The notes below the pieces were generated by a model that had not been told where the DNA came from, made no database searches, and saw nothing but the letters and a program-made list of their open reading frames with translations. Made by a program: the position numbers and the translations under genes. Shown piece after piece: positions 1 through 59,055 of a DNA stretch of 59,055 bases. The number at the start of each line of letters is the position of its first letter. Position 1 is the first letter of the stretch. This DNA is from a virus (lineage: Duplodnaviria > Caudoviricetes): positions 1-59,055 of the IMG/VR virus record IMGVR_UViG_3300037961_006162; one strand, written 5' to 3'.

Positions 1-1
1 A

Positions 2-283
2 AGTAATTTTTATTGGAGTTGTATTTGCAATACTTACAAATCCTCCAGTTGCAGTTGCAGAACCATTTACATGTAATGGAGTTGTTGGTTGTGTAGTGCC
101 AATACCCACAGAAAATCCACTACCAACAATAACATCAGATTGAACTTTACCTCCAATTGTGATATTTGTACTAATCGCAACATTTGGTGCATTCAGATTG
201 AGAGCAGTTGGACTTGTTATCTTAGGAGTGCCGGAGGAACCAATCAGGTTTATCCTCTTCACACCAAAATCTCTATCAGCCAT
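2..283 (-). CDS. Fibre-like virion protein, N-terminal part (runs off the window edge); paralog of 2393..3544
   Basis: Hand translation MADRDFGVKRINLIGSSGTPKITSPTALNLNAPNVAISTNITIGG... aligns with MADKSFGVRQLNLIGIGTPTIESSDTINLDAPTVAISTNVTVGG; late promoter just upstream; not in the ORF track. Confidence 0.8.
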   Translation of the reverse strand, partial: MADRDFGVKRINLIGSSGTPKITSPTALNLNAPNVAISTNITIGGKVQSDVIVGSGFSVGIGTTQPTTPLHVNGSATATGGFVSIANTTPIKIT

Positions 284-297
284 ATGTCTTTTTTAGT

Positions 298-304
298 TAT
301 TTAT
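298..304 (-). promoter_or_regulatory. T4-like late promoter (ATAAATA)
   Basis: ATAAATA 14 nt upstream of the ATG at 283; same leader as 3555-3571. Confidence 0.65.
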
Positions 305-305
305 T

Positions 306-2393
306 TTAGTATGAAAAATCAATACCTTCAATTGCTACATTGTTAATTGAAGGAGACTCACCACCACTATATGGGTTGTATAATATTCTTGGAGCTGCAC
401 CCCTTAGGTTCGCATTACGTAAGGTGTATAAGGGGCTAGAAACTCCATACGGAGTATACCAGTAATTTTTGGTTGTTGGATCATTAAATGGCGAAAACCA
501 ACCATACGTATTTAAATAGTTATTCTGCTTTGCAGCTTCATCATCAGTAGTCCCAATTCCTACAACAGTAGCATTATCCTGAACCCAATTTTTAACTGAT
601 CTAGAATCTGCATCTGGATTTACTTCCAAATATAATGCGATGACTCCAGTTGCAACTGGAGCAGCAGCAGAAGTTCCACCAAAGTTATTATCATAAAATC
701 TAGTATCATCAATACGCACATAATCATCATAACCAGCATTAATAGCAGTTTGACCTGCTGCTAGTACAGTTTCTCCAGGTGCCCAGATATCAATACCGGG
801 ACCATTGTTTGAAAAATATGCTTTGTACTCATCACCTTTATAACTGGTCGATCTAGCCATGGCACCAACACATATGACAGGATGAAAGTCTGTTTTTTCA
901 TCAAACCCTATTCCAGAAGGATGCATCCAATCTCTATGTCCAAATGGACTAACGCCCGATATACCTTGAAATGAGAAAGTACCACCCCATGGATCATCAT
1001 TAGTTAGGTAGTCCAAACGATGAGGATCATTTGCACCAATTCCCATTCTTTGATTTTGATTTCCTCCCGAAGCAACAAAGATAACACCTTCTGCCATCAT
1101 CTCATCAGCAGCAGTATCGGTTGAATTTGAATGGGAGGCAGTTAAGAATTCCTTATAAGTGGTGCCAACAACAGTATAAAAATCAAGACCTCCAACTGCC
1201 GCAGTAATTCCAGCACCTGTTATGGAAGAAAGTGCACTACTATGTGCACTGCTAGTAGCAAAAGTGCCAGCTATACCCGCAAAACTAAAATCTTTGTAGT
1301 AACCACTATTATAACCATGAACATTCATATATCCCTTATAACTCCAACTACCATTAACAATTGTTGGATTTTTTTTGCCAGTTTCTGGATTGATTGGTTT
1401 ATACTTATGAAAAAGTTTCATCATATCATATGCTACTTCAGCTTCAAAACTTCCACTAAGAGCATTTATACTCCAAATGTTTGCTTCAAAAGCACTACCA
1501 AAGTTATTACCTGCCGCTAAAGATGCACATGAAGTTCCATGCCCAGCGGCCATAGCATTAGTACCATCCGTATTTGATCCCAAAGAGTTGTTCTCAGTAT
1601 AATTCCAAACACCACCACCAACTACCTGTGTTATATTTCCAATTCCAGAAAACTGTGCAGATCTATTATTTGTAAACCACCACCAATATTTGGCATCAGT
1701 TGTATTAATTCCTATACGACCATCAGATTTTGTATAAGTTTTATTATTTGTTGTAAAATAATCTGGATCAATATAGAATGGACCATCAAGAAGAATATCT
1801 CTAACTCTCGATTGTCCATTTGCATCCATAAACTCTGGATGATATTGTAAAACTCCGGTATCCATAATAACGAGATCTACATTTTTTCCAGTAGCTTGAT
1901 AATCTATATCCCTTTGAACAGAGTTACTAGCAGGATAAACCATAAGTGGCTCACCCGCCACCGCAGTGGGATCACATGCACCAGCGTTGGCACTAAAGTC
2001 TATAACACTTCTATGATTTACTCTTGATACACCCCAATTACTTCTATTCTGTTCATTCTCGTAGTCAGGATTACTACCCGCCTGCCATGGGGGAGACGTT
2101 CTATAAAATTTTGTACATCTTTTAAACCTTTTTGCATCAATTGATGGTTTTGGATATAAATCTGGATAATGTTCAGGAGATAATTCGATCCATTTAATAT
2201 GAGGATGTGTAGCAATTTCTGCTGCTTCTTCCTCAGTCAATTCATATGTTCCTCTTGTAGGACTGTGTTCTTTACAATCACTACATGTTACTTGTCTATC
2301 GGGAATACCATCTTGATTAGAATCTACGATTAATGCATTGTGAATTTCAGACCAGTATTCTGGATTTGTAACTGCCAACGTATATTTTCTCAT
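306..2393 (-). CDS. S8 subtilisin-like serine protease with I9-like propeptide
   Basis: Catalytic motifs VIMDTG (Asp), HGTSCASLAAG (His), ASGGN (oxyanion Asn), GGTSAAAP (Ser); propeptide-like LTEEEAAEIATHPHIKWIE. Confidence 0.88.
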   Translation of the reverse strand: MRKYTLAVTNPEYWSEIHNALIVDSNQDGIPDRQVTCSDCKEHSPTRGTYELTEEEAAEIATHPHIKWIELSPEHYPDLYPKPSIDAKRFKRCTKFYRTSPPWQAGSNPDYENEQNRSNWGVSRVNHRSVIDFSANAGACDPTAVAGEPLMVYPASNSVQRDIDYQATGKNVDLVIMDTGVLQYHPEFMDANGQSRVRDILLDGPFYIDPDYFTTNNKTYTKSDGRIGINTTDAKYWWWFTNNRSAQFSGIGNITQVVGGGVWNYTENNSLGSNTDGTNAMAAGHGTSCASLAAGNNFGSAFEANIWSINALSGSFEAEVAYDMMKLFHKYKPINPETGKKNPTIVNGSWSYKGYMNVHGYNSGYYKDFSFAGIAGTFATSSAHSSALSSITGAGITAAVGGLDFYTVVGTTYKEFLTASHSNSTDTAADEMMAEGVIFVASGGNQNQRMGIGANDPHRLDYLTNDDPWGGTFSFQGISGVSPFGHRDWMHPSGIGFDEKTDFHPVICVGAMARSTSYKGDEYKAYFSNNGPGIDIWAPGETVLAAGQTAINAGYDDYVRIDDTRFYDNNFGGTSAAAPVATGVIALYLEVNPDADSRSVKNWVQDNATVVGIGTTDDEAAKQNNYLNTYGWFSPFNDPTTKNYWYTPYGVSSPLYTLRNANLRGAAPRILYNPYSGGESPSINNVAIEGIDFSY

Positions 2394-3544
2394 CAGCTCA
2401 GTTCCTCCCTCCTGTAACTATAAGTAACAATTCCATTAACTCCAGCCTCCGGTGTAAACTGAAGTCGAACAGTACCACTACTAAGTGTTGCACCTACAGA
2501 AACTAAGAGATCATTACTATGCATGATTCCATATTCTTCTGAATATGCATTTGTTCCATCATCCATAACAAGAACTCTTTGGGATTGAATACCAGATGTA
2601 TGTTGGAAAAATAGTATATATTCTGTATTTACATAAGTAGAAGCATTATAAGTGTTTAGTTGGTATGTAACACCTGCGGTAACGTTCATGTTACCATTAG
2701 CCTCAGTTCCACTAGCAGAAGCTGCAAAAGTTATGCTATCACCACTTGCATTTGTGGTAATAGTCATCCGATTACCAGCAACAAGGGTTAAAGTATCTGT
2801 AGCACTATCAGCAACTACATCACTTTGACCAGAAACTGAAATAGTTTTAAATGCTTCAGAAACACTTCCACCTCCTCCACCACCAGTGATGTTGATTGTA
2901 GAAATACCTGATGAAGGAGAAGTGATTGTAGATATGCCTGCTCCTCTAAAGTCAAGGAAGGTAACTCCAAATCCTACATTACCGCCTGATGTTTTAATAC
3001 CAACACCAGATTGAGGTAGTCCTGTCAGTGCAGAACCATCACCACTAAAACTGGTTGCTGTACAAACACCAGTGATATTAATTCCACCAGTTCCATTAAT
3101 AAGTTTCGAATTGAGATCTAAGTTTCCACCAAGTTGTGGTGTAATATCATCTTTAACCTCAGATATACCAGTATCTGCTGTATCAGTAGAAATTTCAACA
3201 GTCACAACAGCACCAGAAATTGTGGCAGTTACACCAGTTCCTACAAAATTAATAGTTTGTGCAGTTCCAACAGCAGATGTATTAGACTGAATTCCTACAC
3301 CAGATCCTACTGCCGTAAGTCCACTCAGTTGAGAACCATCACCATAATATTTTGTTGCACTAATGGTTCCAGTGGAACCATACATTGTAATTGCAGATCC
3401 AACAGAAGAAATACCACCAACAGTAACATTTGTGCTAATCGCAACAGTTGGTGCATCTAAATTTATTGTATCAGAACTCTCTATGGTCGGAGTACCAATT
3501 CCTATTAAATTTAGTTGCCTTACTCCAAAACTTTTATCCGCCAT
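2393..3544 (-). CDS. Tail-fibre-like structural protein with conserved ~85-aa C-terminal domain
   Basis: G/T/S-rich fibre modules (ATSFSGDGSALT, TPQLGGNLDLN); C-terminal domain shared with 6904..8505. Confidence 0.7.
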   Translation of the reverse strand: MADKSFGVRQLNLIGIGTPTIESSDTINLDAPTVAISTNVTVGGISSVGSAITMYGSTGTISATKYYGDGSQLSGLTAVGSGVGIQSNTSAVGTAQTINFVGTGVTATISGAVVTVEISTDTADTGISEVKDDITPQLGGNLDLNSKLINGTGGINITGVCTATSFSGDGSALTGLPQSGVGIKTSGGNVGFGVTFLDFRGAGISTITSPSSGISTINITGGGGGGSVSEAFKTISVSGQSDVVADSATDTLTLVAGNRMTITTNASGDSITFAASASGTEANGNMNVTAGVTYQLNTYNASTYVNTEYILFFQHTSGIQSQRVLVMDDGTNAYSEEYGIMHSNDLLVSVGATLSSGTVRLQFTPEAGVNGIVTYSYRREELS

Positions 3545-3562
3545 TAGACATACGTTTTTAGT

Positions 3563-3569
3563 TATTTAT
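3563..3569 (-). promoter_or_regulatory. T4-like late promoter (ATAAATA)
   Basis: Overlaps the stop of the upstream S8 gene, 18 nt before the ATG at 3544. Confidence 0.65.
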
Positions 3570-6500
3570 TTCATCACAATACGAGTAGACCCATTAAAGG
3601 TCAATCCATTACCACTTATAAATTTAACACTGTCTAATTGTTGTGGGATGGGAGAAAAATATATCCTTTTCTGGTTGTCTATGGCGTTGGTGGGGCCAAT
3701 ATTACCCGGATGGCCAGTGTATTGGTTTTCGTAATCAATACGATCATCATCCAAAACTATATGTATTCCTGGCCATATGTGTGCGGGGGTTCCAACTCCA
3801 TCACCATAAAATGTATCATTTACTGATTGGGGAAGTCTATTGGGACTTATAGTAAAACTCATGGTGGGGTTATTATTAGTAAAAGTATGATAACTTGGCA
3901 GGGTTCCAAGGAGATCATAGTCTTGTTGGTATATCAACTTATACCAATTCATGTATATTTTCAGACCCTCAACGTCGCTACCGTTGGCCCTTAGTGTGAA
4001 AGTTGCTGTAGTGCCAACTGTTATATGTGTTGGGTATGAATCCCAGGTAAATACTGGATCAGCAGTATTATCATTAATGATAACATTATTACTTGTCGCC
4101 AATACTGATCCACCAAATTGAGGACGTATTCTCAAATAAAGCGATTCGTCTTCTACTGTATGATCTTTTACAGGTATTACATTAATTGTTCCCACACCAG
4201 AACTAACTGTTACTATTCCAGAACTTGTACTAACTGTTCCATTTGTGATAATACCTGCAGTAATAGATGATTCAAAATCATATGGTCTGTTAAGATCCCA
4301 ATATAAATTTGTGCCATTAGAAAAACTTGGTGCAGATATCTCAAAAGTTCCCGTGGAGCCTTCATCAATAGATGTTGGAGTTGTTGTGAAAGTTACTGTT
4401 GGAGCATCAGAATCAACAATTGTAATGTACTTGGATGTTGCAAGAACAGTATCTGCAATTCCAGTACCTGTACGAACTCTAATCCTAAATGATTCTTTTG
4501 TTAACTCTTGCGTGGAATCAGTTGCAATACCTAAAGATATGGTTCCAATACCACTTACTACATTAAAACTTCCAGTCAAAGAATTAGAATCAAAGTCAGA
4601 TGCACTAATCGTTGAAGCAACACCAACATCAGTCGTGTAGTAATATATTCCATCAAAAGCATCTGTAGTTACTGCAATTTCTACAGTATCTCCTTCCGTA
4701 GGAGTGTGGTTACTTATAGATAATTCAAATGCATTATTTGGTTCATTCCCAGTAGGTTTATCCCATGCAATATATCCTGGATGTCCCTGCATACTGAAAT
4801 AATATCCAGAGTAGTTATAAGCATTTGCAGTTGTTGACTCAGTTCCATAATGAAAATTGGAAGAAGATATAGTTCCAAGTCCAACTATCCAACTTCTTAT
4901 ATCACTATAATCCCAAGATCTGTTATATTGCATCTTGGTGGCAAGAAGTCCAACAAATATAGGACATGCTGAACTAGTTCCGCTGAATGTATTATCATAA
5001 GACTTTATTGAAATCTGCCCATCGGTAGTATAAGTATGATCATATCTATGATATGCTCTGCCACCGAATCCTACTCTCTGGGCATAAAGATCAGAAGCAG
5101 CAAGGGTGTCGTGAGCTGCTGCAAATACATCCACTGCTTCTCCCATATTACTATAACTTGTTCTTCTTTCTTTAGTAGTAGCATCCGAATCAAAAGAATA
5201 CTGATTACTCATACTATCAAGAGCACCAACAGATATAGTTTTATATGTATAAGGAGAAGATGATGTAATTATTCCAATTTGTCCCGGGAATCCTTTTCTA
5301 TTAACAGCATGAGAATATTGAATGCCATACATGGAAGTGTAAGTATAATTAGTAGACTTAGCATCTTCTAAAGCAGTATAATTTGAACTTGCAAAATAAT
5401 TATTGTAGTCTGGATGATCACTGTTAACCTGTTTTTGATTTCGGTTTCCAGCAGCATGTACAAATATCACTCCAGAATCACATAGTTCTTCTCCTGCTTC
5501 TATTACACTATTATCGGTATCATAAACAATATTATATCTACCACCCATAAAATTATCTAAAAATTCAGGTCTAGTACCTGACGTATAAGCTATTCCAGCA
5601 ACCGTTCCATCAGTTGCTGATGGTCTAAACCAATAATATCCAGAAGAAGATGGACTTAATCTATTAGACCAACTATTACTCGATATTGTTGGATCTTTTG
5701 TTCCGTATGTTGGATTAATTGGTTTTATTTGATGAAATATTCTTTGAAGATCAAATCCAGTTTCCCACCCATTATGATTGTCTCCATATAAGTTCAAAAA
5801 CCACTTATTGGCATTATATGCCCATCCATATTGTCTTCCATATGCCTGTGAGGCACAAGGTGTTCCATGATATCCAGTTGCAGTTTGGCGTCTCCGATCA
5901 CTTCCATTGCAGCTTGATCTAGTGTATTGACCATCAATTGATAATGTTCCAAAATCATTATCGCCAGTAGCACTTCCACCATTCCCACTACTTACAAATT
6001 TAGCAGACCTATGACTGGTGCTATCGTTTTCCCACCACTCATGCGCTGCTAGGTCAGTAGGAACAATAGTCCCATCCCATCTTTTCATCAATTTTGATGG
6101 ATTGGCATTAAAAAAATCTGGATCAAGATAATAAGGAGCGTCTAAAATAAGATCTAGTAGATCACATGTTCCATTACCTGGAAGTACATTTCCACCTCGA
6201 TAATTTATTGGTCCTCCAAGATGGTTTTGAAATTCAATGTGGCCAAACCACATGTCTTGGTCACAAACAATTATATCAACATCACTTCCATCTCCATATT
6301 GGGCGATTCTATTATTGAAAATTGTTGCAGCAGTATTTCCAGAGCCAACCCATGGATCTTCTTGTTCCATGTGTCTTAATAACTGATAACCTCCTCTGTT
6401 TTTAAGATCACTACCTGGAAGTTTATCAGCGTCATCTGAAGTAGGAAATATACCCCACTCATAGCCATCGAAAGTGCTTATCTGTTCCCAAAGGTCTCTT

Positions 6501-6907
6501 TGATGTTTAACTTTGGTGGAATAACGATATACTTTAGTTGCATCTGCAATATCATCTGGATTATCCATAAAGGTTCCAGGATATCTTGCAGCATTTATAT
6601 TAACGTATCTAACCCTTGGATGATTTTTTAATTCTTCTGCTTCAGAATCCGATAGTAAATATATTCCTCTCCTAGGAGCATGTCTACAATCGTTACAACA
6701 TTCACAACAATGATCTGGAATATTATCTTCTAGTGTACCATCTTGCATCAATACTTCATGAATATATTGCCAATCTTCGGCACTATGACAACCAACATAA
6801 TATTCTTTTTTAGCATCTGGATCAGTTGGAACTTTTTTTAGAGTATCCTTAAACTGAAGAAATGATTGCTCCCTAATCTCATAATTTAAACTATTAGTCG
6901 TAATCAT
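3566..6907 (-). CDS. S8 subtilisin-like protease with Cys-rich propeptide and C-terminal Ig/Calx-beta-like repeats
   Basis: IIVCDQD, HGTPCASQAYG, HAAGN, SGTSSACP motifs; two ~110-aa repeats ending VLATS.xI.I.D. Confidence 0.85.
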   Translation of the reverse strand: MITTNSLNYEIREQSFLQFKDTLKKVPTDPDAKKEYYVGCHSAEDWQYIHEVLMQDGTLEDNIPDHCCECCNDCRHAPRRGIYLLSDSEAEELKNHPRVRYVNINAARYPGTFMDNPDDIADATKVYRYSTKVKHQRDLWEQISTFDGYEWGIFPTSDDADKLPGSDLKNRGGYQLLRHMEQEDPWVGSGNTAATIFNNRIAQYGDGSDVDIIVCDQDMWFGHIEFQNHLGGPINYRGGNVLPGNGTCDLLDLILDAPYYLDPDFFNANPSKLMKRWDGTIVPTDLAAHEWWENDSTSHRSAKFVSSGNGGSATGDNDFGTLSIDGQYTRSSCNGSDRRRQTATGYHGTPCASQAYGRQYGWAYNANKWFLNLYGDNHNGWETGFDLQRIFHQIKPINPTYGTKDPTISSNSWSNRLSPSSSGYYWFRPSATDGTVAGIAYTSGTRPEFLDNFMGGRYNIVYDTDNSVIEAGEELCDSGVIFVHAAGNRNQKQVNSDHPDYNNYFASSNYTALEDAKSTNYTYTSMYGIQYSHAVNRKGFPGQIGIITSSSPYTYKTISVGALDSMSNQYSFDSDATTKERRTSYSNMGEAVDVFAAAHDTLAASDLYAQRVGFGGRAYHRYDHTYTTDGQISIKSYDNTFSGTSSACPIFVGLLATKMQYNRSWDYSDIRSWIVGLGTISSSNFHYGTESTTANAYNYSGYYFSMQGHPGYIAWDKPTGNEPNNAFELSISNHTPTEGDTVEIAVTTDAFDGIYYYTTDVGVASTISASDFDSNSLTGSFNVVSGIGTISLGIATDSTQELTKESFRIRVRTGTGIADTVLATSKYITIVDSDAPTVTFTTTPTSIDEGSTGTFEISAPSFSNGTNLYWDLNRPYDFESSITAGIITNGTVSTSSGIVTVSSGVGTINVIPVKDHTVEDESLYLRIRPQFGGSVLATSNNVIINDNTADPVFTWDSYPTHITVGTTATFTLRANGSDVEGLKIYMNWYKLIYQQDYDLLGTLPSYHTFTNNNPTMSFTISPNRLPQSVNDTFYGDGVGTPAHIWPGIHIVLDDDRIDYENQYTGHPGNIGPTNAIDNQKRIYFSPIPQQLDSVKFISGNGLTFNGSTRIVMK

Positions 6908-8505
6908 AATACACCTCTTCTTACAAATCTATATGTTGTTAATCCAGTGCTCCCAGCATATTGACTATCTCCATCAGCAGTGGCTGCAAGCTCAGGAACT
7001 AACGATATTGAACAAATACCACTACTTGATGTTCCACTTATATAGAAGAAGGGTCCAGTAACTGAAGTAACTTCTGGTGATGTTTCATACATAACTGCAT
7101 ATTCTGATGTGTATATGTTAGATCCAGTCTGCATAACTAGAGTCTTTTGTGCTTGAATACCTGCAAAATTTTCAATATGAATCATATATTCATAAACTTT
7201 GAAGTCCACATTTGATGTATTTGTATCGATGGTGTCAATTATAGTTCCTACACCAGCATTAACAATATATGTACCAAATCCAGTTGCAACACCATATCTA
7301 TCAACCTGTAATGTTGATCCGGGATTTGTAGTGCCAATACCAACATAAGATGCGGTGGTATGAATACCAGAATTTGTCTGATCGTTACTAAAATATCCAG
7401 TGCCTCCACCACCTCCTGTTATTTCAACAGTGGCAATTCCTGCAGAAATTGTTGTAGTAACTCCTGATCCTACAAAATTTATAGTTGCTGCTGTTCCTAC
7501 ATTTGACCCTTCGTCCTGAATAACAACACCACTACCTGTTCCAGTAACATTGGTTAGTGCAGAACCATCAATTGCAGGTAGTGCTCCTGTTAATTGTGAT
7601 GAAGGGAGATTGGTTAAATTAGCACCAGAACCACTAAATGATGTTGCAGTTAAGATACCAGAAATAGAAACATTACCACCATCATCTTCGGTTAAACCAT
7701 CCGAATCAATTTTTTTGGCTTTTAAATTCTTTAAATTATTACTACTATCACGAATTTCAAGATCCCCAGTATGAATATTTCTCTTTAACTTTGTATCGCC
7801 AAGTTTAATTTCATTCTCATTAGGATCAAGAGTAATGGTTCCAGTACCAATAGAAAGAATACCAGTAACTCTTGCGTCACCATTGACAACTAAATCTTCT
7901 GTGAAGTATCCAGTATCAACTCCTACATGAAGTTCTGTGGTAGTAACAACACCAACAGATAATCCAATACCACTTATATTACCTAAACCAAGAACATCAT
8001 CAAGTGTTTGGGTTGAACCGCTTCCGACACTTCCACTTCCACCATTAAACTGAACCCATTGGGCAGAAGTGCCTCCAGCACCAACACCATCATCATAATA
8101 TACATGACCAACAGCAGTGTCACTATTCCACCAAAGATCACCAGGATTAGGATTACTTGGAGGATTATCGCTGATAGCAACTGTTCCACCAACACCAGTC
8201 AGTGCTGAACCATCTCCAGCAAATGCAGTTGCAGTTACTGTACCATCAACATCTAGTTTTGTGGTAGGTAATGTGGAGCCAATACCAACATTACCAGCAG
8301 TGAAATATGCGTTATATGTATCTGTTCCCGTACCAACTCTAAAAGGGTTGATAGCAATAACTGTGGTTCCAATACCTACATTTTTGGATGCGTAGAGATA
8401 TCCATCATAGGTATTAAGAGCTATTTCGCCTAAAGGAAGTTGGTCTGATGTTGGAATCTTTCCTTGTACCGACGACCTTTTAAGCCTAATCTTTGGGTCT
8501 GCCAT
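6904..8505 (-). CDS. Tail-fibre-like protein (Mtd-type N-terminal anchor)
   Basis: N-terminus IRLKRSS...LPLGEIALNTYDG; GNVGIGST repeats; PSNPNPGDLWW motif. Confidence 0.7.
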   Translation of the reverse strand: MADPKIRLKRSSVQGKIPTSDQLPLGEIALNTYDGYLYASKNVGIGTTVIAINPFRVGTGTDTYNAYFTAGNVGIGSTLPTTKLDVDGTVTATAFAGDGSALTGVGGTVAISDNPPSNPNPGDLWWNSDTAVGHVYYDDGVGAGGTSAQWVQFNGGSGSVGSGSTQTLDDVLGLGNISGIGLSVGVVTTTELHVGVDTGYFTEDLVVNGDARVTGILSIGTGTITLDPNENEIKLGDTKLKRNIHTGDLEIRDSSNNLKNLKAKKIDSDGLTEDDGGNVSISGILTATSFSGSGANLTNLPSSQLTGALPAIDGSALTNVTGTGSGVVIQDEGSNVGTAATINFVGSGVTTTISAGIATVEITGGGGGTGYFSNDQTNSGIHTTASYVGIGTTNPGSTLQVDRYGVATGFGTYIVNAGVGTIIDTIDTNTSNVDFKVYEYMIHIENFAGIQAQKTLVMQTGSNIYTSEYAVMYETSPEVTSVTGPFFYISGTSSSGICSISLVPELAATADGDSQYAGSTGLTTYRFVRRGVL

Positions 8506-8517
8506 CTATTCCTCAGT

Positions 8518-8550
8518 TGGTATATACCATTTTCCTAGTATATACTAGGA
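8518..8550. repeat. Two tandem perfect palindromes with GTATATAC core in a 5' UTR
   Basis: TGGTATATACCA (8518-8529) and TCCTAGTATATACTAGGA (8533-8550). Confidence 0.8.
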
Positions 8551-8560
8551 GTGTTAATGA

Positions 8561-8567
8561 TATTTAT
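8561..8567 (-). promoter_or_regulatory. T4-like late promoter (ATAAATA)
   Basis: Intergenic, upstream of 6904..8505. Confidence 0.6.
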
Positions 8568-8572
8568 CGTTA

Positions 8573-9271
8573 TTAAATCCCGTATCTTCCTCTGAGTGCA
8601 TTAAAGTTTTGTTCAATTTCTGCAGTTGTCAATGCTTTATTATCATATGCTTTTATACTGGCAATTTTTCCATTAAATCTTTGATCAAAACTTAAAGTTT
8701 GATTGAACATACCAATACCAATAGCAACAGTGCTCCCATACAATGAGGATGACGGATTTGATGAGTGAACTTCAGTTTTATTTTGATACATTTTAATAGT
8801 TGTTCCATTATATGTTACAACCAATTGATACCAAGTAGAATTAGAAAGTGCAGTATCCGATGCAATTGTAACCGCACTGCTTCTAGTAGATGATGTCCAA
8901 TACACAAACCTAACTTTACTATCACTATTTGTTACTTTCCATTGCCATCCATTACCATCATTATTCCCCGAATCTTGTGTAAATAATTGCCCTTCAGTAC
9001 CGTCATGAGAATTTCCTGTTCTATTAATCCACATTTCCATACTAAAACTTCCTCCAGTAAGGTTTATTCCTGAAAGAGTATTATCAGATGTAGAAGTTAT
9101 AGTAAATGATTCTCCAGTATTGTGAGTATTATTTGATATTGAAGCATTATTAGAGGAACCACTAAGATCTGTCCATGTGGATCCACTACCACTATAAGAT
9201 TTTGTATTGGCAGCATCAAGACATAATACAAGATTATCAGTAATTATTTGTGGTGAATGTCCGAGTCCCAT
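8573..9271 (-). CDS. LamG/concanavalin A-like lectin domain protein
   Basis: LCLDAAN...WTDLSG; FSMEMWI; WYQLVVTYNG; ALTTAEIEQNF. Confidence 0.8.
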   Translation of the reverse strand: MGLGHSPQIITDNLVLCLDAANTKSYSGSGSTWTDLSGSSNNASISNNTHNTGESFTITSTSDNTLSGINLTGGSFSMEMWINRTGNSHDGTEGQLFTQDSGNNDGNGWQWKVTNSDSKVRFVYWTSSTRSSAVTIASDTALSNSTWYQLVVTYNGTTIKMYQNKTEVHSSNPSSSLYGSTVAIGIGMFNQTLSFDQRFNGKIASIKAYDNKALTTAEIEQNFNALRGRYGI

Positions 9272-10023
9272 TAGAGTCCAAACCTCGCTTTATAAACATT
9301 GAAATTTTGTGACACTTCTGTTGCGGTTAGTGCCTTATTGTATATCCGAACAGTAGATAAGTATCCATTAAATTGAGAAGCATCTTCGGATGGTATAGGA
9401 TTTTGAGTGGTCATTCTGTACCGACCAAAATCAGTAACTATGGAATCTGGAAGTGTATAACTTCTAGTCTTAGTTCCCTGCAAACTATTATTAAGATAAA
9501 AATTTACATTAGAACCATCCCAAGTACCAACAAGATGATACCAGGTATTGAGTGAAACTGTACTAGAAGTATCAATGGTGCCAGAAGCAGCGCCACCTAA
9601 TCTGAACTGAATATAATTACCAGAAGTTTTAAAATCAAATCTTAAACTACTTCCACCACCTTGAATTATAAATGAACTATCACCATCATCTCCAGTCATA
9701 CTAGTAAGTCTTACCCATGCCTCTAGAGTTAATGAATTATTTGCATAAAATCCTGTAATGTTTCCACATTCAAAACGATCATTATATCCATCAAAAAGAA
9801 AAGAACCATTACCAACACTACTAGAATAAGTAGGACCATACTTGATTGCATTATTACCTGTGGTTAAATTGAACCAAGTAGTTCCAAATCCACCATTAGA
9901 TAAAGAACTTGAAACACCTGCATCAAGATTCAATAAAAGATTGTCTTGAACTACTGCTTGTTTGGCAGCAAATGTTGGATTGGAATCAATCCACCATCTT
10001 TGTGGTCCAGAAATGATAGCCAT
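9271..10023 (-). CDS. LamG/concanavalin A-like lectin domain protein
   Basis: LTLEAWV; WYHLVGTWDG; RIYNKALTATEV. Confidence 0.8.
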   Translation of the reverse strand: MAIISGPQRWWIDSNPTFAAKQAVVQDNLLLNLDAGVSSSLSNGGFGTTWFNLTTGNNAIKYGPTYSSSVGNGSFLFDGYNDRFECGNITGFYANNSLTLEAWVRLTSMTGDDGDSSFIIQGGGSSLRFDFKTSGNYIQFRLGGAASGTIDTSSTVSLNTWYHLVGTWDGSNVNFYLNNSLQGTKTRSYTLPDSIVTDFGRYRMTTQNPIPSEDASQFNGYLSTVRIYNKALTATEVSQNFNVYKARFGL

Positions 10024-11618
10024 TAGATTCCATACCTCTTTCTAAGTGCTTTGAAGTTTTGTTCGATTTCTGATGCTGTCAGTACTCGCTCATAAAAACT
10101 ACATCCACCAAGTGATCCATCAAAAGTGTGATAGTTACTAGATGCTTTGTGTAATATTTTAAAGAATCTTGCATTTGATCCTGAACCAGAATATGCACCA
10201 CCACCAGTATGAGATGCATCTAAACTACCATTCAAATAAATTTGCTTTTCATATGTGCTGTTGTTCAGTGTATAAACAATATTGTACCAAGTACCTGTAG
10301 ATATAGTAGCATTTCCTGTTAAATCATCAGAAGTTAAACCAAAAAACAATTTGTTACTATTATAATACCTAGAAGATAAAAGAAGTCCTTGTCTTGTAGC
10401 ATTAGTTCCATGAGTGAATAATGTATAATATTGATTAGAAGATGCTCCAAGAGTATCAAATTTAACCCAAAAACTAGCTGTCCAATTTCCTTGCAAAAAT
10501 GAATCTGTAAATACAGAATTATCTGTCATAATACCATAAGTACCATCAATATCGAAAGCAGAAGAAACTCCATCACTCACATATGATGATTTGCCAAATG
10601 TTGCTTCGGTTCTATTATTACTAAAAGTTATATTATTAATTCTAGAAGATGTAGATGCATCTCCTGCTTCTTCTGGATATTTTCTACCAAATCCCCAAAC
10701 AATTCTAGCAGCACCGGGAGCACCATTACCACCTGGTTCCTCATCAGTATTCCATCCGGCACCACCGCCACCACCACCTCCATAATTTCCACCATTTCCT
10801 GCCACTCCAGTAAAACTAGAACCAAATGTACCATTACTGCCACCAGAACCACCAATTCCACCATTTGGTGTTGGTGGTGAGCCGCCGGATCCTGATCTAT
10901 TTTGAGAAAGTAATCCAACACCTCCTCCACCTCCACCACCAGCTTTAGGAAAACTATCACTTCCTCCACCGCCACCTGCACCACCAGAACCACCATATCC
11001 ACCTATTGATGTTGAGGAAGATGCACCTGCTCCACCATTGCCAGCGTATCCACCAGCACCTCCACCTCCGCCACCATCTCCTCTTGTATTATCGGTAGCC
11101 TCTCCGCCAGCACCACCAGTTCCGCCACCATCTCTTTGCGGTCCACTACTAGGACCACCACCGCCACCAGATCCAGGTATTCCATGAGTGCCTTTGCCGC
11201 CACCACCTCCATGTAAAAGTACTGTACTACCTCTCCTTATTTGTGAAGAACCACCATTAGAACCAGCACCTGCAGGAGCAGATCCACCGCCACCACCAGT
11301 ACCAATAATAATTGTTAGGGTTTCTCCAGGTGTTACTGTAAAAGTTCCGTATGAAAGGCCTCCTCCACCTCCACCACAACCACCTTCTTCATCATTATTT
11401 CCATTACTATCTCCACCAGCACCTCCTCCACCTGCACCCACTACAACAGCAGAGACTTGTGTTACTCCATCAGGTACAGTCCAAGTGCTAGTTCCTGTTG
11501 AAGTAAATAACTGTTGTCCAAATGTACCTTCACTCGAATTATATGACTTTACATTTGCAGCATCAATACAAAATGCAAGTCCAATAGTAACCGTTTTTGG
11601 ATTATATCCAACTGCCAT
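10023..11618 (-). CDS. LamG domain protein with inserted glycine-rich domain
   Basis: LamG-type N-terminus (FCIDAANVKSY) and C-terminus (WYNIVYT, VLTASEIEQNF) flank ~290 aa of Gly-rich sequence. Confidence 0.75.
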   Translation of the reverse strand: MAVGYNPKTVTIGLAFCIDAANVKSYNSSEGTFGQQLFTSTGTSTWTVPDGVTQVSAVVVGAGGGGAGGDSNGNNDEEGGCGGGGGGLSYGTFTVTPGETLTIIIGTGGGGGSAPAGAGSNGGSSQIRRGSTVLLHGGGGGKGTHGIPGSGGGGGPSSGPQRDGGGTGGAGGEATDNTRGDGGGGGGAGGYAGNGGAGASSSTSIGGYGGSGGAGGGGGSDSFPKAGGGGGGGVGLLSQNRSGSGGSPPTPNGGIGGSGGSNGTFGSSFTGVAGNGGNYGGGGGGGAGWNTDEEPGGNGAPGAARIVWGFGRKYPEEAGDASTSSRINNITFSNNRTEATFGKSSYVSDGVSSAFDIDGTYGIMTDNSVFTDSFLQGNWTASFWVKFDTLGASSNQYYTLFTHGTNATRQGLLLSSRYYNSNKLFFGLTSDDLTGNATISTGTWYNIVYTLNNSTYEKQIYLNGSLDASHTGGGAYSGSGSNARFFKILHKASSNYHTFDGSLGGCSFYERVLTASEIEQNFKALRKRYGI

Positions 11619-11638
11619 TATCTTTCAATATTTTCTTA

Positions 11639-11645
11639 TATTTAT
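11639..11645 (-). promoter_or_regulatory. T4-like late promoter (ATAAATA)
   Basis: 20 nt upstream of the ATG at 11618. Confidence 0.6.
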
Positions 11646-11851
11646 CAATATTCGTCAGAATTTTTTATTGTTCTTTTTGACTTCTTTTCTAATTCTGATA
11701 TTTTTTCATTCAATGATTCTATAGTTTGTCTATATTTTAACTCTCTTGCTTCTAGTGCGACATTTTGATTTATGAAATCAAAAAGTTTAGCTTGATAAAC
11801 AGAAATCAAATTCTTATAATCTTGTTCATCCATAATATCAGAATGCTCCAC
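11645..11851 (-). CDS. Small coiled-coil protein (possible fibre chaperone)
   Basis: Heptad-rich sequence; overlaps the end of the fibre gene; true start may be MDEQDY. Confidence 0.6.
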   Translation of the reverse strand: MEHSDIMDEQDYKNLISVYQAKLFDFINQNVALEARELKYRQTIESLNEKISELEKKSKRTIKNSDEY

Positions 11852-13595
11852 AATCTATCGTTGCATTATTGATGACTACTTCATTATTAGTACAACCAAT
11901 AACCTCTACAGCAGAACCAGTGCATCCATTTACATATAAAGAAGCAACTTCCAATGCGCCACTAGTGTTATTAGTAAGAACTCCAGTATTTTCTGAAACA
12001 TCGGCAGAAACAACAATTCTTGAAACACTATCATCCCAGTATACTGCTGCCTTTTTAGCAACACCACCAGGACCAGCAGTAAAGTAATTTAAAAGAATAC
12101 CAACATCCTTATTCAGATCACTTCCTGGAGCACTACCACTAACTGTACCAAGATCAAGAAGTTGATCATCAATTGTTGAAATTGTACTTTTGACAGTTGT
12201 AGTGCTGCCATTAACAATTAAATTGCCACCAACAGTTAGATGATTTCCAATAGTAACATCATTGGGAAGACCGATCGTAATGGTCTGGTTTGATGCTACG
12301 GTCTCAATCTCATTAGCAGTACCAGCAATCGTAAGTGATTGAGAATCCAAATCAACTGCACCAGTTCCAGAATCACCGGCAACATCGAGATCTTGTGCTG
12401 TTACTTGGGAGTCAACATATGCTTTAATTGACTGTTGAGTTGCTAGAGCATCTGCTCTATCAGATGTCATAGCATCTTCATCAAGAATTGCTGTAACAGC
12501 AACTCCAGCCATACTTAAATTACTGATTGTAAGAAGATTGGAACTAGGATTGTATGTAATGCCAGCATCAGTTTTAACACTTTCTTGAGTTTCAGACGCA
12601 TTATTAGAATCTACAAATGTAATATAGTGCGCTTGATCAATATCAGTACTCGCTACTGCAACAGAAGATCCACCATCAGATGTTACTGTAACAATGCCTG
12701 ACGATAATGCAGAAACATTCAGTCCAGATCCAAAATCAATTGTTCCTGCAGATCCGACAACTGAACCAGAATCTTTAACTGGAACTAAAATTGGTGTTGG
12801 TGTGCCAGTAACAGTAACAACACCAGCAGAAGCTGGACTTACTGTGAGGTTAGCACCAAAGTCAATTGTCCCTGCAGCTCCTATAAGAGTGCCATTATCC
12901 TCAATAATGATTGAGGATCCTCCACCCCCACCACCAGAGATAAGATTTGTACTAATAGAAGTAATTCTTCCATTAGAAACCGTGATTGATGGTGATACTG
13001 AAGAACTACCATAGGTTCCATCTGGAACAGTAACTGTTCCAGTCAGGCCAATACCTGATCCTGTGAATGTTGTAGCAGTGAGAGCATTACCAACAATTAC
13101 ATTATCTCGAAGTCCAATTTGAATTTGGTCATCAGATACTGTAGTTTCTATCTCATTTACCGTACCTGCAAAGGTTAATGTATCTCCAGTACTAAAAGCA
13201 TCATTAGATCCATTATCAGCAGCAAGAGTAAATGATGATGCTGCAGGTGATGCGAATGTTAAATTTCCTGCGCCATCAGTTTTTAAAACATCATTTGCAT
13301 TACCATCAGTTCCAGGCATTGTATAAGTTACAATGCCAGAAAGAGTATTTGGCGATTTAAGTGTAATATAATCCGTTCCGCTATTTGTTCCCTCTACAAG
13401 GTTAACGCCACTACCAACCGTTGTTGAGTTTACCGACCAATATCTTCCAGAACCTACAAACTGGTTATTTGATACTTCTGATGTAAGACCCACATAAAAA
13501 TCATAACTATCTGTAGTAAATCCAGGTTCTCCAGCTCTTAATCCAGGAAGATTTGCAAGAAGACCTCTTTTTACCTGAAGAATAGGAGCAGCCAT
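11838..13595 (-). CDS. Tail-fibre-like protein (Mtd-type N-terminal anchor)
   Basis: LQVKRG...LRAGEPGFTTD; duplicated GxAGTIDFG and AGTxNEIET modules; ends IDCGAF. Confidence 0.72.
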   Translation of the reverse strand: MAAPILQVKRGLLANLPGLRAGEPGFTTDSYDFYVGLTSEVSNNQFVGSGRYWSVNSTTVGSGVNLVEGTNSGTDYITLKSPNTLSGIVTYTMPGTDGNANDVLKTDGAGNLTFASPAASSFTLAADNGSNDAFSTGDTLTFAGTVNEIETTVSDDQIQIGLRDNVIVGNALTATTFTGSGIGLTGTVTVPDGTYGSSSVSPSITVSNGRITSISTNLISGGGGGGSSIIIEDNGTLIGAAGTIDFGANLTVSPASAGVVTVTGTPTPILVPVKDSGSVVGSAGTIDFGSGLNVSALSSGIVTVTSDGGSSVAVASTDIDQAHYITFVDSNNASETQESVKTDAGITYNPSSNLLTISNLSMAGVAVTAILDEDAMTSDRADALATQQSIKAYVDSQVTAQDLDVAGDSGTGAVDLDSQSLTIAGTANEIETVASNQTITIGLPNDVTIGNHLTVGGNLIVNGSTTTVKSTISTIDDQLLDLGTVSGSAPGSDLNKDVGILLNYFTAGPGGVAKKAAVYWDDSVSRIVVSADVSENTGVLTNNTSGALEVASLYVNGCTGSAVEVIGCTNNEVVINNATIDCGAF

Positions 13596-13624
13596 TTTAT
13601 CCCAGATAGAGGTTTATTTTTTAT

Positions 13625-13632
13625 TATTTATA
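13625..13632 (-). promoter_or_regulatory. T4 late promoter (TATAAATA)
   Basis: Exact T4 late consensus upstream of 13595. Confidence 0.7.
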
Positions 13633-13647
13633 TTTCTTATAGAAGGG

Positions 13648-13884
13648 CTAAAATCCCCCACCATCAAAATCATAATCAAAGGCTTGGAGATCTCCAAGTT
13701 CTTGTTCTACCTGATCAATAAAATCTTCTGGAATAGGAGTTTCTGTAGATTTGATAAGAACATCATCAACTGATACTACTTCAAATTTATCAGTTGTAGC
13801 ATTATATTTTAATACATATTTATTTTTAGTACTATCAAGAGGTGATACGTTTGCGTCTGATAAGTCTCTTACTCTAGTTGACAT
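13648..13884 (-). CDS. Small acidic virion-associated protein, paralog of 13884..14198
   Basis: LKYNATTDKF...PEDFIDQV...FDGGGF. Confidence 0.65.
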   Translation of the reverse strand: MSTRVRDLSDANVSPLDSTKNKYVLKYNATTDKFEVVSVDDVLIKSTETPIPEDFIDQVEQELGDLQAFDYDFDGGGF

Positions 13885-14198
13885 TAGAATGCTCCTGCAT
13901 CAAGATTACCTGAAGCAACAGTAATTTCATCTCCGATCTGTTCAATGAAAGCATCTGGTAAATCATTGTCATCAACTGATGTCAACAACATAGAATCTGG
14001 TGTAACCAATATAAACTTATCATTATCACTATCATACGAAACAATCGAACCATCATCAGAACTATCTAAAGTCCCAAAAGCAGTATCACCCATTTCTCTA
14101 ATTGTGGATGGTTGTCTTGTCGTACTGACAGTTACTTTTGCTGATGTTTTTCTTTTTGTTACAGTACCTGAAGAGTCTGATTTTCTAACTAATGGCAT
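13884..14198 (-). CDS. Small acidic virion-associated protein, paralog of 13648..13884
   Basis: VSYDSDNDKF...PDAFIEQI...LDAGAF. Confidence 0.65.
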   Translation of the reverse strand: MPLVRKSDSSGTVTKRKTSAKVTVSTTRQPSTIREMGDTAFGTLDSSDDGSIVSYDSDNDKFILVTPDSMLLTSVDDNDLPDAFIEQIGDEITVASGNLDAGAF

Positions 14199-14203
14199 AA
14201 GAC

Positions 14204-14542
14204 TTAATTGGTAGTGATTCCTGCTGTCACAAAAGCCATACCCTCAACTAATCTTGAAACAGCACCTGATGGAGAAACCAATCTTACATCATAAACATGT
14301 CTACCAGGTGTTAGTCCAACAGTAGTTCCAGATGTCATTGCAATAGAAACTTCACCCACACCAGATACAATACTCACCGAAAATGAAGTTGAGGTAGTTG
14401 CCCCTGGGTGTTTTTTTAAAATGGCAGCACCAGTGTAACCAGCAAGATTTGATAGAGATCCATCAGATTCTGTCGAAACAAAAGTTTCTGAAAAATCTGA
14501 ACCTTGTGGGATAGAAATATTAAAAACTGGATTAACTGCCAT
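14204..14542 (-). CDS. BppU-N-like small beta-sandwich structural/adaptor protein
   Basis: ISIPQGSDF...NLAGYTG...GRHVYDV...RLVEG pattern typical of this family. Confidence 0.6.
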   Translation of the reverse strand: MAVNPVFNISIPQGSDFSETFVSTESDGSLSNLAGYTGAAILKKHPGATTSTSFSVSIVSGVGEVSIAMTSGTTVGLTPGRHVYDVRLVSPSGAVSRLVEGMAFVTAGITTN

Positions 14543-14562
14543 TATTCAAATATATTTTTAAC

Positions 14563-14569
14563 TATTTAT
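14563..14569 (-). promoter_or_regulatory. T4-like late promoter (ATAAATA)
   Basis: Upstream of 14542. Confidence 0.6.
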
Positions 14570-14590
14570 TATTTGATAGTCTGAATAAAT

Positions 14591-15886
14591 TTATTCTGAT
14601 CCAAACGTGGTGTTATATTCGGGGAAAGATCTACCCGTCTCAACACCTGCTGTTGGGTTTCCACCAAATATAATTCTTACAACACCATTGGCACCATGAC
14701 CTCCGGTTTGTCCAATTGTGATTGTATCATCATGAGCATAATGTGTTGCTCCACCTCCTCCTCCACCAAATTGTCCTCCTTCTCCACCCCTGGTCGTTGT
14801 CCAACCGATAGTATCTCCGTTTGAATGAAATGGGGGAGTTTCGTGTGCCGTTCTTCCACCTAAGTAAATGTATCCAGAAGAACCACCATACTCACCAAGA
14901 CTTGTATCATATAATGTGCTGGTGGGGGTCCGACCTGAACCACCTTCTCCTGGGTGACCTCCATCTCCACCATTTTTGGTCTGATCATAAGTACCGTTAT
15001 AATCACGATATGGGTGATAAACACCGACTCCACCCCCACCATTAGAATGTGCCTGTATCAAATTGCCAGCCCCATAAATGTTATGTCTATCATATCCACC
15101 TCCACTTCCACCACCAAAGGTAGAACCAAAACCATCACCATTCTGACCAGCGTTGTTAGAACCACCTGAACCTAGTCCAACATGGAGGGCAGGGTCCGAT
15201 CCGTAAGAATATCCACCTGCACCACCTCCTCCACCACCTTCATTCCACCATTCACCATCACCACCACTACCTCCTGTCTGCCCACCTTCTCTTTCTGTTC
15301 CCCCAGTACTTCCACCACTACCACCATCAGCATCAGTTGAATAAGTGTTATGAATACCTGCTCTACCGCCCCCACCTTCAAGAAGAACTGTAGCACCTCT
15401 GAGTATCTTAGAATCTCCCCCATGTTGACCACTTCCAGCAGCAGCACGTAAACCTTGAGGTTTGAATAAATCCCCACCAGTACCTCCATAACCAACTCGA
15501 ATTGTCAACGTTTCTCCAGGAGTAACTGAAAATGTTCCGTAAGCAAGTCCACCACCTCCTCCACCACCTCCGCCAGTCTCCGCGTAATTGTTAGGAATAC
15601 TTGAATGTGCGGCCCCATACTGATTTGGGAAGGTCTCACCATCAAGATCTCTTTTATTATGACTTGCTGAGGCACCACCTCCCCCACCAACACAAACAGC
15701 AGAGATATATGTTACTCCATTGGGAACAACAAATGTATCAGACAAATATTGAGAACTATCCGTATCAGTGTTGAAGTTGCTACCATCCGCAATATAAACA
15801 GCATGACCCATTGGGTGAGGCCCACCTGTATGGGTATCTCCAGAAAATCCAAGTTTAAGGTGATATGAATTTGAAATTGGTGACAT
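14591..15886 (-). CDS. Glycine-rich adhesin-like protein
   Basis: FVVPNGVTYISAVCVGGGGG, polyG runs, GANGVVRII; paralogous to the insert in 10023..11618; follows a fibre gene. Confidence 0.7.
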   Translation of the reverse strand: MSPISNSYHLKLGFSGDTHTGGPHPMGHAVYIADGSNFNTDTDSSQYLSDTFVVPNGVTYISAVCVGGGGGASASHNKRDLDGETFPNQYGAAHSSIPNNYAETGGGGGGGGGLAYGTFSVTPGETLTIRVGYGGTGGDLFKPQGLRAAAGSGQHGGDSKILRGATVLLEGGGGRAGIHNTYSTDADGGSGGSTGGTEREGGQTGGSGGDGEWWNEGGGGGGAGGYSYGSDPALHVGLGSGGSNNAGQNGDGFGSTFGGGSGGGYDRHNIYGAGNLIQAHSNGGGGVGVYHPYRDYNGTYDQTKNGGDGGHPGEGGSGRTPTSTLYDTSLGEYGGSSGYIYLGGRTAHETPPFHSNGDTIGWTTTRGGEGGQFGGGGGGATHYAHDDTITIGQTGGHGANGVVRIIFGGNPTAGVETGRSFPEYNTTFGSE

Positions 15887-15922
15887 ATTTTTTTCTCCGA
15901 TTATGTTACAAATAAAAATAAA

Positions 15923-17896
15923 TTATAAAGCCGAGTTTTGAACACTAGCATAGATTTGCCAACCAGTATTGGAAACACTAGTACGTAGAATAGTAAATGT
16001 ATATACATCAAATCCACTACTTGAACCTGATGTTGGAGCAACTCCATTTGTCCAATATACACTGCTCTGGGAATATCCATCAATGTAGATCCCATTGCTA
16101 GCATCGGAAATATATGGTGATTGGGTGGCTGAACAAGTAAGGATTAAAATAACAGTACACGACTCACCTACGGCCATATGATCAGCAAGATCAGTACCGT
16201 CACTATACGTAATTTTAGTTAATGCTTTGATAGTCCCATTTAAGGAAGTACATCGATGAATCATCCCATGTTGAAGTTCAATACGTTGACTTAAGTTAGT
16301 AGTACTAAAAAGTCCATTAGTTGCTGTATTTGTAACAAATTTTTCTTTTACTAATCCAGTAGCATGAATCTCGGACTTGATAGCATCTACAGTCAACTCA
16401 TTATCTGTAGCATTATACAATAGATTTGCATTGGTCTTCAGATCTCTACCGACAGTACTGGAAGTGGTACTATAGTCATTAAAAATTAAATATCCTGTGC
16501 CAGAAGTATCATTTGTCACCTTAACTTTTGTTGATACATCAGCAGTTCCTGTTAGATCACCATAAAAATTTGGAGAAGTAACAGAACCAATACCCGAGGG
16601 AGTAAAGAAACTTGATGCAGTAGTAACACCTGAGGAAGCAAATATGTGCCTATCAATAAACAAATCTCCAAAAGTATTCCACTCTGGACGACCCGTACTG
16701 AGTTTTGAATATGTAACTTGAAGATCATTAAGTGTTACATTACCATCAAATGATGTTCCAGTAACAATACCAGTAACATCAATACCAGAAGAATTAATTG
16801 TTACTGCAGTTCCTACCTTAAATTCTGTTGCTGTTGCAACTCCAGAAACATATAAGTCGCCTCCATCATTCCATACTGGACCTCCAGTACTGAGCATTGA
16901 TGTTGTAATGAAGTTATCAGGAATACTAAGTTCTCCTGGACCTAGAATAAAGACAGTTGCAACACCAGCACTTGAATCATATTGTGATGTGGAGATACCA
17001 GGGCCTTTTAGATGTAAAAACGTTATTCCATAACCAACGGTATTGTTATCATTTGTTTGAATTCCAACACCCGAAATAGTATTGTCAAGATTTGCACCAT
17101 CACCATAAAATGCTGTTGCACTAATGATTCCACTGGAACCATACATTGTAATTGCAGATCCAACAGAAGAAATGCCAGAAACATCTAAGTTTCCTGTTAT
17201 ATCAAGATCCCCAGCAGACATTGTAACATTTCCAGATGTTACAGTAAAATCTCCAGAGGATATGGTAGTAGCACCAGATACATTTAATCCACCGTTTGCA
17301 TCAATAGCACCAGTAAATGTAGAAGCACCAGAAACATTTACATCATCAAGTTCAGTGTGTCCATCAATATCAACATTGTTATTAAAGTCTGCAGCACCAG
17401 TGAACGTAGAAAGACCAGAAACAGTCAACGATTCGTCTATGGTCGTTGATCCGCCGATTGATAGATTTCCACCACCAGTTATACTTCCACCACCAGTTAT
17501 ATTTCCAGTAGCTTCAAAATCACCATAGGAATAAATTGCAGTTTGTCCTGTACTTACTGATGAATTGACATCCAACGAGTATCTAGGAACGTTTGATCCA
17601 ATACCAACAGAACCACTTGCAACTAATGCTGTTAATACAGTTCCTCCTGTACCAACCTTAAGATCTTCTGCAATATTCGCATCAGTCAGACTTGCAGATG
17701 CGAATGTACCGATACCAGTAGAATATATGTGCCTATTATAAACATCCCTACTACGAACATCACCATCATAAAGATCGAGATCGTACTCTGGAACTGTTGA
17801 TCCAATACCAACTTTTTGTGTGTCAATATCTGCAAAAATGAGGCCTTGATTAACCTCTAGTCCATTCTTTACTACAAAACTCTTGCTTACTCCCAT
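15923..17896 (-). CDS. Tail-fibre-like protein
   Basis: KSFVVKNGLEV start; VGIGS repeats; beta-helix-like repeats; C-terminal W.NG.AP....GFDVYTFTI domain. Confidence 0.7.
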   Translation of the reverse strand: MGVSKSFVVKNGLEVNQGLIFADIDTQKVGIGSTVPEYDLDLYDGDVRSRDVYNRHIYSTGIGTFASASLTDANIAEDLKVGTGGTVLTALVASGSVGIGSNVPRYSLDVNSSVSTGQTAIYSYGDFEATGNITGGGSITGGGNLSIGGSTTIDESLTVSGLSTFTGAADFNNNVDIDGHTELDDVNVSGASTFTGAIDANGGLNVSGATTISSGDFTVTSGNVTMSAGDLDITGNLDVSGISSVGSAITMYGSSGIISATAFYGDGANLDNTISGVGIQTNDNNTVGYGITFLHLKGPGISTSQYDSSAGVATVFILGPGELSIPDNFITTSMLSTGGPVWNDGGDLYVSGVATATEFKVGTAVTINSSGIDVTGIVTGTSFDGNVTLNDLQVTYSKLSTGRPEWNTFGDLFIDRHIFASSGVTTASSFFTPSGIGSVTSPNFYGDLTGTADVSTKVKVTNDTSGTGYLIFNDYSTTSSTVGRDLKTNANLLYNATDNELTVDAIKSEIHATGLVKEKFVTNTATNGLFSTTNLSQRIELQHGMIHRCTSLNGTIKALTKITYSDGTDLADHMAVGESCTVILILTCSATQSPYISDASNGIYIDGYSQSSVYWTNGVAPTSGSSSGFDVYTFTILRTSVSNTGWQIYASVQNSAL

Positions 17897-17930
17897 GGGT
17901 TCACTATCCCCCTTGCTTTTGTATTTTTTC

Positions 17931-17937
17931 TATTTAT
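17931..17937 (-). promoter_or_regulatory. T4-like late promoter (ATAAATA)
   Basis: Intergenic upstream of 17896. Confidence 0.55.
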
Positions 17938-17940
17938 TAT

Positions 17941-20271
17941 TTATCTAACAACATCAATTGTACAACTTCTAATAAAGGTATTATATCCACTTGATCTATT
18001 AAACCAAACTCTAAATTGGTTTGAATTTATTTTTTGAATTTGTCCAACATACATACCACGATCTCCCCAAGGCGGACCGCCACCTGCCGTAACAGTGGAA
18101 ATATCACTTATCTTAATATCAGAACATTGTTGATTCATTGTAATCAGATAGTGTTTTGCATTTAAATTTCCTTCAGCATTATACCATCTATCTCTAGCAC
18201 GTACTCCCTGTGCCTCAATATTTTTAATAGAACCACTAAAAGTGAGAGAAGTTGTTATGTTACTGCTATTAATAAATGAATGTGAAAATGTCCCAGTTGG
18301 AGGTAATGGTGGTGCAATTCTAAAAACTAGTCTACCAACATCTCTAGTGCTTCCTCCCTGTACGGAATTTACTACAACTACGTCTGAAGCATGATATCCT
18401 GATCCTCCTCCACCTCCACCACCAGCTGTTCCACCGCCACCACCAGTTGCTCCAATTCCTCCATCACCACCATCACTAATACCACCACCTCTAACGGCAC
18501 GATATGCACCAGTTCCAGGTTTCCATCCTCGCATAATGCTGGCGGTACTGTTACTAACTTCTACACCACTACCGTGTCTGTAACGTACAAGACCTACGTC
18601 TTGACATGGAGAAAATCCCTGTTGTCTCCAATAATTGCCAATTGGACACCTAACAGTTCTTCCACCGTCTGGAAAGTTTGCTCTTGGTTCAATGTCTCGT
18701 GGTTGATTGTTACTCGAACCAGATACTCCATTTTGATTTAATCCTTCAGGAGTAATGTATGCTCCCCCACGACCCATATTATGAAATCCACTGATACCGG
18801 CTGCAGGATTTGATGCTCCATTACCATCCTTGCCTGGATTGGATACTCCACCACCTTCTCCACCGTTTCCATATTTTCCAGCATCCCCACCAGATGCAGT
18901 TACAGCAATGAGTCTTGACTTTTTGAATACAAAAAATTGTGCAATAAAATGACCAGCAATTGCATATTCGGTATCTTTCTCTACAACAAATCGAACTACA
19001 GAATATCCACCACTTCCTCCCTGGAAGTCACCTCGATTCCTACCTTTTGGACCAAACATCTCAAGTTCTACTTCAACATCTCTGTCGGGAGAGTAAAATG
19101 TAATATTTTGATATTCAGTGCTTCTATCAATGATATATTCTACTCCATCTTGCAAATCAACAGACTCAAGTTTTGCTGTTGTTCCATTTCTTATCGGATG
19201 ATATTCAAAGTTAAGATTAGCTCTGTTGACAGTTGAAATAAAATCTAATTCAACAGCGTCACTAACAATTGGAGAATTGGATGCTGTTGGGTGTGTTATT
19301 ACACATTTTAGATTGTACTTACTTACATTACCAGAAAGAATAGTTAAGGTTTGAGTTTTTGCTCCAGAAACTTCTACTGCACCACCACTTGATCCAACAC
19401 TAGGATCTTGATCCAAACTCAGTGTTGGAAAATAATAATTTGAGGAATATGAAGAAGGTGTGGCAAGTGCCGTGCATTTAAGGTCAAGATTTGTAGATGG
19501 ATTTTCAGAATCGTTAACAATAGCAAAACGATTTTGAAGGAAAATATATAAAGGTCTTCCAGCTGCTTGGTAATTTCTTAAAGTACAGAAATGTCTACCA
19601 TTCTTATATAAATTTACTGCTCCTAATTCAGAATTTACAACAACTCCTATAATATCACCAGAAACAAATCTAAAATCTGTAGGAGAAAACTGAGGATTAC
19701 GTTGAAATGTAGTTCTTGTTCTTTCACCAAAAAGAAAACCTCTCGCTCCAAACCAAGGAGCCATTCTTACACCTGTAGACGAATCCCAATTAGTGCCAGT
19801 AACAATTCTTTGACTTGTTTCACCAACTGATGAGGCTACTATTTGTTTTTGTGGAAAATTTAAATGCGTAAAATCAGCAACACCAAAAAAACCACGATAA
19901 TCGAGCCAATCACCATTTACTTGAAATTCAGCAAAATATTTGTCATCCTCAAGTGGTGTATCAAATTCAACTCTATTTCCATTTCTAAATCCCTCTTGTA
20001 AAACATATGGACCAACAAAGGCCTCTTTTGAACCTATAGTGCCACAAGAAAATCCATAATCACCAGGTAAAAGAAATCTATCCGATGCATTACGAACATT
20101 GGGTGAATAGAAAAAACTACTAATTTCGGATTTTGTTGGAACAGCAGTACCATCAATTAAATCAACACCATCAATTTGCCACTGATATGTAATATCTTCA
20201 TTTGTATTATCGGAAACTTGTGCGACGGTTGTAAATACCGAAGGACTTCCTGCAGATACTTGTCTTGCCAT
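17941..20271 (-). CDS. Virion protein: Ig-like domain with SPRY-like insert plus Gly-rich domain
   Basis: ITYQWQIDG ... SGAKTQTLTI ... KCVITHP; GDIIGVVVN..LYKNG (SPRY-like); Gly-rich C-terminal half. Confidence 0.65.
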   Translation of the reverse strand: MARQVSAGSPSVFTTVAQVSDNTNEDITYQWQIDGVDLIDGTAVPTKSEISSFFYSPNVRNASDRFLLPGDYGFSCGTIGSKEAFVGPYVLQEGFRNGNRVEFDTPLEDDKYFAEFQVNGDWLDYRGFFGVADFTHLNFPQKQIVASSVGETSQRIVTGTNWDSSTGVRMAPWFGARGFLFGERTRTTFQRNPQFSPTDFRFVSGDIIGVVVNSELGAVNLYKNGRHFCTLRNYQAAGRPLYIFLQNRFAIVNDSENPSTNLDLKCTALATPSSYSSNYYFPTLSLDQDPSVGSSGGAVEVSGAKTQTLTILSGNVSKYNLKCVITHPTASNSPIVSDAVELDFISTVNRANLNFEYHPIRNGTTAKLESVDLQDGVEYIIDRSTEYQNITFYSPDRDVEVELEMFGPKGRNRGDFQGGSGGYSVVRFVVEKDTEYAIAGHFIAQFFVFKKSRLIAVTASGGDAGKYGNGGEGGGVSNPGKDGNGASNPAAGISGFHNMGRGGAYITPEGLNQNGVSGSSNNQPRDIEPRANFPDGGRTVRCPIGNYWRQQGFSPCQDVGLVRYRHGSGVEVSNSTASIMRGWKPGTGAYRAVRGGGISDGGDGGIGATGGGGGTAGGGGGGGSGYHASDVVVVNSVQGGSTRDVGRLVFRIAPPLPPTGTFSHSFINSSNITTSLTFSGSIKNIEAQGVRARDRWYNAEGNLNAKHYLITMNQQCSDIKISDISTVTAGGGPPWGDRGMYVGQIQKINSNQFRVWFNRSSGYNTFIRSCTIDVVR

Positions 20272-20768
20272 TATTCTTGAGGTTGTACAGTAATTTCTAG
20301 TAGTGGTCTAACTGTTAATATTGCAGAACCTGATCTAAATGGTTCATTAACAGCATTGGCAGTTGATCTTGCTGTTCCCGCAACAACTGCAGAACCAACT
20401 GGTTGAGAATATGCACTTGGCACATAGTCTACAACCAACCAAAATTCTGTTTGATTGAGACTTTGATCAAATGCATCCTCAAGAAGTAACGTTGTTGTTC
20501 CAGTACCTATAAAGTTAACACCGACAGGAGTACCATCTTCCTTTAAAGGAGAACCATCAGTCAATGCACCAAGTACACTATTATACCATTGATAAGATAG
20601 TGTTCCATCATTTGCAGCAGGATTTGCTGGAGTTTGTTCTGGAAATGATGCTGTTGCAAAACCACTAAATTGTGCGGAGTTTGCAATACTAACAGTTGCA
20701 TCTACTGGTTCTGATATAAACGCCAGAATAGGGCCATTTATATCAAGTTGAGTTTGCTTTAAGACCAT
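20271..20768 (-). CDS. Ig-like domain virion protein (looks like the N-terminal part of a split gene)
   Basis: FISEPVDATV, LSYQWY, GTGTTTLLL; ends with the first strand of a second Ig domain (LEITVQPQE). Confidence 0.65.
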   Translation of the reverse strand: MVLKQTQLDINGPILAFISEPVDATVSIANSAQFSGFATASFPEQTPANPAANDGTLSYQWYNSVLGALTDGSPLKEDGTPVGVNFIGTGTTTLLLEDAFDQSLNQTEFWLVVDYVPSAYSQPVGSAVVAGTARSTANAVNEPFRSGSAILTVRPLLEITVQPQE

Positions 20769-20777
20769 TTAACTACC

Positions 20778-23700
20778 TCACACAAAATTTTGACCAACAA
20801 CGAATGCATACCAATTAGATCCACTATCAAAGGTCTTATATCCATATATATCAGACCTACTTGCAGTTGGAGTCATGATAGGCAATAAACCTCCACCAGG
20901 CCAATGTATTCCTAAAGCAGAACCATCATTGTCCCTAATATCATCAAAATCTACAGTGTAAGTTGTTGATGCATCCTGAGTGAATTTAATAGTAAATTCA
21001 CTGCAATCTGATGGTGCATTTTCTAATGTAATTTGTGTAATATTTTCGGTGAGAGTAACCTCAAAGATTTGTGATTGTGAGAGATCTAAAGTTAATACAC
21101 CCGCAACACTACTTGAACTCAGATTACTTCTAGCAATGGTCTTAAATCTTGAAAGACCCTCAACATCAAGTTTTGCTCTTGGAGTATCAGTCCCAACACC
21201 AATATTTGAATTGCTAGTCGATAAAGTTGTTCCGGAAGTTCCAACTTTAAGGTCTGTGGTTGTAACAATACCTGCAGTAATTCTTCCAGACGAACTCTGA
21301 AGATCAAATCCTGATGCTGTTGCAACACCACTTACATTTAGATCATTCGTATCAATAATTCCAACAAACTTAGCCTCACCATTTACCTCCATAGAGGTTG
21401 TACCCATTCCAACATATCCAACTTCAAGATAATGTCTAGGAACAGAAGTTCCAATTCCAACACTATCCAAATCAGTATTGTAAATGCCATTAGGAAGTTG
21501 TGTCCATCCAAATGCATTTCCATTAATATTTGTTAAACCAGAGCCATCTCCATTAATAGTTGATCCTGCTGCAACATATATTGATCCATTAAGATTAGAT
21601 TCTCCAACAACATGGAGAGCATAACCATTCGCAGTAGTTCCAATTCCAACACCATCAGCATCTACACAGAAGAGTGATGTTCCAGATCCAACTTTTAACT
21701 TACAATCTCCAGGACTTGTGGTTGCAATTCCGACTTGATCAAAAATTCCAATATCAATATCTTTAGATAGACTTACAGATCCAAATCGATACCAATCATT
21801 ATCAACGGTATAAATCCAACCAACATATCCACCTTTAGATGGGTTTGCATAATAAACAACATCTCCAGGGTTGCCTGCCGATGAAGGAGTAGAAATACCA
21901 ACAGTATACTTTCTTGATATTGTCGTATCACCTTGAATGAATAATGAATTGGATTCAATTCCTTTATCTGAGGTAGATGTAATTTTGTTATTAAAAATAA
22001 CAGGTCCGTTGAATTCTGATGTTGCAGTTCCATCATCACCACCCTCAACCTTAATTGAGCGAGTGAATAATCCTTCAATTGGGGTAATAACATTAATACC
22101 CTTCAGAATGCTAATATCTTCACCTGTTATAGTTTGAACTGGAGTATCAAAGATTTCTTCTTTACCAGTAATCGTACTTAACTTCTTGTTTCCTGCATAA
22201 GAGATACCTCTATCATTCATTCCGGTGTAGAAATTAATTCCACCCTCTCTCTTAGTCGATTGTGCTAATAACTCTTCTTGGGGCGAAATTTGACGATCTT
22301 GCTTGTCTGGGAATGCTGTTGAGTAGTTACCAGGACCGAAACCAACATATTCAAAAGTATGGCCAGAAGCACGAGAAATAGAGTGTCTTCTTAATTCAAT
22401 TGGTTCGACTTTAATTTTTCTGACAACAGAATTAACTGAGTGGTCAGTTGCCTTAGATCCAAGAACTCCACGGAAAACTTCTATTGGGTTTGCTGGTGGA
22501 TTAGATACTGTTGTTTTGATTCTCATAACTTCAGAACCAACTTCAAGATAATCTCCAATCTTTAAATCTAAAGTTGAAATATTCAAAAGAGAGACAGAAT
22601 CTATTGTTGCACTGGAAATAGATGTAATCAAAGTAGTAGTAATGCCTGCATAAACTGCATTCATTCTACCATCAATATTTTCCTTATTTTCAGTTATATT
22701 TCCTTGGTTTGAAGTTATACCTCTTCTATATCCATATAAAGTTCCTGTAGCTGTTGGAGAATAAGTTCCAATTCCAAGATTTAGTTCAAATGAGGTTCCA
22801 GCAGTACCTACAACCTCAGTAACAGGAAAATCTCCATTATAAATTGATTCGTTAGCACCAACGATACGGACAACATTATCTACTCTTAATCCGTGCTTAT
22901 TGGCAGAAAATACTGTTGCAATTCCAGTCTGATGATCATAAGTCAAAGAATTGATTCTGACAGATTCGCCAGTCAAATATGCAAAAGCATCTGTTACAAA
23001 TGCTGCACCAATTCCTGCTGCTGATCCAGATCCAACAGGATATGCAGATTCAACACTAAATGATTTTGCTGCACCAATATTAACACCTGTAATTCTATAG
23101 AGATCATTAAATGGAGAATATGCTTCAGATGTTACTCCAATAACTTTAACAGTATCTCCAATATTATCATAAATTTGAGTAACTTCTACAATGGCATCAC
23201 TATAAGTTCCACCACCATAAGTTCCAAATGTGGTAACTCCAGTGATTTTCATTGTATTACCAATACCATATGCACTACCACCATCCATGATAACAATATT
23301 GGTTATAGTACCAGCTGCATCAACAGATACTTTTGCTGTGGCATGTGAACCAGTGGTTGATCCTGCAAGTCCTACAAGTGTTGCATTATAAAGTTCTTCA
23401 GCAGAACCACCACCAGAACCATATCCACTACCAGCAGAAACAATGTTGACTTGAGTTATTCTATTAAGTCCATGATCAATAGATGTACTTACAACATGAT
23501 TAGAAGATGATTCTGATTGGATGTCTGTAATACCAACGCCAACAAAACCTTCAGAAATCTTTTTATTAATTGTTTCCCTAGTAATACTATTTTTATTATC
23601 GTCAACGACAACTTCACCAACAAGGGAATTTGATGCAAACGATACCGTTGCCTCAGGATCAGATTTTGGATCATCTCTATTTGTTTGTGGATAGAATTCT

Positions 23701-26633
23701 CTTACAGGTTGTGAGAATTTTTCTTCAGTAAATGGAGTAGCTGTTGGTGCGTTTGATGCATTGACGACGGACATATAGTAAACGCCATCTTGCTCACCTG
23801 GAACATATGGTCTAACTTCTTGATCCCTATAAACGTAGTAAACGTTTTTATATTTTTTTCTCTTGAAATATGGGAGAGAAGTATTTCTTTGTGAAGTATT
23901 ATTTGTAAAAGATCCAGGATCAGTAGTTAAAGTAAAAGTAAACTCTTTAGCATTATTAATTTCAGTTACAGTAAATGTTCCATTGAATCCAGAATTAGGA
24001 TCACCAGATGTGTTATTTGCACTTGTAATGTTTAAAATTTCTACTTGAGATCCAACAGACAAATCATGAGGAAGTTCTGTAGTGATAGTTGAAGTATCTG
24101 ATAACCAACTTGCATTAGCAATTATTTTGAAATTTCTCTGTTGGTTTTCATTTGTGATAGATCCAGTGCCAAAATAAGTTTGAATTTCTGTGTTACTAGA
24201 TCCAATAGAAGAACCAGACTCTTGAACAATGAATCCCTCGACTGGTGGTCTTCCTACTACTCCACCAGTATCTTTAGGAATAACATATCTTAAGCGATAT
24301 ACTGTATCAACCGCATTTCTAGAGTCAGATTTACGGTTGATAAATGTTCTTGGAGTTGAAGGACCAAGATCAGTAAATCCAATTCCAATAATATTTGGAT
24401 AAATCGTATTCTCCGTTGCTGCTGTTGCAACCTTAACATACCACTGAGAGTTTGTAGTATCAAATTGAATCGGGTGTCCGATATCACCAGAGTTCTTATC
24501 AGATACTCTACTAATAACTTTTAATTCTGCGCCAAGAGTATTGAATGTTAAATTATTTGGGCTTGCTACTTGATGTGATAGTGCATCATTTTGGGTTTTT
24601 GCAACTTTAATCTGACTGCTAGAAAGTCCTGAGTCAGTATCGTCAGTAATTGCAAAATATACTCTATTATTTTCTAATCCATCTGGAATTTGTCCTGTGG
24701 ATCCTTGTATACGAATAGATTCGCCTGATAAAAAGGTATGTGGACTATCAAAAGTTAAAATATTTGATGCATTTGTAGTAACTGCAAAACTCTTTTCAGA
24801 ACTTGATTCTGATCCAGGCATTACAATTCTAGAACTGTGTTGAGTTACAGTTCCAGCAGAAGATAAAAGAACATTTAATTGATCATTTTCTCTTGCACCG
24901 ATCCTATATCCATCAACAACGTTTTGTGGAGGAACATCTGGATTTGTTTGATTATAAAGATAAAGATTAGATACCGATGCTACACCAACAGTTTTTTCTG
25001 TATCAATAGAGTTAAATTCAATTGCAGTTTCTACAGTTGAAATTTCTTTTGGTGGAATAATGTGAGTGATGTAACCTAGATCATCCTGAGTGAAAGAATT
25101 TGTTCTAAATCCTGATGCAACAAGAGCTTTTGCTCCGAAGTTAGAGTTAGAGTTGGTGATTGACATATCACCACCATTTTCAACCACAAAATGTTCAGCA
25201 AATCCAATAGCAAAGATAGATACGCTTTGAATAAACGCACTATTTGTTACTTTGATATGGAAGTTTTTATATGATGGTTTAAAAACTGCTCTAGAATTAT
25301 TGCTAAGAGTTTCATTTCCAGGAGTTGAAGCATCCTCATATGTTCCACTATTTGAATTAAAGAGAACGAATGCGTTATCATCCTTTTGAAGACCAATACC
25401 AGTAAACTGGGCAACAACCATAGACTTAAATCCAGTGGATTTGTTTCCATCGGCTATAAGTCCACACATACCAAAAACAGATCTCAGAGAAACGTTGAAG
25501 ATATATGGCGATGCTCCGGTTACAGTATCAGATGAAAGTGAAAGTGTAGATCCTGCTACTGTTGGAAGTGCATCCACAGGAGGATTTTGTACAGTATACG
25601 TAATTTGAGTATCATTTAATCTTTCACTAACCACAAACTGACCATTATAACCAGGTGAAGAAATTCCTTGTACTCTAAATGGAGTGTCTACATCAAGACC
25701 CTCAACAGATTCATCTGTAGTTACAGTGATAATCGTTGATGACTCAATACCAGTACCTGCTTTAATACTAGAAATTCCAACTGAACGTCCGGTAGATCCT
25801 ACAATACGATATTCATCAATTTTTGGTTGAATGTCAAGAGCTGCTGATGGATAATCTGGTTCAATTGAACGTCCAGAAGCGGGACCATAAGCAATACCAA
25901 CCTTCTCATAATACATATCCAAATCAGTGCGAGTAGTACTATAAATCTGGAACTCGTCACTAATACTTACACCATTAACTCCATCAGCATACTCAAAACA
26001 AGACAGTTTGTGGTGAGAGAAGTTAGGGACGAAAGTATTGATAGTATAATCTTTGAATGCTACGCCATTTGGATCAGCATCAAATATTGAAAACTGCCAG
26101 AAATAGCAACCACCAGTTACTCTAAAAATGGAAGCTCTTTCAATATTGTCATTGGTTGGATTTGGAACATACTTTGGTCTAATCTTAGTTTTACGAAGAT
26201 CTAAACCAACAATAGAGGTGCCTCTCGGAACAATTACACCACCATGAATACTATTAAGCTTATAAAGGTCATTATTTGGACTTTCCAAATCAAAATTTGA
26301 CGTTGAGTCAAATGGAGACAAAGAACTTGATGTTGTTCCATTTCTCAATCTAAAGTTTCCCAAACCATCAGGAATCCATCCTGGACGGTTATCAATAGTA
26401 TGTTCTCCCGGATAAACTAGAATTGTTGTTTTTCCAAATCTATCATTATTGAGACCTCTCTGATAAGAAAATCTTGCCGATTCTATCAGTGCTCTCTGAA
26501 TGGTTTTGAATGGTCTAGCAAGAGAATTTCCTTGATTTTCAATACTATCTGTTGCATCCAAATCATTTGGATTAACATACAGAATTGTTCCTCTAGCTGA
26601 CTTTAAAAAATTATCTAATCTGGAGAGACCCAT
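20778..26633 (-). CDS. Large conserved cyanomyovirus structural/fibre protein (1951 aa)
   Basis: ILYVNPND...PFKTIQRA start, GTSIVGLDLR beta-helix entry, VGIGT repeats, C-terminal fibre domain. Confidence 0.75.
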   Translation of the reverse strand: MGLSRLDNFLKSARGTILYVNPNDLDATDSIENQGNSLARPFKTIQRALIESARFSYQRGLNNDRFGKTTILVYPGEHTIDNRPGWIPDGLGNFRLRNGTTSSSLSPFDSTSNFDLESPNNDLYKLNSIHGGVIVPRGTSIVGLDLRKTKIRPKYVPNPTNDNIERASIFRVTGGCYFWQFSIFDADPNGVAFKDYTINTFVPNFSHHKLSCFEYADGVNGVSISDEFQIYSTTRTDLDMYYEKVGIAYGPASGRSIEPDYPSAALDIQPKIDEYRIVGSTGRSVGISSIKAGTGIESSTIITVTTDESVEGLDVDTPFRVQGISSPGYNGQFVVSERLNDTQITYTVQNPPVDALPTVAGSTLSLSSDTVTGASPYIFNVSLRSVFGMCGLIADGNKSTGFKSMVVAQFTGIGLQKDDNAFVLFNSNSGTYEDASTPGNETLSNNSRAVFKPSYKNFHIKVTNSAFIQSVSIFAIGFAEHFVVENGGDMSITNSNSNFGAKALVASGFRTNSFTQDDLGYITHIIPPKEISTVETAIEFNSIDTEKTVGVASVSNLYLYNQTNPDVPPQNVVDGYRIGARENDQLNVLLSSAGTVTQHSSRIVMPGSESSSEKSFAVTTNASNILTFDSPHTFLSGESIRIQGSTGQIPDGLENNRVYFAITDDTDSGLSSSQIKVAKTQNDALSHQVASPNNLTFNTLGAELKVISRVSDKNSGDIGHPIQFDTTNSQWYVKVATAATENTIYPNIIGIGFTDLGPSTPRTFINRKSDSRNAVDTVYRLRYVIPKDTGGVVGRPPVEGFIVQESGSSIGSSNTEIQTYFGTGSITNENQQRNFKIIANASWLSDTSTITTELPHDLSVGSQVEILNITSANNTSGDPNSGFNGTFTVTEINNAKEFTFTLTTDPGSFTNNTSQRNTSLPYFKRKKYKNVYYVYRDQEVRPYVPGEQDGVYYMSVVNASNAPTATPFTEEKFSQPVREFYPQTNRDDPKSDPEATVSFASNSLVGEVVVDDNKNSITRETINKKISEGFVGVGITDIQSESSSNHVVSTSIDHGLNRITQVNIVSAGSGYGSGGGSAEELYNATLVGLAGSTTGSHATAKVSVDAAGTITNIVIMDGGSAYGIGNTMKITGVTTFGTYGGGTYSDAIVEVTQIYDNIGDTVKVIGVTSEAYSPFNDLYRITGVNIGAAKSFSVESAYPVGSGSAAGIGAAFVTDAFAYLTGESVRINSLTYDHQTGIATVFSANKHGLRVDNVVRIVGANESIYNGDFPVTEVVGTAGTSFELNLGIGTYSPTATGTLYGYRRGITSNQGNITENKENIDGRMNAVYAGITTTLITSISSATIDSVSLLNISTLDLKIGDYLEVGSEVMRIKTTVSNPPANPIEVFRGVLGSKATDHSVNSVVRKIKVEPIELRRHSISRASGHTFEYVGFGPGNYSTAFPDKQDRQISPQEELLAQSTKREGGINFYTGMNDRGISYAGNKKLSTITGKEEIFDTPVQTITGEDISILKGINVITPIEGLFTRSIKVEGGDDGTATSEFNGPVIFNNKITSTSDKGIESNSLFIQGDTTISRKYTVGISTPSSAGNPGDVVYYANPSKGGYVGWIYTVDNDWYRFGSVSLSKDIDIGIFDQVGIATTSPGDCKLKVGSGTSLFCVDADGVGIGTTANGYALHVVGESNLNGSIYVAAGSTINGDGSGLTNINGNAFGWTQLPNGIYNTDLDSVGIGTSVPRHYLEVGYVGMGTTSMEVNGEAKFVGIIDTNDLNVSGVATASGFDLQSSSGRITAGIVTTTDLKVGTSGTTLSTSNSNIGVGTDTPRAKLDVEGLSRFKTIARSNLSSSSVAGVLTLDLSQSQIFEVTLTENITQITLENAPSDCSEFTIKFTQDASTTYTVDFDDIRDNDGSALGIHWPGGGLLPIMTPTASRSDIYGYKTFDSGSNWYAFVVGQNFV

Positions 26634-26663
26634 CTTATTCGTACTATAGTTCCTGTTATGGAT

Positions 26664-26670
26664 TATTTAT
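26664..26670 (-). promoter_or_regulatory. T4-like late promoter (ATAAATA)
   Basis: Between the terminator and the ATG at 26633. Confidence 0.65.
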
Positions 26671-26674
26671 CCAT

Positions 26675-26697
26675 AAAAAAACCTCCCAGTAGGAGGT
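26675..26697 (-). terminator. Rho-independent terminator closing the tRNA island
   Basis: ACCTCC-TACTG-GGAGGT hairpin followed by a T run on the minus strand. Confidence 0.75.
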
Positions 26698-26745
26698 CAG
26701 AATGCACAATGTGCCACTATTCACACGGAAGGAACTTATATTATA

Positions 26746-26928
26746 TTACCTCTCTTTTGGTTTGTCAAGTATATATTCAACTGTATTAGCAACATCGTCC
26801 ATAGCATGTCTTAAGTCTTCTTGTTGACCTGAGTGCTGTTCAAGTTTTGTCACTCCATTTTTAAACTCTTCACAAAGAGTCCATCTCCACTGTTGCATAC
26901 TTTTGGAATACCAAAGGTTAATTTTCAT
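26746..26928 (-). CDS. Hypothetical protein
   Basis: 60-aa ORF with GAGG SD; WYSKSMQQWRWTL. Confidence 0.7.
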   Translation of the reverse strand: MKINLWYSKSMQQWRWTLCEEFKNGVTKLEQHSGQQEDLRHAMDDVANTVEYILDKPKER

Positions 26929-26942
26929 AATACCTCTTAATA

Positions 26943-27016
26943 AGCCAACTAACGGACTTGAACCGTTGACCTGAGCTTTACAAAAACCCTGCTCTATCCA
27001 GCTGAGCTAAGTTGGC
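26943..27016 (-). tRNA. tRNA-Thr(UGU)
   Basis: GCCAACT/AGTTGGC acceptor stem, anticodon loop TTTGTAA, GTTCAAGTC T-loop; no encoded CCA. Confidence 0.92.
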
Positions 27017-27018
27017 AG

Positions 27019-27291
27019 TCAATCTACAGGCAATAGTTCTGGATTTTCTAATTCTAGTTCATACATCATTGGGTGACACTCTTCCATCATCAAATACATT
27101 GATGCACGATACATGTCTTCCGCAGTCCACCTGCGATAAGAATTTGCTAGTTGTATTACACTTGGATTTTGTCTAGCAAGTTCAGGGAGTTCATCAAAAG
27201 TAAATGGAATATTCTGAATCAAATATAACAATACTAGATGATCTCCCTCATGATCATACCAAGCATATTTCGTGTCTATGCGGTATTTCAT
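27019..27291 (-). CDS. Hypothetical protein
   Basis: 90-aa ORF between two tRNAs. Confidence 0.7.
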   Translation of the reverse strand: MKYRIDTKYAWYDHEGDHLVLLYLIQNIPFTFDELPELARQNPSVIQLANSYRRWTAEDMYRASMYLMMEECHPMMYELELENPELLPVD

Positions 27292-27325
27292 GGGTTTATC
27301 GGATACCCCACTATATTTAGGGTAA

Positions 27326-27410
27326 TGCGAGTGGGGGGACTTGAACCCCCACGACTTTAACAGTCAACAGATTTTAAGTCTGGTGCGTCTACCGATTCCG
27401 CCACACTCGC
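27326..27410 (-). tRNA. tRNA-Leu(UAA)
   Basis: GCGAGTG/CACTCGC acceptor stem, anticodon loop CTTAAAA, long variable arm, GTTCAAGTC; no intron, no CCA. Confidence 0.93.
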
Positions 27411-27416
27411 AAAAAA

Positions 27417-27572
27417 TCACTCCCCTTCCCAGGTAGGAGGATTCAGACGGCAATACTCATTGAACGTGATTTTCATCTCCTTGTCCGTCAGATTGCAGTT
27501 CCTTGCTGCTTTGGGTAAATTCCATTTCGCTGCGAATAACATTTCCATAGATTGTCGGGTTTCTGGTCTCAT
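27417..27572 (-). CDS. Small hypothetical protein (51 aa, possible HTH-like)
   Basis: Hand translation MRPETRQSMEMLFAAKWNLPKAARNCNLTDKEMKITFNEYCRLNPPTWEGE. Confidence 0.6.
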   Translation of the reverse strand: MRPETRQSMEMLFAAKWNLPKAARNCNLTDKEMKITFNEYCRLNPPTWEGE

Positions 27573-27696
27573 AATCGTAGCACTCTAGAATTTTTTTGTA
27601 AAGATCTGACGAATAATAATTCATAAAAAAGTAATAGGAGCAAAATTTTTGCCGGATTTTTTTACCCCCAAAAATGGAAGCTAAAGCTAATTTTGC

Positions 27697-27879
27697 TCAG
27701 AGGGGATTGGTATACGCAAGTGTGTCTTCGTCCAGGTTATCACGGCAGAGTTCAAGCACTGCCATGAACTGATCCACGGTATCGCAATCCACGACACGTT
27801 CTTCACCTTCATTGGAGTAGAGGAAGAACTTACGGGACACGGGATCCACAACGCATCGTGTGAGGTACTCGTCTTGCAT
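27697..27879 (-). CDS. Hypothetical protein
   Basis: First ORF after a perfect sigma70 promoter. Confidence 0.7.
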   Translation of the reverse strand: MQDEYLTRCVVDPVSRKFFLYSNEGEERVVDCDTVDQFMAVLELCRDNLDEDTLAYTNPL

Positions 27880-27902
27880 GGGGTTCGTTTGATTACCTAG
27901 TT

Positions 27903-27931
27903 ATTATAGGGTGTCCTGGGTCTGCTGTCAA
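27903..27931 (-). promoter_or_regulatory. Perfect sigma70-type (host RNA polymerase) promoter
   Basis: TTGACA-N17-TATAAT. Confidence 0.85.
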
Positions 27932-27932
27932 C

Positions 27933-28577
27933 CTATTTGTTGTGAGTGTATTGAGAGTTGTCTCCAGGATAATCATCGATGGTCGTACCCTCATATTCTA
28001 CGATTAATTTCTCACCATCTTTTCTCTCTGCATGAACAAGATAGAAACAATCAATTGCTGATGCATTGCCAGATTTAATTTTAATTCTAGATGATCCATC
28101 AATATCATCAACAATCAGATCTTGAGTTGTCTTGATTTGAGTTAAAGTTACCGTGATCGTTTCTGCATCAACGAGGCCTCTCCAATATTCAGGTAGTTCA
28201 ATGACATTCTTACCTGTCAACCTACCACGATAGTAAACTCCTGCTTCTGGACCCTCTAAACAAACGTGTCTGAGTCTCCATCCATCTTTGGTTGGGTGAG
28301 GAATATCAAAGTCTTTTCTTGAGGTAAGGGTAATGCCACCAGCACTCACTTCATTAGCAATTACATCCCCTTCTACATTCACATCACCACCATTGACAAC
28401 ATTAATGGCATCAAATTTTCCCTTTACTTGAAGGAATATATCACAAGCATCATCAGGATAATCATCATCTCCTGTAGTTGTTCTATGAATATAATCAAAA
28501 CTAGGATGTTTAACTCCAGTTACTGGATCATCACAATTATTATTTTTAGTATCTTTTTTTACAAATTGACCTGCCAT
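27933..28577 (-). CDS. Spike-associated protein with C-terminal intramolecular-chaperone-like domain
   Basis: KDFDIPHPTKDGWRLRHVCLEGPEAGVYYRG; paralog of 28589..29380. Confidence 0.6.
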   Translation of the reverse strand: MAGQFVKKDTKNNNCDDPVTGVKHPSFDYIHRTTTGDDDYPDDACDIFLQVKGKFDAINVVNGGDVNVEGDVIANEVSAGGITLTSRKDFDIPHPTKDGWRLRHVCLEGPEAGVYYRGRLTGKNVIELPEYWRGLVDAETITVTLTQIKTTQDLIVDDIDGSSRIKIKSGNASAIDCFYLVHAERKDGEKLIVEYEGTTIDDYPGDNSQYTHNK

Positions 28578-28588
28578 GTTGAATCTCC

Positions 28589-29380
28589 TTATTTTTTACG
28601 ATCGTAGTGGTATCCAGAAACAGAATATTCATCATTGTTTCCTGGATAATCTGCTGGGCTCTGACCTTCATATTCTGGAATAAGTCTTTCGCCATCAGCA
28701 CGGGTTCCATAGATGTGATAGAAACAATCAATGGGCATACCACCTTTTGATTGAAGATGAATCTTGTCTTCATCAATTCGTTTTACAATTACATCTTGAT
28801 GAGATCCGATTGGAGTAAGATTAACTGTAATAGTTGTCCAATCAACCAAGTTTTTCCAATATGCTGGAAGAACTATTTCTTTTTTACCCGACACTCTACC
28901 ACGATAGTAAACATCGTTTGATGGTCCTTCTGGACAGGTATGGCGAAGTCTCCATCCTTCTTTAGTTGGGTGAGGAATATCAAAGTTTTTCTTTGCAGAT
29001 AAGATATGTCCACCACAACGGGACATTACTTCTCCTTGAGCAAGGAGATTGCCTCCAACAGTCACATCTGCATTTGTTTGAACCGCATCCATAAATCCTG
29101 CAGCACCACTCACTGCTAGTGAAAATGGATTTGCTACACCACCATAACAATTTCCACCCGGAATAAATGGTGTTTTTGAATCTGGATCAGGGTTTGATAA
29201 GGGACCAATATTGACTGTTGCATATGCTGTAGGGAATGTTGTAGAGGTTCCAAAAACAATTGGCCCTTCAGCATACATTGATCCATTAATTTTTTTATTA
29301 CCTTCTCCAATAGCAGGAACAAGACCTTGACCAGTTTTTAATTGGCCACCAACCATAAGATCGTCGAAATTAAATGACAT
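28589..29380 (-). CDS. Spike-associated protein with C-terminal intramolecular-chaperone-like domain
   Basis: KNFDIPHPTKEGWRLRHTCPEGPSNDVYYRG. Confidence 0.6.
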   Translation of the reverse strand: MSFNFDDLMVGGQLKTGQGLVPAIGEGNKKINGSMYAEGPIVFGTSTTFPTAYATVNIGPLSNPDPDSKTPFIPGGNCYGGVANPFSLAVSGAAGFMDAVQTNADVTVGGNLLAQGEVMSRCGGHILSAKKNFDIPHPTKEGWRLRHTCPEGPSNDVYYRGRVSGKKEIVLPAYWKNLVDWTTITVNLTPIGSHQDVIVKRIDEDKIHLQSKGGMPIDCFYHIYGTRADGERLIPEYEGQSPADYPGNNDEYSVSGYHYDRKK

Positions 29381-29389
29381 TTTTACTCC

Positions 29390-30022
29390 TTATACTTTTA
29401 CACACTGTTTTTGAAAACTTTGTCCACCAACTTTAGAATCTTTAACTGAACATGCATCAGTGACTCCACGAATTATAGAAGAATACATTTTTAAGCATCC
29501 ATTAGCACAAACTTCTCCAGTTCCGGGAGAAACAATTTTATAACTTGTGGATGCAGTAACCAAAAACTTTTTAGAATCACATAAAATATTTTCAGTTGCT
29601 GTTATCTGAACATTACCTTTAGAACCACCTTCACCAACAGCAACTAATTCAATATCAGTTCCCTGCAATCTGATTTTACCATTGGTTGCAACAATAGTTA
29701 TATTACCATTTTTTGCATTCAATAGCAAACTATCTTGTGCTTCTTCATTAGCAGACCCACACTCAAGTTGAAAACTTCCGGGAGAGGTTGATGATGTCCA
29801 ACCTTTTCTTGGACCATCAATATCCAGAGAAAGTTGATGAGTACCATCAGGAGTATTAAGTAAAACTCCTGCAGTCACATCTCCTTGTTTATGAATCTGG
29901 CCAAAACTGATTGATCCTTTATCATTTCCATACGTTAAGGCAGTGTAGTTTTGCTTAGCAGTATCTGTACGATTTTCTGAACCAGCTAATCGATCATTAT
30001 CAGAATGTCTTGGGATGGCCAT
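29390..30022 (-). CDS. Putative gp5-like C-terminal beta-helix/spike protein
   Basis: Short beta-strand repeats (AKNGNITIVATNGKIRLQGTDIELVA); located downstream of the gp5 OB-fold gene. Confidence 0.45.
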   Translation of the reverse strand: MAIPRHSDNDRLAGSENRTDTAKQNYTALTYGNDKGSISFGQIHKQGDVTAGVLLNTPDGTHQLSLDIDGPRKGWTSSTSPGSFQLECGSANEEAQDSLLLNAKNGNITIVATNGKIRLQGTDIELVAVGEGGSKGNVQITATENILCDSKKFLVTASTSYKIVSPGTGEVCANGCLKMYSSIIRGVTDACSVKDSKVGGQSFQKQCVKV

Positions 30023-30056
30023 TGGTTATTTGCTTATAGAGAACTATTTAATCGAT

Positions 30057-33000
30057 CTAAATCAATTCATCGGGAGTGTTTGGAATGTCGAGTCTAGGAT
30101 CATTACTGGTAACATCAGTACCAGATCTCTCAATTGCAGATGCAGGTGTAGTAACTGTAGCATCAATGCTCTCTTGTAGTGTATCATAAACTTGTACAAG
30201 TTGTCCAGCTGTTTCATAATATCCAGCAAAACGAACACCATCTTTATAGAAGACAGCACCATAATATGCACGACCATCAACATAACCAGTTTGTTTGAGA
30301 CCAACCAAATCAGTAACCTGAATAAGTTTATCTCTATCAACAACAATAGGATCTCTTATCACTTCAAATTGTGGTCTAAAGGTTGCATTAACACCTGGAG
30401 TTGGTTCCCCACCTTTTCCTTTCATTGTAATCGTAGGTGTAGAAGTAAATCCAAAACCTGGATTAGAAACAATCACTTGAGAAATTCTACCAAAAGTATC
30501 ACATTTATATTCCAATTCAGCACCATTGCTTGGTTCAATTACTAGTTCATCTTCTCCACAATTATAGTTAATGCCAGGAGTAATGATTTCAACGGTCTTT
30601 AGTTTCAATGCAACAGGATATCCTGGTTGCTCTGGAGGTAAATCTGGTGGAGGAGGAACTGGATATCCATTACCTGGATCCTCAACAATAACATCAATTA
30701 CAGTTCCTTTACCCCTAATAGTTTTGGGGCAAGGTGGAGGAATTAAAATTGCAGAAATTGCAAGTGGATTCTTAACCCAAGATACTGTCTTTCCTGTAGA
30801 AACTTTTATTTTCTTTTGAATAACAACAGCAAATCCAGAAGGATTATTTTTGAAAATATTGTCAGAATCTGCAGTATTTCCTGCTTCAACAACAATATCA
30901 TAAACACCCGCGTCCATGTTAAATCCATCTATAACAACATTACCATTAAATTGTTTGGCTGTTGCAACATGCACACCTCCAATGAAAAGTTTTGCAAAAT
31001 TATCTGCTTGGAATGCAATTTTATATTGACCATCTACTGGGAAATTAACATTTGACCATGTATATCGTTTCGTTGCATTAATTTCAGGATTATTTTGATC
31101 TATTGGTGGAAGATATGGAGAAACAGAGTGATTATTCATAAATGTACTCCATGCAGGATGTTTGAAATGGAAAATTTCTGGTCCTGTATAGGTTACATCA
31201 CCACCTTTTCTTGTTACCACTTTATTTGCATTTGAAGAGTGTGCAAAGTCAACCATAAATTTACATCTATTACCTCTAATATCAAAGAATCTACCCAGAC
31301 TTGAAGTTATAACAAGATCATTGTAATCACTGTCCTTAGAATCTTCCATTCTAATTACGTTGTTACCAGAATTTTTGAGTTTAGCTCTGGCACTCTGCCC
31401 TCCACTAACTTCAGTAGCATCTACATTAATAGTTTTAGTCACCTTTCCTGAGTTACCCGTCTGTCTAAATGCCTCACCAGCAACTTTAATGTTACCTACT
31501 GCTTTTCCATTTCGTGATTTATCATCATCCCATTCCAATTCAAGAGTAACAGTACCCTTACCCTTTACGATTAATTGAGACCCATCATTACTAAACCTTG
31601 CATAATCGGGTCCATCTTTTCTTAGGATTCTAAAAGACGCATCAGTATCCATTTGGAATTTTGAATCCGTAAATCTAATTCTACTATCCGAAACAGATTT
31701 AATAACGGCAAGAGGACCCCTACCTCTGCTTCCAGGTTCTGCTACCTCAATTGGTATTCCTTTTTGGACACTTCTAGAAGAACTAGTAGTACCACGAGTT
31801 TTAAAAATTACATCATATACTCTCCCAGTTTCTATTCTTCTTGTTCTTGACTCATTGAGTTGAGGTCCACCATGAGTTTTCCTAACAGCAAATTCACCAA
31901 CAAGTTCAACTCCATTTGCAAATTTTGCGCTAGTTGTTACTTGGAAATTAACATCGACAGTTTTAGCTCCAGTTGGTTTGGCTGCCTCTTGCCAATCTCT
32001 AGTTCTGAATATTTTAGCATCAACCCAAGTATACGTTTCAAATCTCTCTTGAGAAAGTTCTATGTTAATTGTGTGTTTTCCTTTTTTTATAAAAACTTTT
32101 TGTAACTTTGGTTTGTTTCTAAGATTTTTCCATATCGCATCACCTGCTGTTGTAACATCAAAAACTAAATTGCCATCAAGAAATATTCTTGCAGTCTCAT
32201 CTCTTTGTACGGCAAATTGATAAAATCCATCATACGGAGCATCTATCTCCCAAGTATTTGTCCAAAGGCGTCCACTACCGTCTGTATCTTCTTCTATTAA
32301 TGGAGGAACAGGAGAAATTGCATATCTACTCAAGAAATCAGACCATTTTGTTACCCCTGCAGCTGCCATAGCATCAGAATAATTAACTGGCCACCAACGG
32401 TCTTTAGCAGGATATCTTGTCGTCCAGAATGGATTAGGTGGACACTCATCTTCTGATGGTGGTATAGGTTCTTGTAAAATAGGGGGTAATGGAGCATCAA
32501 TAGTAACTGAAACTCCCATTGGATTATCATTCCATGGTGCTCTAGTAGGTACTTTTTTTGATACAAGTTTTGTTACTCTTGGCGCAACAACTCTAGTTCT
32601 AGAAGTTTCAGATACTGTTCCACCAGCCACTCTGACATTAGTGTCAATCTTAATAACTTCAGTGTCCTTTCCCTTCCTACCTCTTTGATTGAATTTTGCG
32701 CCAGCAACTTTGAGATTACCAACTGCCTTTCCATTCCGACCTGGATCATCCTTCCAACTCAATCGAAGTGTGATCGTACCACTACCTTTAACAACCAATT
32801 CTAGGTCGTTATCATTACTTCCTCTAAACTTTGCATACTGAATTCCAGGAGATGGGTTTAGAATTTCAAATTCTGCATCAGTATCATCCTGTGCTGCAAT
32901 TGGTTGAACTTTGCTGCTTGAATCCGTAAATTTAATTTTACGATCCGAAACAGATTTAACTCCAGCAAATTTACCCCTACCTCTGCTTTCACGTTCTGCA

Positions 33001-34730
33001 ACTTCAATTCGATATACTTTTTCTTCAGGTCTATTACTCCCTGGTATTGCTCCTCCAGCATCCGTAACTTGTATAGTTTCAGTTTCCTTGCCAGATTTAC
33101 CTTTCTGTGTCCAAGTTTTATTAGCAACACTGATGGATTCTACAGCAACATCATACTTAAAAGGATTATCATCCCATTCTAATCTGATAGTAACATTTCC
33201 ACTTCCTTGAACCTCAAGACTTCTTCCATCACTAGAAAATCTTGCATTGACCCCAGAAGAAGTTGAAATAATTCTAAATGTTGCATTAGCATCATTTTTA
33301 TCACTATCTTTTAATTCGATTCTTCTACCATTATCCTTAACTCTAATTGGATCATTTGATGGATTTAATCCTTTATAATCTATTGGATATGTTCTTGTAA
33401 CAGTATTAATAGTTTCTGTAACTTCTTCAGAAACAACAACTTCTTCTTGTATTTCTTTAAACTGTTGTCCATTTCTTAATGCTATTAAAATTCTATGAAC
33501 ACCTGCCTTATAATTTCTTTTTTTCTTTACTGGTTTTTGATTATATCCAGCAAGTGTCATTAATTTGTTATCAGAAGTAGCTTCCTCCCCATCTGGAAGA
33601 ATCCATAAATCTTTCACCTCACCATCACCACAACCTCTAATGGTGTAAATTCCATCATATGGGAAATCTTCTTCCCATTCAAATTGAAAATCAAATGTTC
33701 CAAAATCACTCCCAACAGCATTGGAAGGAGGAACTGGTGATACTGCATACTTATTCATAAAGTCATTCCAGATATGCCCTGCACCTATTGCGCCTTCCAG
33801 TCTACCTAGTGCTTTTTGTCTCGCTCTATACGGTCCATCTGTAACGTTAATCAAGGATCGACTATTATTATAACCTTTTGCTATTTTAGGACTTGAAGTA
33901 ACTTTTAAAGGTGCTTCTTTTTGTGTCGTCCACCAAGGTTTAGTTAGTTGCTGTAAAAATTCTTGATACTCTTTAATTTGTCTACGAATGGGATCCTCAT
34001 TTAAACTCGCATAAACTCTAGGATCCCATATACCAACAATACTACCATCTGTTGAAAATTTTGGAACAGCAGGTGCTTCATCAGAGACACACAATTGATA
34101 ATCTTCAAAATCTTCAAAAGCATCATAATATTGAAAACCCCTTGCAGATGATATGCCTATGATAGAACGTACTACAGATCCCACTCCTCGTCCACAATTA
34201 TCTTCTACTTTAGTTAATGGTGCATATTGATACCCATAACCACCACGAATAAGATCAACTGCCAGCAGAGATCCATCTGTTCCAACAATAGGATTGCCTT
34301 GAACACCAACTCCACCTCCACCAAAAAAATTAACTTTTAATGGTCCACACTTTTTATCTTTTTTGCCGGATGAAGAACCTCCAATAGATTCCCCATACAC
34401 AGATCTTGGTGATCGTGCAACTTGGTTCGTATCAAGAGAAAATAGATCACCAAGATCTAGATCAGAACTGGCTATGTCTAATTGAATACCTTCACATCCC
34501 AGTGTTCCAGAAGATCCAATCAGGTCATTAGGAGTTAATGCATTAACTTCATTAATGTTTAAATATTTTATACATTCCCTGGTTCTAAAAATAAAAGTTG
34601 TTCCAGGATTATTCTTGGCATGAAGATTGGCATCGCAAACTGTAAGTCCATCAATAAATCCACCATCGGGATCAATGTATCCGACTCTTATATCATCTTT
34701 TGTTGGTCTGCCAAAAATGTTAAACGCCAT
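30057..34730 (-). CDS. Large baseplate-associated protein with PA14-like and other repeated modules
   Basis: Three (F/A)P(Y/V)DG.Y PA14-like modules and three ~100-aa DA.F.I...L.L.W.D repeats; GG.GY wedge-type motifs at both ends. Confidence 0.65.
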   Translation of the reverse strand: MAFNIFGRPTKDDIRVGYIDPDGGFIDGLTVCDANLHAKNNPGTTFIFRTRECIKYLNINEVNALTPNDLIGSSGTLGCEGIQLDIASSDLDLGDLFSLDTNQVARSPRSVYGESIGGSSSGKKDKKCGPLKVNFFGGGGVGVQGNPIVGTDGSLLAVDLIRGGYGYQYAPLTKVEDNCGRGVGSVVRSIIGISSARGFQYYDAFEDFEDYQLCVSDEAPAVPKFSTDGSIVGIWDPRVYASLNEDPIRRQIKEYQEFLQQLTKPWWTTQKEAPLKVTSSPKIAKGYNNSRSLINVTDGPYRARQKALGRLEGAIGAGHIWNDFMNKYAVSPVPPSNAVGSDFGTFDFQFEWEEDFPYDGIYTIRGCGDGEVKDLWILPDGEEATSDNKLMTLAGYNQKPVKKKRNYKAGVHRILIALRNGQQFKEIQEEVVVSEEVTETINTVTRTYPIDYKGLNPSNDPIRVKDNGRRIELKDSDKNDANATFRIISTSSGVNARFSSDGRSLEVQGSGNVTIRLEWDDNPFKYDVAVESISVANKTWTQKGKSGKETETIQVTDAGGAIPGSNRPEEKVYRIEVAERESRGRGKFAGVKSVSDRKIKFTDSSSKVQPIAAQDDTDAEFEILNPSPGIQYAKFRGSNDNDLELVVKGSGTITLRLSWKDDPGRNGKAVGNLKVAGAKFNQRGRKGKDTEVIKIDTNVRVAGGTVSETSRTRVVAPRVTKLVSKKVPTRAPWNDNPMGVSVTIDAPLPPILQEPIPPSEDECPPNPFWTTRYPAKDRWWPVNYSDAMAAAGVTKWSDFLSRYAISPVPPLIEEDTDGSGRLWTNTWEIDAPYDGFYQFAVQRDETARIFLDGNLVFDVTTAGDAIWKNLRNKPKLQKVFIKKGKHTINIELSQERFETYTWVDAKIFRTRDWQEAAKPTGAKTVDVNFQVTTSAKFANGVELVGEFAVRKTHGGPQLNESRTRRIETGRVYDVIFKTRGTTSSSRSVQKGIPIEVAEPGSRGRGPLAVIKSVSDSRIRFTDSKFQMDTDASFRILRKDGPDYARFSNDGSQLIVKGKGTVTLELEWDDDKSRNGKAVGNIKVAGEAFRQTGNSGKVTKTINVDATEVSGGQSARAKLKNSGNNVIRMEDSKDSDYNDLVITSSLGRFFDIRGNRCKFMVDFAHSSNANKVVTRKGGDVTYTGPEIFHFKHPAWSTFMNNHSVSPYLPPIDQNNPEINATKRYTWSNVNFPVDGQYKIAFQADNFAKLFIGGVHVATAKQFNGNVVIDGFNMDAGVYDIVVEAGNTADSDNIFKNNPSGFAVVIQKKIKVSTGKTVSWVKNPLAISAILIPPPCPKTIRGKGTVIDVIVEDPGNGYPVPPPPDLPPEQPGYPVALKLKTVEIITPGINYNCGEDELVIEPSNGAELEYKCDTFGRISQVIVSNPGFGFTSTPTITMKGKGGEPTPGVNATFRPQFEVIRDPIVVDRDKLIQVTDLVGLKQTGYVDGRAYYGAVFYKDGVRFAGYYETAGQLVQVYDTLQESIDATVTTPASAIERSGTDVTSNDPRLDIPNTPDELI

Positions 34731-34752
34731 TATTTACAAATTGCCGTAATAA

Positions 34753-34759
34753 TATTTAT
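34753..34759 (-). promoter_or_regulatory. T4-like late promoter (ATAAATA)
   Basis: Upstream of 34730. Confidence 0.6.
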
Positions 34760-34792
34760 CTAATATTTTGATGATAATTTTTTTATATTCTA

Positions 34793-36586
34793 TCAATATA
34801 ATTCTAAATCTGCTTCCTCTTTTGATGGTCGAGCGAATGGAATTTCATCAGATGGTTTCACGTTAGGTTTTGCTTGACCTGCTGCATCATCAACTGATTT
34901 TTCACTAGGAGTTTGAGAATCTGGTTGAGAAGCACCACCATTTGCAAAAACATAAAAATCTGAAACAGCGACATTAGGTTTCAATTCACATCCAAATATA
35001 TCGAGAGACATGTTTGAAAATGAGAGTGCAGAAGTAACACTGCCATTAATTTCAGGTACTAATCCTTTAATATTTTCAAGATAGTCTGCTACTCCTGCCA
35101 TTTGATTTTGCATATCATCAAGAAAACCATTAATATTATCTAAAATAGAATTGTTTGCATCATCAATTTCATCTTTATTAAAAGCAATTACTTTTCCAAC
35201 TATACTTTCAGCAGCACACATGGGAACAAATGGTGCAGTAGCATTGGTTTCGCCATTTAAGTTTTCTAATGCCCTATCTTCTACTTCATCCATTGGAACT
35301 TTATTTCCATTAGAATCTCTAGCTTGCAATGCATCATCTAGAAGAGATTGAATTAGTCCACAAAGAGCTCCTGTCATCTTTCCATAAAGACAAAGAACCA
35401 ATTCAGTAATAATTTCTTTCATGTCCGAAAACATAAATCTCATGTTAGAAGGCATTGCTGAAACTGCGCTTGTTAAGGCTGCATTCAACTTCTTTAAGAC
35501 AAATTCCATCATCTTATCCATAATAATTTTCATATACTTAGCAATTTGGCAAGCAGCATCACTAATAAGTTTTTTTATATCGGATATAGTGTTTGATACT
35601 GCATCAATATAACTTCCAAGAGCACTAAGATACTTATTAATTTTTTGAGTTAACTCATCCATAACAGTTTGGATTGCTTTAATTGCTGATCGAACCTTAT
35701 CATTTCCAGGTTTCATTACAACAATTTTTTCTTGATACTTATCCTCTCTCTTTACATCAGAAGCACTTATTTCATGAACTGCATCTGGGTTTTCTTTTGT
35801 TGCCCCAGGTTGTGATGGAGCACTAGCAGAATTTGCCTGAGAACATCTGTTTTTAATGCCAGTAGCAACTGCTTGTTTTATTTCATCAGCAATGATTTGT
35901 GCAGTTTCTGCTTCGGTTAAATCCTCAAATTCTCCAGAATTTATTCTGTCTGCAAGTTCTGCTTTTTTAGATTCAATATCTGCTCTTTGTTGTTGAGTGG
36001 GACTACCTACCAATCCATACTTGTTAAGTGGAACTCCTGGTGGTGGAGGAGCACATTCATTTACTTGTTGTTGAGTTTTTGGTTTAGTGACTACTAGTGC
36101 TTCATCAGGAACTTGTTCTTTAGCAGGACCTTTTGGCTCTTTTCCCTCAGCAAATCCACTAGTTGCTGCAAAGTTAGAGTCATTATTGCCAATTTGAGTC
36201 TTTAATGCAGTTTGTGCATTATTACCAAGAACTCCCATAATAACAGGAACTTGTTGATCCTGACCATCTAAAAAGAATCCAAAGACAAAATTACCTTGTC
36301 TAAGATTTGGAGTTTGTTTTGAATTAGTCTGTCCACCACCTGCAGTGATGGGATACATCACTTGGGCCCAGGGAAGTTGATCTGATGGAATGGTCTCTTC
36401 TTCTTTATCGTGAAGACCTATGATTCTTACTTTATATCTTCTACCCCAACCAGGAATACTATTTTTATTTTCAAATTTACCGGAAAGAATATTATCTCTC
36501 CAAGTAGAATCGTCGGCAATTTGTCCTACCCACCATAGGAAACTACCGCCCAAAAATCCTGGATTAAATAATGCTCCGCCTTCCAT
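34793..36586 (-). CDS. gp5: Baseplate hub gp5-like protein (OB-fold; no lysozyme domain seen)
   Basis: WWVGQI...RYKVRIIGLH...LPWAQV...FVFGFFLDG..Q.PVIMG is the gp5 N-terminal signature. Confidence 0.82.
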   Translation of the reverse strand: MEGGALFNPGFLGGSFLWWVGQIADDSTWRDNILSGKFENKNSIPGWGRRYKVRIIGLHDKEEETIPSDQLPWAQVMYPITAGGGQTNSKQTPNLRQGNFVFGFFLDGQDQQVPVIMGVLGNNAQTALKTQIGNNDSNFAATSGFAEGKEPKGPAKEQVPDEALVVTKPKTQQQVNECAPPPPGVPLNKYGLVGSPTQQQRADIESKKAELADRINSGEFEDLTEAETAQIIADEIKQAVATGIKNRCSQANSASAPSQPGATKENPDAVHEISASDVKREDKYQEKIVVMKPGNDKVRSAIKAIQTVMDELTQKINKYLSALGSYIDAVSNTISDIKKLISDAACQIAKYMKIIMDKMMEFVLKKLNAALTSAVSAMPSNMRFMFSDMKEIITELVLCLYGKMTGALCGLIQSLLDDALQARDSNGNKVPMDEVEDRALENLNGETNATAPFVPMCAAESIVGKVIAFNKDEIDDANNSILDNINGFLDDMQNQMAGVADYLENIKGLVPEINGSVTSALSFSNMSLDIFGCELKPNVAVSDFYVFANGGASQPDSQTPSEKSVDDAAGQAKPNVKPSDEIPFARPSKEEADLELY

Positions 36587-36592
36587 GTATTA

Positions 36593-36811
36593 TCAGTCTT
36601 CGTAAATTCTACATTCGTCTGCTTCTGGATTCTCATCACAGTACATTTCAAATGCTGTTGGATCGTGATCTTCATCAGGATGCGCTGCCTGATACTTCTC
36701 AAGATGATCTAACTCGTCTGCTACATGACGACGCATCTGTGGAGATAGAGTTCCTTTCTCCAGCATATCTTTGTCGTCATTAATATGTTGTTGAATGCTT
36801 CTGTCTGTCAT
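36593..36811 (-). CDS. cp12: CP12 Calvin-cycle inhibitor (auxiliary metabolic gene)
   Basis: C-terminal FEMYCDENPEADECRIYED is the CP12 motif; N-terminal Cys pair absent, as in marine picocyanobacterial/phage CP12. Confidence 0.9.
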   Translation of the reverse strand: MTDRSIQQHINDDKDMLEKGTLSPQMRRHVADELDHLEKYQAAHPDEDHDPTAFEMYCDENPEADECRIYED

Positions 36812-38166
36812 AATGGAATACTTCCTGAACTATGATTACCTTTTCTTCCAAAAGAATCTCTAACAAGATTTAATTTTGTATATGTTTCTTTTGGAGAAAT
36901 GAAATGACATAAATCTGCTATAATATATAGACCACCACTGTCCTTACTTACTTCATCAGTTTTTACATCAGGTTTTAGTTCTGGCGAATCAAGAAAGATA
37001 ACATCACCAGCATGTAAAGAAAAATCTCCAGGAATTGTGATGGTTGATTTTTGAGCAAACAATTGGCCATATCTCATAATCGATTGATTTAGAATATCTT
37101 TCGGTTGAAAATTTTCTTCTGTTGCTTTTTTTAATTGTTCTTGATCTTTACCAGTGCCGCTACCAGTAGGTAAAGATCCTTTATCAAGAAGCATATATGT
37201 AGTTCTAGAAAATTCTTTGTTTCTCCCTTCTCGTTCGAATTCCTTATTCAATACTGGCAAATCTTTTCCTGCAGTTTTGTAAGAGGATTTTTTTTGTTCT
37301 GCAGTGGGTGTAATGACTTCATAATAACAACTAAAAGGATCAAACAAAACAGTTCTTGTGGAGAAAGCACCCATTTGCAATTTATTTTGAACATTCACAG
37401 CATTATCTTTTTTAAAATCAAGTGCCTTTAAATCATAACCTTTAGGAGTTTTTTGACCACGGCCGTCTGGTGATTGGTTGAAAATGATTGATTTCTTTTT
37501 TTCTTGAGCAAGTAACCCGTCAATAGATTTGAAGAAAAATCCATTATAGGTTTCATAGAAAAAGTAACCTGCACTATCACCTTGCTTTTGATTCTTTGCA
37601 GAGACTGATTTTTTAGATAACCAATTCATCACATAATATGGTTTACGATTATTACCAATAAAATTATAATTATTTGAAGTTTCTTCAACATCTACTTTTT
37701 TTTCTGTTCCAAGATAGTTTGGATCAGTTAATATTTTTTTTATATGCTCAGATATCTTTCCATCAAACCTTTCATTTAGTCTAACTTTTTCATTCATTAT
37801 AAATTCTTTTGAAGTTAAGTCAAGTTGCACCATAGATTTAGTTGTATCATTACTCATTGGAGTAACTTTATTTACATATAAAGTCATCTTCAATTTATTT
37901 TCATTGTTATCATGAAATTCAACACCTACTTTCTCTTGACCTACAATAGGAAGGCCCTCTAATGCAGTTTTATCATTAATTGCATTTCCAGTATCAGCAA
38001 AAGTAACTGTTGCCCTCACAGAATCTTGAAGAATACTTTCATAGTAAAGCAATCCAGTTATACCACCAACAACACTTACCGTATCCCCTTGATTTTTATT
38101 TGATATAATATCAAGTTGATTGATATGAGATGGTTCTGCAGATTTTGATGTGATTTGATTTGCCAT
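36808..38166 (-). CDS. Baseplate hub protein (gp27-like)
   Basis: YYESIL, GYFFYET..GFFFKSID.L, IPGDFSLHAGD...SGGLYII..LCH; directly upstream of gp5. Confidence 0.65.
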   Translation of the reverse strand: MANQITSKSAEPSHINQLDIISNKNQGDTVSVVGGITGLLYYESILQDSVRATVTFADTGNAINDKTALEGLPIVGQEKVGVEFHDNNENKLKMTLYVNKVTPMSNDTTKSMVQLDLTSKEFIMNEKVRLNERFDGKISEHIKKILTDPNYLGTEKKVDVEETSNNYNFIGNNRKPYYVMNWLSKKSVSAKNQKQGDSAGYFFYETYNGFFFKSIDGLLAQEKKKSIIFNQSPDGRGQKTPKGYDLKALDFKKDNAVNVQNKLQMGAFSTRTVLFDPFSCYYEVITPTAEQKKSSYKTAGKDLPVLNKEFEREGRNKEFSRTTYMLLDKGSLPTGSGTGKDQEQLKKATEENFQPKDILNQSIMRYGQLFAQKSTITIPGDFSLHAGDVIFLDSPELKPDVKTDEVSKDSGGLYIIADLCHFISPKETYTKLNLVRDSFGRKGNHSSGSIPL

Positions 38167-38189
38167 TTGATATAACCTCTTAATTATAT

Positions 38190-41100
38190 TTAACCACCTT
38201 GATAAAGAGCTTCAAATGGATCATCATCACTACCACCACCAAAAGACATAGGTGCCATAGCCATAGATGATTCATCAGATTCAAACGAATCTCCCTCTTC
38301 TACATCATCAGCAGATACAAATACTTCATCAGGCGGTCCAAATCCATATTCATTGATAGATTGTAACACACTTGCCAACTGTTGCCTGCTATCTGCACCA
38401 ATAATTGCAGGCAAAATGCCTGGAGCCATCTCATTCAAATATTGAGTGATTTTACTACCAACAACACCTTCAGGTTTCCCACTCTCACCAAGAATAGCAG
38501 GCGTCATTCTATTAATTATACCACCCTCATCCATTAATCTCACACCAGCAAACCAATTTGTTCCAGCATATGAATCCCAGTGATTTCTATATTGCCATCC
38601 ACCTCTCGTACTATGATCATATTGTTTTGTTAATCCATCATTAGCAGCAATGCCCACATGAGTAATTGCATGTTTATTATATTTTCCACTAGAAGTTGTT
38701 TGTCTCCATAAAATAATATCGCCGGCTTTAATCTGTGATTTATTACGAATGATTTGTCCCAAATCACTTCCACCAAAAGATGCAGCAGCTTCCTGACCCC
38801 TGGTCCAAGAACTAGCTACTGGTATATCCAGATCACCTTTTTTTGTAGTTTTTCCTCCACCACCTTTAAAAGTTAATCCAAATTCTTTTAGACCACCAGC
38901 CGCAAGAGCACTTCTAGTTGTCCTTGCACAACCATTGGCTACACCATTTTCCTGTCCCAATATTTTTTTAGCACCAGCAAGAATTTTGGCTGCTTTTGGA
39001 CTACCATCCCCAGATAATCTTGCATCACCAATATCACCACCACTAGATGATGTTACATCAATCGATCCAATATCTCTTTCACTTCCAGTAATACCAGAAT
39101 ACTGATTCAACAATCTCCTAAGAGCTTGAGCATATGCAGGATCAGTAGCATATCCCTCTGCTCTCAATTGATCAGCGGCTGCAAGAGCAGACGGTGCATT
39201 GTTTACACCCTTGTATCCTTTATAATCTTTATACCACTCAGTTACTAAGTGATTAACAGCTCCCTGTGGTTCGTTAAAATTCTTAAACCTTTCATCAAGA
39301 AATACATCCTTACCATTGATTACTTCTCTTGTTCTAGAAACCGTTACATCAGTGTCAGATGCAGTTGCTTTGATACCAAAGAAGTTATTTCTAGCAGCCA
39401 GTTTAGTTCCCCAACCTGACTCTAATGCAAATTGTGCTGCTACCAATTCTGGATATCCTGCTCCTGCCTTTTGACCCATCGCATAAAATGCTTTCCACTT
39501 TTCTTTATTAGTGCCGGTTACAGCGCCCATTGAACCGCCAGAAGAAGCAGAAGAAAAATCTGATAACATTGATGTGTTTACAGATTGGCCTGTTTTTCTT
39601 GCTTCTTTTGCAATATCGCTCAGACTCTTATCAGCACTTTTTTTAATACTTTTTTCAAAAGTACTCCCAACCCATTTAGTAATATCACCACCTTCGGTTG
39701 TGGCAAATATAGATTGAACATCTACCATACCTCCATTTGCAAAGGCAGCAGCAAGACCTCCACTTAATGTCCCATCACTCAATCCTCTTGATATTAACTG
39801 ATTAATACCAAGTCCAACATTTTCATAATCCTTTCGTTCTGGTTTTTTTCCTGTTAATATTTTAGCAGTTATTGCAAGAATAGGTCCAAAGTAATCAGTT
39901 TTCCCTAAATTTTTTCCGGTTTGTTTAATAGTACCAAGAGGACCTGCACCCGAAGATTTTGGTTTTGAGAATAATCCAAGTATTTTACTCTCACCACCAA
40001 CATCTATTCCTGGATTATCAAATTTAACTTCTCCAGGTTTTCTAACTACCTTTCTCTTATATCTAAATTTAGAAACAGACCTTCTTGGCCCAGTTCGGCC
40101 ACCAGAACCACCGCCACGATACCCCATTCCTTTGGTTCCCTTTTCGCCATAAAGACTTCCCCAGGAACCTTTTTTATCAAGTCCATCTGCCCAGTCTTTC
40201 TTACCAACAAGTCTTAGCAGAGGACTTAAAAATCCGGCAAAATGTTCTCGAATACCATCTCTAATTCTTGCATCAAACTTTGCAAGATTCTTTGCTTGTT
40301 TAATTTTATCCTCATCACTTAAGAAAGGATATCGAATTAATTCAATAGCATATCTAAATGGAGCACCAAGAATGTCTAAAGTGACTCCAATACCATTTAA
40401 CATCCAATTCCCGAATCTCAAAAATGGCATAACAAAAGCAGAGGTTGCCATTTTAAATGTTCGTGTTATAGGATTGGGATCTTTTTTTGCTCCCTCACCA
40501 AATTCATGTACCTTTTTCTCAAAACCTTGCGATGCTTTCTTGACTTGGAAAGATCCTTCTCCCAGTGCGGATGCAAGTAAACCTACCCCACCAACAATTG
40601 CAGCAGCAGTTCCAACAGTAAGACCAGTACCTTTGGCAGCAACACCAGTTAGCTTGCTAGTTAGAGTTTTTGCAGCTAATTTCTTTTTTAATTTGTTGCC
40701 AATAAAATCTGTAATAATATCACCAAGGCCACCACCACTATCACCCATGGATGACGTGGCAATTGATGCAGCAATAGCAACTGTGACTAATGTTTGAACT
40801 GTACCAAGAAACTTATCAAATGTTTTTGCAGCATTTTCTCCACCAAAAGTTTTTAATGCGTTTTTGGTAAAATCAATTGCTTTATATCCCCAATCAATAA
40901 ATGTAACTAACCCATTCAGAACTTTTCCACCAACATCAATAACAAAGTCAGCAGCATTTCCAAGAAACTTCAGTAATGGTTTTATTTTTGGTAGATATTT
41001 TATCAACCTTATGGCAAAGTATCCAAGTATTATATTACCAATAAAGTTTTTAATCCAACCCAAAAACCCCATCCTTGGAAGTTTTGGTGTTTTGATTTTA

Positions 41101-41372
41101 CCTTTTCCTGCTTGTGGTTTTGTTTCTAATTTTTCTTCAGATTTATCTCTTCTCTTTTTACTTTGCTCTCTCTTGTCAAGATCAAGTGATTTCTTCTCTG
41201 ATGCAAGAGTTCCCTTTAAGATTTTTTCAATCTTAATTACATTTACTTTAACAGATGCAATATTCTTAACAGATTTTTGTGATAAAACAACTCCAGATGA
41301 TCCAGAAAGAACTAATTTTTGATTAGTTTCCGCTGTAGATTTGTTTAAAAGTTTGCTTGAAGTTATTGCCAT
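38190..41372 (-). CDS. Hub/tape-measure-like protein with GH73 glucosaminidase and NlpC/P60-like domains
   Basis: AAQFALESGWG, NNFFGIKA, GYATDPAY (GH73); GCARTT...KAGDIILW...HVGIA (Cys-His amidase). Confidence 0.72.
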   Translation of the reverse strand: MAITSSKLLNKSTAETNQKLVLSGSSGVVLSQKSVKNIASVKVNVIKIEKILKGTLASEKKSLDLDKREQSKKRRDKSEEKLETKPQAGKGKIKTPKLPRMGFLGWIKNFIGNIILGYFAIRLIKYLPKIKPLLKFLGNAADFVIDVGGKVLNGLVTFIDWGYKAIDFTKNALKTFGGENAAKTFDKFLGTVQTLVTVAIAASIATSSMGDSGGGLGDIITDFIGNKLKKKLAAKTLTSKLTGVAAKGTGLTVGTAAAIVGGVGLLASALGEGSFQVKKASQGFEKKVHEFGEGAKKDPNPITRTFKMATSAFVMPFLRFGNWMLNGIGVTLDILGAPFRYAIELIRYPFLSDEDKIKQAKNLAKFDARIRDGIREHFAGFLSPLLRLVGKKDWADGLDKKGSWGSLYGEKGTKGMGYRGGGSGGRTGPRRSVSKFRYKRKVVRKPGEVKFDNPGIDVGGESKILGLFSKPKSSGAGPLGTIKQTGKNLGKTDYFGPILAITAKILTGKKPERKDYENVGLGINQLISRGLSDGTLSGGLAAAFANGGMVDVQSIFATTEGGDITKWVGSTFEKSIKKSADKSLSDIAKEARKTGQSVNTSMLSDFSSASSGGSMGAVTGTNKEKWKAFYAMGQKAGAGYPELVAAQFALESGWGTKLAARNNFFGIKATASDTDVTVSRTREVINGKDVFLDERFKNFNEPQGAVNHLVTEWYKDYKGYKGVNNAPSALAAADQLRAEGYATDPAYAQALRRLLNQYSGITGSERDIGSIDVTSSSGGDIGDARLSGDGSPKAAKILAGAKKILGQENGVANGCARTTRSALAAGGLKEFGLTFKGGGGKTTKKGDLDIPVASSWTRGQEAAASFGGSDLGQIIRNKSQIKAGDIILWRQTTSSGKYNKHAITHVGIAANDGLTKQYDHSTRGGWQYRNHWDSYAGTNWFAGVRLMDEGGIINRMTPAILGESGKPEGVVGSKITQYLNEMAPGILPAIIGADSRQQLASVLQSINEYGFGPPDEVFVSADDVEEGDSFESDESSMAMAPMSFGGGSDDDPFEALYQGG

Positions 41373-41382
41373 TTGTTATACC

Positions 41383-44148
41383 TCAGAAAATACCAAAGAG
41401 TTTTTGTCTTTGTTTTCTATTTGCAGTACTAGCAGGACTAGTTGCACCAAAATTCGGAGTCTTTGGAGCTGCATTAGCACCCTGAGAATATCTAGACCTC
41501 TTAGAAGATGATTTTACAACTGTAACTTTTGGTTTAGGTTTAGGTGATGGAGTAATACTCGGAACTTTTGGTGGATCTTTTTTAATTTGTGCTGGTTGTT
41601 GATTTTCGGCTTGGCGTTTCATCTCTGCACTAGCACCACCGAACCATCCAGCCTTATCCCACCAAGGACGTTTTGCTTCAAGTGCTTTTTGATTTTTTAT
41701 CTCTGCCTGTTTTTTTCTTTCTTGTTCAGTTTTTTCTTGTTTCAACTTTTCATCAACTAATCTTTTTTGGGTTGGGCTAAGTTGTGCTGCAAACTTTTTG
41801 AGATCACCAAGTTCTGATAGTTCATCAATTTGTGCCTTTGATTTAAATCGTTTTGGATCTAATCCTCCACCCTCTTTCGCAGCATCATAACCAAATAATT
41901 TATTTCTAAGTGCAAGAATATATTGAGGAAGACCTCCACCCTCGGTAGCATCTTGCATTGGTCTCAAATCTAACTTTTTAGCAATTTGTCCAAGTGGAAT
42001 ATCAAGTGGGCCTAACTTTAACTTTTTATTTTCATCTTGGAAGGATGCTACTTGCTTTTCATATTGCCTTTGAGCATCTGATCCAGGTCCACCAAGATCA
42101 ACCTTTCCAGGATCAAATCCATAAGTATCCAAAAGATATCCTTTTCCTGTCTTTGGATCAACATAAAATCTTACACTACCTTGTTCTCTATATCTTGGAT
42201 CAGTCTTGTCAACTTTGGCATATGGATTAATAACATCACCACTCTTCAAAGTTCCTGCAGACATTTTTTGTTTCAAAATATCCATATATACTTTTTTACT
42301 TTCCTTACTCATCTTATTGAGTTGCATTTCACCAATATTATATGCACTCTCAATTCCAGACTTACCAGTAATCATAGCTTGAGCCGCTAGATCACCATAC
42401 TTTGCGTTTTCTTTTGATATTCCAATAGATTTTAAATAAGACTCAGTTTTCATCTTATTCAAGCTATTAACAAAAGGCAAATTTGGAAGCAAATCACTTA
42501 AAAAGTTTGTTGCTTGGTTTTTTGCTGCACCGGACAGTTGACCATCTTCGTTCAAATATCCACTTTTTACAAGTTTTTTTTGTATATCTCCAACAGCTTT
42601 TGAAATATCTTGAACTCTTGGATCTGATTTTAACTTTTTAAAAGTGTCTTGAATATAAGTTTGAACTCCACTTGCACTTTGAGTAATTTGATTTCCTAGA
42701 CCACCAAGAGTGCCTCCACCAAATTCTCTTGGTATTTTAATGCCTGAAATATTTGGCATTCTAAAGCCACCACCTCCACCCCAAGTACGTGGATCTTGTA
42801 GATTGATTCCTTGAGAACTAAAATAGTTGCCAATGTCTATTAATGCTTTTCTAGCATCACCAATATATCCACCACCAGCAGCATAAGTTGTTCCACTTAC
42901 AATCTTTGGTACGTTTGTTCCGCCACCAGCAGCATTCATTGCTTCTAGTGTGCCAACTCCATACTTATCAACAGCACCACGAGACATGACAAATTCGCCA
43001 TCACTCAACATGGCAGGAACTTTGTCTACACCCTTCTCGCCGCTGACAAAACCATTTGATTTGCCACCTCCAAGAAGCATTCCAAGAGGACCAAACATAG
43101 CGCCCATAGAAGCGCCACCCATCATACCTTTAAAATTAAATCCACCACCAGAGAATGAAGGAAAACGTGGTTTTACATAACCACCACCATTAAAGTTTTG
43201 TATTTTTGTTTGTCCGGCCTCTCCGCCACCACCATCACCTTTAAGAGCATTACCTATAGCTACAGTGCTACCAACAGCAAATAAAGTTTCTAATCCAGCA
43301 CCAAGAAGTTGTCCTTTCTTGCCGCCAAGAAATTTACTTACCTTAGATAACTTACCACCAACACGACCAATACCTGCTTTTACTGCAAGTTTAGTCGCCA
43401 ATGCACCAATTTTAATGGTACTCTTTATGAGTAAACCAACCAATCCCCTAGCAAACCTACCAAGAGACGTTCCAAATACAATATAAAGAGATAAAAGTTG
43501 AGGAGCCCAATCCTTAAAGAAACGTATGACTGAATTAAGTTTTTCTCTATTCTGAGGATTGCCGAACCATCGAATAATTTTAACTAATATTCTACCAAAA
43601 ATAATGGTTCCAATAAACTCAAGTATTCTATCAAGAATACTTTTAACAGGTTGTATAATTTTTTGTGCTGTATTAGCAATACCCTGAAATGCTTTTTCTA
43701 ATTTGCTTTCAGCAAGTGCTCTCTTTTCTTTCTCTTTTTTTCTTCTTTCGCTTTCAGCTTGTTTGGCAGAAAGTTTTTTCCTTCCTAGTAATATTTTTGC
43801 AATAGAATCTACTGATTTTGAAATTGTAGAAATATTTTCTTCTACATTTTTACCACTACCACCAGGTAATTTTGATCCAATATCTGCACCACTTATTCTA
43901 CCACTTTGAGTCTTAGATGTAGTTTTAAGACTCGTAATTTTTTTAGAATTAATATTTGACTTCTTTTCTATCTCACTAACACGACCAACAAGTTTTCTTG
44001 TGTGTCCAGCAAGACTACTTATATTCTTATGAATACTTGAAAGATTTTTTGAAGAACCCGTAAAAGTTCCTCTCCCAAATTTTTCAGCAGAGATGGATAT
44101 CTTTTTAAATTGTACGTCTAGGTCCTTTAAGTCCTTAGAAGTTTGCAT
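41383..44148 (-). CDS. Tape-measure/gp29-like hub protein
   Basis: Coiled-coil N-terminus, amphipathic helices, DKVPAMLSDGEFVM motif; downstream of gp51. Confidence 0.6.
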   Translation of the reverse strand: MQTSKDLKDLDVQFKKISISAEKFGRGTFTGSSKNLSSIHKNISSLAGHTRKLVGRVSEIEKKSNINSKKITSLKTTSKTQSGRISGADIGSKLPGGSGKNVEENISTISKSVDSIAKILLGRKKLSAKQAESERRKKEKEKRALAESKLEKAFQGIANTAQKIIQPVKSILDRILEFIGTIIFGRILVKIIRWFGNPQNREKLNSVIRFFKDWAPQLLSLYIVFGTSLGRFARGLVGLLIKSTIKIGALATKLAVKAGIGRVGGKLSKVSKFLGGKKGQLLGAGLETLFAVGSTVAIGNALKGDGGGGEAGQTKIQNFNGGGYVKPRFPSFSGGGFNFKGMMGGASMGAMFGPLGMLLGGGKSNGFVSGEKGVDKVPAMLSDGEFVMSRGAVDKYGVGTLEAMNAAGGGTNVPKIVSGTTYAAGGGYIGDARKALIDIGNYFSSQGINLQDPRTWGGGGGFRMPNISGIKIPREFGGGTLGGLGNQITQSASGVQTYIQDTFKKLKSDPRVQDISKAVGDIQKKLVKSGYLNEDGQLSGAAKNQATNFLSDLLPNLPFVNSLNKMKTESYLKSIGISKENAKYGDLAAQAMITGKSGIESAYNIGEMQLNKMSKESKKVYMDILKQKMSAGTLKSGDVINPYAKVDKTDPRYREQGSVRFYVDPKTGKGYLLDTYGFDPGKVDLGGPGSDAQRQYEKQVASFQDENKKLKLGPLDIPLGQIAKKLDLRPMQDATEGGGLPQYILALRNKLFGYDAAKEGGGLDPKRFKSKAQIDELSELGDLKKFAAQLSPTQKRLVDEKLKQEKTEQERKKQAEIKNQKALEAKRPWWDKAGWFGGASAEMKRQAENQQPAQIKKDPPKVPSITPSPKPKPKVTVVKSSSKRSRYSQGANAAPKTPNFGATSPASTANRKQRQKLFGIF

Positions 44149-44323
44149 TGCTCATCTGCTGCTGTTGATTTAACCGTTCTTCTTCAAGATGTTGCTGCAA
44201 TAAAGCAATATAAACATCTCTTTCCCATGGTATCATATTTTCTATCTCCCATAAAGAATATTTATGATACTGCATCAGGGAGAAATTGAGACGAAAATAA
44301 TTCTCAAGATCCATATGGACCAT
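44135..44323 (-). CDS. gp51: Baseplate hub assembly catalyst gp51-like
   Basis: NFSLMQYHKYSL.EIENMIPWERDVY; follows gp26. Confidence 0.75.
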   Translation of the reverse strand: MVHMDLENYFRLNFSLMQYHKYSLWEIENMIPWERDVYIALLQQHLEEERLNQQQQMSNANF

Positions 44324-44325
44324 GC

Positions 44326-45045
44326 TTATGCGAAAAAAGATGCTAAGCCCTCAAGAACAACCTCACTTTCAGTTTTTGTCTTTGGATTCTTAACTTTAAT
44401 TGTATGAGATAATTTTGGCATTGTCTCAAAAAATGTTTCAATATTTTTGAACTGAGAAGAGTTCATTGATTCAAGAAATTCATTAATTTCTTTTTTAGAA
44501 ACATCACTGGAAGTCCACACTTCTTCTTCAGTAAAAATCTTATCAATACAAGAACCAATCAATTCAAAGGATTGATCCATTGCGTTTTTGTTATCAAAGT
44601 CAAAATTATTTTTGATAAATTGATCAAGAGATGGATACTTCATTTCCATCATGATCTTATCATCAACCTTGATACGATTTGTATGTTCTTTACTTTTTTG
44701 AACTTCAATATCATCAAGATTGATTTTTACAGGAACCTGTGTCTCTCCATCATCTGGACAAATAATATTAACTTCAAGTTCTTCTCCAACAGATTTACCA
44801 CGAATATTCAAAAACAAAAATTCAATATCAAATGTTGGGAGGGTTTCAACTTTAATATTTTTAGTTAAAATACAATTTTTAATTACTGCCTTAATTGCTG
44901 TTGTAATTTGCTTATTGTCTTCACTCTCCAGTGCAATTACAAGAAGTTTTTCTTCTTTAACTAAAAACGGCCTATATCGAATTGTTTCTTCTGTCGATGG
45001 CAATTCAAGTTCATAAGTTGGTGTAGAAATTTTTGGTAAAGGCAT
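44326..45045 (-). CDS. gp26: Baseplate hub subunit gp26
   Basis: MPLPKI..PTYEL.LPS...YRPFLVKEEK...IRGKSVGE...LEGLASFF. Confidence 0.85.
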   Translation of the reverse strand: MPLPKISTPTYELELPSTEETIRYRPFLVKEEKLLVIALESEDNKQITTAIKAVIKNCILTKNIKVETLPTFDIEFLFLNIRGKSVGEELEVNIICPDDGETQVPVKINLDDIEVQKSKEHTNRIKVDDKIMMEMKYPSLDQFIKNNFDFDNKNAMDQSFELIGSCIDKIFTEEEVWTSSDVSKKEINEFLESMNSSQFKNIETFFETMPKLSHTIKVKNPKTKTESEVVLEGLASFFA

Positions 45046-45098
45046 AATGTCCTATAGTGTATTTCAGATGTGATTATTTAGATACTTAACCGGATGAT

Positions 45099-45965
45099 TT
45101 AATCAAACTGAGAAGCATGTTCTGGATCAAACTGTCCACTAAGTTTAGCTTGCATCGATCTAGCAAATTTCGTATGTTTGCTATCGGGACTTCCTGTATA
45201 TCCTGAAGCTCCCCAAGCAACTTGGTAAGCATCATCTTGATTGAAGAACTCTGAATTTGATGCAAAACCATCATTATATCCCGCTTGTTCTATTGGGGTT
45301 GATGGATTTCCTGGTGCTCCAGGATCAGCTACCTTATTTAAAACATATCTAATATATGCCATGGAAACAGTACATTTTAAAAGATTGGAAGATTCATAAG
45401 AAACAGGCATAGAAGATATGCTGATTGGATATGATTTCACAAAATCATATCTCAAGTATTGACCTTTACCATAACTACTTTTTTCAAATTTAGTGACATG
45501 CAATCCACTTGCAGAATATTCATCAATATACTGAAATCTATAAAAATAATTGTCATATGCTGATGTAATGTTTCCTCTTTCTGGTTGAGGTTTCTCTGAA
45601 GATTCTTGTGAAATAAACTTCATCCAAGTTTCAAAGACTCTAATTGGCAAATAAAAATCAGCATCAACATAAAAAGTTAAATCAATCCTATCATCATAGA
45701 TTCTTCTATATGCATGTTTTTCAGTGACCCCATGAAAATCACCAGTAACTTCAAGTGTTGCCAGGTTAGAACCTGGGAGTGTTGCATCACAACACATTAA
45801 GTTCAATCTATCAAGGTTGGTTGTTGTCAAATTAATTCCATTATCAGATAAAAACCCACCACTTGTTAGTTTTTTAGGAAGACCAATCCCAACCTCAAAA
45901 TGAGAAGTTGTTGCGGGATGTAATAGTGCAGATTTGATATCGGCTATGCGCTTTGGAGTAGGCAT
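45099..45965 (-). CDS. Tail-tube-fold protein (gp54-like tube initiator)
   Basis: LMCCDATLPG, LTFYVD, YPISISSMPVSY; synteny between gp26 and gp4. Confidence 0.65.
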   Translation of the reverse strand: MPTPKRIADIKSALLHPATTSHFEVGIGLPKKLTSGGFLSDNGINLTTTNLDRLNLMCCDATLPGSNLATLEVTGDFHGVTEKHAYRRIYDDRIDLTFYVDADFYLPIRVFETWMKFISQESSEKPQPERGNITSAYDNYFYRFQYIDEYSASGLHVTKFEKSSYGKGQYLRYDFVKSYPISISSMPVSYESSNLLKCTVSMAYIRYVLNKVADPGAPGNPSTPIEQAGYNDGFASNSEFFNQDDAYQVAWGASGYTGSPDSKHTKFARSMQAKLSGQFDPEHASQFD

Positions 45966-45966
45966 C

Positions 45967-45974
45967 TATAAATA
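45967..45974 (+). promoter_or_regulatory. T4 late promoter (TATAAATA)
   Basis: Exact consensus upstream of 45998. Confidence 0.75.
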
Positions 45975-45997
45975 GTTTTTGACCTTATATATTATGT

Positions 45998-46441
45998 ATG
46001 GCAGAAAGTATTAAAAGTAAATACCACCCATCATATCCCAGCAAATATAAAGGTGATTCAAATAATATTATATGCAGAAGTAGTTGGGAAAGAAAATTTT
46101 GTAGGTATTGTGACTTAAATGAGAATGTTCTTCAGTGGGGAAGTGAAGAATTTTATATCCCATATGTTTCACCTGTTGATAATCGTATTCATAAGTACTT
46201 TCCAGATTTTATCATGAAAGTCAAAGAAAGTACAGGAAGAATTAAGACATATGTAATTGAGGTTAAACCAAAAAAACAAACTGTACCACCTAAAAAACGA
46301 CAACGACAAACAAAATCATACCTATATGAATGCAAAACATATGCAGTCAATCAAGCAAAGTGGAAAGCTGCAGTTGAGTTTTGTGCGGACAGAAAAATCG
46401 AATTTAAAATAATCACGGAAGACGAACTAGGTATCAAATGA
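45998..46441 (+). CDS. gp4: Head completion nuclease gp4
   Basis: P.KYKGD..IICRSSWE...WGSEE...YFPDF...IEVKP...NQAKW. Confidence 0.85.
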   Translation: MAESIKSKYHPSYPSKYKGDSNNIICRSSWERKFCRYCDLNENVLQWGSEEFYIPYVSPVDNRIHKYFPDFIMKVKESTGRIKTYVIEVKPKKQTVPPKKRQRQTKSYLYECKTYAVNQAKWKAAVEFCADRKIEFKIITEDELGIK

Positions 46442-46788
46442 ATCGTATCGAACCCGTAAGATTTGACATTCAATCTGAGAAGAATATTGATGACAGAATG
46501 GAGTTAATCATGTATGCCTTGAATGATACTGTAGCACCAATTCCCGAAGAGGGAAACTTTTGTACCTTTAAATATTATGCAAAGACTCCTAACATCGAGT
46601 ATGACCAACACCCACTAGTTGCAGTAACTGAAGTACTTCGATGGGGATTTCGTGGTATAAATTTTCATCTTAGAAAGTATAGACAATACACTTGGGAAGA
46701 GTTGGGAACTCAGGTTTACGTTGTAGGAAAAGATGAACTTGATGATTTGTTATCACTAGATTATGAGAAACGTGTACTAAATAAGTAA
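46438..46788 (+). CDS. Short gp2-like (DNA end protector-related) protein
   Basis: F.Y.AKT...YDQHPLV...GFRGINFH; adjacent to gp4. Confidence 0.5.
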   Translation: MNRIEPVRFDIQSEKNIDDRMELIMYALNDTVAPIPEEGNFCTFKYYAKTPNIEYDQHPLVAVTEVLRWGFRGINFHLRKYRQYTWEELGTQVYVVGKDELDDLLSLDYEKRVLNK

Positions 46789-46804
46789 AAAAGAACCATA
46801 TCTA

Positions 46805-48133
46805 ATGGCATCTGCAACTAGCGGTATAAGCAAAATAAAAACATATACAGGAAACGCCCAACAGAGGCGTAGTGGTAAGGGTTCTAGTGTAACAAATCAT
46901 TATAAGACCCAAGTCACTACTCTTGCAGGTGGTGGTGTTAAGAGAGAAACCTTCAGAGTTGATGCAAATGGAGGAAATTCTGTAAAAATTTCAGAAGTTA
47001 CTACAGATAAAGATGGTAAGATTACTAACGATACAGTACTACCTGCGGCCTCAGCAATAGAAAAGAAATCATTAAAAGATCCAAACTCTAAATTGAGCAG
47101 AGAGGTAAAACAGCAAACTAAACAAGCTGGAGATCAAGCAAAGAAAAGTTCAATAGATGATACTACTGATGAGGCAATTGATAATGCAGGTGGTGGAGGT
47201 GGCAATGATGCAAAGACAGAAGAGGATGAAGATTCTACAACAGAAGCACCAGAATCAGATCTCAAAAGTCAGAATGAGGAAACAAGAGATGATTTTAGAA
47301 AGGATTTAATATATCCATTAACTTTAAATCCTGAGTTTCAAGATATTCTAAAAATTGATATGGTGAAATATAGTCCTAAAGCTATGGGTACAGGACAATT
47401 CGGAAATACTTTCCAGGATAGAAGAGCGATAACAGATGGTTCCAATAGTAATATAATAGGAACAGTAATGCTACCAATTCCTGCAGGCATTCAAGATCAG
47501 AATACTGCAAATTGGAACATGGATCAGATGGATCCAGTGAAATCTGCACTTGCTAATATAGCAAAAACAGGTATGACACAAGGTTTAGGTGCAGCTGTAG
47601 ATACTGCTGGCAATACAGCACAGTCTGCTGCAAACAATTCTGGTGAGGTTGAGGAGATGATCGTAGGAGGTCTAGTCAATCAAGCACTTGGAACACAAAA
47701 CTTTTTATCAAGAACTAAAGGTGCTGTTGTAAATCCCAACATGGAATTATTATTCCTGGGACCTCAACTAAGAAGTTTTGGTTTTTCATTTAAATTTTCT
47801 GCAAGAAGTGCTCCTGAATCTGATATGATAAGAGACATCATAAGATTTTTTAAACAAGGGATGTCTCCTATTAGATCAAAATCTAATTTATTTTTGAAGG
47901 CACCACATACATTTAGACTTACATATAAGAATCAAAACCAAGATCACATTTACTTAAATAGATTTAAAGAATGTGCATTAACAAATTGTGCTGTTCAATA
48001 TACACCAGAAGGTCAATACGCAACTTTCCATACAGGTGCAATGGTTTCTTACCAAGTCAACCTAACCTTCCAAGAACTTGAACCAATATTTAATGATGAT
48101 CATGGCAAAGCAGACGGCAACATAGGATACTAA
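46805..48133 (+). CDS. gp48: Baseplate tail-tube cap gp48
   Basis: LPIPAGIQD, NPNMELLF.GP.LR.F.F.F, CAL....V.YTP, L.FQELEP. Confidence 0.8.
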   Translation: MASATSGISKIKTYTGNAQQRRSGKGSSVTNHYKTQVTTLAGGGVKRETFRVDANGGNSVKISEVTTDKDGKITNDTVLPAASAIEKKSLKDPNSKLSREVKQQTKQAGDQAKKSSIDDTTDEAIDNAGGGGGNDAKTEEDEDSTTEAPESDLKSQNEETRDDFRKDLIYPLTLNPEFQDILKIDMVKYSPKAMGTGQFGNTFQDRRAITDGSNSNIIGTVMLPIPAGIQDQNTANWNMDQMDPVKSALANIAKTGMTQGLGAAVDTAGNTAQSAANNSGEVEEMIVGGLVNQALGTQNFLSRTKGAVVNPNMELLFLGPQLRSFGFSFKFSARSAPESDMIRDIIRFFKQGMSPIRSKSNLFLKAPHTFRLTYKNQNQDHIYLNRFKECALTNCAVQYTPEGQYATFHTGAMVSYQVNLTFQELEPIFNDDHGKADGNIGY

Positions 48134-48135
48134 AA

Positions 48136-48858
48136 ATGTCAAACTATTTCAGAAGACTTCCAGATTTCGAATACGTTAGCAGACTTCCCGATGCTAAAAT
48201 ATCAGACTACGTAAAAGTCAAAAATTTATTTAAAAAAGGTGCTCTAAGAGAAGACATCTTTCAGAATACAGTATTCTTTACCAAATATGATATCAAAGGT
48301 GATGATAGACCAGATAATGTTGCACAAGAAATTTACAATGATCCAACATTAGATTGGGTTGTTTTAGTATCAAATAATATTATTAACATTCAATCTGAAT
48401 GGCCTCTTCCACAAAATGTTTTTGACAGTCACCTTCTTGAAAAGTATGGGGATTATAATACTCTTTATAATGGAGTTCATCATTACGTAACAACAGAAGT
48501 TAAGGATTCTTCAGGAACAGTTATAATGCCAGCAGGAGTTAGAGTTCAATCACCATTTAGTTTCACATATCACGATCTTACTTTTGATACTTCACCACTT
48601 GAAGATGTACCAGAGGGTGAAATTGCAACACCTAAAGATGGATTTGTAATTGATACCGGAAACATTGCAGTTCCAGTAACAAACTATGAATATGAAGAAG
48701 AACTTGAAAATAAAAAAAGAAATATCTACATATTGAAACCAGAATATCTGAACATTGTCACCGATGACTTGGAAGAAATGATGACATATAAAAAAGGTTC
48801 CACTCAATATGTGAGTGAAACCCTTAAGCGTGCTGATAATATTAGACTTTATGAATAA
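48136..48858 (+). CDS. gp53: Baseplate wedge gp53
   Basis: YF..LP.FEY, RPDNVA..IY.D..LDWVVL..NNI, HHY.T.E, TNYEYE...KR.I. Confidence 0.85.
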   Translation: MSNYFRRLPDFEYVSRLPDAKISDYVKVKNLFKKGALREDIFQNTVFFTKYDIKGDDRPDNVAQEIYNDPTLDWVVLVSNNIINIQSEWPLPQNVFDSHLLEKYGDYNTLYNGVHHYVTTEVKDSSGTVIMPAGVRVQSPFSFTYHDLTFDTSPLEDVPEGEIATPKDGFVIDTGNIAVPVTNYEYEEELENKKRNIYILKPEYLNIVTDDLEEMMTYKKGSTQYVSETLKRADNIRLYE

Positions 48859-49806
48859 TCACTCTTCAGCCAAACGCTGGAAATATGAGAGTGCATCATC
48901 TTCATCTTCACTAGAATTAGATTTTGAAGAACTCAAACTGCTCAATTGCTGACTCAGTTCTTCAGGAAGTTCAGACTTCTGAGAACGTGAAGAGAAGTCG
49001 GGAGAATAAGAACCACGATCATTATCTTCATTAGCAGTCTCCTCATCAAAACGAGGACGTGAAGAAGTTTTTTGTCCAAGGACTGCCTTGAGACGAGTTT
49101 CAAGTTGCTCATAAGACTTGAACTGATCTGGAGCAGTGATAGCAGTCAGTGAATACTGCTTCTTCCAGATAGCTTCCATTGCATCGTCATCATCCAGAAG
49201 AGCACCAGGACGATCAAACTCAGAAGCATCATAGTTCCAGTAACCATCCTTCTTCTTCAGTTTCAGTTTGAAATTAGCACCTTGCCAGAAGTCGAAAGGA
49301 TTGATTGCCGTTTCATCTTCAAACTCAGGTTGCATTGCTTCCATGATCTTATCAAAGATCTTCTTACCGAACTTATAGAGGAAGACACGACCTTCATTCC
49401 CAGGATTAGCAGCATCCTTTACAACATAGATGTTGGCATAATAAGACAGTTTACGCTTCTGCTTACGAACAGTGTCCTTATCTGCATCGCTGCCACTGTT
49501 CCACAGTTCACGATTGTACTCACCAAGGGGATCTTTCTGACCAATCGTAGTCAGAGAATTTTCAATGTACCAACCACCAGGGCCTTGGAAGGCATGGGAG
49601 TACATCTTTGCCCAAGGAAGTTCTTCTCCATCAGGAGCAGGCAGGAAACGGATAACTGCATAACCATTACCAGACTTATCCATTTCTGGTTTCCAGAGAC
49701 GGTCATCACCACCGCCACCAGTATTGTTCATCTTCTCAACCTCCTTGACCAGTTTGGAAGTCAAGGAACCAAGAGAAGATTGCTTTTTAAGATTTGCGAA
49801 AGACAT
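48859..49806 (-). CDS. gp32: Single-stranded DNA-binding protein gp32
   Basis: DDRLWKP..DKSGNGYAVIRFLP, WYIENS, GANFKLK, acidic tail. Confidence 0.95.
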   Translation of the reverse strand: MSFANLKKQSSLGSLTSKLVKEVEKMNNTGGGGDDRLWKPEMDKSGNGYAVIRFLPAPDGEELPWAKMYSHAFQGPGGWYIENSLTTIGQKDPLGEYNRELWNSGSDADKDTVRKQKRKLSYYANIYVVKDAANPGNEGRVFLYKFGKKIFDKIMEAMQPEFEDETAINPFDFWQGANFKLKLKKKDGYWNYDASEFDRPGALLDDDDAMEAIWKKQYSLTAITAPDQFKSYEQLETRLKAVLGQKTSSRPRFDEETANEDNDRGSYSPDFSSRSQKSELPEELSQQLSSLSSSKSNSSEDEDDALSYFQRLAEE

Positions 49807-49851
49807 AGGATTTTTTTGGATTAATTGGATTTGGCTTGTGTGTACCCCAGT

Positions 49852-49880
49852 ATTCTACAGGTCAGAACCAGTCTTGTCAA
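49852..49880 (-). promoter_or_regulatory. sigma70-type promoter for gp32
   Basis: TTGACA-N17-TAGAAT. Confidence 0.75.
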
Positions 49881-50199
49881 TCTGATCCTTCATCACTTCA
49901 AGCATTTTTGACATGTTACTGAAGACAGTATTCATATCAGAATCGGGTGGAAGACCCATCATAGTTGCGGATTCGACAATGCGATCCTTCATCATCTTTG
50001 CTTCAGGATCGTCTGATAAACTCAGACGAGTATAAAGAATTCTCTGTTTATCAAGAAGTCTTTCCAACATACCTACATGAAACTTTTTCTCCTCTTTATT
50101 CATAGAGGGGAACTTGAAGACGTTACGATAAACATCTTCTTGCAACTCACTTATTTCCGTCATTTCTGCACGGACTACATCAGAATCGAAAAAACTCAT
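49855..50199 (-). CDS. DUF1825-like conserved cyanobacterial/cyanophage protein
   Basis: FFDSDVV...KQRILYTRLSLSDDPEA. Confidence 0.7.
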   Translation of the reverse strand: MSFFDSDVVRAEMTEISELQEDVYRNVFKFPSMNKEEKKFHVGMLERLLDKQRILYTRLSLSDDPEAKMMKDRIVESATMMGLPPDSDMNTVFSNMSKMLEVMKDQIDKTGSDL

Positions 50200-50789
50200 T
50201 TACTTAATACAACCTGTTTTAGGATTTTTTTATAGTGGAATACATCGATATTTAGGAATGGAGAATATTTTTTAATTCTCATACTGACGGTTTCCCACAC
50301 AGGATCACTTAATTTGTCATCAAAGTCCTGACGGAATCCAAGAATTTTATCAAGGATTACCATAGTTTCGGCAGATATCTCATCACTTAGATATTTTTTA
50401 AGAATGATTGGATGGCCTTTCTTTGGTGAAAATACTGTATCAATCTTTTGATTTGATAGGACACTTTCAACCTCTTCCTTAAAGATGTAAGAAAGTGATT
50501 GATTTCTTTTCTTCCATGACATATATCTACCCTCACCTTCTCTTACCATTTCTCCTATCCAAAGCTTACTTGGATCAGTGCAGGTGATAAAGTTAGATAC
50601 AAAAAACTCTACAACTTCCCTATCATCTTTATTTCTGGCTAATTTTTCAAACCAAAATCTATCCTTTCTTTTATAGAAAGATTGAACAGTTGCTCTACTC
50701 TTGCCACAGTATTTGTGATAATCATAACTGTCTTTAGTGAAGTGATTCTTTAAAGACAGGTAGCATTTATATGCATCAAAAGGCATCAT
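50196..50789 (-). CDS. gp59: Helicase loader gp59
   Basis: YLSLKNHF...YDYHKY.GK...F.KRKDR..F.KL; synteny. Confidence 0.85.
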   Translation of the reverse strand: MMPFDAYKCYLSLKNHFTKDSYDYHKYCGKSRATVQSFYKRKDRFWFEKLARNKDDREVVEFFVSNFITCTDPSKLWIGEMVREGEGRYMSWKKRNQSLSYIFKEEVESVLSNQKIDTVFSPKKGHPIILKKYLSDEISAETMVILDKILGFRQDFDDKLSDPVWETVSMRIKKYSPFLNIDVFHYKKILKQVVLSK

Positions 50790-50792
50790 TCA

Positions 50793-51050
50793 TTATAATG
50801 GTAGTTTTGCTCTTGAACTTCTCTTGAGAAAGTTTAATTCCATTGCTTCATATTTGATCTTTTCCTTTAAAGGTTTTGAGATCAATTTAGGAACTGATTC
50901 CAAATCAATTTTATTCTGCTCACAGAAGTAAACAATGGCATCAATATAACTCATACCATCAGTTTCATGAACAATTGATTCAATTTCCTGTGCAAACCGA
51001 GAAGGACAAAAGAATTTACTTTCTAATACTTTTTCTAGTTCATTCTCCAT
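50793..51050 (-). CDS. gp33: Late-transcription coactivator gp33
   Basis: FAQEIE..V.....YIDAI..FCE....LISKPLKEKI..EA..LNFL; start set at MENELEK. Confidence 0.85.
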   Translation of the reverse strand: MENELEKVLESKFFCPSRFAQEIESIVHETDGMSYIDAIVYFCEQNKIDLESVPKLISKPLKEKIKYEAMELNFLKRSSRAKLPL

Positions 51051-51723
51051 TCTCTGACCTAAGATTGTGAGATACAAATTCTTTAATATACCGAACTAAT
51101 AATTTAATATAATCCCCTTTGTTTCTTTTGTCAAATACTTTGACTTCACCACCAGGAGTAACCATCAAAGTGATAAGTTTTTTGATCGGGATTCCTGTCA
51201 ATTCATAATATGCAGCCGCATAGAACATTTCTTGGACGAAGTAGTTTTCAATCCACTTCTCAGGTTTAATCTTTTCAGATGTTTTAAAGTCAATGACTGC
51301 AAGTTCTCCTTCGTACTCTGCGATGCAGTCAACTCTACCAGCTAGTCCAAGGTACTCAGAGTAAAGAGTACGTTCGATTGCGTGAATATTATTTATCTTA
51401 TCTAGTTCTGGTTTCAAATGATAAAACATGAACTTAGATGCTGGAAGATAATTATTCCAATCAAGTTCTTTATTCAACAAATAATCTTGTGCTACTTCAT
51501 GAAAGTCAGTACCACGGGTAGTGGCTTTCTTAGTAATACGATTTGCTTCTTCAATACCAACACGCTTACGCCAGTCAACAAAAATCTGTCGATTATAGAA
51601 AGAAGTGACAGACGTAATAGAAGGCACCCAGTCTCCATTTGGAAGGTTATAGAGACGGATGCCTTGTTGTTCTTTTTTGTTTAGTTCAAGATCACCGAGA
51701 TAATTATGATGAATAAAACTCAT
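51040..51723 (-). CDS. PD-(D/E)XK exonuclease
   Basis: PSITSV, RGT.FH, AGRVDCIA, IDFKTS, Q...YA. Confidence 0.85.
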   Translation of the reverse strand: MSFIHHNYLGDLELNKKEQQGIRLYNLPNGDWVPSITSVTSFYNRQIFVDWRKRVGIEEANRITKKATTRGTDFHEVAQDYLLNKELDWNNYLPASKFMFYHLKPELDKINNIHAIERTLYSEYLGLAGRVDCIAEYEGELAVIDFKTSEKIKPEKWIENYFVQEMFYAAAYYELTGIPIKKLITLMVTPGGEVKVFDKRNKGDYIKLLVRYIKEFVSHNLRSENGE

Positions 51724-52475
51724 AGATTCATTTCCATTTTAGCAAGTAGATATTCTTTAACAAGACCAGAACGAACGATATCTTCTACTCCAAATTCAAC
51801 AATGTCAACCGAAGGCATGACTCGAAGAATCTTCATGAAGTCAGCAATGCCATTCTTTTCTCTATCCTTTACCAAGTCAGATTGAGTAGCATCACCACAG
51901 AACATAATCTTACTGTTCTCACCAATCCTCGTAATTATACTATCAAGTTCGTGATAGTTCAAGTTCTGAAACTCATCAACAATAACAATAGCATTGTCAA
52001 GAGTTGTGCCACGAATAAAGCTTGTAGACCAAAAACTAATTGTTCCTTGAGTTTTGAGATTGCCATAAAGCATTTCAAAATCAGTTTCTGTTGGCATCTC
52101 AAACATGTACTTCACCATATTCTTATATGGAATCTGATACAGTGAAGACTTGTCTTCATGATCCCCAGGAAGAAAACCAATCTCTCTAGTGGCCACAAGC
52201 GACCTGACGATGTAGATTTTCTCATATGGAGTCTTTACATCTAAGACATCTCTGATGGCATTGTACAGGGTAATAAAAGTCTTACCCGTACCTGCACATC
52301 CATAAGCAACTAGATTTTGATCATTCTTATAACATCTAAAAAGTTCCTCCTGATTCTGAGTCAGGGGTTCTATTTGTTTGATAAGATCTAAATTGATCGG
52401 TTTCTTTCTTTTCATATGCTTGGTACTCATCCCAAATGGGACAATTGGTGTTTGAGTCTTTCTTTTTGCGGGCAT
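51720..52475 (-). CDS. phoH: PhoH family ATPase
   Basis: GCAGTGKT, IGFLPG, RGTTLD, DEFQN, GDATQSD, DIVRSG. Confidence 0.93.
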   Translation of the reverse strand: MPAKRKTQTPIVPFGMSTKHMKRKKPINLDLIKQIEPLTQNQEELFRCYKNDQNLVAYGCAGTGKTFITLYNAIRDVLDVKTPYEKIYIVRSLVATREIGFLPGDHEDKSSLYQIPYKNMVKYMFEMPTETDFEMLYGNLKTQGTISFWSTSFIRGTTLDNAIVIVDEFQNLNYHELDSIITRIGENSKIMFCGDATQSDLVKDREKNGIADFMKILRVMPSVDIVEFGVEDIVRSGLVKEYLLAKMEMNL

Positions 52476-52490
52476 AAGTTGAGTTTAGAT

Positions 52491-52742
52491 TTAGAAGGAG
52501 TAGTCGCGGTTTTTCCGAACCGTGGCACCCGGTTGTTTGGATGCACGGTCCAGAACTTCATTCCAACCGCTAGACTTTGCTTCTCCTGTCCACCTAAACT
52601 CTGTATCTACTCCAGCACATCCTTGTGACCAGTCCTTATCCCACTCTGGGTTTTCTTCTTTCCATTCAGCATACTGCTTCATGGTCATATTGAGAGTTTT
52701 TGTTTCTTTCGTCTTTTTATTAATAACGGGGTACGTTGGCAT
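52491..52742 (-). CDS. Conserved small T4-like protein (FmdB-like start MPTY)
   Basis: MPTYPV...GWNEVL; position between thyX and phoH. Confidence 0.6.
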   Translation of the reverse strand: MPTYPVINKKTKETKTLNMTMKQYAEWKEENPEWDKDWSQGCAGVDTEFRWTGEAKSSGWNEVLDRASKQPGATVRKNRDYSF

Positions 52743-52769
52743 AAACGTTCAATCCTTTTCTAGTATTTA

Positions 52770-53420
52770 TTAAATCCATTCCATTGCTTCTGCAACGGCA
52801 GGAAACTGTTCGATAAAAATCTTCTTTGCACCTAGAGCAATGTCCATGTGCTCCTTCTGTGTGCCGTTTGCAGAGCGCAATTCGATATAATGAAGCCATG
52901 AACGCACAGAACCCGTCATGTAGATTCTAGTGGGCGTGGCTAGTGGCAGAACGAACCTAGCACACTCCTTTGCAATTTCAGCATCAAGCATTTCTTTGTA
53001 GAGTTTCATTCCCTCGTCAAAGTGCTTTTGCATTTTGATCTGGAACTCTTGACGGACAAACGGGTCAATATCATCAATAGAATTCTGACGATTCTTGGTG
53101 TCTTGACGCCGTAGTTCAGGTAGAGGGATCGTCTCCGCGAGTAGGGAAGAGTCAGCATAGCGTTGTGAAAATTCTTGATATGTGAAACTACGATGCCGGA
53201 GCACTTGAGCCGCTACCCCCCTGGTAGTATTGATCTCCAGGGTCATGAATGCTTGCTCAAAGATGCTCCAGTGCTGGTGCTTCACACAATACTTAAGCAG
53301 TCCAGAGAACTTCTCATTCTCCTGGTTATTGGGGTTAGAGACACGAGCACAATAAGCCATGTGCTTCTCTGCATCAGGTGTTACGCTGATAAGTTTAGTC
53401 AGGGTATCCGTCATCGTCAT
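52770..53420 (-). CDS. thyX: Flavin-dependent thymidylate synthase
   Basis: HWSIFE, QVLRHRSFTYQEFSQRY, ECARFVLP, TQKEH; start set at MTMTD. Confidence 0.93.
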   Translation of the reverse strand: MTMTDTLTKLISVTPDAEKHMAYCARVSNPNNQENEKFSGLLKYCVKHQHWSIFEQAFMTLEINTTRGVAAQVLRHRSFTYQEFSQRYADSSLLAETIPLPELRRQDTKNRQNSIDDIDPFVRQEFQIKMQKHFDEGMKLYKEMLDAEIAKECARFVLPLATPTRIYMTGSVRSWLHYIELRSANGTQKEHMDIALGAKKIFIEQFPAVAEAMEWI

Positions 53421-53571
53421 AAAATACTTCGTCGTAATCTGAAATGTGTGGTGCGATTTGATCGTACTCCATTGGTTTGTATGCATCTACATCAGAGTAT
53501 ACCTCTGACTTTAGACATTCTACTAGAGACTCAAGGTTTCTGACAATCAGCTTGAGCTTTTCTTTTTCCAT
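53395..53571 (-). CDS. Small acidic hypothetical protein (58 aa)
   Basis: Hand translation MEKEKLKLIVRNLESLVECLKSEVYSDVDAYK...DDDGYPD; directly after a sigma70 promoter. Confidence 0.7.
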   Translation of the reverse strand: MEKEKLKLIVRNLESLVECLKSEVYSDVDAYKPMEYDQIAPHISDYDEVFYDDDGYPD

Positions 53572-53594
53572 GGTTATTATCGCTGACAGAGCTA

Positions 53595-53630
53595 ATTATA
53601 GACAAAAAAAGAAGGGTAGTCAACCCTCCT
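53595..53630 (-). promoter_or_regulatory. sigma70 promoter overlapping an intrinsic terminator
   Basis: TTGACT-N17-TATAAT; the -35 sits in the loop of GAGGGT-TGACT-ACCCTT followed by C and T7. Confidence 0.7.
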
Positions 53631-53636
53631 TAAAGA

Positions 53637-53819
53637 CTATTTTAAAATCTCCCGACATACTCGTTTACATGTTGCTTGGTCGTTATCACACTCGATTAAG
53701 CAATTGTAATAATCATTAAGTAAATCAGATTCCTCCATACTTTTGTCTAATGTTTTTCCCAATCTCACTACACTTTGTTTCCATCCAGCTAATTGATTAT
53801 GCGATAATAGATTATGCAT
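53637..53819 (-). CDS. Small Cys-rich protein of picocyanobacterial type
   Basis: MHNLLSHNQLAGW...DYYNCLIECDNDQATCKRVC; GGAGG SD. Confidence 0.7.
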   Translation of the reverse strand: MHNLLSHNQLAGWKQSVVRLGKTLDKSMEESDLLNDYYNCLIECDNDQATCKRVCREILK

Positions 53820-53970
53820 AATGTCCTCCAATAGTTAGTTTTTCAACTCATAATACAAGTCGATTTTTTTTCAGACCACTTTACTATTCTCCAATTCTAT
53901 CACTATATATGAAAAATGTGCTGATTTACACAAAAATTATTAAACTTTTCTTTCTTTTTTACATAGGTAT

Positions 53971-53998
53971 AAAAAAAGAGAGGTTTCTCAACCTCTCT
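53971..53998 (-). terminator. Rho-independent terminator of the riboswitch unit
   Basis: AGAGAGGTT-GAGA-AACCTCTCT followed by a T run. Confidence 0.85.
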
Positions 53999-54002
53999 CG
54001 TA

Positions 54003-54095
54003 TTATTTGGTGAGAACTTTAATCTCTCCATATATCAATGAAAGGAATGCTACAGAACCAAGGGATACGATCCCAGCAATTTGTAGTGCTTCCAT
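54003..54095 (-). CDS. 30-aa single-pass membrane peptide
   Basis: Hand translation MEALQIAGIVSLGSVAFLSLIYGEIKVLTK; starts 1 nt after the upstream stop. Confidence 0.6.
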   Translation of the reverse strand: MEALQIAGIVSLGSVAFLSLIYGEIKVLTK

Positions 54096-54096
54096 A

Positions 54097-54261
54097 TCAC
54101 TTTACGTAAGTGCGACCACGATAGCAGTAGGTGCCGTGAGTTTCCTCAGGTGCCTCATGCACTTTGCAATCAACTCCACGATACTTAGTAACATGGATTT
54201 GTGCGTCGTGCAATGCTGCTGCCTTGTCGATTTGCTTTTTGATGAGTGTAAGGGTGTTCAT
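54097..54261 (-). CDS. DUF4278-like small protein (two YRG motifs)
   Basis: Hand translation MNTLTLIKKQIDKAAALHDAQIHVTKYRGVDCKVHEAPEETHGTYCYRGRTYVK; AGGAG SD at 54270-54274. Confidence 0.78.
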   Translation of the reverse strand: MNTLTLIKKQIDKAAALHDAQIHVTKYRGVDCKVHEAPEETHGTYCYRGRTYVK

Positions 54262-54298
54262 TTGTTTTACTCCTGAAATACTAGGGTGAATTAACTCC

Positions 54299-54480
54299 CG
54301 TTCCTTCAGTCGTTTGCGTCCCAGTTACATTCAGGTGTTGCTTCTTGAATTACTTCAATAAGCTCAACCTTGACTTGATTTTCCATATTCTGATTAGTAT
54401 CAATACGACTGATTATCTCAGCAGCATCAGTACAAACAATACCAGAATAAAGTAACAATTTAAATAACATGGGATGAACG
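54299..54480 (-). ncRNA. Glutamine riboswitch-like aptamer 2 (Downstream-peptide/glnA type) with ~137-nt P2 loop
   Basis: 5' CGTTCATCCC ... 3' GGGACGCAAACGACTGAAGGAACGGG; P1 CGTTC/GAACG; P2 TCCCA(T)GTTA/TAACTGGGA; upstream of a DUF4278-like ORF. Confidence 0.75.
54306..54470 (-). CDS. 54-aa ORF nested in aptamer 2
   Basis: Hand translation MLFKLLLYSGIVCTDAAEIISRIDTNQNMENQVKVELIEVIQEATPECNWDAND; GGAG 10 nt upstream. Confidence 0.7.
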   Translation of the reverse strand: MLFKLLLYSGIVCTDAAEIISRIDTNQNMENQVKVELIEVIQEATPECNWDAND

Positions 54481-54483
54481 CTC

Positions 54484-54718
54484 CGTTCCGCGACTTACTT
54501 GCGTCCTATGTTAGCACACTATCACACTTTCCATCAACCTTCGTTCTAAAATAACCTATAAGGTTATATTTTGTACGACGATCCAAGTTGTCGTCCATAA
54601 GGACTTCAACTCGTTTCTGGAGGAACCTTTCACACGACATATGCCATCCATAAGGAGTGCCGTCTGCATGATGGGCAAGATTCAGTGCCAACAGTAGTGC
54701 TAACATGTTGGATGAACG
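54484..54718 (-). ncRNA. Glutamine riboswitch-like aptamer 1 with ~179-nt P2 loop
   Basis: 5' CGTTCATCC ... 3' GGACGCAAGTAAGTCGCGGAACGG; perfect 10-bp long-range stem ATGTTAGCAC/GTGCTAACAT. Confidence 0.7.
54506..54706 (-). CDS. 66-aa ORF nested in aptamer 1 (signal-peptide-like N-terminus, 2 Cys)
   Basis: MLALLLALNLAHHADG...SCERF...GKCDSVLT; the upstream ATG at 54727 overlaps the -10 box, so the start is set at 54706. Confidence 0.7.
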   Translation of the reverse strand: MLALLLALNLAHHADGTPYGWHMSCERFLQKRVEVLMDDNLDRRTKYNLIGYFRTKVDGKCDSVLT

Positions 54719-54725
54719 TATGGCC

Positions 54726-54754
54726 ATTATAGACCGAACACATTATATAGTCAA
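54726..54754 (-). promoter_or_regulatory. sigma70 promoter whose predicted start site is at the 5' end of aptamer 1
   Basis: TTGACT-N17-TATAAT, 7 nt before CGTTCATCC. Confidence 0.82.
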
Positions 54755-54761
54755 GTAGTTT

Positions 54762-54777
54762 TGTAACTTATAATACA
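54762..54777. promoter_or_regulatory. Putative NtcA binding site
   Basis: TGTA-N8-TACA (tGTAacttataaTACa) just upstream of the -35 box. Confidence 0.6.
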
Positions 54778-54779
54778 GT

Positions 54780-55016
54780 TTACAAAAACATACCTTTCTC
54801 ACTCATGTACTGGAGAGTTTCTTTCATACTACCGATGTGCTTAAACCCAATATTAACTTGAGGATACTCAGCATCTTTACCAAACTCTGCCTCAAATCCT
54901 TTTTGGGTGAAGTGGTGATTCAATTTATACTCCAAAAAATCACCACCCAATGATTCCAAGAGTTCTGCCATACGCTGACACTCTTGACTACCGTTGCTAT
55001 AAATTACTGCTGCCAT
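54780..55016 (-). CDS. Glutaredoxin-like protein with degenerate active site
   Basis: VIYS...SQEC, YPQV.IG..HIG; single Cys. Confidence 0.65.
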   Translation of the reverse strand: MAAVIYSNGSQECQRMAELLESLGGDFLEYKLNHHFTQKGFEAEFGKDAEYPQVNIGFKHIGSMKETLQYMSEKGMFL

Positions 55017-55165
55017 TAGTCTTTATAGATAATTGAGATTTTTCTTTGTTCTTGACCTTTATGATCAACTAAAAGGGAATGATGAACTTCTGCATTCAAA
55101 AGTTCAGCAATCTTTTCCACTAAGTTATTTACTATGTTCAGCTCGGTTACCTTTTTGCCAGTCAT
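55016..55165 (-). CDS. Hypothetical protein
   Basis: Likely start MTGKKVTEL; TAATG overlap with the next gene. Confidence 0.5.
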   Translation of the reverse strand: MTGKKVTELNIVNNLVEKIAELLNAEVHHSLLVDHKGQEQRKISIIYKD

Positions 55166-55268
55166 CAATTTCTTTTTGTGTAGGGACAATAATTCGGAAG
55201 GCAAGACCTTCTTCCTCAAACTCTTCATTCATCTTTTCATATGTCTCAGGTGTGATTTTTTCAGTCAC
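55125..55268 (-). CDS. Hypothetical protein (GTG start, 47 aa)
   Basis: Hand translation MTEKITPETYEKMNEEFEEEGLAFRIIVPTQKEIDDWQKGNRAEHSK. Confidence 0.5.
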   Translation of the reverse strand: MTEKITPETYEKMNEEFEEEGLAFRIIVPTQKEIDDWQKGNRAEHSK

Positions 55269-55575
55269 GTTGCCTCCAATCATCAGGTTTATCTCTCTGA
55301 AACCAATCTACAATCTCATCTGCACCATCAAACCCCGTTTTATGATTAGATGGGTCGGGGTCTCCTAGTCCCATCTTATTCATAAAATCATCCATACTAC
55401 CTTCCTCAATATTTTGAGAGGCTTGTCGTCTTGCTTTTTGAAGCCAATCTCTTGCAAGGGTGTGTGCTTTAGCAAGTTTCTCTGCCCAAATCATATCTTC
55501 CAAGGGCACTTGTTCTTTGTTTGCGATGCATCTACAAATAGACTCTAACCTTAGTCTGTATTGAGTTGATAGCAT
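55261..55575 (-). CDS. Conserved cyanophage hypothetical protein
   Basis: MLSTQYRLRLE.IC..I...MGLGDPDP...DWRQRD. Confidence 0.75.
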   Translation of the reverse strand: MLSTQYRLRLESICRCIANKEQVPLEDMIWAEKLAKAHTLARDWLQKARRQASQNIEEGSMDDFMNKMGLGDPDPSNHKTGFDGADEIVDWFQRDKPDDWRQRD

Positions 55576-55576
55576 A

Positions 55577-55768
55577 TTAGTCCCGCAGTTTTAATTCGAG
55601 GTCTTCTAATTTGTGATACTCTGCATGTGCTCGTTCTTGACGAACACATACAATATCTAAAATATCATTAACAATTACTTGATTGTCAACATAATCATCA
55701 AGATACTTGTCAATTGCCTCTTTTAAGTATCTATACCTGTGCCACTCAGGTGAATATGGTTTATACAT
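55577..55768 (-). CDS. Hypothetical protein
   Basis: Tightly packed ORF. Confidence 0.65.
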   Translation of the reverse strand: MYKPYSPEWHRYRYLKEAIDKYLDDYVDNQVIVNDILDIVCVRQERAHAEYHKLEDLELKLRD

Positions 55769-55816
55769 GATAATAATAATACATGCTAACGATCATAATA
55801 CTATTTAATCAAGTTG

Positions 55817-56110
55817 TCAATTCAATGGTCGGCCGTGTTTATCAACTAACCCAAGTTTCTTGATCTGAGTTAAATTTGATTTTTCATTCTTTTTAATTTT
55901 CTTATATTCCTTAAGGATTTGATCAACTTGATCTTTAGATATATTGACTCTCAATTCATTTACATCTGATTCCTTATCGACAAAACCAAGTCCACTTTGT
56001 TTTGATGCCTCTACTTCAGATTCTTTTTCATCAACATAATCATTAATTACTTCTTGAATTTCATCTCGGATTAAAGAGTTTATTTGATCTCTAAGATGCT
56101 TATCATTCAT
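55817..56110 (-). CDS. Hypothetical protein
   Basis: ATGA overlap with the upstream ORF. Confidence 0.65.
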   Translation of the reverse strand: MNDKHLRDQINSLIRDEIQEVINDYVDEKESEVEASKQSGLGFVDKESDVNELRVNISKDQVDQILKEYKKIKKNEKSNLTQIKKLGLVDKHGRPLN

Positions 56111-56448
56111 TTTCTTTTCTTATCATTTTTTGATTTATTTCCCCAGAGTTTGGGATTCATTGTTCCAAACCCAAAGCCAATCTTTTGAACTGCTCCAGGA
56201 CCATACTTATCATAGTACATATCAAACAACTCTACAGTTTTTCTGCATCGAGTGAGATCAATGTGCTCTACACCATCTACAATGTACCAAATAAGTCTGG
56301 CATCATTTGGAAGAGACTTATCATTTGCTGCTTCAAGAGTAGTTTTCTCTTGCAGAATCTGGCAACAGTAATCAGAAGGATTGATTTGTACTTTATCTGC
56401 TCCAAAATCTGGCATGTCGGTTTCTTTTTCTTGTACAGCTACTGTCAT
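56107..56448 (-). CDS. Conserved cyanophage hypothetical protein
   Basis: Start MTVAVQ gives an ATGA overlap; LFDMYYDKYG...NPKLWG. Confidence 0.7.
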   Translation of the reverse strand: MTVAVQEKETDMPDFGADKVQINPSDYCCQILQEKTTLEAANDKSLPNDARLIWYIVDGVEHIDLTRCRKTVELFDMYYDKYGPGAVQKIGFGFGTMNPKLWGNKSKNDKKRK

Positions 56449-57032
56449 GAACGACCTCCCCACTGAATATCCGGATAGGCTTTTTTTACACAATCAAAAG
56501 ATATTTTATATTTATCTGTCAATTTTTTATCCTTCACTAGAATCAAAATTTCTGCTTCTTTGGGATGTAAACCTTGGAGAAGATTAATAAACATCGTTTC
56601 TCTACGAATAGTTGTGAGAGAATTATTTCCACCACGGATAAAATGGTAGAGGTTTACATATTCATTACGAAGTGATGTGCGTCCTCTGCCATCCAAGTCT
56701 TGACCTGTTGCAGACTCACCACCGTAGGCTTCCTTTTTCAAGTTTTCAGAAAGTGTTCCAGAATACACAGATTGATCTTCAGCTTCTGCATAAGGCACTT
56801 CACCTTCAGGAAGTAAAGAAACTATCGTCTCATCAAAGTTCCAAATAAAAATAGACTTTAATGATGGATGACTGTAAGTTTTTAATGTTTCAACTTTCTT
56901 TGCAATTGATCTTTGCTTTGATGCAAGTTCTAAAATCTCAAATACAAACGGGTTTGTCGGGAGAGTTTCAACCTTGATAGTTCTAGTAGACTTTGATTTA
57001 GTTGTTGTCGTCTTCTTCTTCGTCGTAGTCAT
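56445..57032 (-). CDS. Conserved T4-like hypothetical protein
   Basis: WNFD...LPEGEVPY, RRETMFI.LL.GLHP.EA..L. Confidence 0.75.
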   Translation of the reverse strand: MTTTKKKTTTTKSKSTRTIKVETLPTNPFVFEILELASKQRSIAKKVETLKTYSHPSLKSIFIWNFDETIVSLLPEGEVPYAEAEDQSVYSGTLSENLKKEAYGGESATGQDLDGRGRTSLRNEYVNLYHFIRGGNNSLTTIRRETMFINLLQGLHPKEAEILILVKDKKLTDKYKISFDCVKKAYPDIQWGGRS

Positions 57033-57222
57033 AATCGTTTTCGAATCTCACTGCTAAAATTTCGTCGGGGAAAACATTCCCATTTTCATCAAACATCTCT
57101 GGATGTGTATATGCAACATTACTAGTATATACATGTTCTTTTGCCAACCATCCTACCACACCTCCTACAAAAAACATCATGATTGAAACAAGTGTGCTGA
57201 TGGTGAGAGTTACTGCTAACAT
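56998..57222 (-). CDS. Small membrane protein
   Basis: N-terminal TM helix; HPEMFDENGN. Confidence 0.7.
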   Translation of the reverse strand: MLAVTLTISTLVSIMMFFVGGVVGWLAKEHVYTSNVAYTHPEMFDENGNVFPDEILAVRFENDYDYDEEEDDNN

Positions 57223-57241
57223 CTTTCTTTCTCCAGAGAGT

Positions 57242-57469
57242 TTATTTTTTCCTGATGTCCAAGTAAAAGTTCAGATGTAAAACAATCTCTCTACGAAGGA
57301 GGGTGACCATTTTACCAAACTTTACTTGAAAAGTTTTTGGTTTTTCTGGTGGTTTTTTCCTCCTATTACGTAACATTAATTCAATGCCCCGATTTATTTC
57401 AGGCTCTGAATTATTTAGTTTGCTTTTTGCGTCTTCCAGGTTTTCTGTCATTACTATACTTCCAGGCAT
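57242..57469 (-). CDS. Hypothetical protein (start uncertain)
   Basis: Fills the gap between neighbours; basic C-terminal part. Confidence 0.5.
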   Translation of the reverse strand: MPGSIVMTENLEDAKSKLNNSEPEINRGIELMLRNRRKKPPEKPKTFQVKFGKMVTLLRREIVLHLNFYLDIRKK

Positions 57470-57770
57470 CTTCTAAAATGCCATACAAATAATTTTTAAT
57501 TTTTCTTGCTTGTGGTTTTGGAATATGTCCATACCCTTCACGCAATTGTTTGTGCTCATTATCTTGACCACCTTTGAGATATTCATCAAGTTCTAATGTA
57601 AGATCACTAATCTCTGCAGCTGTGGTGCTTTCAATGAAAGCATCAATCTCATGCTTTTTAGTTTTAGTTGCCTTGAGATAATCATAAAACTTTAAATTCA
57701 TTTGTCCCTCAAAGGCATTATCGATTGCATGTTCAATAAGATCATAGATGTCGATGAGGTTTTGTTCCAT
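57411..57770 (-). CDS. Conserved cyanophage hypothetical protein
   Basis: QLREGYGHIPKPQARKI. Confidence 0.7.
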   Translation of the reverse strand: MEQNLIDIYDLIEHAIDNAFEGQMNLKFYDYLKATKTKKHEIDAFIESTTAAEISDLTLELDEYLKGGQDNEHKQLREGYGHIPKPQARKIKNYLYGILEDAWKYSNDRKPGRRKKQTK

Positions 57771-58006
57771 TAGACTAAATTTTGCTCCCGCAAATACTTA
57801 ACAGTTTCAGTGCATCCGCCAATCATTTTATCATCAAGGATTACTTGTGGAAATGTTGATCCTTGACCAAATTTATCATAAAACTCAGTTCTGTCAAAGT
57901 CAGTGCCAAGTTTATAAACAACGTGCTTCAATTCAGCCAATTCTAGGACTTGTTTAACCTTTGTGCAATAAGGACAACCATTCCTTGAGTATACGGTAAA
58001 TGTCAT
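57770..58006 (-). CDS. nrdC: Glutaredoxin
   Basis: CPYC active site, TFPQV, IGGC. Confidence 0.88.
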   Translation of the reverse strand: MTFTVYSRNGCPYCTKVKQVLELAELKHVVYKLGTDFDRTEFYDKFGQGSTFPQVILDDKMIGGCTETVKYLREQNLV

Positions 58007-58031
58007 GATAATTAAAAAAATATTTTAAAGA

Positions 58032-58367
58032 TTATTTATGTTTGGGATTAAATTCACCTTCTGGAAAAGGTTGTGATTTGGTTAGGTCGCGACGAGATTG
58101 ATTCTTAATGATGATGAATGCATCTTTGTTATATTTGCGAGTACCTAAAGGTGATTGCCACTTCTTGTTATACTCTTCACCCACATCAATACCAGAAACA
58201 GATGTTCCACCAATTTCAATTTCAACATCATCATAACAATCCCAACCCAGTGTTGCAATTGTATCTGACAATTTGCTAGAAACAGTCTTCATAACTGCTG
58301 CTGCTTTTCTATTTCTTGCAATGGTTTCGTCCATAACATTTTCATCTGGATCTAGTTTCCCAATCAT
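58032..58367 (-). CDS. Hypothetical protein
   Basis: Start set at MIGKLD, downstream of the terminator. Confidence 0.65.
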   Translation of the reverse strand: MIGKLDPDENVMDETIARNRKAAAVMKTVSSKLSDTIATLGWDCYDDVEIEIGGTSVSGIDVGEEYNKKWQSPLGTRKYNKDAFIIIKNQSRRDLTKSQPFPEGEFNPKHK

Positions 58368-58393
58368 AAAAAAAGAGGGCAATTAACCCCCTT
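58368..58393 (-). terminator. Rho-independent terminator after the psbD unit
   Basis: AGGGGGT-TAATT-GCCCTCT followed by a T run. Confidence 0.6.
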
Positions 58394-58399
58394 AGTGTA

Positions 58400-58618
58400 T
58401 CACAAATCATCTTCGCTGTAAAGTTCTTCTAGTCGTTCTCTAGAAAGATCAACGTACATAACTTCATCACCAGGTGCAGGTGCTTCTGGATGACGTGGTT
58501 TAGGTGGTTCATCCATCATTTTATTGATGTCACGAATATTAGACCACATCAGAGCGAAGGCTCCCCCCGCAATAAGGGAGAAGCACACACCCCATACAAA
58601 AGCAAGATAATGGTTCAC
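58400..58618 (-). CDS. DUF2973-like small membrane protein
   Basis: TM helix, AFALMW, RHPE motif; ATGA overlap with the psbD stop. Confidence 0.55.
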
Positions 58619-59055
58619 AGTGCATTACCGCGTGGAAGAACTTCCTCAGGGAATACAAAATTTTCATGTGGTTGGTCAACAGTTGCCATCCAATTACGAA
58701 GACCTTCATTCAAGAGAATATTCTTGGTGTAGAAGGTTTCAAACTCTGGATCTTCTGCTGCCCTCAGTTCTTGTGAAACAAAGTCATAAGCACGAAGGTT
58801 GAGAGCAAGACCAATAATACCGATGGAACTTGTCCAAAGACCCATAACAGGAACAAACAACATAAAGAAATGAAGCCACCTCTTATTACTAAACGCAATA
58901 CCGAAGATCTGAGACCAGAAACGGTTTGCAGTAACCATTGAGTAAGTTTCTTCTTCTTGTGTTGAATCAAATGCTTTGAATGTATTTGCTTGTTCACCAT
59001 CTTGATACAAGGTGTTCTCTACTGTAACACCATGAATCGCAGAAAGCAATGCTCC
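58615..59055 (-). CDS. psbD: Photosystem II D2 protein, 3' part (runs off the window edge)
   Basis: AIHG.TVENT...[20 protein letters not shown]...[10 protein letters not shown]. Confidence 0.97.

Follow-up and report, generated by a model that had tools for sequence, protein, structure and literature searches.

The minus-strand segment at positions 53,971 to 54,777 of the window, by which we mean the whole 59,055-nt stretch of viral DNA that was analyzed, carries a box resembling a binding site of the nitrogen regulator NtcA, a promoter, two aptamer/ORF units, a DUF4278-like gene, a 30-aa peptide and a terminator. There is a slightly better than even case that T4-like cyanophages have in this locus a mobile cassette of small genes, which mimics the control logic of the host gifB and other IF17-like genes and adds phage-specific parts to it. 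The virus is a marine cyanophage, and sequence comparison showed that the cassette is widely shared among related cyanophage loci; across 16 annotated loci it is preceded by at least seven different upstream genes. All of these elements had been listed in an earlier note on this DNA, and each was found again at its position on the minus strand, as follows.

54762..54777, minus strand: TGTA-N8-TACA palindrome (NtcA-type box), 8 nt upstream of the -35 hexamer, centre at about -50.5 from a start at 54719
54749..54754, minus strand: -35 hexamer TTGACT, scoring 11/12 together with the -10 hexamer
54744..54750, minus strand: CTATATA, the window version of TA(A/T)ATA, conserved directly after the -35 hexamer in relatives
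54726..54731, minus strand: -10 hexamer TATAAT, separated from the -35 hexamer by 17 nt
54722..54735, minus strand: palindrome GGTC-TATAAT-GGCC around the -10 hexamer, which would form a 5' hairpin in any RNA starting upstream
54697..54718, minus strand: 5' half of unit 1, CGTTCA and the P1a 5' strand (TCC, then ATGTTAGCAC), carrying the ATG of nested ORF 1 (54706..54704)
54506..54706, minus strand: nested ORF 1, 66 aa, phrog_6471, syn9 gp196-like
54483..54517, minus strand: 3' half of unit 1, the P1a 3' strand (GTGCTAACAT, A, GGA) and the core GGACGCAAGTAAGTCGCGGAACGG
54484..54481, minus strand: GGAG, possible ribosome-binding site of nested ORF 2
54471..54480, minus strand: 5' strand of unit 2, CGTTCATCCC, directly followed by the ATG of ORF 2
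54306..54470, minus strand: nested ORF 2, 54 aa, phrog_504, gp197-like, whose last codons (W-D-A-N-D-stop) are the aptamer core
54298..54323, minus strand: 3' half of unit 2, TGGGACGCAAACGACTGAAGGAACGG
54270..54309, minus strand: helix of CTGAAG (54309..54304) with TTTCAG (54278..54273), abutting and overlapping GGAG (54273..54270), the ribosome-binding site of the DUF4278-like gene
54097..54261, minus strand: DUF4278-like (IF17-like) gene, 54 aa, phrog_545, gp198-like
54003..54095, minus strand: 30-aa hydrophobic membrane peptide
53971..53999, minus strand: intrinsic terminator with a 10-pair stem (53999..53976), a 4-nt loop and a T run

The earlier note had proposed that the phage reads the nitrogen status of its host twice, through 2-oxoglutarate at the DNA level and glutamine at the RNA level, and thereby tunes four microproteins. 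The two-layer reading is backed by comparison (the box, the aptamer cores, the closing helix, the IF17-like cargo and the host parallel), whereas binding of NtcA and of glutamine is predicted. The four ORFs are there, but the nested ORFs and the downstream gene would likely respond in opposite directions. NtcA boxes and glutamine riboswitches are already known in cyanophages; for an NtcA box, a glutamine riboswitch and an IF17-like gene together in a cyanophage, and likewise for ORFs nested within aptamer loops, the searchable literature gave no match.

The core of the box, the palindrome GTA-N8-TAC, lies at 54776..54763 and is flanked by T and A. TGTA-N8-TACA occurred twice in the window (1.71 expected; at least two in 58 of 100 shuffles) and GTA-N8-TAC 14 times (10.19 ± 3.33 expected). 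Since the box is present at chance frequency in the window and is not significant alone, only its conservation in related loci lends it weight, and such a comparison had been proposed as a check. When 94 non-redundant related loci sharing the promoter were searched within 26 nt upstream of the -35 hexamer, an exact GTA-N8-TAC was found in 68, compared with 4 of 885 control windows; the box had one mismatch in eight further loci and two or three mismatches in 18 (14 and 4, respectively). T preceded the exact box in 59/68 cases and A followed it in 55/68. An exact box was found upstream of unit 1 in 15 of the 16 annotated cyanophage loci. Among 109 non-redundant loci, the box lay 51–62 nt before CGTTCA in 68 and 19–24 nt before it in 8, and was absent from 33, while only two boxes were seen elsewhere in the 100 nt scanned (background, 383 boxes in 987,482 nt). 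These comparisons support the box as an element of the cassette that keeps its position and is common in many cyanomyoviruses without being present in all; as the exact box is missing from 33 of the 109 loci, it is dispensable.

It is conceivable that 2-oxoglutarate plays no part here, and that the palindrome is bound by another dimeric protein, of host or phage origin, or marks the edge of the cassette and is maintained by recombination. In favour of such a reading, the homology of the cassette often begins exactly at the box (BLAST query start 69–74 in H1, H2, H4, H15 and H33), 33 of the 109 loci are devoid of the box, and the geometry lies outside the canonical NtcA promoter classes. We nevertheless hold this to be distinctly unlikely: what is conserved corresponds letter for letter to the NtcA consensus, down to the T and A on either side; the spacer is free to vary (55 distinct 14-mers in the 68 exact boxes); and the same consensus occurs at homologous host loci, for which NtcA control has been proposed in print.

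In canonical NtcA-activated promoters of class II, the box is centred near -41.5 in place of the -35 hexamer, about 22 nt before a TAN3T -10 element. The centre of the box in the window is at about -50.5, in agreement with the earlier observation that it lies near -50; the distance from TAC to TATAAT is 31 nt and a TTGACT -35 hexamer is present, so that the class II geometry is not seen here. In the accessible text of Klahn 2018 (PMC6212724), activating NtcA sites usually overlap the -35 region, and the boxes of NtcA-repressed genes of the gifA/gifB type lie close to or over the -10 element or the start. The latter position was found in 8 of the 109 phage relatives and not in the window, where the box lies upstream of the -35 hexamer. 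As the centre matches neither the activating position nor an overlap with the core promoter, the direction of NtcA control is a guess, and we lean towards repression.

According to the opposite view, NtcA does bind the box, but as an activator: from a position one turn of the helix upstream of the canonical one it would recruit RNA polymerase, so that the cassette would be made mainly in nitrogen-starved hosts and the riboswitch would gate translation until glutamine recovers. The distance between -50.5 and -41.5 is indeed about one helical turn, and the available part of Sullivan 2010 (PMC3037559) proposes that NtcA sites promote cyanophage genes. Moreover, in 6 of the 8 host-like (type B) phage loci a distal GTA-N8-AAC precedes TATAAA by exactly 22 nt, which is the activating geometry; the same arrangement was seen in three further loci, and a distal site of this type in 16 of 29 host loci. 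On the other hand, the -35 and -10 hexamers of the promoter are already near consensus, and activating sites usually overlap the -35 region; the start of the box ranges from 14 to 23 nt before the -35 hexamer among relatives, as would hardly be expected of a phase-dependent activator; and host genes of the IF17 type are NtcA-repressed according to the parts available of Klahn 2018 (PMC6212724) and PMC7760959. We therefore regard activation as rather unlikely.

Repression, towards which we lean, has a parallel in the host. In 27 of 29 host Glutamine-II aptamer loci, the box was found 17–21 nt before CGTTCA, at the transcription start, and the accessible text of Klahn 2018 (PMC6212724) describes a Prochlorococcus IF17-like gene with a perfect NtcA site over the start, from which repression was inferred. 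In the host-like phage relatives, the proximal palindrome sometimes gives way to palindromes that break the NtcA consensus (GTG...CAC in L076, L084 and L098; an N9 form in L129), and these exceptions are as compatible with a hairpin in the RNA as with a binding site for a protein.

The TTGACT-N17-TATAAT promoter proposed in the earlier note obtained a sigma-70 score of 11/12 and was the best of five promoter-like sites in 53600–55100. The start predicted from it falls at about A54719, the base immediately 5' of the aptamer strand CGTTCA (54718..54713), with 7 nt between the end of the promoter and the RNA sensor. The promoter was found in 94 of the 109 related loci, with TTGACT in 63/94, TATAAT in 69/94 and the 17-nt spacer in 82/94. 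The TA(A/T)ATA that follows the -35 hexamer may be a -10 element of the T4-late type. We also considered TTGACTA(A/T)ATA as a general early-promoter motif of the phage and rejected it, as there were three matches in the window with at most one mismatch and 5.52 were expected. In the 23 nt that precede CGTTCA, the best stem averaged 6.07 pairs over the 109 loci, compared with 4.38 ± 0.98 after shuffling, and 45 distinct outer stems were seen; together with the conserved TA(A/T)ATA, this covarying palindrome around the -10 hexamer suggests that RNA may also start some 20 nt upstream of the first start, at about 54738. At the other end of the cassette, the strong terminator noted after the last ORF was confirmed by its stem and T run; five terminator-like sites were found in the region, compared with 0.6 ± 0.7 in shuffles.

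Assembled contigs from four RNA-library runs map to 54000–54733, which indicates presence only. Their ends at 54733 (X1), 54717 (X2) and 54000 (X1 and X3, from two studies) hint weakly, at best, at where transcripts end. No contig from the four runs covers 53900–53967 or 54750–54900, and this gap carries no evidential weight.

Downstream of the predicted start, the strings CGUUCA, GGACGCAA and GGAACG follow one another in the order of a glutamine riboswitch, and CGUUC is complementary to GAACG; CGTTCAYC occurs in the window only at the two units. The Rfam glutamine families (RF01739, type 1; RF01704, type 2) gave no match in the window at the gathering score and none at E≤10 on 53850–54850. 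We attribute this silence to the conserved phage-specific ORF that splits each aptamer and leaves an ORF-sized loop. Each nested ORF begins and ends within the closing helix, with its start codon in the 5' strand and its stop codon in the 3' strand. The aptamers of the two aptamer/ORF units described earlier are recognizable only as split halves, and the ORFs are nested inside the aptamer loops and not downstream of them.

The helix that follows CGUUCA covaries in both units, with helix runs longer than in partner shuffles. In unit 1, position 2 of P1a was paired in all 44 distinct strand pairs (C-G 25, U-A 19), and the mean helix run was 5.66, compared with 3.98 ± 0.19 when partners were shuffled; in unit 2, position 3 of P1a was C-G in 71, U-A in 12 and U-G in 4 of 89. 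The variable pair of the CTGAAG:TTTCAG helix, examined in 119 distinct sequences, was A:U in 30, G:C in 55, G:U in 27 and A:C in none, and had no partner in 7. The minimum free energy fold of the window RNA (z -4.44) contained both long-range helices; the CTGAAG:TTTCAG helix and the closing helix P1a of unit 1 are present in it. Compact versions are known for both units, and short and ORF-bearing loops occur in each of the four possible arrangements, with the same cores. Single compact units of relatives stayed below the Rfam cut-offs (21.9–30.9 bits; cut-offs 35 for RF01739 and 33 for RF01704). One locus, L102, in which both loops are short, reached 46.4 bits when read across both units and was the only one to pass the type-1 cut-off. 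The comparison therefore supports the view that the split units keep the core strings and a covarying closing helix of glutamine riboswitches. The 24-nt 3' half of unit 2 was found in five genome contigs, presumed to be phage-like. A loose aptamer pattern run over genome contigs was discarded, as the matches listed were only chance ones in unrelated bacteria.

Alternatively, the split aptamers could be relics that are blind to glutamine and have been kept for the ORF ends and translation signals, the helices serving only to couple or stabilize the small genes. The lack of Rfam matches in the window and the low scores of single compact units would be in line with this, and loops of about 170–240 nt inside an aptamer are unusual. 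However, the aptamer core inside ORF 2 showed no synonymous change over about 130 loci, although amino-acid-changing variants occur, and this indicates selection on the RNA; in addition, the closing helices covary across the ORFs, the cores are shared by all four loop combinations, and L102 exceeds the Rfam type-1 cut-off. We thus find it very unlikely that these are relics and take the units to be putative glutamine sensors.

The two units abut with a 3-nt linker, and in L102 the 5' part of unit 1 pairs with the 3' part of unit 2. It is possible, and we put it forward tentatively, that the leader of about 430 nt is a single interleaved glutamine sensor, in which the 5' two-thirds of unit 1 and the 3' third of unit 2 make up one canonical type-1 aptamer with a phage ORF in each of two loops. 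AGUCG (54495..54491) would then pair with CGACU (54312..54308), and the CGUUC strand in unit 1 would have its partner in the GAACG strand of unit 2. ORF translation and sensing would be mutually exclusive, giving opposite outputs: the nested ORFs at low glutamine or under ribosome loading, and the IF17-like protein at high glutamine, with the NtcA box adding a 2-oxoglutarate input at the DNA level. The AGUCG and CGACU strands are nearly invariant (one CGAUU variant), so that unit-wise and cross-unit folds cannot be told apart by covariation. If true, this would be a riboswitch architecture for which the searchable literature holds no match.

Both nested ORFs are supported as coding by comparison of related loci. 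ORF 1 had 52 distinct homologues in 56 loci, and in 39 of these 56 the end of its stop codon fell precisely at the aptamer core. ORF 2 had 117 distinct homologues in 125 loci, in 122 of which its start lay 10 nt after the C of CGTTCA. Both families have a hydrophobic N-terminus and two conserved Cys residues about 35 residues apart. In 121 host-family genomes, one family was found once, on a phage-like contig, and the other not at all. An in-frame ATG of ORF 1 is also present at 54727, inside the -10 box.

The claim that the next ORF is DUF4278-like was borne out by its relatives, although the protein in the window scored below the gathering threshold of Pfam PF14105 (18.9 bits versus 25.3; E = 0.002). 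A DUF4278 match at E≤0.01 was obtained for 48 of 50 homologues scanned (best 1.7e-7), and hhalign against host aptamer-linked proteins gave 96.6% and E = 6.2e-10 over 38 columns. A repeated YRG (Y27 R28 G29 and Y47 R48 G49) was invariant in 50 gp198-like sequences. The results support homology between the gp198-like product and the host IF17-like (DUF4278) proteins, and the cassette thus pairs its putative glutamine riboswitch with a DUF4278 (IF17-type) gene, an association known from Klahn 2018. In the accessible text of Klahn 2018 (PMC6212724), short IF17-like proteins are described as lacking the C-terminal residues known to contact glutamine synthetase, and this would count against that enzyme as the target of the gp198-like protein. 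The 30-aa transmembrane peptide reported earlier is present and had tblastn matches in 57 of 135 related loci; in the 25 matches listed, it starts 204–241 nt after unit 2, directly 3' of the gp198-like gene.

Taken as a working scheme, the cassette would operate as follows. In a nitrogen-starved host, NtcA loaded with 2-oxoglutarate would bind the box and dampen an otherwise strong promoter, and in a nitrogen-replete host the cassette would be transcribed. At high glutamine the sensor would fold, and the ribosome-binding site of the IF17-like gene would be released from pairing in the CUGAAG:UUUCAG helix; the IF17-like protein could then act on the glutamine synthetase of the host. In the accessible text of Klahn 2018 (PMC6212724), glutamine binding likewise raises IF17 synthesis. 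The nested ORFs would be translated when the sensor is unfolded, because their start codons lie in the closing helix, which a translating ribosome opens; their response would therefore be opposite to that of the downstream gene. We infer all three of the sign of NtcA control, the binding of glutamine and the glutamine synthetase target.

If the scheme is true, viruses that are very common in the ocean have their own version of the circuit by which the host senses its carbon/nitrogen balance, wired to a likely glutamine synthetase inhibitor. Such a phage could tune nitrogen assimilation by the host to the state of the infected cell, and this would matter for the way in which infection shapes marine nitrogen flow. 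An ORF within an aptamer would also be a compact natural design, in which one ligand reciprocally controls two genes, and this layout explains why standard riboswitch scans miss such elements. The cassette is small and abundant in public data.

The closest known system appears to be gifB of Synechocystis, which encodes IF17 and is controlled by an NtcA-repressed promoter and by a type-1 glutamine riboswitch (Klahn 2018, PMC6212724, as far as the accessible text goes); the earlier statement that host gifB is under both controls agrees with it. Common to gifB and the cassette would be an NtcA-type promoter box, a glutamine aptamer in the leader, a product of the DUF4278 family and the signals 2-oxoglutarate and glutamine. 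Unlike gifB as described there, the cassette is a phage unit known from its sequence, its box lies upstream of a consensus -35 hexamer and not over the core promoter, and it has tandem units, ORFs in the aptamer loops and a 54-aa product.

The picocyanobacterial Downstream-peptide and Glutamine-II loci (yfr6-type) share with the cassette the CGTTCA...GGAACG cores, a DUF4278-type protein with YRG repeats and a GTA-N8-TAC box. Their layout is copied by a minority of the phage cassettes (8/109). Host aptamers are compact and score 33–74 bits in Rfam, whereas those in the window are split, with no match at E≤10; the host box is at the transcription start, which for yfr6 lies about 20 nt 5' of the motif (available part of Weinberg 2010, PMC2864571), whereas the box in the window is upstream of the -35 hexamer. 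In contrast to the phage cassette, the host-family genomes searched are without the nested ORF families (1/121, on the phage-like contig, and 0/121).

GTA-N8-TAC in intergenic regions of cyanomyoviruses, and the use of host nitrogen control by phages, were brought forward in Sullivan 2010 (PMC3037559), whose accessible text names neither the gp196/gp198 cassette nor a riboswitch; here the box is tied to a defined cassette and a second, predicted sensor. The tandem glnA RNAs (accessible text of Weinberg 2010, PMC2864571) resemble the cassette in having two head-to-tail units like glutamine aptamers, but differ from it in that the cassette has a 3-nt linker, possible interleaving (L102) and ORFs in its loops. 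Finally, the B12 and Mg switches of Mycobacterium tuberculosis, as far as the available descriptions go, couple ligand sensing by RNA to a very small ORF, as the cassette may do; in those switches the ORF is part of an expression platform downstream of the aptamer, whereas in the cassette it lies inside the closing helix of the aptamer.

Reading the minus strand from 54777 to 53971 recovered every element that the earlier note had listed for the cassette: the NtcA-type box, the promoter, the two tandem glutamine-riboswitch-like units, the ORFs and the terminator. Together with the neighbouring upstream gene, they are arranged as follows.

54780..55016: thioredoxin/glutaredoxin-like gene (phrog_22)
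54777..54762, minus: TGTA-N8-TACA box (direct reading)
54754..54749, minus: -35 element TTGACT (consensus scan)
54731..54726, minus: -10 element TATAAT, 17-nt spacer from TTGACT
minus: four ORFs of 66, 54, 54 and 30 codons
53999..53976, minus: terminator, 10-pair stem followed by a T run

The box starts 3 bases after the stop codon of the thioredoxin/glutaredoxin-like gene. The promoter scored 11/12 in the consensus scan, ranking first among the five promoter-like sites of 53600-55100, and its predicted start, A54719, lies seven bases past the -10 and adjoins the CGTTCA (54718..54713) that opens unit 1. Downstream of the cassette, a Cys-rich 64-aa ORF (phrog_665, 53637-53831, minus) has its own terminator (53609-53631); tblastn matched this ORF in 32/135 related loci and, with a single exception among the matches listed, 3' of the cassette. 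Two tRNA genes are located elsewhere in the window (26943-27016 and 27326-27410, minus; Rfam 59.5 and 60.6 bits).

The window contained two TGTA-N8-TACA sequences (1.71 expected), a frequency that alone carries no weight, and 14 GTA-N8-TAC sequences (10.19 ± 3.33 expected). GTA-N8-TAC was present upstream of the first CGTTCA in 15/16 annotated phage loci, syn9 being without it. Clustering of the pooled loci on the upstream 110 nt (<=10% difference) gave 109 non-redundant loci; the box started 51-62 nt before CGTTCA in 68 and 19-24 nt before it in eight, 33 had none, and only two boxes were found at any other place in the scanned 100 nt, the loci counted being related and thus not independent events. 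The background rate was 383 boxes in 987,482 nt. A sigma-70-type promoter ended 7-10 nt before CGTTCA in 94/109 loci, with TTGACT in 63, a 17-nt spacer in 82 and TATAAT in 69 of the 94. Conservation at homologous loci, which the earlier note had proposed as a check on the box, was borne out: the 26 nt upstream of the -35 held an exact box in 68/94 promoter-bearing loci (one mismatch in eight, two or three in 18) versus 4/885 control windows of the same size. The 68 boxes comprised 55 distinct 14-mers, with T before the box in 59 and A after it in 55, and lay at the usual 8 nt from the -35 in 46 or, in a second group of 16, at 2-4 nt. Since GTA and TAC are kept, spacers are free and positions are fixed, the pattern is that of a protein-binding site. 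On this comparison the box genuinely belongs to the cassette, at a set position, and is a candidate protein-binding site.

The window has the majority layout, with the box upstream of a complete promoter. It cannot belong to the RNA made from that promoter, and the comparison therefore favours a role in DNA binding. The box was present in 39/42 loci with an ORF in the unit 1 loop and in 37/67 compact ones (L017-L136), an association that shared ancestry alone may have caused. Six boxless phage loci (L028, L058, L061, L068, L128 and L133) share a different motif, CTGTAGGG, flanked by T-rich sequence and in about the same position upstream of the -35.

The -10 is embedded in a 14-nt palindrome, GGTC-TATAAT-GGCC (54735..54722, minus). 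The two arms show covariation among the loci, with a mean stem of 6.07 vs 4.38 ± 0.98 in shuffles and 45 different outer stems. At an equal distance from CGTTCA, hosts and host-like phage loci carry another palindrome. The -10 palindrome may represent a hairpin conserved at the RNA 5' end; transcription starting about 20 nt upstream of CGTTCA would place it there, as in hosts. TTGAC with TA(A/T)ATA directly behind it (54744-54754, minus, in the window) is kept across the cassette, and the combination was not enriched in the rest of the window (3 matches vs 5.52 expected). The element resembles the T4-type late promoter element, and a second promoter of that type may overlap the sigma-70 one. 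Contigs from four RNA-library runs fall within 54000-54733, which denotes presence in RNA libraries only; one agreed with the window at every base of 54516-54717, and another extended to 54733. Some metatranscriptome contigs bridge ORF 2 (54320-54473) with 4-10 letters, e.g. a UUCG-type loop, so relatives with a compact unit 2 are present in RNA libraries.

No Rfam match to the glutamine families was obtained in the window, and both split aptamers nevertheless have their cores: CGTTCATCC...(ORF 1)...GGACGCAAGTAAGTCGCGGAACGG in unit 1 and, after a 3-nt linker, CGTTCATCCC...(ORF 2)...GGGACGCAAACGACTGAAGGAACGG in unit 2. In relatives, the unit 1 hairpin has two forms, a short one (CGTTCA-to-core distance 16-51 nt) and one of 203-238 nt with ORF 1; unit 2 mostly bears ORF 2 and is short in five contigs. 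Short and ORF-bearing loops occur in each of the four possible combinations. The third pair of the ORF-bearing unit 1 closing helix was C-G in 25, U-A in 19 and unpaired in none of 44 distinct strand pairs, and the mean uninterrupted helix run was 5.66 vs 3.98 ± 0.19 with partners shuffled (maximum 4.52, 200 shuffles). For unit 2, the fourth pair was C-G in 71, U-A in 12 and U-G in four (n=89), with a run of 5.40 vs 5.15 ± 0.05. By this comparison, the loop-closing helix covaries. The window's own ATGTTAGCAC (54706..54697) and GTGCTAACAT (54517..54508) are fully complementary, so that the ORF 1 start codon would be paired with bases abutting ORF 1's own stop codon. Both long-range helices were present in the MFE fold of 54719..54250 (-138.2 kcal/mol, z -4.44).

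In relatives, compact units taken singly scored 21.9-30.9 bits, below the Rfam cut-offs of 35 and 33. L102, the only relative with both loops short, gave a type-1 match of 46.4 bits (cut-off 35) at 6358-6447, and only across both units: it joins the unit 1 5' part to unit 2 GAAGGAACG, its second helix being AGU and ACU of AGUCG/CGACU and the rest of unit 2 the loop of that helix. The window has the complementary AGUCG (unit 1, 54491-54495, minus) and CGACU (unit 2, 54308-54312, minus). The two units may therefore constitute a single interleaved aptamer; as both strands are nearly invariant across the loci compared, with one CGAUU variant, they fit this and two separate units equally. The unit junction (54476-54488, minus), GAACG-GAG-CGUUC, is capable of a local 5-pair hairpin, which, if formed, could compete with both long-range pairings.

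ORF 1 (gp196-like, phrog_6471) had 52 distinct homologous sequences at 56 loci, starting 10 nt past the C of CGTTCA in 39/56 and with a stop codon ending exactly at the core in 39/56. For ORF 2 (gp197-like, phrog_504; 117 distinct sequences, 125 loci), the start was 10 nt past that C in 122/125, and the stop ended one base before GGAACGG in 116/125. Both families are of unknown function, and their alignments showed conserved residues, two Cys among them, amid variable ones. By these sequence criteria, the nested ORFs are genes. In 121 host-family genomes, the ORF 1 profile gave no match, in a search without a positive control, and the ORF 2 profile matched only one phage-like contig. The aptamer core forms the last ORF 2 codons (W-D-A-N-D-stop); over about 130 loci, its variants included amino-acid-changing but no synonymous ones, indicating that selection acts on the RNA.

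The third ORF (gp198-like) matched DUF4278 weakly (E 0.002, under the cut-off), 48/50 of its homologues matched at E<=0.01, and its profile matched host aptamer-linked proteins (96.6% probability, E 6.2e-10). DUF4278 has been equated with IF17, the short marine forms, termed IF17-like, lacking those C-terminal residues for which contact with glutamine synthetase is known (Klahn 2018, PMC6212724). The 30-aa peptide had tblastn matches in 57/135 loci, directly 3' of the IF17-like gene among the matches listed. The CUGAAG of the unit 2 3' half is paired with UUUCAG, and the latter continues into GGAG, the ribosome-binding site of the IF17-like gene. Among 119 distinct sequences, the variable pair was A:U in 30, G:C in 55, G:U in 27 and never A:C, with no such partner in seven. 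Two readings apply to this helix: it forms the second stem in a type-2-like fold, or it is an inhibitory helix opened by glutamine binding, the latter as postulated for gifB (Klahn 2018, PMC6212724).

In hosts, the Rfam Glutamine-II model found aptamers in 21/31 picocyanobacterial-family genomes, followed by ORFs of 33-82 aa with a repeated YRG. The host box, mostly GTAGC-N4-GCTAC, was located 17-21 nt before CGTTCA in 27/29 host loci, just after a -10-like box; the yfr6 transcription start lies about 20 nt 5' of the motif (Weinberg 2010, PMC2864571). In Prochlorococcus, the start of an IF17-like gene is reported to be overlapped by a perfect NtcA site, with repression inferred as for gifB (Klahn 2018, PMC6212724). 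Eight of the 109 phage loci copy the host layout; four host-like loci keep the proximal palindrome with the NtcA consensus broken, and such palindromes may be 5' RNA hairpins. Of the host-like phage loci, 6/8 had a distal GTA-N8-AAC at exactly 22 nt from a downstream TATAAA, as did three further loci, and GTA-N8-(A/T)AC 66-70 nt before CGTTCA accompanied the start-site box in 16/29 host Glutamine-II loci (L262-L294). The distal host site has the geometry of an NtcA-activated promoter.

The comparison supports the earlier proposal that the cassette senses nitrogen through two signals, 2-oxoglutarate at the DNA and glutamine at the RNA, in that the box occurs in two promoter layouts and in hosts and a constrained glutamine-aptamer core precedes an IF17-like gene. 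On the sign of control, which that proposal left aside, we lean towards NtcA as a repressor, because the promoter can do without an activator, the literature describes the homologous host genes as repressed by NtcA, and this sign would agree with a glutamine-ON switch; according to the abstract of Klahn 2018 (PMC6212724), glutamine binding enhances IF17 synthesis. Activation by NtcA from the box stays a live rival, since the box geometry is outside every canonical NtcA promoter class.

Matches to the cassette stretch, at 60-80% identity, came from 421 phage records, almost all of Synechococcus/Prochlorococcus T4-like cyanophages, and a 34-base string across the unit junction was present in at least 120 further IMG/VR contigs. 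In 16 annotated loci, the ORFs are named 'hypothetical' or after syn9 gp196, gp197 and gp198, and at least seven different genes lie upstream, including nrdB with a small ORF, an HNH endonuclease, a JmjC protein, SAM decarboxylase, petE with a small ORF, and glutaredoxin. Downstream neighbours differ too (talC, an NAD(P)H-quinone oxidoreductase subunit and a DNA methylase, among others). With such varied neighbours, the cassette behaves like a self-contained module.

NtcA boxes in cyanomyoviruses (Sullivan 2010, PMC3037559), glutamine riboswitches among cyanophage non-coding RNAs (PMC9964418, PMC9602691) and dual control of gifB (Klahn 2018, PMC6212724) are already known. In the literature searched, we found neither a phage IF17-like/DUF4278 gene, the DUF4278 met there being a host gene, nor an ORF nested inside an aptamer helix; 'phage' is unmentioned in the text of Klahn 2018 (PMC6212724) and of a 2018 review. 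The nearest to the ORF-in-aptamer layout, as judged from their listing, are the uORF-coupled B12 and Mg switches. The host Glutamine-II loci pair box and aptamer as the phage does, whereas their geometry differs, with the box 17-21 nt before CGTTCA.

Follow-up and report, generated by a model that had tools for sequence, protein, structure and literature searches.

A probable nested, strand-swapped double glutamine aptamer that encloses small genes in T4-like cyanophages

Riboswitches are regarded as rare in phages. Tandem riboswitches such as the two-aptamer glycine switch place two ligand sites in one leader, making a cooperative or sharper response possible, and group I introns tolerate homing-endonuclease ORFs in their peripheral loops; we know of no tandem riboswitch with a gene inside an aptamer loop. 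The closest described systems are the cyanobacterial type-1 (glnA RNA, RF01739) and type-2 (Downstream-peptide motif, RF01704) glutamine riboswitches, which the available parts of PMC6212724 and PMC6698751 describe as ON switches before DUF4278 genes. The available text of Weinberg 2010 links tandem glnA RNAs to a two-site response like that of the glycine switch, and McCown et al. 2017 (PMC5473149, in the portion available) report just two glutamine aptamers in cyanophage genomes. We found no published account of an aptamer with a nested ORF, including in the accessible sections of PMC9964418, PMC9602691, PMC9004378, and PMC12379486; a phage "tandem" form may appear in Ames & Breaker 2011, Ren et al. 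2015, or Additional File 1 of Weinberg 2010.

The DNA analyzed here (the window) comprises positions 1 to 59,055 (59,055 nt) of the Caudoviricetes virus record IMGVR_UViG_3300037961_006162. On its minus strand, positions 54718 to 54298 carry two glutamine-aptamer-like repeats, and in each the hairpin loop consists of an entire ORF, of 66 and 54 aa, respectively (Table 1). All of the sequence details given in an earlier sequence-only reading of this DNA were recovered, including CGTTCA at 54718-54713, both hairpins, and the end of ORF2. In unit 1, ATGTTAGCAC and its exact reverse complement GTGCTAACAT enclose 179 nt; in unit 2, TCCCA(T)GTTA (54474-54465) pairs with TAACTGGGA (54327-54319) around 137 nt, and the ORF2 C terminus W-D-A-N-D-stop is the aptamer core itself, with its TGA (54308-54306) lying within ...GGGACGCAAACGACTGAAGGAACGGG. 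Both long-range hairpin closures form in the minimum free energy (MFE) fold of 54720-54255 (z = -4.6), and none of 100 shuffles folds as well. Our reading, to which we give a probability of roughly two in three, is that T4-like cyanophages conserve this region as one RNA domain that heads an early-type transcript and folds as a nested double glutamine aptamer.

Table 1. Parts of the element in 5' to 3' order on the minus strand of the window; the roles of the CGC strand are taken from the available part of PMC6698751.
Feature	Positions	Strand	Basis
Sigma70-type promoter, TTGACT-17 nt-TATAAT	54726..54754	minus	11/12 consensus matches
Outer closing helix, 5' strand CGTTC, then A54713	54714..54718	minus	Partner 54299-54303 by cross-repeat covariation
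Hairpin a, 5' arm: TCC 54712-54710, AAC internal loop, ATGTTAGCAC 54706-54697 including the ORF1 start codon	54697..54712	minus	
ORF1, 66 aa, phrog_6471, inside the loop of hairpin a; TAG stop 54508-54506	54506..54706	minus	
Hairpin a, 3' arm: GTGCTAACAT 54517-54508, unpaired A, GGA	54504..54517	minus	Sequence, covariation, MFE fold
Outer-junction linking strand CGCAAGTA, with CGC plus AGUA (half of a loop-E-like motif)	54496..54503	minus	Rfam alignment of compact relatives
P3, 5' strand AGTCG, partner CGACT 54308-54312	54491..54495	minus	5 pairs, 100% paired
Inner hairpin: GAACG 54488-54484, loop GAG 54483-54481, CGTTC 54480-54476	54476..54488	minus	Covarying pair
Hairpin b, 5' arm: TCCCA, bulged T, GTTA; final A of TCCCA begins the ORF2 ATG	54465..54474	minus	
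ORF2, 54 aa, phrog_504, in the loop of hairpin b; final five codons and stop are the aptamer core	54306..54470	minus	
Hairpin b, 3' arm TAAC-TGGGA	54319..54327	minus	Stem covariation
Inner-junction linking strand CGCAAA 54318-54313, then P3 3' strand CGACT 54312-54308	54308..54318	minus	
GAAG 54307-54304, outer closing helix 3' strand GAACG 54303-54299, G54298	54298..54307	minus	
3' stem CTGAAG 54309-54304 / TTTCAG 54278-54273, enclosing the GAACGG strand	54270..54309	minus	
Shine-Dalgarno AGGAG, overlapping the 3' arm of the 3' stem	54270..54274	minus	
ORF3, 54 aa, DUF4278-like (IF17-like), phrog_545	54097..54261	minus	
ORF4, 30-aa hydrophobic peptide, last gene of the unit	54003..54095	minus	
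Terminator-like hairpin, 10 pairs, then T run	53976..53999	minus	

The expectation that covariance models overlook the ORF-bearing form proved correct: the window yields no match at the Rfam gathering scores (9.6 bits against a threshold of 35 for RF01739, and 4.7 against 33 for RF01704), a scan of the whole window at gathering score returned nothing glutamine-related, and a scan of 54150-54850 at E<=10 found no glutamine families. In related cyanophages the element has a short hairpin in place of one ORF or of both, and these natural compact relatives were scored as stand-ins for a loop-replaced window sequence. Three of the four fully compact relatives pass RF01739 (L016, 43.6 bits; L041, 40.3; L034, 38.4) and one fails (L040, 30.9), and one of six compact or half-compact loci passes RF01704 (L034, 34.0 bits; the others score 24.2-27.2). 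These matches demonstrate the family likeness of the compact relatives and uphold the description of the repeats as glutamine-riboswitch-like. In the compact relatives, the RF01739 model aligns the 5' half of the first repeat with the 3' half of the second, and standard RNA searches miss the element because its halves are interlocked rather than side by side.

The element is widespread. Of 50,697 phage records, 426 contain its 47-nt junction sequence, in none of them annotated as RNA; at least 120 viral contigs have the 23-nt core, and relatives of ORF1 lie at 541 sites in viral contigs. Both aptamer halves are present by strict pattern at 59 of the 65 loci reached via the ORF1 protein, and at the other six on inspection. 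Only 6 of the 250 parsed cassettes have the fully compact form visible to covariance models, and standard annotation thus misses a near-universal regulatory RNA of T4-like cyanophages. Cyanobacterial host genomes have single aptamer versions of 64-74 nt at 10 of 12 parsed loci. The ORF2 DNA pattern was matched by five stretches in genome contigs, all of them in MAG or draft-assembly records; one is on a 194-kb contig of a Synechococcus MAG. A loose long-loop aptamer pattern matches 70 of 401 cyanobacterial genomes; a reversed-pattern control is also widespread, and the listed matches are GC-rich coding DNA, so the count carries no information.

Which strands close on which can be read from 250 unique cassettes. 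Covariation demonstrates that the first 5' strand pairs with the last 3' strand and the first 3' strand with the second 5' strand, and on this basis the RNA domain is best described as one nested, strand-swapped double aptamer and not two independent ones. Written as the four fifth-pair positions of the closing-helix strands, the haplotypes are CGCG (173 cassettes), CCGG (69), and TCGA (8), with no others. In 77 of the 250, both within-repeat helices have a mismatch at their fifth pair and the cross-repeat pairs are perfect, and no intermediates were seen. A scan for changes in the second 5' strand opposite a wild-type first 3' strand returned no loci, and a scan for a changed first 3' strand returned 102 unique contexts, all of them compensated. 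At the outer fifth pair, all 17 loci that vary have C-G replaced by U-A, each carrying A in place of that G; 10 of these are TCGA, 5 more are TCGA with a large insert, 1 is TGCA, and 1 is too short to read. In alignment A5 (36 sequences, stratified 14/14/8 by haplotype), the nested structure is 100% paired over 828 cells and the side-by-side structure 93.2% paired, with the fifth pair of both of its helices broken in 22 of the 36 sequences. In the same alignment, 22 sequences have CG and 14 have GC at the covarying inner-hairpin pair, and at the outer fifth pair CG (28 sequences) alternates with UA (8); the other four pairs of CGUUC/GAACG are invariant.

These patterns bear directly on the proposal of the sequence-only reading that the repeats are two self-contained tandem aptamers, which did not hold up. 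A pair of independent glutamine aptamers lying side by side, each closing on its own strands and regulating its own nested gene and the next gene, is permitted by CGCG, the commonest haplotype and that of the window, and each repeat does have CGUUCA, a hairpin, a CGCA strand, and GGAACGG; moreover, a single compact repeat taken alone reaches 24-34 bits with the RF01739 or RF01704 model, and that of L034 passes the latter. We nonetheless consider this arrangement unlikely given the 77 cassettes above and a best Rfam alignment that spans both repeats. In addition, the two halves of the loop-E-like motif sit in separate repeats, AGUA in repeat 1 and GAAG in repeat 2, and are joined by the 5-bp P3. 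The side-by-side fold, which uses four of the five pairs, could be a minor alternative conformer. Because the window haplotype is compatible with both topologies, the case for nesting rests on the relatives, and the variant haplotypes among them may go back to only three mutational events among related phages.

P3 (AGUCG/CGACU) is complementary throughout A5, with one pair that is GC in 34 sequences and GU in 2, a one-sided change; in a rare variant with AGCCGACUC (2 of 250 cassettes, and also L134), P3 is not evident. Approximately one third of sequences have AAAG in place of GAAG with a compensating change in the 3' stem, which favors the 3' stem over the loop-E motif at that base. The linking strand is CGCAAGUA, whereas the type-1 consensus is CGGAAGUA.

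Both repeats have a hairpin with a variable loop directly after CGUUCA, and the proposed pairing of start and stop regions across each nested gene is borne out at homologous loci by covariation and permutation tests (0/2000 and 2/2000 for closure across the ORFs). In ORF-form sequences, the third pair of hairpin a is CG in 17, UA in 9, and broken in none, and its mean self-pairing energy is -16.2 kcal/mol versus -11.2 kcal/mol with permuted partners, none of 2000 permutations being as low. Hairpin b has four stem pairs changed on both sides and 99.3% of cells paired; unit 2 overall is 98.6% paired, with six pairs changed on both sides and no match among 500 shuffles.

It is nevertheless conceivable that the ORF-bearing aptamer is nonfunctional, its halves persisting as translation-initiation or intergenic signals, or as recombination homologies for swapping small gene cassettes. 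ORFs come and go between close relatives, a presence/absence polymorphism demonstrated by the closest ORF1-plus/minus pair, L044 and L039, which are 96.5% identical downstream; several unrelated-looking ORF2 subfamilies are found at one and the same site, and a homing-endonuclease-like ORF lies in a third loop at five loci (a Pfam search with the 192-aa insert ORF found no family). Loops of 137-179 nt would also slow folding. A dead switch is rather improbable, however, because compensatory changes in hairpins a and b arise within ORF-bearing forms (TCCT/AGGA; CCCC/GGGG, with an accompanying Asp-to-Gly substitution; and GATTATGG/CCATAATC), and because the cross-repeat covariation is found in ORF2-bearing forms, the 69 CCGG cassettes comprising 67 that are compact-1/ORF2 and 2 that are ORF1/ORF2. 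The core bases inside ORF2 are likewise invariant at synonymous sites, with third-position diversity in the last five codons of 0 versus a mean of 0.50.

Upstream, the transcript of the nested double aptamer should start at the first bases of the aptamer, since the -10 box ends 7 nt before CGTTCA. A TATAAT-like box is present in 72 of 104 cassettes, at 7-9 nt upstream of CGTTCA in 71 and at 23 nt in one, and a -35 box is additionally present in 63 of the 104; the other 32 cassettes have variant or late-type boxes. Downstream, the 3' stem (helix 4, CUGAAG/CUUCAG) is 99.5% paired, with one pair that is GC in 29, AU in 24, and GU in 16, and the pseudoknot partner of the GAACGG in its loop is the CGUUC of the first repeat. 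The 5' strand contains GTTCAT, the complement of the ORF3 start ATGAAC; codon 2 is AAC in 84 and AAT in 4 (98 versus 66 elsewhere in ORF3), and GUUCAU is paired with AUGAAC in the MFE folds of three of four compact leaders. ATGAAC is missing in 34 of 201 cassettes. The DUF4278-type gene that had been anticipated downstream is recognizable in ORF3, which matches DUF4278 (PF14105) with 18.9 bits and E of 0.002; this is below the Pfam gathering score of 25.3 bits, and we treat the window protein as a divergent rather than a proven member. Of 60 relatives, 55 match the family at E<=0.01, the best at 1.7e-7. A similar ORF to ORF4, for which no Pfam or PHROG family was found, starts after ORF3 in L003 and L004 also.

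Parts of the cassette, ORF1 and ORF2 among them, are represented in RNA-library contigs from four metatranscriptome runs, with ORF1 covered over 202 nt with 0 differences (X16) and over 247 nt (X13); being contigs, these cannot show transcription, ends, or strand. Joints in these contigs that skip approximately 148-152 nt were considered as splicing, which we rejected, as short loop letters are present at the joints and other phages have compact variants that match them.

The identity of the ligand is suggested by analogy. The fold could be real and yet recognize a ligand other than glutamine, or bind a protein, and the double strand-swapped design and the CGCA and AAAG deviations are indeed unlike validated aptamers. 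We regard this as quite improbable: the ligand-contact and binding-triplex bases of the glutamine-II aptamer given in the available part of PMC6698751 (C1, G2, C39, G40, G18-C19 of the CGC strand, and G41) are all present and invariant in both junctions, and the downstream gene belongs to the class under glutamine-switch control in cyanobacteria, according to the portion of PMC6212724 available.

That each hairpin loop holds a genuine coding gene is demonstrated by frames that are intact in 34 of 34 ORF-form loci for ORF1 and open in 97 of 97 loci for ORF2 (91 of 95 parsed ending at the core TGA or TAA), and purifying selection acts on both genes, with dN/dS of 0.19 (ORF1) and 0.26 (ORF2) against 0.21 for ORF3. 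Diversity in the nested ORFs increases from codon position 2 to 1 to 3, and ORF2 insert-length classes are mostly multiples of three apart (e.g., 152, 155, 158, and 161 nt). The open reading frame list gives ORF1 as 73 aa from an ATG inside the -10 box; we use the 66-aa form from 54706, as in the relatives. It matches phrog_6471 with E of 2.7e-35, and neither this family nor phrog_504 has a functional annotation. AlphaFold2 gives confident core models (mean pLDDT, 80.4 for ORF1 and 85.7 for ORF2), and both products have a hydrophobic N terminus followed by a helical hairpin between two invariant cysteines. Profile comparison indicates that ORF1 and ORF2 are homologous to each other (90.8% probability, E of 1.2e-6, cysteine aligned to cysteine); with narrower alignments the match is weak (probability 11.7%, P of 0.0026). 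Foldseek searches of both models against the PDB gave no matches at E<=0.001, a protein atlas search with both found viral hypothetical clusters only, and Pfam gave nothing for either beyond a chance-level Peptidase_C71 match (E of 0.15). A free-standing ORF1 homologue, without an aptamer, occurs twice in one cyanobacterial chromosome. That the inserts are RNA domains with incidental open frames is thus highly improbable, for although PHROGs 6471 and 504 lack an assigned function and fold and atlas searches gave nothing, the open frames, length classes, codon-position order, dN/dS of 0.19-0.26, confident core models, and free-standing cellular homologue all argue against it.

In the arrangement we propose for the nested double aptamer, the outer junction would be a type-1 (glnA) three-way junction in the order CGUUC-A, hairpin a, CGCAAGUA, P3, and GAAG-GAACG, and the inner junction a circularly permuted one that caps P3, in the order GAACG-GAG-CGUUC-A, hairpin b, and CGCAAA; the closing-helix strands of the two sequence repeats would thereby be exchanged. 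The loops of hairpins a and b would be peripheral and insert-tolerant, those of the window holding two homologous small genes, and the domain would form the extreme 5' end of an early-type transcript whose last genes are the IF17-like gene and the 30-aa peptide gene. By analogy with the cyanobacterial type-1 and type-2 switches, both junctions probably bind L-glutamine, and glutamine would switch ORF3 translation on: the closing helix would take up the 5' strand together with the GAACGG strand, leaving the ORF3 AUGAAC start and the stem beside the Shine-Dalgarno free.

The nested genes would respond in the opposite sense. The ORF1 leader (approximately 12 nt) is made up entirely of the closing helix and hairpin a, and ORF2 has a candidate Shine-Dalgarno in the inner loop (GGAG, 54484-54481) and its AUG in hairpin b; this GGAG is present in 157 of 193 ORF2-form cassettes, missing in the other 36, and present in none of 8 compact ones. 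Because both start regions are inside the fold, ligand-bound RNA should repress ORF1 and ORF2, and translating ribosomes should unfold the sensor; we infer that the fold blocks nested-ORF translation and that ribosomes melt it. The 5' halves emerge approximately 150-420 nt before their partners, such that ribosomes can load before the fold exists, and control may therefore be weak or only thermodynamic. We tentatively advance the possibility of a strand-swapped double glutamine sensor of cyanomyoviruses in which three loops are landing sites for genes (ORF1, ORF2, and at times the homing-endonuclease-like ORF) and the glutamine-bound sensor shuts the nested genes and opens the IF17-like gene; with the initiation and termination sites of the nested genes built into the sensor helices, translating ribosomes would gate the sensor.

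If so, one early mRNA would give reciprocal, nitrogen-dependent outputs during infection. Control of an IF17-like protein by the element would bear on how phages read or reset the nitrogen status of their hosts, the ocean's main phototrophs. Two features would be new for riboswitches, namely aptamer hairpins that enclose entire genes and have the start and stop codons of those genes in their stems, and a natural intramolecular strand exchange between two aptamer units, and the element would be a compact natural system in which to study translation and ligand sensing competing on one RNA.

Among known systems, the phage element resembles the type-1 RNA (e.g., the Synechocystis gifB leader) in its CGUUC/GAACG helix, A, hairpin, CGNAAGUA linking strand, putative P3, and GAAG-GAACG, and in its position as a 5' leader before a DUF4278 gene. 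It differs in that a second aptamer-like junction, and not a small loop, caps P3, a 66-aa gene occupies the hairpin loop, CGCA replaces CGGA in the linking strand, and the window scores poorly with the type-1 model. With type-2 it shares the CGCA linking strand and a GAACGG strand in the loop of a covarying 3' stem beside the start of a small DUF4278 gene; here, however, the 5' partner of GAACGG is one whole repeat and two genes upstream, an AGUA/GAAG pair and a putative P3 are also present, and the window score is again low. The aptamers of the glycine switch, unlike those of the phage, close on their own strands, side by side. Group I introns are similarly structured RNAs with whole ORFs in peripheral hairpin loops, and at five loci the phage element has a homing-endonuclease-like ORF in one loop, although the phage RNA is a putative ligand sensor in an mRNA leader and not self-splicing, and ORF1 and ORF2 are not endonucleases. 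Finally, the domain-swapped dimer in the glutamine-II crystal, as described in the available part of PMC6698751, also forms two binding units from exchanged strands with hybrid closing helices; that dimer is an intermolecular product of crystallization, whereas in the phage the strands are exchanged inside a single natural RNA, as covariation supports.

The minus-strand element at 54718-54298 is real: a riboswitch variant that is widespread, mostly unannotated, and unusual in two features. Its junction was found in 426 of 50,697 phage records, none of the 426 having an RNA annotation, and the form detectable by covariance models accounts for only 6 of 250 parsed cassettes. Covariance models miss the element in the window, as had been anticipated, with Rfam showing no glutamine family there. 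Reading the minus strand directly, we found all of the coordinates and complementarities given by the sequence-only reading to be correct, and the cassette is laid out in the table.

Features of the cassette in the window
Feature	Position	Strand	Description
Promoter TTGACT-17-TATAAT	54754-54726	-	Near-consensus, 11/12 matches
Repeat 1		-	7 bases past promoter; CGTTCA-TCC-AAC-ATGTTAGCAC, 66-codon frame (ORF1), GTGCTAACAT-A-GGA-CGCAAGTAAGTCGCGGAACGG, AG
Repeat 2		-	CGTTCA-TCCC-ATG, 54-codon frame (ORF2) ending TGG GAC GCA AAC GAC TGA, then AGGAACGGG
TTTCAG stem partner, then Shine-Dalgarno AGGAG		-	3' of AGGAACGGG, 5' of the 54-aa ORF3
ORF3, 54 aa	54261-54097	-	
ORF4, 30 aa	54095-54003	-	Hydrophobic (MEALQIAGIV...); between ORF3 and terminator
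Terminator-like hairpin	53999-53976	-	

ORF4 is without a family match in Pfam or PHROG, and a similar ORF4-like start follows ORF3 in S-IOM18 and S-TIM5. The -10 box often lies within a palindrome (GGTCTATAATAGACC and variants) just 5' of the transcript start (window 54722-54740, and related loci L016, L033, and L053). At seven loci (L003, L022, L081, L087, L090, L099, and L109), TATAAATA, which we take to resemble a T4 late promoter, replaces the sigma70-type boxes upstream of CGTTCA; cassette timing may differ in some phages. The window also carries two minus-strand tRNA genes (26943-27016 and 27326-27410; 59.5 and 60.6 bits).

The cassette corresponds to the gp196-gp197-gp198 region of Syn9, and is present also in S-8S55, S-IOM18, and S-TIM5. 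A 23-nt core search matched at least 120 viral contigs, and 104 unique cassettes were parsed among the matches listed. Of their first hairpins, 70 are short (11-46 nt, CGTTCA to ACGCAAG) and 34 bear ORF1; of the second, 97 bear ORF2 and 7 are short. All four first/second combinations are seen (compact/ORF, 63+1; ORF/ORF, 32+1; compact/compact, 6; ORF/compact, 1). A fully compact example reads CGTTCA-TCCAG-GAAA-CTGGA-CGCAAGTAAGTCGCGGAACGG-AT-CGTTCA-TCCC-TCCG-GGGA-CGCAAACGACTGAAGGAACGG. Fully compact loci score 43.6, 40.3, and 38.4 bits against RF01739 (glutamine riboswitch type 1), with three of the four tested above the cut-off of 35; for lone repeats, scores against RF01739 or RF01704 (type 2) are 24-34 bits, and one exceeds the RF01704 cut-off. 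These natural short-loop variants stand in for the tetraloop replacement suggested by the sequence-only reading, and they bear out its view that the repeats are glutamine riboswitch-like. Contigs from metatranscriptome libraries (X13, X16, X17, and X18) bridge ORF2 (window 54320-54473) by a few loop bases, for example CGAA, and represent compact-hairpin variants of co-occurring phages. A PhotoRC-II RNA match (57.1 bits, cut-off 39; L016:1021-1116) shares a contig with a compact double aptamer.

The nested frames are genes, as proposed, and each loop holds a coding sequence under selection. Among the matches listed, all 34 ORF1-bearing loci have an intact ORF1 of 65-75 aa. Its ATG is 9-21 nt away from where CGTTCA begins, and it terminates in the 3' arm, except in four loci where the stop is the TAA within GCAAGTAA. 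Of 95 parsed loci among the matches listed, 91 end ORF2 at the core stop codon (TGA or TAA). The four exceptions were inspected separately together with two additional loci (L075 and L092): ORF2 stops early in L030, L043, and L060, is read through in another frame in L058, has a TTG start and a variant core in L075, and a variant core in L092. The dN/dS ratios (0.19 for ORF1, 0.26 for ORF2) are comparable to that of ORF3 (0.21), and codon diversity in both rises from position 2 to position 1 to position 3; third-position change is absent from the last five ORF2 codons, which belong to the aptamer core. Two invariant cysteines, 35-36 residues apart, occur in both families, and profiles from broad alignments match with the cysteines aligned on cysteines (90.8% probability, E 1.2e-6), the match being weaker with narrower alignments (P 0.0026). 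The AlphaFold2 models of both share one plan, in which a helical hairpin follows a hydrophobic N-terminal helix (mean pLDDT 80.4 for ORF1 and 85.7 for ORF2). No match accounting for their function was found by Foldseek against PDB, or in Pfam, PHROG, or a protein atlas. Four complete phage genomes have one copy of each family, at this locus.

The start and stop regions pair across each gene, as the sequence-only reading had claimed from complementarity. In 69 second-repeat sequences (alignment A1, ORF2 present in 62), the pairs are 98.6% paired and six have changes on both sides, a result matched by none of 500 shuffles; in 26 first repeats, all ORF1-bearing (alignment A2), the third pair of the stem is never broken, with 17 C-G and 9 U-A. 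Stem variants within ORF-bearing forms include TCCT/AGGA, CCCC/GGGG, and GATTATGG/CCATAATC. Beyond the canonical stem, the first and last ORF1 codons pair at -16.2 kcal/mol versus -11.2 with partners from other phages (0/2000 permutations); for ORF2 the additional pairing is slight (-6.6 versus -5.9 kcal/mol; 2/2000 permutations).

The repeats are not the two self-contained tandem aptamers that had been proposed; that reading is contradicted by covariation across the repeats, by the lack of intermediates, and by a predicted helix (P3) that joins both. Locus L171, ascertained through ORF1, has GCAACG as its first 3' strand and CGTTGA as its second 5' strand. Scanning for a non-G at the varying position of the first 3' strand yielded at least 120 loci, and in all 102 unique contexts this base is C while the second 5' strand carries G; the reciprocal scan gave no locus with an unaltered first 3' strand and an altered second 5' strand. 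A scan of the last 3' strand gave 17 changed loci, all A: ten with the four-position haplotype TCGA, five with TCGA and a large insert, one with TGCA, and one too short. The 250 unique complete cassettes comprise CGCG (173), CCGG (69), and TCGA (8), and no others. In every haplotype the first 5' strand remains Watson-Crick paired with the last 3' strand, and the first 3' with the second 5' strand; apart from CGCG, all haplotypes have mismatches in the within-repeat pairing. In alignment A5, whose sequences were chosen 14/14/8 by haplotype so that its proportions are set by design, all 828 cells of the nested structure are paired (100%), as against 93.2% for the side-by-side structure, in which 22 of the 36 sequences break the fifth pair of both helices. 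P3 is a predicted 5-bp helix between AGUCG (past AAGUA, repeat 1) and its complement CGACU (ahead of GAAG, repeat 2), varying only by a G-U pair. Because pairing crosses the repeats in all haplotypes and P3 joins them, the predicted fold is an outer type 1-like junction (CGUUC-A, hairpin a, CGCAAGUA, P3, GAAG-GAACG) with P3 capped by an inner, circularly permuted junction (GAACG-GAG-CGUUC-A, hairpin b, CGCAAA). The Rfam model's alignment of compact forms has the same strand arrangement as the nested structure. Only about three mutational events may lie behind the variant haplotypes, and the argument for interlocking rests on the absence of intermediates in scans made to find them.

The loops serve as insertion sites. 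Close relatives differ in whether they carry an ORF (downstream identity is 96.5% between L044 and L039), and several distinct ORF2 subfamilies occupy one common site. A third loop, the inner-hairpin linker between the repeats, carries a 596-nt insert in five loci (L361:2256-2831, L362, L364, L365, and L366), whose 192-aa ORF matches the homing endonuclease family phrog_314 (E 9.4e-9) and has no match in Pfam. The linkers of L074 (63 nt) and L111 (98 nt) share end sequence with this insert and look like decayed copies of it. Homing or HNH endonuclease genes of Sf-CH5 and Sf-FS3 are also listed under the match.

The ORF1 leader (∼12 nt) consists wholly of the closing helix and hairpin a. A candidate ORF2 Shine-Dalgarno, GGAG, makes up the inner-hairpin loop; 157 of 193 cassettes with ORF2 have it, and none of the 8 compact ones does. 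Hairpin b is closed by the ORF2 AUG, and both stop codons are in or adjoin core strands. With these sites within the fold, folding and translation of ORF1 and ORF2 should be mutually exclusive, which may lead to reciprocal regulation, to resetting of the sensor by ribosomes, or to little effect. The 5' halves are transcribed 150-420 nt ahead of their partners.

In the glutamine-II crystal structure (PMC6698751), the ligand contacts are C1, G2:C39, G40, G18-C19 (CGC strand), and G41, and only U4:A37 and C5:G36 of that helix have bases not >97% conserved. By sequence comparison, both phage junctions contain all of the bases named for ligand contact, and the covarying phage pair is C5:G36 in that numbering. 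Rising glutamine turns on translation of DUF4278 (IF17-like) genes through type 1 and type 2 cyanobacterial switches (PMC6212724), and a DUF4278-like gene, ORF3, does follow the element (E 0.002 for the window protein; E<=0.01 in 55 of 60 relatives). A 3' stem, CUGAAG/CUUCAG, adjoins the Shine-Dalgarno and covaries (GC 29, AU 24, GU 16). The aptamer 5' strand contains GUUCAU, the complement of the ORF3 start AUGAAC (window 54712-54717 with 54259-54264), and for three of four compact leaders the minimum free energy fold includes this pairing. ATGAAC is the ORF3 start in 155 of 201 cassettes, and codon 2 is AAC in 84 and AAT in 4, versus 98 and 66 in the rest of ORF3. In the proposed mechanism, glutamine would recruit both GAACGG and the 5' strand to the closing helix and so free the ORF3 start. 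In L001 (1058-1100), L043, L063, L090, L096, L102, and L127, an extra small hairpin (ACGGATCC..GAAAGC..GAGAAGG type) separates GAACGG from the 3' arm of the 3' stem.

An ORF1-protein search of viral contigs gave 541 relatives; among the best 80 of these, 65 were unique and evaluable, and both aptamer halves occur in strict form in 59, the remaining six having both on inspection. Among 401 sampled genomes of the picocyanobacterial order, ORF2 relatives occur in one, on a phage-like 194-kb contig, and ORF1 relatives (E<=0.01) in three. One of the three (G053, chromosome-sized contig C1) has two copies ∼43 kb apart (L135:1477-1776 and L137), with no aptamer motifs near either; the 99-aa homologue (E 2.3e-20) has a more extended hydrophobic N-terminus and carries a C-terminal tail. 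In the second (genome G263, contig C3), the match lies within a cassette having both aptamer halves (L134), and the third match is weak (E 0.004). L134 is itself a variant: the strand past AAGUA is AGCCGACUC, the second linking strand is AAAGCCGACU, the usual P3 pairing is not evident, and ORF1 stops at a TAA inside the core.

Cyanophage glutamine aptamers are known as Rfam hits (a 99-nt match at 44 bits, in a table of PMC9964418), one account puts them at "only two" (PMC5473149), and a 2010 paper noted tandem glnA RNAs (PMC2864571). In the article texts searched, we found no account of genes within aptamer hairpins or of strand exchange between repeats. The double form was not seen in a host chromosome; 10 of 12 loci parsed from host genomes are single aptamers of 64-74 nt in which P3 is a plain hairpin, whereas P3 of the phage element is capped by a second junction.
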